Of a stretch of DNA of 19,496 nucleotides, positions 1-19,496 are shown piece by piece. The position numbers and the translations under genes are program-made. A model generated the notes under the pieces. The model saw only the letters and a list, made by a program, of their open reading frames with translations. It had not been told where the DNA came from and made no database searches. Numbering within the stretch: the stretch's first letter is position 1; each line of letters opens with the position of its first letter. This stretch comes from Candidatus Thorarchaeota archaeon (GTDB taxonomy: Archaea > Asgardarchaeota > Thorarchaeia > Thorarchaeales > Thorarchaeaceae), in NCBI GenBank assembly GCA_048884785.1, contig JBHLQM010000058.1:4039-23534 (forward strand), written 5' to 3'.

Positions 1-1
1 C

Positions 2-343
2 AAGTGCGCTCATGAATACAACCAGCCCAACAGGGTTTCTGAGGGGCATTCTGACAATAAGCAATATTCCTACTCCTGCCGCACCGAGGAGAGAGAATGT
101 GCTTACGGGCACGAATGGGCAGTGTGACACATAGCCTATGAGATTCACCTTAGAAGAACCCCATGCCAAGAGCTCAGTTGGTATTACTGTCCAAATGCCT
201 GCAGAAAGACAGCCGATGACCAGGGAGGATAGAAATGTCCAACCCGCTGCAATCGCAAGTACAGAGAAGAATCTCCTCAATCCTGAAGTCTCTTTCTTCG
301 TTTCTTTTTCTTCGTATTTTTGTTCCGTTTCAGTTCTCATCAT
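2..343 (-). CDS. Partial membrane protein (runs off the left edge of the window)
   Basis: Not in the ORF track. Manual translation of the minus strand from ATG ATG at 343/340 gives MMRTETEQKYEEKETKKETSGLRRFFSVLAIAAGWTFLSSLVIGCLSAGIWTVIPTELLAWGSSKVNLIGYVSHCPFVPVSTFSLLGAAGVGILLIVRMPLRNPVGLVVFMSAL..., open to the edge with several hydrophobic helices. The start overlaps the TetR stop (330-332), suggesting translational coupling. Confidence 0.8.
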   Translation of the reverse strand, partial: MMRTETEQKYEEKETKKETSGLRRFFSVLAIAAGWTFLSSLVIGCLSAGIWTVIPTELLAWGSSKVNLIGYVSHCPFVPVSTFSLLGAAGVGILLIVRMPLRNPVGLVVFMSAL

Positions 344-1019
344 AGTGTTTCAATCCTTGATCAATTATGTTGAAGAGGACTGCAAGATACTCTCTTGTCT
401 TCTCGCCTGACTCGTGGTCAGACTTACCCCGCATCACCAGCTCTCTGATAGCTGAATTGAGTGAACTGAGTGCCATAATCACACTGAATGGATCAACCCT
501 GCCCTCTACTCCGGCCTCTCTCATTGTCTGAGTGATCACATTCATCATGAGTTCTTGAACTCTCAGCTGGTGAAGCCTAAACTCGCTCTCACTCTCTGTA
601 AGTGGCTGCTTGGTCTGTTCCTTCGAAATGATATTCATAATTGCTGGACCAATCTTGCCTGAGTCAAAAAACCCTGTATGTCCAGGAAACTTGTCAACGA
701 ACAAGAGATAGGCATCTCCCAGGGTTCTAAGCTCATACTTGGCATTGGGTTGGCCAAGCATCTCTTGCAACGTCTGGAAAAGTTTCTCGTAGGTTCTTCC
801 CAAAACAGCAATGAACAGGTCATCCTTGGAATCAAAGTAGTTGTATATCGTCGCTTTCGTGTACCCTGCCTCCGAGGCAAGTTGATCAACCATAGTCGCA
901 TCATATCCATGTTCAATGAAGGCCTGTTCAGCGACATTGACGATTATCTCTCGACGGTGTTTTCTCTCGAGTTCCAATCTTCGTTTCTTTGAATCCTCAG
1001 CACTTTTCTTCCTGCTCAT
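330..1019 (-). CDS. TetR/AcrR family transcriptional regulator
   Basis: N-terminal TetR HTH: RREIIVNVAEQAFIEHGYDATMVDQLASEAGYTKATIYNYFDSKDDLFIAV, followed by a helical C-terminal domain. Confidence 0.95.
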   Translation of the reverse strand: MSRKKSAEDSKKRRLELERKHRREIIVNVAEQAFIEHGYDATMVDQLASEAGYTKATIYNYFDSKDDLFIAVLGRTYEKLFQTLQEMLGQPNAKYELRTLGDAYLLFVDKFPGHTGFFDSGKIGPAIMNIISKEQTKQPLTESESEFRLHQLRVQELMMNVITQTMREAGVEGRVDPFSVIMALSSLNSAIRELVMRGKSDHESGEKTREYLAVLFNIIDQGLKHYDEN

Positions 1020-1038
1020 TGCGATTCCACATTGTTAT

Positions 1039-1074
1039 TTTGACTTGAGTATAATAGATTATACTTAAGTATAA
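1039..1074. promoter_or_regulatory. Tandem palindromic operator, probable TetR autoregulatory site, overlapping a TATA-like box
   Basis: Perfect 16-bp palindrome TTATACTTAAGTATAA at 1059-1074 and a 13/16 copy TTTGACTTGAGTATAA at 1039-1054, 20 bp apart, 20-55 bp upstream of the tetR start. The minus strand reads TTTTATA across the edge of the perfect site. Confidence 0.75.
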
Positions 1075-1094
1075 AAGATTGCCTTCGGCGCAAT
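1073..1094 (-). terminator. Possible hairpin plus short T-tract terminator after fdhD
   Basis: Minus strand ATTGC-GCCGAAG-GCAAT followed by CTTTT, about 40 bp after the fdhD stop. Confidence 0.35.
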
Positions 1095-1131
1095 ACTCAG
1101 CTGTTGGGGTTTTGAGTGCCCAAGAAATCCG

Positions 1132-1926
1132 CTAATTCCTGCTGATTCTTGCTGCTCCCTGATGATAGAGACGCATCCTCTTTCCCTTGAATGCTCCAAT
1201 CAAGGTGAGATTCGCCTTTTCTGCAAACTTTACGCCAGCATCCGTGGCAACTGCAAAGGAAATCAGCAAGGGAATACGTGTCCAAGCACATTTGCTGACG
1301 ATATCTGCAGTGAGCCTGCCTGTGCTAATCATAAGGCACTGGGTGAGGTCTAATCCCTTTTCCACTGCAAGTCCAATCGCCTTGTCAGCAGCATTGTGTC
1401 TCCCTAAGTCCTCAACAAATGCATAGTCCTCTGTTGAGAATTGCTTGATGAGCGCCCCATGCAATGCGCCAGTCTTCTTGCGCCCCTCTTGAAGGGAACG
1501 AAGAAAATCAGCGGCTTGAAGAATTCCATCATACTCTATATCAATATGAGAATCATTGCGCGGGATACCATCGGCTGTTCTGAGTTCTCGTAGAATCTCA
1601 GGGGCTGAACATTCTGTCCCGATGAATCTGCGGATCTGTGAGAACCCCCTCTGCGGATTTGGTGTGGCGTCACTCTGCAGAGTCACATAACACCTGTTCG
1701 CGGCGTACCTAATGTCTTGCACCTCGGCAGGAGAACCTACAATTCCAGAAGAGAGCATATACCCGAGTGCAAGCTCCTTCTCTGATCCAGGAGTGCAAAC
1801 AAACGCCGCTAGAAATTCATCCCCAAGGCGAATCTCAAGTGCAGACTCGATTGCTACCAAGTCATCTTCATCCACTGACTCCTTAGGACTCAGTCTAACA
1901 GTAGGCAAAGTTCTGTAGGGACGCAT
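1132..1926 (-). CDS. fdhD: Formate dehydrogenase accessory sulfurtransferase FdhD
   Basis: FdhD motifs: CTPGSEKELALGYMLSSGI, KTGALHGA, EDLGRHNAADKAIG, STGRLTADIVSKC, AVATDAGVKFAEKANLTLIG. Confidence 0.93.
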   Translation of the reverse strand: MRPYRTLPTVRLSPKESVDEDDLVAIESALEIRLGDEFLAAFVCTPGSEKELALGYMLSSGIVGSPAEVQDIRYAANRCYVTLQSDATPNPQRGFSQIRRFIGTECSAPEILRELRTADGIPRNDSHIDIEYDGILQAADFLRSLQEGRKKTGALHGALIKQFSTEDYAFVEDLGRHNAADKAIGLAVEKGLDLTQCLMISTGRLTADIVSKCAWTRIPLLISFAVATDAGVKFAEKANLTLIGAFKGKRMRLYHQGAARISRN

Positions 1927-2071
1927 TTAGAGAACCCACGAGACCTTGAATTGGCAGCTTAAAAGACTTCATCTGGATGTCTAATGGCATGCCACAATAA
2001 TTGCGCTGTTCTTTGACTATATGAGTCCAGACAAGACCATTTACTAGAAGGTGGTGCCTACGATCAAGTCC

Positions 2072-2611
2072 ATGATTCCAGACAAGAGAATTGAAGAAAT
2101 ACTTCTGGCAAATGGTTTTACTGACTACAAGTGGATTGACCACGACGAGATTCCTGTTTCTCATTGGGTCCGTATGAAGTGCATGTATGGCTGTTCTGAA
2201 TATGGAAAGAATGCCTGTTGTCCACCGAACGTGCCATCCGTTCAGGATTGCCAGGAACTTCTAGGAGAATTCAAGAGAATATTGATCTTTCAGTTCTCTT
2301 TAGATCCTACATCTCCCTCTGAACGGACCAAATGGGCAAAACGTGTCAACAAACGATTATTGGAGCTAGAACGAACTCTCTTTCTTGAAGGGCTAGTTCG
2401 CGCATTTGTACTCATAATCAGTTCCTGCAATCTATGCAGTGAATGTACAGGCAATAAGAAAGACTGCAAGCATCCCTCTGAGGCGCGACCTACTCCAGAG
2501 GCATTCGCAATCGATGTATATTCTGCCGCTCAAAATGTAGGCTTTCCAATCCATGTCCTCAAGACACGTGATGAAACAATGAACAGATATGCTCTTGTTC
2601 TTGTGGACTGA
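2072..2611 (+). CDS. DUF2284-family predicted metal-binding (Cys-rich) protein
   Basis: WVRMKCMYGCSEYGKNACCPP and SCNLCSECTG..KDCKHPSEARPTPEAFAIDV patterns. ATG at 2072 is preferred over GTG at 2051. Confidence 0.88.
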   Translation: MIPDKRIEEILLANGFTDYKWIDHDEIPVSHWVRMKCMYGCSEYGKNACCPPNVPSVQDCQELLGEFKRILIFQFSLDPTSPSERTKWAKRVNKRLLELERTLFLEGLVRAFVLIISSCNLCSECTGNKKDCKHPSEARPTPEAFAIDVYSAAQNVGFPIHVLKTRDETMNRYALVLVD

Positions 2612-2809
2612 TTATTGATTTTCCTCAGTAATTGGCGACGATGATTTCCTCTGCACATACAGACCTGCCGCAAGAAAGACCAGCCCTATGGAGAATAGGG
2701 GGTAAAAGAGAGGATCTCCAATGGGATATCTACTTGCGCCTATTGATGCAAAGATGATTCCGATAATGTAGAGTACAGCAAAGAGACTCGATTTGCTCTG
2801 TTCTGTCAT
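2612..2809 (-). CDS. Small two-TM membrane protein (65 aa)
   Basis: Two hydrophobic segments followed by basic QRK. Strong RBS GGAGG just upstream of the ATG. The stop abuts the DUF2284 stop. Confidence 0.75.
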   Translation of the reverse strand: MTEQSKSSLFAVLYIIGIIFASIGASRYPIGDPLFYPLFSIGLVFLAAGLYVQRKSSSPITEENQ

Positions 2810-2880
2810 AATGGACCTCCTAATATCGTGGAAACTTATACACGAGAAACTAATACACTTGTGATTGGTGCAAATGCAGT

Positions 2881-3264
2881 CTATTCAGAATTGGCATGTT
2901 TGCTGGCCCAGGTTTCAGCTCTCTCCACAGATGGAATCTCTTCAATGGAGTGGAAGAGTAATTTGCCCTCTTCTTTTGCTCTCTCATATTCGATGAGCGC
3001 ACCCTTCGACTCTCCAAGGAGAAGGAGTGCATCACAGTCATCCAGCCATGGAGCATCCCAGAGCATGTATTCATCCCACCCCATAGGGATGTCTTGTTCT
3101 CGAGCACGAAGGTCCACCCAATGAAGAATATGAGGGATGAACGGGAAATGCCCCTTTTTCCAAAGATGGATGCCTGCATCGATTGCCCTCTGCACATTCT
3201 GTTCAATCTGTTCCGGTGTGGATGCAGTGTACGGGCCCGCCACGTAGATTTTCATGCTCTTCAT
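2881..3264 (-). CDS. DUF4406/DUF1937-like protein (nucleoside 2-deoxyribosyltransferase-like fold)
   Basis: KIYVAGPYT, GHFPFIPH and WLDDCDALLLLGESKGALIEYERA motifs. RBS GAGGAG upstream of ATG 3264 supports a 127-aa protein. Confidence 0.85.
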   Translation of the reverse strand: MKSMKIYVAGPYTASTPEQIEQNVQRAIDAGIHLWKKGHFPFIPHILHWVDLRAREQDIPMGWDEYMLWDAPWLDDCDALLLLGESKGALIEYERAKEEGKLLFHSIEEIPSVERAETWASKHANSE

Positions 3265-3360
3265 TTCTGACTCCTCAAATGACTGCAAGGGTCCTGCACT
3301 TTCCAAAGGGATATACAACTCTTTCTCTCAATGATAATGCATGATTCGAAGTTACTCTAA

Positions 3361-4383
3361 TCACCAAGTCCCAGTATCTTCATCAAGCAAGTTATAGATG
3401 TTCGATGGTGGTTTCTGTCTAGGGTCATGTAACAGTTGTATGAAAACTGATGAAAACCCATGTTTGATTTGGTCAAGACCTCGCAAGAAACCCTTGAAAT
3501 CTCTCAGTGTCAAATCAAGTCGTATGCAGTATCTCTTTTGGGCTCCTTTAATGATGTAGGCCGGGAAGGGTAATTGATAGAACTTTGAGAGCGGTTCTTC
3601 AGATGATTCATCAACCTGGAGGAAGCATGCCACATAGAGTAATTCATCAAATGGTGTGAAGATGAATTTGTATTCCTTAATCACTCCCTCGTGCTCCAAT
3701 CTGTGGATTCTATTATTGACGTCTGTCTTAGAGATAGAGATGACCTCTGCTAGCTTTCTGTAGCTGATTCCTGGTGTGTCTAGCATCATCTTCAATATGG
3801 CTATATCCTTGGAATCGTAACTTGTCAAAGGAAAATCCTTCTCGAGATTCAGTTTTTGATGAAATGCTGTGCTTTTCATTGTGATCCATTCTTCCCAATT
3901 CCAGTTCCATCCTCTGTTGGCATCAAAGCTGGCAAAGTCTGCCTTCTTGAATTCGTAGTCAACTATGTCGAACAGGTATGATGTTTGAACATGACCTTGT
4001 TTCTTTAGTGACTCCAGGAGGGTTGGATTGGCATTACGAGAAGTGACAGCGTAGGTAAACTCAGCAATATATCCATCATATTTGCCATAGGTAGAACTAA
4101 ACCAAGGTACTGAAGAATCGCGCTCAAGAAGCTTTTTGACATTGTTGTGTGCAGTCTTTGTTGGTTTAATAACAACAATCTGAGAATCCAGTCCTAGCCT
4201 TCTATCATCAATCAGTGGAAATGTAGACGACAGAATGCCATTCTCCATCATCTTTCGAATTCTATATCTGATGGTTCTTGCAGGAATTCCGACCCTCTCT
4301 TGGAGAACCAGTGTGGATGTACGAGGACCCAGATCATCAAGAATTTCAAGAATTTTGAGATCTTTCGAATCCATCACTTTCAT
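3361..4383 (-). CDS. Tandem (internally duplicated) Lrp/AsnC-type winged-helix regulator
   Basis: Two AsnC-like HTH units: MDSKDLKILEIL...GIPARTIRYRIRKMMENGIL and YDSKDIAILKMM...ISKTDVNNRIHRLEHEGVI. Each is followed by an alpha/beta region consistent with a RAM-like domain. GGAG upstream of the ATG. Confidence 0.88.
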   Translation of the reverse strand: MKVMDSKDLKILEILDDLGPRTSTLVLQERVGIPARTIRYRIRKMMENGILSSTFPLIDDRRLGLDSQIVVIKPTKTAHNNVKKLLERDSSVPWFSSTYGKYDGYIAEFTYAVTSRNANPTLLESLKKQGHVQTSYLFDIVDYEFKKADFASFDANRGWNWNWEEWITMKSTAFHQKLNLEKDFPLTSYDSKDIAILKMMLDTPGISYRKLAEVISISKTDVNNRIHRLEHEGVIKEYKFIFTPFDELLYVACFLQVDESSEEPLSKFYQLPFPAYIIKGAQKRYCIRLDLTLRDFKGFLRGLDQIKHGFSSVFIQLLHDPRQKPPSNIYNLLDEDTGTW

Positions 4384-4423
4384 TTGAGTAGCTCCTGAGG
4401 CTCACGGCTTCTCATTGCACTTG

Positions 4424-4494
4424 TGGCAAGAATTATAAATACTATTGCCAAACGTCCTATGGACAATTGGCAATAATAATAGATATTATTGCCA
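4424..4494. promoter_or_regulatory. Two 27-bp inverted-repeat operators, TGGCAA-N15-TTGCCA, in the divergent promoter region
   Basis: TGGCAAGAATTATAAATACTATTGCCA (4424-4450) and TGGCAATAATAATAGATATTATTGCCA (4468-4494). They are 23/27 identical and 44 bp apart. The second has perfect 11-bp arms. Confidence 0.8.
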
Positions 4495-4507
4495 TATATT
4501 CTAGAAG

Positions 4508-4699
4508 GTGGGAAATTTGAATCGAAAGAACGAAGAAAGAATCTCGGTTGCAGTTGTATTGTTTTTGCTTTTCATAACCAACATTGATGATCTTCTTGGA
4601 GTGGCCTTTCCGCTCGAAATCAGATTATTCATGGCCCTATCAGCTGTTCTTGTTGGATTGGTGATACTTCTTCTCCAATTCATTCGAAAACGTCAATAA
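4508..4699 (+). CDS. Small two-TM membrane protein (~60-63 aa)
   Basis: Two hydrophobic helices with a basic C-terminus (FIRKRQ). It lies just downstream of the operator pair. The start may be TTG at 4517, with GGTG as RBS. Confidence 0.6.
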   Translation: MGNLNRKNEERISVAVVLFLLFITNIDDLLGVAFPLEIRLFMALSAVLVGLVILLLQFIRKRQ

Positions 4700-4918
4700 A
4701 ATTGGCTGAGTTCATCTCAGGTTCCATAAACTACTCGAATGTTGTCTTATTCGTAAAGCTGGTCGAAATAAAAACTGATAATAAAACTAATTAGGTTCAA
4801 CCAGTTACATCCGGTATCTGTCTTCGCGAGGGAGATATGCGGCTCTACTACCATTGTATTGGATGAAGTAATCACTTGCTCTCATTGATGGCATCCGTCG
4901 CGCTGAGGAGTGGTGATA

Positions 4919-7900
4919 ATGTTTCGAGGAATGCGAATCCGGCTTGTTCTGATATCACTGGCAACTTTCATTTTTCTACTTGGCATGGCATCATTTACCG
5001 CTCCTGTTTTGAGCCATGCTCTAGCTCAGGCAGACTTGCCAACTTCTCAACCAACGACAGTTGCTGGACTTTCTTCACATGCTCCTATTCGCATATGGGG
5101 TGATGGCGAGTTTGATGCAATGGCTCTCACAGAAGGATGGCTAGGTTCTGGAATCCCGGGAGATCCATATATCATACAAGACCTCGAGATTGACTTGGGT
5201 GGTTCGTCCGGTAGTGGTATTCTGATAATCAACACATTTGTCAATTTCCAGATTATAAACTGCAATTTGAAAGGTGCAACGAGCTATGATGAGTATGGCT
5301 TAGGTAGCGGAATCAAATTGGTTGGCGTTAGAAATGCTGAGATTATAGGCAACACCTTCTCAAATAATCTCATTGCAATCACATTAGGTGCAGAAGACCA
5401 ATTTGAGGGCTGGGAGGGGTCCAATGAAAATGTGATTCTCGATAATGATGGCATTGGAAATGCAGGTGGAATTCTTCTCTATGGTTCTTCAAATAACATG
5501 ATTATAGGCAACACATTTAGTGACTGCTCAAGAGGCATTGATATAGAGCCGGCCTTCAATATAATCACAAGCAGCCTTGTAGGGTCGAACGGAAATGCTC
5601 TTGATGGAAATATCATTACTGAAGCTTCTGATGCTGGTATTCTCATTTATCGTTCAGAACAGGCTTCAATTCATGCAAACATGATTTCGAATGTCTTGGG
5701 AGCAGGAATAGAAATCATAACTTCTTCGGACATGGCCATTGATGATAATGTGATATATTGGAATGATGTTGGAATACATCTCTCAAGTGCAGACGGGACA
5801 TTTATGGTAAATAACATCCTCAACAACCCTGTCAATATGATAGCTGAAGACACAATCTTTCTAGAATTCGATTCAAATCTTTGGTACGACTATGACGGGT
5901 TTGATGCTGATTACAATGGAATTGGCGACATTCCTTATACGGTGTCCACTTTTCAGGACCTGAATCCGAGAATCTGGCTTAATGGATATCGTCTTCCTCT
6001 TGTGATTGATGGTGATTCCGACCTTGTGGTCAGGGCACTGGCGGAAGGTTGGCGGGGGTCTGGAGTTGATGGAGACCCATTCGTCTTTGAGAATTATCAT
6101 ATCATTGGCACCTCGGGTCAAAACTCCATCATATTGCGAAACATGGAGAGTGCATACTTGTCAATTCAAAACTGCTACTTCGAAGGTGGTGAAATTGGCA
6201 TTCAAGTTGAGAGCGTGGCCATTCCTATTGATATCAGATCAAACACTTTCTTTGGCAACCAAATTGGAATAGGTGCAATGCCTAATCCTATGGATCCATT
6301 CTTCATTCCTACAGACTCATTCATCACAGCTGAAGAGAATAGATTCTATGAAAATGGGTACGCACTCTATCAGCTTCTTGATTTTAGTGTGCCATCAGAA
6401 GGCGGTAGCATTTTCAATCTGAACTTGGTGACCGGAAGTCAGATAGCGGCCATTTACATAGAGAATGCAGCGTACGCGCAGATCACAAGCAATGGGATAA
6501 TTGGGAACGATGGCGACGCCATTCATCTCTTTAATGTGAGGTTTTTGCAGGTTGAGGGCAACAACTGCACATCAAATGGAGGTATTGGACTGCTTCTGGA
6601 GTGGTGCAGTGGTTCTGCTGATCAATTCATCCGAGGCAATATTTTCTCTGACAATGAATATGGGCTCTACTTTGACGATTATACCTATCTCAGCATTGTT
6701 CAGGACAATATAATCAGAGGAAGAACTGCTGATGCCATTGATTATGGAGTAGATAATCTCTTTGAACGCAACATGTGGTGGAGCTATCATGGACCAGATG
6801 ATGATTTCGATGAATTTGGCGATATACCCCATCTCTTCACAAATAATATGGACCTCACTCCTCGGATGGGTGTCAGGTGGACATCATGGCCTATTGATGT
6901 AGCAATAGAGGCAGGTCAAGACTTCGAATATCCACTATGGATATACGTATACTCCTATTGGTCAGATCTTGATTGGTTCATAGGTGATACCGATCATTTC
7001 TCGATAGATGAGAATGGCGTCATCACAAATATAGTGCCACTATCCGCACAAGAATATTGGCTGGAGGTAATGGTAAAGGGTGGCGGCGAAATCATCTGGG
7101 CTTTCACGTTGACTGTAACCCCAGGTAACCTCGCGGTGGATGATGATTATTCAACAGATGAAGACATGGCCTTGTTTGTGGATGCTCCGGGTATCCTCGG
7201 AAACGACCTAGGAGTGGATGCAGGAGCTTTTGTTTCAGTTCTAGTGATGCCAGACCATGGCACATTGACAACCTTCTCGGACGGATCTTTCTCCTATATC
7301 CCAGACCCCGATTGGAATGGTATTGATTCGTTCTCCTACCAGTTCCTGGAAGGATCTTCTATCGCAAGTAATCCGGCAACCGTGAAGATTGAAGTATTCG
7401 CAGTGAATGACCTTCCTGTGGCAATGGATGACTATTACGAGGTTGGCATAGATGCAACCTTGACCATCGTATCTCCGGGCGTTTTGCTGAATGACTCTGA
7501 CATTGAAGGAGACCAACTTGAAGCCACTCTCGTGAATGGCCCGACAAATGGTGTACTCGAGCTCTTGCCAGATGGATCCTTCACGTATACTCCTGCTGCC
7601 GGATGGTGTGGAACTGATTCTTTCACCTATCGCGTTTATGAGTCCCTCTCTCTGCTTGAAGGGAATACTGCTACAGTCACAATCCAGGTTCTTGATACTG
7701 CACCACCGACAACTTCATACTTCTTGGACAGGCTTCCAGACAATAATGGCTGGTATCTATCGAGCGTCACCGTGACACTATCTTCACTTGATGTTGGATG
7801 TGGAGTCGATGAAATATACTACAGTCTGGATGGTATCACTTGGACCGCCTACATTGGGCCGTTCTCTCTCTCGACTGAGGGTGCGAATACAGTCCATTAT

Positions 7901-10660
7901 TATGCTGTTGATTTTGCAGGAAATGAAGAAGCTTCCACATCATTCACCATCTACATTGATACTATAGCACCAGTCACTACGGCAATTCTGGAGGGAGAGT
8001 ATGGTAGTGGCATCTTTTATCGCTCTGATGTGAATATAACACTCAGCTCTTTCGATACAACTTCAGGCATAGCTTTGATTCAGTATTCCAGGGATCTCCA
8101 GACATGGTTTGTCTATATCGGGAAGTTCCCAATAGAGGGTGAGGGTGAGTTTGTCTTCTACTACCGAGCCACCGACAATGCAGGCAACGTAGAAACATAT
8201 CACACACAATATGTTTCCATCGACAAGACGGCTCCGGTGCTCACAATAGCTCTTAGCGGTCCCGAAGGTTCAGCAGGGTGGTTCACTGGTGATGTGCTTG
8301 TCACCTTTGAAGCAACTGATGACTTCTCGGGCATTGACTATCTAGAATTCAAAATTGACGAGCTATTTGATTGGTATTCTATATGGCCAGGATATGGAGT
8401 CGTAGTTAGGTTGGCATCTGTAAATGTTTCCTATCGTGGGTGGGATGCGGCTGGTAATTATGCAGAGCTTCATCAAGCTGTACTGATAGATGTTGACGCT
8501 CCTACTTCATCTGCCAGTTTCGAGGGAACGGCTGGCACCAACGGGTGGTGGCTATCAGATGTCACAGTCACTCTTGAGGCCCTGGATACCAGCATATGGA
8601 CTGATATTCAATCAGGTGTTGATTACATTGAGTATAGCTTTGACGGGAACACTTGGACAGAATACATTGCACCATTTGATTTCACATTAGAAGAAGAAAC
8701 GTACTTCTATCACAGAGCCATCGATGTGGCGGGAAACATTGGTCCCTCAACTATAGAGAATGTGAAGATTGACAAGACAGCTCCTGCAACCATTCTGAGC
8801 TCAGAGATCATTAGTGGTCTAGGTGTTAATGTGACACTGAGTGCAACCGACAGTCTATCTGGAGTTGCAAGGATTAACTATAGTCTGGATGGCACTACTT
8901 GGTCGTTATATGTCAAGTCATTTGTTCTGGATTCAGGACCAGTTGCAGTAGTATACTTCTATGCTATTGATAACGCGGGAAACATTGAGTTGCTCAAGAT
9001 GGTCCAAGTTGAATTAGATGTCACTCCTCCCGAAACCACCTATTTACTTGCAGGCACACTTGGCCTGGAAGGATGGTATGTGTCATTTGTGAATGTAACG
9101 CTAATCGCGATAGATGATTTTGCAGATGTTGAAAAAACAGTCTACAGCTTTGATGGCACGACTTGGAATGAATACACAGGTAAATTCGGAATACAGACAG
9201 AAGGTGTGAATAGGGTCTACTTCTATTCCACAGATTCCTTCGGTAATATAGAGTCCATGAAAAGCATTGATATTCTGATAGACGTGACTCCTCCAGAAAC
9301 CTCTATGGAATGCTGGGATTGCATAGAGGAAGGTGGTATTTACTACGCGGGGCCTTTGTCGGTGTTCTCTCTGAGTGGTGAAGATCCATACGGTTCTGGA
9401 CTCGATAGAATTGAATATCGTGTCGGCTCCGGCGATTGGATTGTCTATGAAGACCCATTCCATTTGACAGTTCCCGGTATCCACATAGTTTACTATCGAG
9501 GTTTTGATGTCGCAGGAAATGAAGAGGATACGAAATCTGTTGTAGTAATTGTCAATGCATCGAAGATGACGTATACCGGACAACTGAGCGGAGTCTATTC
9601 AGACCCAGCAATTCTTGAAGCGACTTTGTTTGATTTTGCCACTGGCATGCCACTTGAAGGAATGCCGATCAAGTTCATTCTTGGTAGCCAAGTATTCTAT
9701 GCCACTACTGACTCAAGCGGTATTGCAAGCTTGACAATAATCATCGGGTATCCCGCAGGTGTCTATTCATTATCCGCAATATTTGAGGGCGACTCAGACT
9801 TTAGTTCATCTTCAGACAGTGTCGAGTTCACAGTCTTTAAGGAGAGTGCCTTTGCTTGGTACACTGGTTATACAGTTGTGGCATCTGAAGTCGAAACGAC
9901 GATGCTAAGAGCAACGGTCTTTGATGATGCGGATGGCTATTGGGGCGATTTGACTAGGATAAACGTCACATTCACCATCTATTCAATTGGAACAGACTCT
10001 TTTGACGTGGAGTGTGTTTATGGCCCTATCTCGGTAGAATTGACTGATATCGATGGAGTAGGAATTGCAGTCCTTCAGATTCCAACTCTATGCATCGGCG
10101 AGTATTTTGTAATAATAGGTTTCGATCCCAACTACAATATCTACTATACAGGTGCAGATTCCAGCCCTGTAGTCATTAGTGTTGTTGAAGCCTCCCGTGA
10201 CTTTGTTACTGGAGGTGGCTGGATTTGTGACCCAAGCGGTGGGAAGGGTACCTTCGCGTTTGTTGTCAAATACAAGAAGAATGGGCTACCGACTGGTAAT
10301 GCACTCTACATGTATAGAGAGGGGAGATGGCAGTACATTATCAAGAGTGATACATGGATTGGTTTAGGTATTGAAGGCAAACACGCCTTCTTTGAAGCAA
10401 CAGGTATTGTCTTTCGCTTTAATATTGATACTGGACGGCTTGAGCATCTCGGACGCAACTTCCTGTTCAGAATTGATATCTGGGATCAGAAGAAGGCTGA
10501 TGTGTTTCATATAACCATCTATGATGAGAACGGACTAGTCTTTCATCAGGCCGGAGATGAGTGTGGTGGTTTGCTAAAGGGAGGAAGCATCAAGATCCAC
10601 TCAAACAAGATGTGGTGCCACTGCCATTGGGACAAGATGAGAAAGAAACACTGTCACTGA
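4919..10660 (+). CDS. Large secreted/surface protein: signal peptide, 2x NosD/pectin-lyase-like beta-helix, Ig/cadherin-like domain, 2x Big_9/tandem-95-type repeats, 7x ~88-aa beta-sandwich repeats (OmpL47-like), further Ig-like region, C-terminal GGGWI (post-COAP-1-like) domain
   Basis: 5.7-kb open frame. Basic plus hydrophobic N-terminus. Asn/Gly/Ile ladders, AVDDDYSTDED and AMDDYYEV repeats, seven DxxPPxT...DxAGN repeats, and FVTGGGWI...LKGGSIKIH. ATG 4919 follows RBS GGAGTGGTGA (the track start is GTG 4910). Confidence 0.92.
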   Translation: MFRGMRIRLVLISLATFIFLLGMASFTAPVLSHALAQADLPTSQPTTVAGLSSHAPIRIWGDGEFDAMALTEGWLGSGIPGDPYIIQDLEIDLGGSSGSGILIINTFVNFQIINCNLKGATSYDEYGLGSGIKLVGVRNAEIIGNTFSNNLIAITLGAEDQFEGWEGSNENVILDNDGIGNAGGILLYGSSNNMIIGNTFSDCSRGIDIEPAFNIITSSLVGSNGNALDGNIITEASDAGILIYRSEQASIHANMISNVLGAGIEIITSSDMAIDDNVIYWNDVGIHLSSADGTFMVNNILNNPVNMIAEDTIFLEFDSNLWYDYDGFDADYNGIGDIPYTVSTFQDLNPRIWLNGYRLPLVIDGDSDLVVRALAEGWRGSGVDGDPFVFENYHIIGTSGQNSIILRNMESAYLSIQNCYFEGGEIGIQVESVAIPIDIRSNTFFGNQIGIGAMPNPMDPFFIPTDSFITAEENRFYENGYALYQLLDFSVPSEGGSIFNLNLVTGSQIAAIYIENAAYAQITSNGIIGNDGDAIHLFNVRFLQVEGNNCTSNGGIGLLLEWCSGSADQFIRGNIFSDNEYGLYFDDYTYLSIVQDNIIRGRTADAIDYGVDNLFERNMWWSYHGPDDDFDEFGDIPHLFTNNMDLTPRMGVRWTSWPIDVAIEAGQDFEYPLWIYVYSYWSDLDWFIGDTDHFSIDENGVITNIVPLSAQEYWLEVMVKGGGEIIWAFTLTVTPGNLAVDDDYSTDEDMALFVDAPGILGNDLGVDAGAFVSVLVMPDHGTLTTFSDGSFSYIPDPDWNGIDSFSYQFLEGSSIASNPATVKIEVFAVNDLPVAMDDYYEVGIDATLTIVSPGVLLNDSDIEGDQLEATLVNGPTNGVLELLPDGSFTYTPAAGWCGTDSFTYRVYESLSLLEGNTATVTIQVLDTAPPTTSYFLDRLPDNNGWYLSSVTVTLSSLDVGCGVDEIYYSLDGITWTAYIGPFSLSTEGANTVHYYAVDFAGNEEASTSFTIYIDTIAPVTTAILEGEYGSGIFYRSDVNITLSSFDTTSGIALIQYSRDLQTWFVYIGKFPIEGEGEFVFYYRATDNAGNVETYHTQYVSIDKTAPVLTIALSGPEGSAGWFTGDVLVTFEATDDFSGIDYLEFKIDELFDWYSIWPGYGVVVRLASVNVSYRGWDAAGNYAELHQAVLIDVDAPTSSASFEGTAGTNGWWLSDVTVTLEALDTSIWTDIQSGVDYIEYSFDGNTWTEYIAPFDFTLEEETYFYHRAIDVAGNIGPSTIENVKIDKTAPATILSSEIISGLGVNVTLSATDSLSGVARINYSLDGTTWSLYVKSFVLDSGPVAVVYFYAIDNAGNIELLKMVQVELDVTPPETTYLLAGTLGLEGWYVSFVNVTLIAIDDFADVEKTVYSFDGTTWNEYTGKFGIQTEGVNRVYFYSTDSFGNIESMKSIDILIDVTPPETSMECWDCIEEGGIYYAGPLSVFSLSGEDPYGSGLDRIEYRVGSGDWIVYEDPFHLTVPGIHIVYYRGFDVAGNEEDTKSVVVIVNASKMTYTGQLSGVYSDPAILEATLFDFATGMPLEGMPIKFILGSQVFYATTDSSGIASLTIIIGYPAGVYSLSAIFEGDSDFSSSSDSVEFTVFKESAFAWYTGYTVVASEVETTMLRATVFDDADGYWGDLTRINVTFTIYSIGTDSFDVECVYGPISVELTDIDGVGIAVLQIPTLCIGEYFVIIGFDPNYNIYYTGADSSPVVISVVEASRDFVTGGGWICDPSGGKGTFAFVVKYKKNGLPTGNALYMYREGRWQYIIKSDTWIGLGIEGKHAFFEATGIVFRFNIDTGRLEHLGRNFLFRIDIWDQKKADVFHITIYDENGLVFHQAGDECGGLLKGGSIKIHSNKMWCHCHWDKMRKKHCH
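7694..9553 (+). repeat. Seven tandem ~82-94-aa protein repeats inside the large secreted protein
   Basis: Units begin DTAPPTT, DTIAPVT, DKTAPVL, DVDAPTS, DKTAPAT, DVTPPET, DVTPPET. They share V(T/N)VTL..D..SG, Y..DG..W..Y and Y...D.AGN. Confidence 0.9.
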
Positions 10661-10751
10661 AACCTCCTGAACCTCAGGCTCAATACGACTGGAGATTTGA
10701 CCAGCAACCAGAGAAACGTCCAAGGGATGATGATGTCGAGTGGGGATGACC

Positions 10752-11069
10752 CTAGCGTTCCCACCTCAAGTCCTTAACAATGAAGTCCGAAATTGAACTG
10801 AGCAATCTTCCCAATTTGTCACCTTTCTTTGTAAGGACATGGATGATTTCCTTGCCTTCCTTTTCAATCTCAATTAGATCATTGTCAAGCAGGAATTTTC
10901 GAACACTTGCAACTCTCGCACCATTCAATGCTGGAAGCGTCTTGGTTTCAAGTCCTTTCTTAATAATCTCGTCAGCTCTTGCCTTACCTTTGAGACGTGT
11001 GAGGAGGAGGATTACAGTGAGCTCATACTCCCCTCTGAGCAGTTTTACAAACGGGCTGATCTTTACCAT
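10752..11069 (-). CDS. Small winged-helix DNA-binding protein (HxlR/MarR-like fold)
   Basis: wHTH wing pattern LLDNDLIEIEKEGKEIIHVLTKKGDKL. GGTGG RBS upstream. Confidence 0.78.
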   Translation of the reverse strand: MVKISPFVKLLRGEYELTVILLLTRLKGKARADEIIKKGLETKTLPALNGARVASVRKFLLDNDLIEIEKEGKEIIHVLTKKGDKLGRLLSSISDFIVKDLRWER

Positions 11070-11212
11070 ATTCTAACCACCCATTAAATCAGGGTTTTCC
11101 TCCTTGTATTATTTTCTGTGCTTCTTGGGTGTATGAAACACCATTGGATTTTTTCGGAATACTGCTTCATGCTATATCTCCTTGATACTATTCACATTTA
11201 TTAGCGAAGGCA

Positions 11213-11503
11213 ATGATGAGTATCAACGGTATGAAAGTTACTAGGGTAGCTGTAGCAGAACGAAACTACCTCAAGGGCATACTCAAGGCGTTCCTGCTTG
11301 GCAAGAAGAATCAGAACTATGTTGTTGGCTGCTTTAGAAATGTCCCTCTGAAACTATACGACGAAGTGGTTGGAGAATTATCTGAGCATGCCAATCAGCC
11401 CAGATACAAGGAGCTTTACGAAATTCGAAAGCAGCTCGAAGAGAATCTCTCCAAGAGTGCTTCAAGGACTAGATGGAGTCCCTGGGTTATTGGGAAGTAC
11501 TAG
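11213..11503 (+). CDS. Hypothetical protein (~90-96 aa)
   Basis: Fills the gap between two minus-strand genes and has soluble helical composition. No motif recognised. The start could be 11213, 11216 or 11231. Confidence 0.65.
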   Translation: MMSINGMKVTRVAVAERNYLKGILKAFLLGKKNQNYVVGCFRNVPLKLYDEVVGELSEHANQPRYKELYEIRKQLEENLSKSASRTRWSPWVIGKY

Positions 11504-11535
11504 CTTGATTACAACCATTGAATCAACAGTGATTT

Positions 11536-11862
11536 CTATTTCTCCTTCCTTGGCGTTACTCTTACTGTTTCAATCTTCTCTTCTTCTTCATATATTTCAT
11601 CCCACTGAGATGGTGAAAGCAACTCTCTAAGCCGTTCCTTTCCTCCTCGTTTCATGCGTTCGCTGGTATACACGATTTTTTGGACTTTCAGTGGGACCTC
11701 TGGGTCATCGAATTCCTCTTTGCTGTACTTGCGAAGAGTGATTTCCATGTACTCATGAAGATGTTCAAGTTGATCTTCTATGGCATCTCTCTCCTTGTCA
11801 AGTTCATAGTATTTCTCACAAATCTCTCTCATTTCTTCCTTGAATTTATCCTCTAGACTCAT
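11536..11862 (-). CDS. Hypothetical highly charged protein with an N-terminal coiled coil
   Basis: E/K-rich heptads (EEMREICEKYYELDKERDAIEDQLEHLHEYMEITL) followed by a short strand/helix/strand region. ATG 11862, alternative GTG 11871. Confidence 0.8.
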   Translation of the reverse strand: MSLEDKFKEEMREICEKYYELDKERDAIEDQLEHLHEYMEITLRKYSKEEFDDPEVPLKVQKIVYTSERMKRGGKERLRELLSPSQWDEIYEEEEKIETVRVTPRKEK

Positions 11863-11932
11863 TCTCTTCACATCGTTGGGTCTTTCACTAGGGTCCTACC
11901 ACATAATAATAATTCTGAGCACTCAATACAAT

Positions 11933-12589
11933 CTAAATTAGAATCTCTGTAATCTTCTTTGCAGATGGTAAAGCTACATTAAACACTCTGGTCTTGTCGA
12001 CCAGCGTTTCCGCTTTTGTTGCGTAGTGAATATGACCGTGAATGACCAAATCAGGTTGAGCTTCCTCGAATGTTCTTGAAACCCACCAGGAGAATGATTC
12101 CGGAAAGGTGTCCACTGAAAGGGGGCTGTAATGCAAAAGAAGAATGGAATGGTCACATGTTTGATTCAGCTGTCCAAGTTGATGTGCCATTAATTGTATC
12201 CTGCTCTCAAAGACTTCCTCAATGCTTCTGTCTTGCTTATTATTGGAGATGTCCACTATCGGAGCGCCAAGTATCCCTAAGCTCTTGTCACCCGTTGAAA
12301 TTGTTGTAGTTTCACCATCAAGGAAAATCATCTTCTCTCCAACTGTAGCACGAAGCGATTGAATTGTGACTTTTTGTTCGGAATTGCCCAAGCAAGCAAC
12401 CACTGGTACTCGTTCCTCAAATCGCTCCAAAATAGCGTCAACTACGAGGTTGTATTCGTTGAGTTTACCAGCGTCAATCATATCCCCCGCAAAAAGGAAT
12501 ACATCGGGTTTACTGCATCTTTCTAGGGCCCTCTTGAATTCAGAAAGATATCGGGGACTATGGACATCTGAAACCGCTAGTATTCTCAC
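11933..12589 (-). CDS. Calcineurin-like metallophosphoesterase (Icc-like)
   Basis: Motifs AVSDVH, FAGDMID, LGNSE, LLHYSP, IHGHIH. GTG start with GGTGA RBS. Confidence 0.92.
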   Translation of the reverse strand: MRILAVSDVHSPRYLSEFKRALERCSKPDVFLFAGDMIDAGKLNEYNLVVDAILERFEERVPVVACLGNSEQKVTIQSLRATVGEKMIFLDGETTTISTGDKSLGILGAPIVDISNNKQDRSIEEVFESRIQLMAHQLGQLNQTCDHSILLLHYSPLSVDTFPESFSWWVSRTFEEAQPDLVIHGHIHYATKAETLVDKTRVFNVALPSAKKITEILI

Positions 12590-12734
12590 TTGCTCACCCT
12601 TGATATAGATGAAGTTCGTTGTTACATCCCTATGATAAATAATTCCCAGAGTAGTCTTTAATGATGAAAACCTGAATTCATCTGCACAATTCAGCTAATT
12701 AATCACGAATCGTTTAAGATTCTGCTTGAGAGAT

Positions 12735-13190
12735 ATGCGCCGACTTAATCCAACGAAACTACATGTTCGTTTTATCAATCCTGCAAATGAAACCGGTCCA
12801 ATAATTCCTCGTTGCTATACATTGACACATTCCGATCGGACTGGTGAACTCTTTCTTACAATTGGCCCTGAATATAATCAGAAGCAAATCAGAGGGTGGT
12901 ATACACGCTTCATGCGGGATGAAGTGCTTGCCGAGTGGGTTTCTGACCCTGATGGATACGAACTTCATGTGCACTGTGAGATTGAACGGGGTTTTGGGTC
13001 TGTCAGTTTCCGAGAAGGCATTTTTCGTAGAGAGCTTGATCTAGTTCTTGAAGCATTTCGCTATGGTGATCGTCAGCTGGTTGAGGTGGCTCCAATACTT
13101 GACTCATCTCATATCAAAATCCGCTTTCACCTTCGCAATTCCAAGGATGATTACATCGAAGACTGGGGGACTCTATCTGATTATAGATAA
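12735..13190 (+). CDS. Staygreen (SGR) family protein, Mg-dechelatase homolog
   Basis: Diagnostic motifs KLHV.F, PRCYTLTHSDRTGELFLTIG, GWYTRFMRDEVLAEW, LHVHC, IFRRELDLVLEAFRYGD, EDWGTL. ATG 12735 is preferred over TTG 12726. Confidence 0.95.
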   Translation: MRRLNPTKLHVRFINPANETGPIIPRCYTLTHSDRTGELFLTIGPEYNQKQIRGWYTRFMRDEVLAEWVSDPDGYELHVHCEIERGFGSVSFREGIFRRELDLVLEAFRYGDRQLVEVAPILDSSHIKIRFHLRNSKDDYIEDWGTLSDYR

Positions 13191-13238
13191 AGAATCGGCT
13201 AGGTGAGTTCTCAAGAATCATAATATCCCCTTGATGGT

Positions 13239-13886
13239 CTAATTGCGAAGCCTTGTTAGTATCTCGATGACCTCGGTATCTGGAACATCATACCAGTTCT
13301 CATAGGCATCAGCTACTGCAAATACAAAACCTGTTCCAATCCGCGGGCAGATAAACTCACTTACCTGTTCAGCAACTAAATGTGCAGCTCCATCTGATGC
13401 TGTGGGAGCTGCCACCATGATGGTTCTGGGGGAGAGTTGTTTCACTGATTCTATTGCAGCTAGCATGGTGTACCCACTGGCAATACCGTCATCTACCAAA
13501 ATAATATCCTTACCACTTGGTTCAACAACTCCCACAAGCCCGTGATATTCTGCCCTTCTTCTCTCAATCTGCTTCTTTGTTCTTTCAACCACGCTCTCAA
13601 TTTGCTCTTTGCTTAATCGGAGGGATTTTACTAATCTATCGTTGAGCAGCAATGCCCCATATGACGTGAGTGCTCCAAATCCTGCTTCAGTATTATGCGG
13701 TATCTGTAGTTTCCTCACGATTATCGCATCAATCTCTGCGTCTAGGGCTCTCGCTATCTCTGCTCCTACTGCAACTCCTCCGTTCGGAATTGCGAGAACC
13801 AACGGACGTGTGGTGAACTTGATGAACTTTAATTGCTGTGCTAAGACCTCGCCAGCATGTGCTCTGTTTCTATACCGCACACTCAT
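13239..13886 (-). CDS. Type I phosphoribosyltransferase-family protein
   Basis: YRNRAHAGEVLA, VLAIPNGGV, PRPP-binding loop ILVDDGIASGYT, AVADAYENW. Confidence 0.92.
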   Translation of the reverse strand: MSVRYRNRAHAGEVLAQQLKFIKFTTRPLVLAIPNGGVAVGAEIARALDAEIDAIIVRKLQIPHNTEAGFGALTSYGALLLNDRLVKSLRLSKEQIESVVERTKKQIERRRAEYHGLVGVVEPSGKDIILVDDGIASGYTMLAAIESVKQLSPRTIMVAAPTASDGAAHLVAEQVSEFICPRIGTGFVFAVADAYENWYDVPDTEVIEILTRLRN

Positions 13887-13927
13887 TGTGAAAATATTAG
13901 CTTGACATGAATAAATATCTTCAGCAG

Positions 13928-13976
13928 AAAAAAAGAACCAAGGATGAAGAGGTGAACGCCATCTTCATCACATGGT
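13928..13976 (-). terminator. Hairpin plus T-tract, putative terminator of the ArsR-TM/small ORF operon
   Basis: GATGAAGA (13943-13950) pairs with TCTTCATC (13962-13969), with outer ACCA/TGGT pairing. On the minus strand it is followed by TCTTTTTTT (A7 at 13928-13934), 20 bp after the 13996 stop. Confidence 0.65.
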
Positions 13977-13995
13977 CCAAACTAAGCTTGAGCTA

Positions 13996-14154
13996 TTATT
14001 GCGATGGAGCAGGGCGGTCATCTTCGTCATCAACTGGTCCAGTGTAACTACCTGGATCAACTCCAGCCAACACCGATAATATGTACCTGCTTAGAGGCCG
14101 CGAAAGGATCTCAAGCAAATGATCCAATTCTTTGGAAAGGTCCTCATTGCTCAT
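13996..14154 (-). CDS. Small hypothetical protein (52 aa) translationally coupled to the upstream regulator
   Basis: ATG at 14154 overlaps the end of the upstream gene (stop 14144-14146). Sequence MSNEDLSKELDHLLEILSRPLSRYILSVLAGVDPGSYTGPVDDEDDRPAPSQ. Double stop followed by a terminator-like hairpin. Confidence 0.65.
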   Translation of the reverse strand: MSNEDLSKELDHLLEILSRPLSRYILSVLAGVDPGSYTGPVDDEDDRPAPSQ

Positions 14155-14947
14155 TCTCTGCTTCCTCCAAACGGTATGCCTTTCTTCTTGCATGGATCAG
14201 TAAACCGATTGTCAATAGTGCTGTGTTGATCGCAGAGATCAGCAGACCCCACCATTCCACAGAGTACCATTGCATTGCGTCTGAAATTGGGAGAAGGAAA
14301 GTCAGAATGCCTGCAACTACGGCTCCCGCTGCAAAGAATGTTATTGCAAAGAAGCTATTCCTGTTAGGTGACCGTATGAAGAACCAGTTGGACGACAGAA
14401 AGACAATCGCCGAAACTCCGATTCGGAATTTTCTGATAATATTGATCATCTTTGCCGTTGACACAATGGTCAATGTAAGAAACAGGAGCAAAACAATGCC
14501 CGAGATCGATACCCAGATGCTAGCCGATTCGTAAATCAGTATGAATCCAACGGTACTAAGAATAGTTAGCATAAAACCTATCATGAAACCCATTTGGCTC
14601 GTGAAGAGGTCCAGTTCCTTTTTCGGACTCATTGACATAACTGCGGATAACACTCCGTAGCGGTCTATCTTGGTTTCTTTGGCTACTTGGTCAACTAAAA
14701 TCAGTGCGCGCTTTCCCAAGTCTGTAATCCTGTATTCTCCATTCGTTCTCTCAATCAATCCTGCTTCACTGAGTTCCTTCAAATGATAGTTGAATTTTCC
14801 ACTCATTAGGGATGGATCGAGATTAAGCACGTGCATAATCTCAGTATAAGTTGCGGTTCCCTTCTCTGAGATTTGCCTCATAATTATTCGACGTGTTGAA
14901 CTGGACAGCGCCTTCAACACATTTTCAGATTCGGAATTCATTTTCAA
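14144..14947 (-). CDS. ArsR-like winged-helix regulator fused to a multi-TM membrane domain
   Basis: VLKALSSSTRRIIMRQI...ATYTEIM...SGKFNYHLKELSEAGLIERTNGEYRITDLG followed by about 4-5 hydrophobic segments. Start TTG 14947 or ATG 14941. Confidence 0.88.
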   Translation of the reverse strand: MKMNSESENVLKALSSSTRRIIMRQISEKGTATYTEIMHVLNLDPSLMSGKFNYHLKELSEAGLIERTNGEYRITDLGKRALILVDQVAKETKIDRYGVLSAVMSMSPKKELDLFTSQMGFMIGFMLTILSTVGFILIYESASIWVSISGIVLLLFLTLTIVSTAKMINIIRKFRIGVSAIVFLSSNWFFIRSPNRNSFFAITFFAAGAVVAGILTFLLPISDAMQWYSVEWWGLLISAINTALLTIGLLIHARRKAYRLEEAENEQ

Positions 14948-14997
14948 TACCGGTATGTACTTGGATTACTAGATATTTAACCAATTTTCACTAACTT

Positions 14998-15038
14998 TTT
15001 TGACAGTCATAAATCAGTCTGTCAAAATTTCTTGACAG
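14998..15038. promoter_or_regulatory. Cluster of three TTGACAG half-sites (putative operator)
   Basis: TTTTGACAG (14998-15006), CTGTCAAAA (15019-15027) and TTGACAG (15032-15038). They form the palindrome CTGTCAA-N6-TTGACAG plus an outer inverted pair, 50-90 bp upstream of the ArsR-TM gene. Confidence 0.65.
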
Positions 15039-15214
15039 GCTCAATTTATAGTCTTCCTGCAACAAAAATGGTAGTGTAGTGAGCGTTCGGAATTCTTAAG
15101 TCAAAGCAGCTAGATAAGCATACAGCTTGAATTGCACGAACCATCCATGACTGCTGCTGTTTCATACAGCGTTTCATGTTGCATTGCTTTCTCTATTCTG
15201 GAGGTTGATATACA

Positions 15215-15622
15215 ATGTCAGAGGAGGCCGATAGGTCCAAACGGATGTGCAGCTATTGTAGAGTAAGACCTGCAAGTCGATGGTATCGAGGTATCAATTA
15301 TAGCTACTGTTCATTGGAGTGCAGCTCAATCGAGAGATATGGATCCTTTGGACTCGTTGCATTTTGCTTTGGAATCATCTTCCTTTTGGGTCTTGTTGCA
15401 TTGATAATGGGTCTTCTAGGTGCATATGTCATAGATTTTTGGGCAATTGCACAGATATCATTTTTTGGATTCTTCTTCTTCTATTATCTGGCTTCTGCCA
15501 TTGCTGGATTCAGAGGAGCAAGGCGAAAACGATGTGAGGAAGAACCAGACCCTCTTGATTATTCCACACGGTATAGCGTTGAAGAGAGGAATCGTGTTGA
15601 ATATCTGCTAGATGAAGAATAG
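15215..15622 (+). CDS. Membrane protein with an N-terminal C4 zinc-finger-like motif (TRASH/FCS-like) and two TM helices
   Basis: CSYC-x16-CSLEC, then two hydrophobic segments and a charged tail. RBS GGAGGT upstream. Confidence 0.8.
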   Translation: MSEEADRSKRMCSYCRVRPASRWYRGINYSYCSLECSSIERYGSFGLVAFCFGIIFLLGLVALIMGLLGAYVIDFWAIAQISFFGFFFFYYLASAIAGFRGARRKRCEEEPDPLDYSTRYSVEERNRVEYLLDEE

Positions 15623-15664
15623 ACCAAGGAAAGACTGCTCTCTATACTTCAGTTAAACAGGCGA

Positions 15665-16798
15665 TCATCCAGATAATTTCTTCAAGTCTAAATCTGATAC
15701 ACGCTGTCGGATGGTCCTCCCCATCTTCTCAATTCTGCCTCGAGTTTCTTCTATCTCTTTACTAAACCGGGCAATCTCATCCTTCTTCTTTGTATCTATC
15801 TTGACATACTCATCATATGCCTCTGCCCATTCCTGTCTGGTTTGGTTGAGCTGTCCTCGTAGATGTTCGTACATTATCTTCTTCACATGGATAAGATTCC
15901 TGAGGTTAAGCAGCTTGGTTTCAAAACTAGATGTTGTGCTTGCCAGTTCTTCTTCCAGTCTATGAAGGTCCTCACGCATCTTGTTCAGCTCAGTCATCGA
16001 TTTGCCGATCGTGTCCTCTTCCAAATAGTGGGAATCTGGCACCAATGACGTAACAGGATCCAGATGATTATTGTTTGATACTGTGCTGTCTGCAGATACC
16101 GCAGCTGCAGATTCATTGGTTGATGGAGCCACCACGTGGGTTTGATCCGTCATCTCAGGTTCTGCTGAAGCTGTCTGCTCCGTTGCATGAATAACACCTT
16201 CGGGGCTCTCGACCGGTACTAGCAGTGGTTCTGCCTTCTCCTCATCCACTTTGCCATAGACTATCAGCCTCGTCAGTGTATTAAATGCCTCGTCTATGTT
16301 CTCTCCGGTCATGGCTGAGGTTTCGATGAAAACCGTTGGTGTTTCTAATTCTTCACCAAATTTTCTGGTAAATTCACGTCCCTCTTCTGATGATACAGTA
16401 TCAGAGCGTGGGTGGCTAGGACGCAGGTCCACCTTGTTTCCGATTATCATTAGTGCAGGAAACTTGCCCACAAATCCATGAGCCTCTACAAGCCACTTTG
16501 ATGCATTATCAAATGAGTCTCTGTCAACAACAGAGTAGACAAGAATAATTCCACTGCTTCCATCATAGTATCTTTTTCTCAGATTTTGAAACAGCGGCTG
16601 GCCAGCTATGTCCCATATCACCAGATTCGTTGGCACATCCTCAAACATGATTGATTTCTGGGCAAAGTCCACACCCAAGGTCGGAATGTAGCTCTTCTTG
16701 AAGCCCTCCTTCAAATACTCCCTTCGAATGCTGGTCTTGCCTACATACCCGTCGCCAATGAGACATATCTTAAATTGCCTACGAAGAGTCCCACTCAT
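15665..16798 (-). CDS. Rab-like small GTPase fused via a low-complexity linker to a C-terminal coiled coil
   Basis: G1 GDGYVGKTS, G2 YIPTLGVDF, G3 WDIAGQ, G4 NKVD, G5 ETSA. Then a Pro/Ser/Thr/Glu/Ala-rich linker and ~115 aa of heptad-like helix. ATG 16798 with AAGGAG RBS gives 377 aa (track start 16843). Confidence 0.93.
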   Translation of the reverse strand: MSGTLRRQFKICLIGDGYVGKTSIRREYLKEGFKKSYIPTLGVDFAQKSIMFEDVPTNLVIWDIAGQPLFQNLRKRYYDGSSGIILVYSVVDRDSFDNASKWLVEAHGFVGKFPALMIIGNKVDLRPSHPRSDTVSSEEGREFTRKFGEELETPTVFIETSAMTGENIDEAFNTLTRLIVYGKVDEEKAEPLLVPVESPEGVIHATEQTASAEPEMTDQTHVVAPSTNESAAAVSADSTVSNNNHLDPVTSLVPDSHYLEEDTIGKSMTELNKMREDLHRLEEELASTTSSFETKLLNLRNLIHVKKIMYEHLRGQLNQTRQEWAEAYDEYVKIDTKKKDEIARFSKEIEETRGRIEKMGRTIRQRVSDLDLKKLSG

Positions 16799-16940
16799 AT
16801 GCGAATGCTCCTTCGTTCTATCGAAGGCGGCGCATGATTCCATTATATTCTATTACTTATAGTCATAATTCGGATGTGCAAATGCGCATTTTCCTCTCGG
16901 CAGAGGATTTTTCCGTGGTTTTGCTGACTCTGTGACCATT

Positions 16941-17360
16941 ATGAAGAGTCATACAAAGTATCTCACATTCAATGTTCCTGCGCGAATGGACTTCGTGCAC
17001 ATCACACCACAAGTTCAGGAGGCACTCAAGGAAAGCGAAATACAAGAGGGATTATGCCTTGTGAATGCGATGCATATAACTGCCAGCGTCTTCATCAATG
17101 ACAATGAGAGCGGGTTGCATGATGACTACAAGAGGTGGCTAGAAGAACTCGCTCCGCATGAACCCATAAGCCGCTACAGGCACAACCGTACTGGAGAAGA
17201 CAATGGCGATGCACATCACAAGCGACAGATAATGGGCCGTGAAGTCGTGGTTGCAATTACTGGCGGAAAACTTGACCTTGGACCTTGGGAGCGAATCTTT
17301 TATGGAGAATTCGATGGTCGACGGCCAAAGCGAGTCTTAGTCAAGATCATTGGGGAGTGA
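16941..17360 (+). CDS. yjbQ: YjbQ/UPF0047 family protein (secondary thiamine-phosphate synthase)
   Basis: [58 protein letters not shown]. Confidence 0.95.
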
Positions 17361-17415
17361 AAACTAAAGAGACCATACATAAGCCTTTAATTATAGTTAA
17401 CAATCTAGCACAGAT

Positions 17416-18648
17416 ATGAACAGTACTGATGAGATGGCGAATGAACCATGCGCCTCAGATGAGGGCACTAGCTACAAGTTTCTTGAGCTGCTCTGTTACT
17501 TTCTCTTTGCAGTTGGGCCTCTCGTTGGTAATGCTGTTCTTGTTCTACTCGGAGCAATCTCAATTGACTTTGCTACAGATCCTACTGTCATTCTTATAGC
17601 AATACCTGCCTTCATGTTCCCGTTCGCGTTTATCCAGCTCTTCTCAGGTGCGATAAGTGATGTCTATGGAAGAGTTCCAGTTATTGCGAGTGGATTGATA
17701 GCTTTTGCAGCTGGACTGTTCCTCACAGCCTACTCACCCTCATTGGAAATCTTTGCCCTTGGCAACTTTGTGTGTGGGATTGGCTTTGGGTTTGTGAACC
17801 CAGTCCTACTTGCCTTGCTTTCAGACTGTGCAGTTCCTCAGGACATTCCAAAACGAATGGGCATTGCATCGGCACTTGCTTCGTTGAGTGTTGGACTTGG
17901 ACCTTATATTGCGGGGCAGATGGTCATATTTGGATGGGCATCGTACTACCTGCTTTTCTTTGTCATTGTGGTCCTAGGAATAATCGCTATTACATTGGCA
18001 AAACGCCCCCCAAGAAGAACTCATAGCGACTCCGGTGTGAGAGTTCTTGCTTCGCATCTTCGAACGGAACTACGAAGACCAGTTGTTCTTCTCATGCTCA
18101 TAACTACGTTTATGGTTGCGTTGGCTTATCTTGGAACACTTGTGTGGACATCTAGAGGACTAACAGGTGCGCTGGATGAAAATCTCATTGGACTTTTACT
18201 ACTGGGTGGAGGAGTTTCCGGAGCGACAGCTGGCTCACTCCTAGGCTTTATGATAAGGCGACTTGGTTATAGAGCTCCAATCATACTAGGTTTTCTGACC
18301 CTCTTCACTGGACTATCTGTCCTGATCCTTATCGGCGACATCACCCTCTCAAGCTCAATTCTATTTGTGCTCTTGGGCCTAGTTGCTGTTGGATGGGCAG
18401 GTGGACTCCTCTTCCCAATTATGATTACCTACAGTCAAGTGATATCTCCTGAACGTCGTGGTGTTCTGGCAGGGGTTGTGACCTTTGCGTTCTTTCTTGG
18501 ATCTGCTCTGATACCAACAGTCTATGAGCCTCTTTACTTGGTAGGGATCAGCTGGGTATACACAGGGATGTTAATCGTATCTGTGTTCTTAATGGTACTC
18601 TTCATTCTGTTATATCGACGAGTGAACTCAACTAGCAGTGAAGCCTAG
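17416..18648 (+). CDS. MFS transporter (DHA1-like drug/metabolite)
   Basis: About 12 hydrophobic segments. MFS motif A GAISDVYGRVPV and its second-half counterpart GFMIRRLGYR, plus PERRG. Confidence 0.93.
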   Translation: MNSTDEMANEPCASDEGTSYKFLELLCYFLFAVGPLVGNAVLVLLGAISIDFATDPTVILIAIPAFMFPFAFIQLFSGAISDVYGRVPVIASGLIAFAAGLFLTAYSPSLEIFALGNFVCGIGFGFVNPVLLALLSDCAVPQDIPKRMGIASALASLSVGLGPYIAGQMVIFGWASYYLLFFVIVVLGIIAITLAKRPPRRTHSDSGVRVLASHLRTELRRPVVLLMLITTFMVALAYLGTLVWTSRGLTGALDENLIGLLLLGGGVSGATAGSLLGFMIRRLGYRAPIILGFLTLFTGLSVLILIGDITLSSSILFVLLGLVAVGWAGGLLFPIMITYSQVISPERRGVLAGVVTFAFFLGSALIPTVYEPLYLVGISWVYTGMLIVSVFLMVLFILLYRRVNSTSSEA

Positions 18649-19496
18649 TCATTTGACCTGCCCGATAGAAACCTGAAGAATGCACCTATTTTACTTGGTT
18701 TCACCAAGAGTGCTGGAACTTTCTTCATATATTCAGTATAGGATTCTCCAAATCTGTTTCTGAGTTCAATCTCTTCTCTTCTAATCTGAAGCCTGAATAC
18801 AAGATAGATAATGATGAAGAAGATCATGGAATAGAAAGAAAACCGAAAGAGAAATCCTGCAAGTCCTAGCAAGACACCTCCCAGATATGCAGGGTGGCGG
18901 ACCACCGAGTAGATCTCATTCTCTTGAACCTCTGATTCCTCAGGGAAATAGAGATACACAACCGTCATGTAATCAAGCCCAAATGTGAGTACTGCACTTC
19001 TGACAGTGAGCGCTCCAATAATTATGAAAGCAAATGATATTGCCATACGGAGTAGCACATCAATATCCACAGGAACTCCTACGAATGGAAGCATTGACTG
19101 TGACCAAAGGATAGTCAGCTCATTAATTGGTGGAACTGGTGGTAGCGAGCGGATTGAAGTAAAGGCATGGAAGACGATAGGTGGGACCAAGAAGACTCCT
19201 GTCACTCCGTTCATTATAATTCTCTGGTATGCTAGATCACCATACTTCTCTTTCATCGCTTCTCTCTTATTCCAGAGTTTTCCAATAAGCCATAGTGCAA
19301 GGCCAGCGATGAATATGCTGCCAATTATTGGTAGATATGGTTCTGTAGCCGCCAGAAACACGATGTCACCGAAAAGCCGCGGGATGATATCTAATACTAT
19401 CAAGAATAGGTATCCGACAATGGCCGCAAACAGTCCGCGTAGAGGTAGAATTGCTATTCGATTGCCAGGGTAGGCTGGCAGTTTTTCTCTTAGCTT
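18645..19496 (-). CDS. Partial isoprenylcysteine carboxyl methyltransferase / PEMT-family membrane methyltransferase
   Basis: IYSVVRHPAYLG and RREEIELRNRFGESYTEYMKKVP motifs. The frame is open to the window edge (KLREKLPAYPGNRIAILPLRG...), so the true start is outside the window. Confidence 0.9.
   Translation of the reverse strand, partial: KLREKLPAYPGNRIAILPLRGLFAAIVGYLFLIVLDIIPRLFGDIVFLAATEPYLPIIGSIFIAGLALWLIGKLWNKREAMKEKYGDLAYQRIIMNGVTGVFLVPPIVFHAFTSIRSLPPVPPINELTILWSQSMLPFVGVPVDIDVLLRMAISFAFIIIGALTVRSAVLTFGLDYMTVVYLYFPEESEVQENEIYSVVRHPAYLGGVLLGLAGFLFRFSFYSMIFFIIIYLVFRLQIRREEIELRNRFGESYTEYMKKVPALLVKPSKIGAFFRFLSGRSND

Follow-up and report, generated by a model that had tools for sequence, protein, structure and literature searches.

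Background

The large Rabs of animals (Rab44, Rab45/RASEF and Rab46/CRACR2A) carry a Rab domain and a coiled coil in one polypeptide, with an EF-hand and the coiled coil preceding the Rab domain and the C-terminus prenylated, and self-association via the coiled coil has been reported for them. Many eukaryotic Rab effectors bind Rab-GTP via coiled-coil dimers. Archaeal Rab-like proteins have been described as having neither an extended C-terminal region nor a known membrane-association signal (Surkont & Pereira-Leal 2016, PMC4915359; Tran et al. 2024, PMC10933270). Among them, the Thorarchaeota Rab known as Thor-Rab (PDB 7EZB/7EZD/7EZE) is 182 aa long with a truncated C-terminus, and its switch-I Arg37 has been discussed (Tran et al. 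2024, PMC10933270). Additional domains in Asgard GTPases are mentioned in passing in a 2025 paper on Asgard Arf proteins.

Here we report on a gene from a 19,496-nucleotide stretch of DNA of a Candidatus Thorarchaeota archaeon (hereafter the window), the product of which joins a Rab-like G domain to an acidic linker and a long C-terminal helix (the rod), and which we refer to as the GTPase-rod gene. Judged by its sequence and those of its relatives, the product is a real, conserved and lineage-restricted Asgard Rab-like GTPase bearing an undescribed, putative assembly domain. A full-text literature search returned no description of a Rab-like GTPase with such a rod, nor of the rod family, and a first-pass annotation of the window had named the protein its best candidate for an undescribed cell-biological component; in databases, relatives are named 'GTP-binding protein', 'Rab family GTPase' or 'hypothetical protein'.

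Gene structure and neighbourhood

15665..16798, minus strand: GTPase-rod gene, 377 aa plus stop, encoding a Rab-like GTPase, linker and rod (from the open reading frame and homologues)
16808..16812, minus strand: Shine-Dalgarno-like AGGAG, 9 nt before the ATG at 16798 (read from the sequence)
16841..16863, minus strand: AT-rich, TATA-like stretch, a putative promoter, containing the upstream in-frame ATG at 16841-16843

The reading frame at 15665..16843 (minus strand) is open over 392 aa, and a second in-frame ATG at 16798 yields the 377-aa protein. The latter is likely the true start, because it has AGGAG 9 nt upstream and because the homologues in a 23-sequence alignment all begin at the equivalent position, with MSG..RRQFK. 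On the same grounds the 392-aa version from the upstream ATG, which is probably not used, was rejected. An identical 377-aa protein (P0002), along with over 300 full-length homologues, is present among the results of the protein search. Residue numbers given below refer to the 377-aa version, with the exception of the profile query, which is numbered on the 392-aa open reading frame. The first-pass annotation placed the gene at exactly 15665-16798 on the minus strand with a product of 377 aa, and its coordinates and lengths for the parts of the gene proved accurate.

The gene appears to be monocistronic. Its convergent neighbour encodes a 135-aa protein with a zinc ribbon and two TM segments (15215-15622), and its divergent neighbour is a UPF0047/YjbQ gene (16932-17360). 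In 9 of 11 related loci the UPF0047/YjbQ gene lies adjacent to the GTPase-rod gene or close by, yet its orientation varies between convergent and divergent and other genes intervene at some loci, and we consequently reject it as a functional or operon partner and attribute its proximity to regional synteny. No conserved operon partner was found among the related loci compared, and the neighbourhoods of the zinc-ribbon-rod and stand-alone rod genes introduced below offered no functional hint.

The G domain

16256..16780, minus strand: G domain, aa 7-181 (Pfam, PDB sequence and Foldseek matches, motifs)
Within it, minus strand, from the translation: P-loop G15-T22 (GDGYVGKT), switch-I T40, DIAGQ 63-67, NKVD 121-124 and SAM 161-163

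[quoted passage not shown] The complete motif set and switch-II glutamine noted in the first-pass annotation are all present, and G1-G5 together with the catalytic Gln67 are invariant across the 23 aligned homologues. These profile matches and invariant motifs, together with the Rab matches given below, mark the head as a genuine G domain maintained by purifying selection.

Among PDB sequences, the best match of the G domain is Thor-Rab (7EZB, E 7.5e-33), followed by Rab1A (E 1e-32), Rab26, Rab1B, Ypt1 and Rab8A. A Foldseek search of the PDB with the AlphaFold2 (AF2) model likewise returned Rabs only (Rab1b/Rab8a), with matches to the head over ~174 aligned columns at a target-normalised TM of ~0.8 and 34-35% identity. 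The similarity to Rabs is one of nearest-neighbour matches only, the top PDB and Foldseek matches all being Rabs. The Rab-signature-like segments listed in the first-pass annotation (LGVDF, LVIW, FQNL, YYDGS and LVYSV) all occur in the translation; LGVDF, LVIWDIAGQ, YYDGS and LVYSV align with RabF1, F2, F4 and F5 of Rab1A, whereas the RabF3 region (LFQNLR) diverges from it. The G domain contains two small inserts between G4 and G5 relative to Thor-Rab, and it is 50-60% identical to single-domain Rab-like paralogues encoded in the same genomes. At the position of the switch-I Arg37 of Thor-Rab the protein has a proline, which makes an intrinsic arginine finger unlikely, and by inference from this sequence the GTPase-rod protein would need a GAP. 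The C-terminal cysteine used for geranylgeranylation in eukaryotic Rabs is missing: the sole cysteine is C12, within the G domain, and the chain ends in ...LKKLSG.

The linker and the rod

16061..16255, minus strand: disordered acidic linker, aa 182-246 (65 aa), with 12 D+E against 2 K+R
16031..16060, minus strand: pre-helix motif DPVTSLxxDS, aa 247-256, running on as YLxED at the start of the helix
15671..16030, minus strand: rod, aa 257-376, one 120-residue heptad helix (AF2 and periodicity)

An AF2 model of the full-length protein, built with a 23-row alignment, has a mean pLDDT of 72 and a pTM of 0.48. In this model the linker has pLDDT values of 29-42, with residues 187-248 at ~30, as would be expected of the disordered acidic segment proposed in the first-pass annotation. 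Linkers of homologues range from 26 to 138 aa, are net acidic and rich in P/S/T/A/Q, and are not alignable, and the rod is far better conserved than the linker in the alignment of homologues. At the boundary between the two, residues D247, D255 and S256 of the pre-helix motif are invariant, and P248, T250 and L252 show 90% conservation or more.

The rod itself is modelled as a single, uninterrupted and straight helix from residue 257 to residue 376, with block pLDDT values of 82-97, mostly above 85. Its central block is nearly invariant (L-L-N-L-K/R-N-x-x-H-V-K-R/K-I-M-Y-E-H-L ... T-R-Q-E-W-A-x-A-Y-x-E-Y). Alignment-averaged hydrophobicity over residues 257-376 has its strongest period at 3.54, with more power at 3.5 than at 3.6, and Leu, Ile, Val and Met recur at a/d-type spacing throughout with a few register shifts. 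The long heptad helix anticipated in the first-pass annotation is consequently borne out by both structure prediction and periodicity, in that heptad spacing extends across a long unbroken helix, as in a coiled coil. So too is its claim that the C-terminus lacks a cysteine or a TM segment, as there is no cysteine after residue 12 and the tail has no TM-like hydrophobic stretch. Taken together, the sequence leaves us almost certain that the gene encodes a Rab-like GTPase, predicted to be active, whose tail combines a disordered linker with a coiled-coil rod.

Searches with the tail did not relate it to a described family. No Pfam or NCBIfam family matched it above curated cut-offs; matches to WEMBL, Golgin_A5, LXG, ASRP and others were sub-threshold, reflected generic coiled coil and were rejected as compositional. 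A search of PDB sequences with the rod profile gave nothing significant (best E 0.006, generic coiled coils), and look-alikes of the tail in the ESM Atlas amounted to two unnamed clusters at 0.75-0.76, under the tool's stated noise level. The first-pass annotation had named ESCRT-III/PspA, SNARE, BAR and prefoldin folds as candidates for comparison. The GTPase-rod protein matched none of these families in Pfam or NCBIfam, and the Foldseek matches cover the head only, a search in which a single helix cannot discriminate between ESCRT-III, SNARE, BAR and prefoldin folds. In these searches and in the AF2 model, where the rod is one straight helix without a hairpin or a TM segment, we find no relationship to them.

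The rod as a separate domain family

Residues 196-392 of the 392-aa open reading frame were used in an exhaustive HMMER search, which returned 34 representative clusters only and places the rod on more than one kind of protein. Pfam scans of these clusters distinguish three architectures:

Ras head, linker and rod
C4 zinc ribbon, long linker and rod
Rod alone, about 140-190 aa

When a profile search was limited to longer proteins, Ras and zinc-ribbon heads were the only kinds returned. Rods of the three classes align gaplessly across ~130 residues, including a related pre-helix motif, which in zinc-ribbon and stand-alone proteins precedes the rod as a D-P-x-Y-L-x-D-type motif. The genome from which the window derives has four rod genes, comprising the GTPase-rod gene and three that are annotated as hypothetical:

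L003, 1471-2484: zinc-ribbon-rod gene, 337 aa
L019, 1492-2565: zinc-ribbon-rod gene, 357 aa
L002, 1477-1980: stand-alone rod gene, 167 aa

The zinc-ribbon-rod and stand-alone rod proteins come from the same Thorarchaeota family as the GTPase-rod protein, with which they have in common a homologous rod, the pre-helix motif and a charge gradient along the rod (see below). However, their head is a C4 zinc ribbon or is absent, and their rods are 22-30% identical to that of the GTPase-rod protein and form a separate clade. In a FastTree phylogeny of 102 non-redundant rods, the GTPase rods split from the zinc-ribbon and stand-alone rods with a support of 1.0 and on a long branch, and this topology is consistent with the origin of the GTPase-rod family in a single old fusion. 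The range of heads suggests that the rod may be an independent assembly module of one Thorarchaeota family.

Distribution of the fusion

A search of 5.8 billion proteins recovered 323 relatives at E<=1e-3. The best 120 of these 323 are mostly 340-460 aa in length, with 50-60% identity and 97-100% query coverage, for the most part 100%, and nearly all are labelled Thorarchaeota, with isolated Hermod, Loki and Prometheo labels. Among genomes of the GTDB family to which the window belongs (one genome per species), contiguous full-length matches occur in ~41 of 86, and in ~17 further genomes the head lies inside frames of 340-490 aa with linkers that diverge too far for an alignment to span them. 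This assembly is not alone in having the fusion, which, as far as can be read from these matches, has been kept in most genera of a single GTDB family, the public members of which are labelled Thorarchaeota.

The profile of the rod (built from alignment A2) is found in 81 of 85 genomes of this GTDB family, at 1-5 copies each, as opposed to 1 of ~315 other genomes of the phylum, where the match is weak (E 9e-6). Because of this distribution, we regard the rod module, on present matches, as a family-level invention and not a general Asgard feature. Rod content differs between genera: in three genomes of genus g15 (96-99% complete) the GTPase-rod gene is the sole rod gene, genera g2 and g16 have rods on non-GTPase proteins only, and most genomes of genera g11 and g12 have 3-5 rod genes. 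Given that g15 has the GTPase-rod gene alone, the rod does not need a paralogous rod as a partner. Both the occurrence of the rod on zinc-ribbon and stand-alone proteins and its restriction to a single family were overlooked in the first-pass annotation.

Predicted pairing of the rod

Two copies of residues 240-377 were modelled with ESMFold2 in three runs, beside three controls. The model of the rod pair has an ipSAE of 0.59, compared with 0.00 for the best of the three controls, which were unrelated natural proteins and not long helices, such that any amphipathic 120-residue helix might score. The ipSAE mark applied is reached by 20 of 30 proteins solved as same-chain pairs and by 1 of 23 single chains, a calibration that is only roughly valid with an alignment of one's own. 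The runs share at least 97% of contacts and the pLDDT of the partner is at least 82. Contacts with the lowest predicted error (331-299, 310-320, 303-327, 313-313/317 and 338-292) all have i+j = 626-634, and the modelled interface is an antiparallel two-helix coiled coil spanning aa 257-370, with a dyad near aa 315 that falls inside the most conserved block of the rod.

Several features of the sequences bear on this model. In all 22 rods of alignment A2, the N-terminal third is net acidic and the C-terminal third net basic, and across a wider set of 237 rods the same charge gradient is found in 92% of the 163 belonging to the GTPase class and 100% of the 74 others. The most charge-complementary antiparallel register lies at i+j = 626-630 for the GTPase class and 631-634 for the other classes, which is within the modelled register and so favours antiparallel pairing, whereas a parallel in-register pair would face like charges. 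Furthermore, conservation is higher at the predicted interface positions than at the remaining ones (0.75 vs 0.59, Mann-Whitney p = 0.001). In the GTPase class, pooled mutual information has its top anti-diagonal at i+j = 627-628, for separations of at least 12 as well as at least 30, although the peak is weak (z ~2.7 among 111 registers, Neff ~59); no anti-diagonal covariation signal was found in the other rod classes. A direct-coupling analysis on the first alignment (58 sequences after the gap filter, Neff 33) was discarded as noise. An intramolecular hairpin would also fit the charge pattern, but its turn would fall in the most conserved, Gly/Pro-free stretch, which AF2 predicts to be straight.

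From the modelled pair we conclude that the rod probably forms an antiparallel homodimer. The proposal in the first-pass annotation of a self-oligomerising GTPase stands at the level of computation, with an antiparallel dimer at the ipSAE given above and a charge gradient that fits its register. Beyond the dimer interface, the rod bears a second stripe of conserved residues (A286, S290, T294, L297, N301, H304, V305, I308 and H312), in which region N301, V305, K306, R307 and I308 are common to the three rod classes and H304 and H312 are confined to the GTPase class. This stripe implies that the complete assembly may go beyond a plain dimer of two helices, and that a further contact may exist, either in a higher-order bundle or with a common partner.

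Proposed explanation and alternatives

The account towards which we lean, on balance, is that the protein combines a Rab-like switch, an acidic linker and an antiparallel, family-specific rod serving as an assembly module. The Rab-like head would act as a GTP switch, and the C-terminus would offer a flexible acidic linker and a rod instead of a lipid anchor. By pairing head-to-tail with that of a second copy, the rod would give rise to a structure of ~17 nm that has a tethered GTPase head at either end. Oligomerisation, and perhaps also localisation or scaffolding, would come from the rod, and GTP-dependent partner binding from the head; the attribution of oligomerisation to the rod appears likely because the same domain bears a zinc-ribbon head, or no head, in paralogues. 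More tentatively, and with some doubt, the modelled two-headed molecule may serve as a GTP-regulated, bivalent adaptor or tether in which the rod is the targeting element, a role in which, we infer, the rod would replace the prenyl tail.

An alternative hypothesis is that the rod mainly hetero-oligomerises, the GTPase-rod protein pairing with zinc-ribbon-rod and/or stand-alone rod paralogues of the same cell to give mixed complexes. Domain length, register and charge gradient are equal in all rod classes, and most g11 and g12 genomes have three to five rod genes, as the genome of the window has four. However, g15 manages with the GTPase-rod gene alone and the rods of g2 and g16 are on non-GTPase proteins only, the GTPase class is set apart in the rod tree by full support and a long branch, and residues of the core are class-specific (H304/H312 vs E/S). 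We consider this hypothesis unlikely.

Somewhat less probable is a higher-order assembly, such as a four-helix bundle, lattice or filament displaying the heads, which would make the rod a lineage-specific scaffold or cytoskeletal element. The exposed hydrophobics of the second stripe (L297, V305 and I308, beyond the dimer interface), the sharing of N301, V305, K306, R307 and I308 by the three classes and the existence of a head-less rod would all suit such an assembly, but, generic coiled-coil noise aside, the rod does not resemble known filament formers, and its length is fixed at ~120 residues. A related and similarly improbable extension combines these alternatives, in that the three rod classes might co-assemble via the second stripe into a mixed scaffold or filament, the composition or dynamics of which would be regulated by GTP hydrolysis in the Rab-like heads. 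If true, this would represent a lattice, cytoskeleton-like or tethering, that only Thorarchaeota have, and a means of positioning a Rab-type switch independently of a lipid anchor.

It is also conceivable, although very unlikely, that the rod is an effector-like or autoinhibitory element whose binding to its own head, in cis or in trans, depends on the nucleotide. This hypothesis draws on analogy with the coiled-coil Rab-binding domains of eukaryotic effectors, and on the conserved surface residues H304 and H312, which only the GTPase class has. Yet the AF2 model of the full-length protein contains no confident head-rod contact (pTM 0.48, linker pLDDT ~30), and the residues outside the interface that are most conserved also occur on rods without a GTPase head. 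Finally, the possibility that the helix is no coiled coil, but a charged single alpha-helix acting as a monomeric spacer, or an amphipathic helix that binds membranes, fits its 40-58% charged residues and basic C-terminal third, but is highly improbable in view of the Leu/Ile/Val/Met heptad spacing over the whole length (period 3.54, not 3.6), the strong conservation of core positions and the acidic N-terminal third, which argues against membrane binding along the helix.

Comparison with known systems

The GTPase-rod protein resembles eukaryotic Rab1, Rab8 and Ypt1 in fold and sequence (34-35% identity, TM ~0.8, E ~1e-28) and in its catalytic Gln, but differs from them in having a coiled-coil tail and in lacking a hypervariable tail, a C-terminal Cys and prenylation. 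Its combination of a Rab domain and a coiled coil in one chain recalls the large Rabs of animals, although the order of the two is reversed here, and there is neither an EF-hand nor a lipid anchor; no relationship in sequence to the coiled coils of large Rabs was seen in the Pfam scan or in the comparison of the rod profile with the PDB. The view taken in the first-pass annotation, of a fused switch and tether or a possible counterpart of large Rabs or of Rab-effector pairs, remains an analogy. As the module is restricted to a single family, it says little about the ancestor of eukaryotes.

The closest described system is Thor-Rab, a protein of the same phylum that gives the best match in the PDB (E 7.5e-33), has RabF-like segments and similarly lacks a prenylatable Cys. 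The GTPase-rod protein has the G-domain similarity of Asgard Rab-like proteins of the Thor-Rab type, without a lipid-anchor motif, but is not a single-domain protein with a short C-terminus: ~195 extra residues follow its G domain, as a linker of ~65 aa and a conserved rod of 120 aa. The GTPase-rod family is a conserved exception to archaeal Rab-like proteins that end right after the G domain, with one Rab-like paralogue per genome bearing a dedicated and strongly conserved putative assembly domain. As a soluble domain of ~140 aa with a predicted dimer geometry and paralogues that carry other heads, the rod provides an experimental handle on the attachment of Asgard Rab-like proteins.

Rod paralogues and orthologues

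Three paralogues of the rod domain are encoded on other contigs (L002, L003 and L019) of the genome from which the window derives, two of them bearing a zinc ribbon and the third being head-less:

L003 1471-2484, (-), rod paralogue: C4 zinc ribbon at the N-terminus, then a long acidic/Pro-rich linker
L019 1492-2565, (-), rod paralogue: C4 zinc ribbon at the N-terminus, then a long acidic/Pro-rich linker
L002 1477-1980, (+), head-less rod paralogue

The linker of the L019 zinc-ribbon type contains a second conserved block (K-W-V-R-P-S-E-V ... D-R-x-R-T ... K-T-E-x-E-K-A-x-E-A-F), which is shared by many database members of the zinc-ribbon-rod type, and its conservation suggests that L019-type linkers include an additional small domain.

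On L002, the stand-alone rod gene is flanked by genes for a membrane histidine kinase and a multi-TM protein (L002 23-1414 and 1996-2988), the latter of 330 aa and with an H-E-x-x-H motif. An actin-family gene (L023 9822-10961, (-)) lies four genes away from a zinc-ribbon-rod gene in a single neighbourhood, on a metagenome contig.

Several GTPase-rod orthologues recovered in our genome search are interrupted inside the match by one in-frame TAG, TAA or TGA codon, which could reflect assembly errors, pseudogenes or split genes (genome:contig matches):

G383:C16:20039-21130
G372:C9:13266-14363
G340:C154
G353:C59

Genes surrounding the GTPase-rod gene

Other genes in the window include:

14144-14947, (-), winged-helix membrane protein, with an ArsR/DUF7347 N-terminal domain fused to a multi-pass membrane region
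15215-15622, (+), 135-aa protein, Cys-rich and zinc-ribbon-like at its N-terminus, with two TM helices and a weak match to a holin family
16932-17360, (+), UPF0047/YjbQ (Pfam E 8e-38)
18645-19403, (-), membrane methyltransferase (ICMT E 1.2e-7, PEMT 1.2e-6)

The YjbQ gene retains 84-90% identity between genera. Of 11 related loci, 9 have it adjacent or close to the GTPase-rod gene, sometimes in convergent and sometimes in divergent orientation. The gene for the 135-aa protein is convergent with the GTPase-rod gene, and a homologue is found close by in only one of the 11 loci. Judged by its domain composition, the winged-helix protein is a candidate membrane-tethered transcription regulator.

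The methyltransferase matches the isoprenylcysteine carboxyl methyltransferase (ICMT) family and is encoded three genes away from the Rab-like GTPase, which itself lacks a Cys for prenylation. This proximity is probably coincidental, given that the methyltransferase family is broad in prokaryotes.
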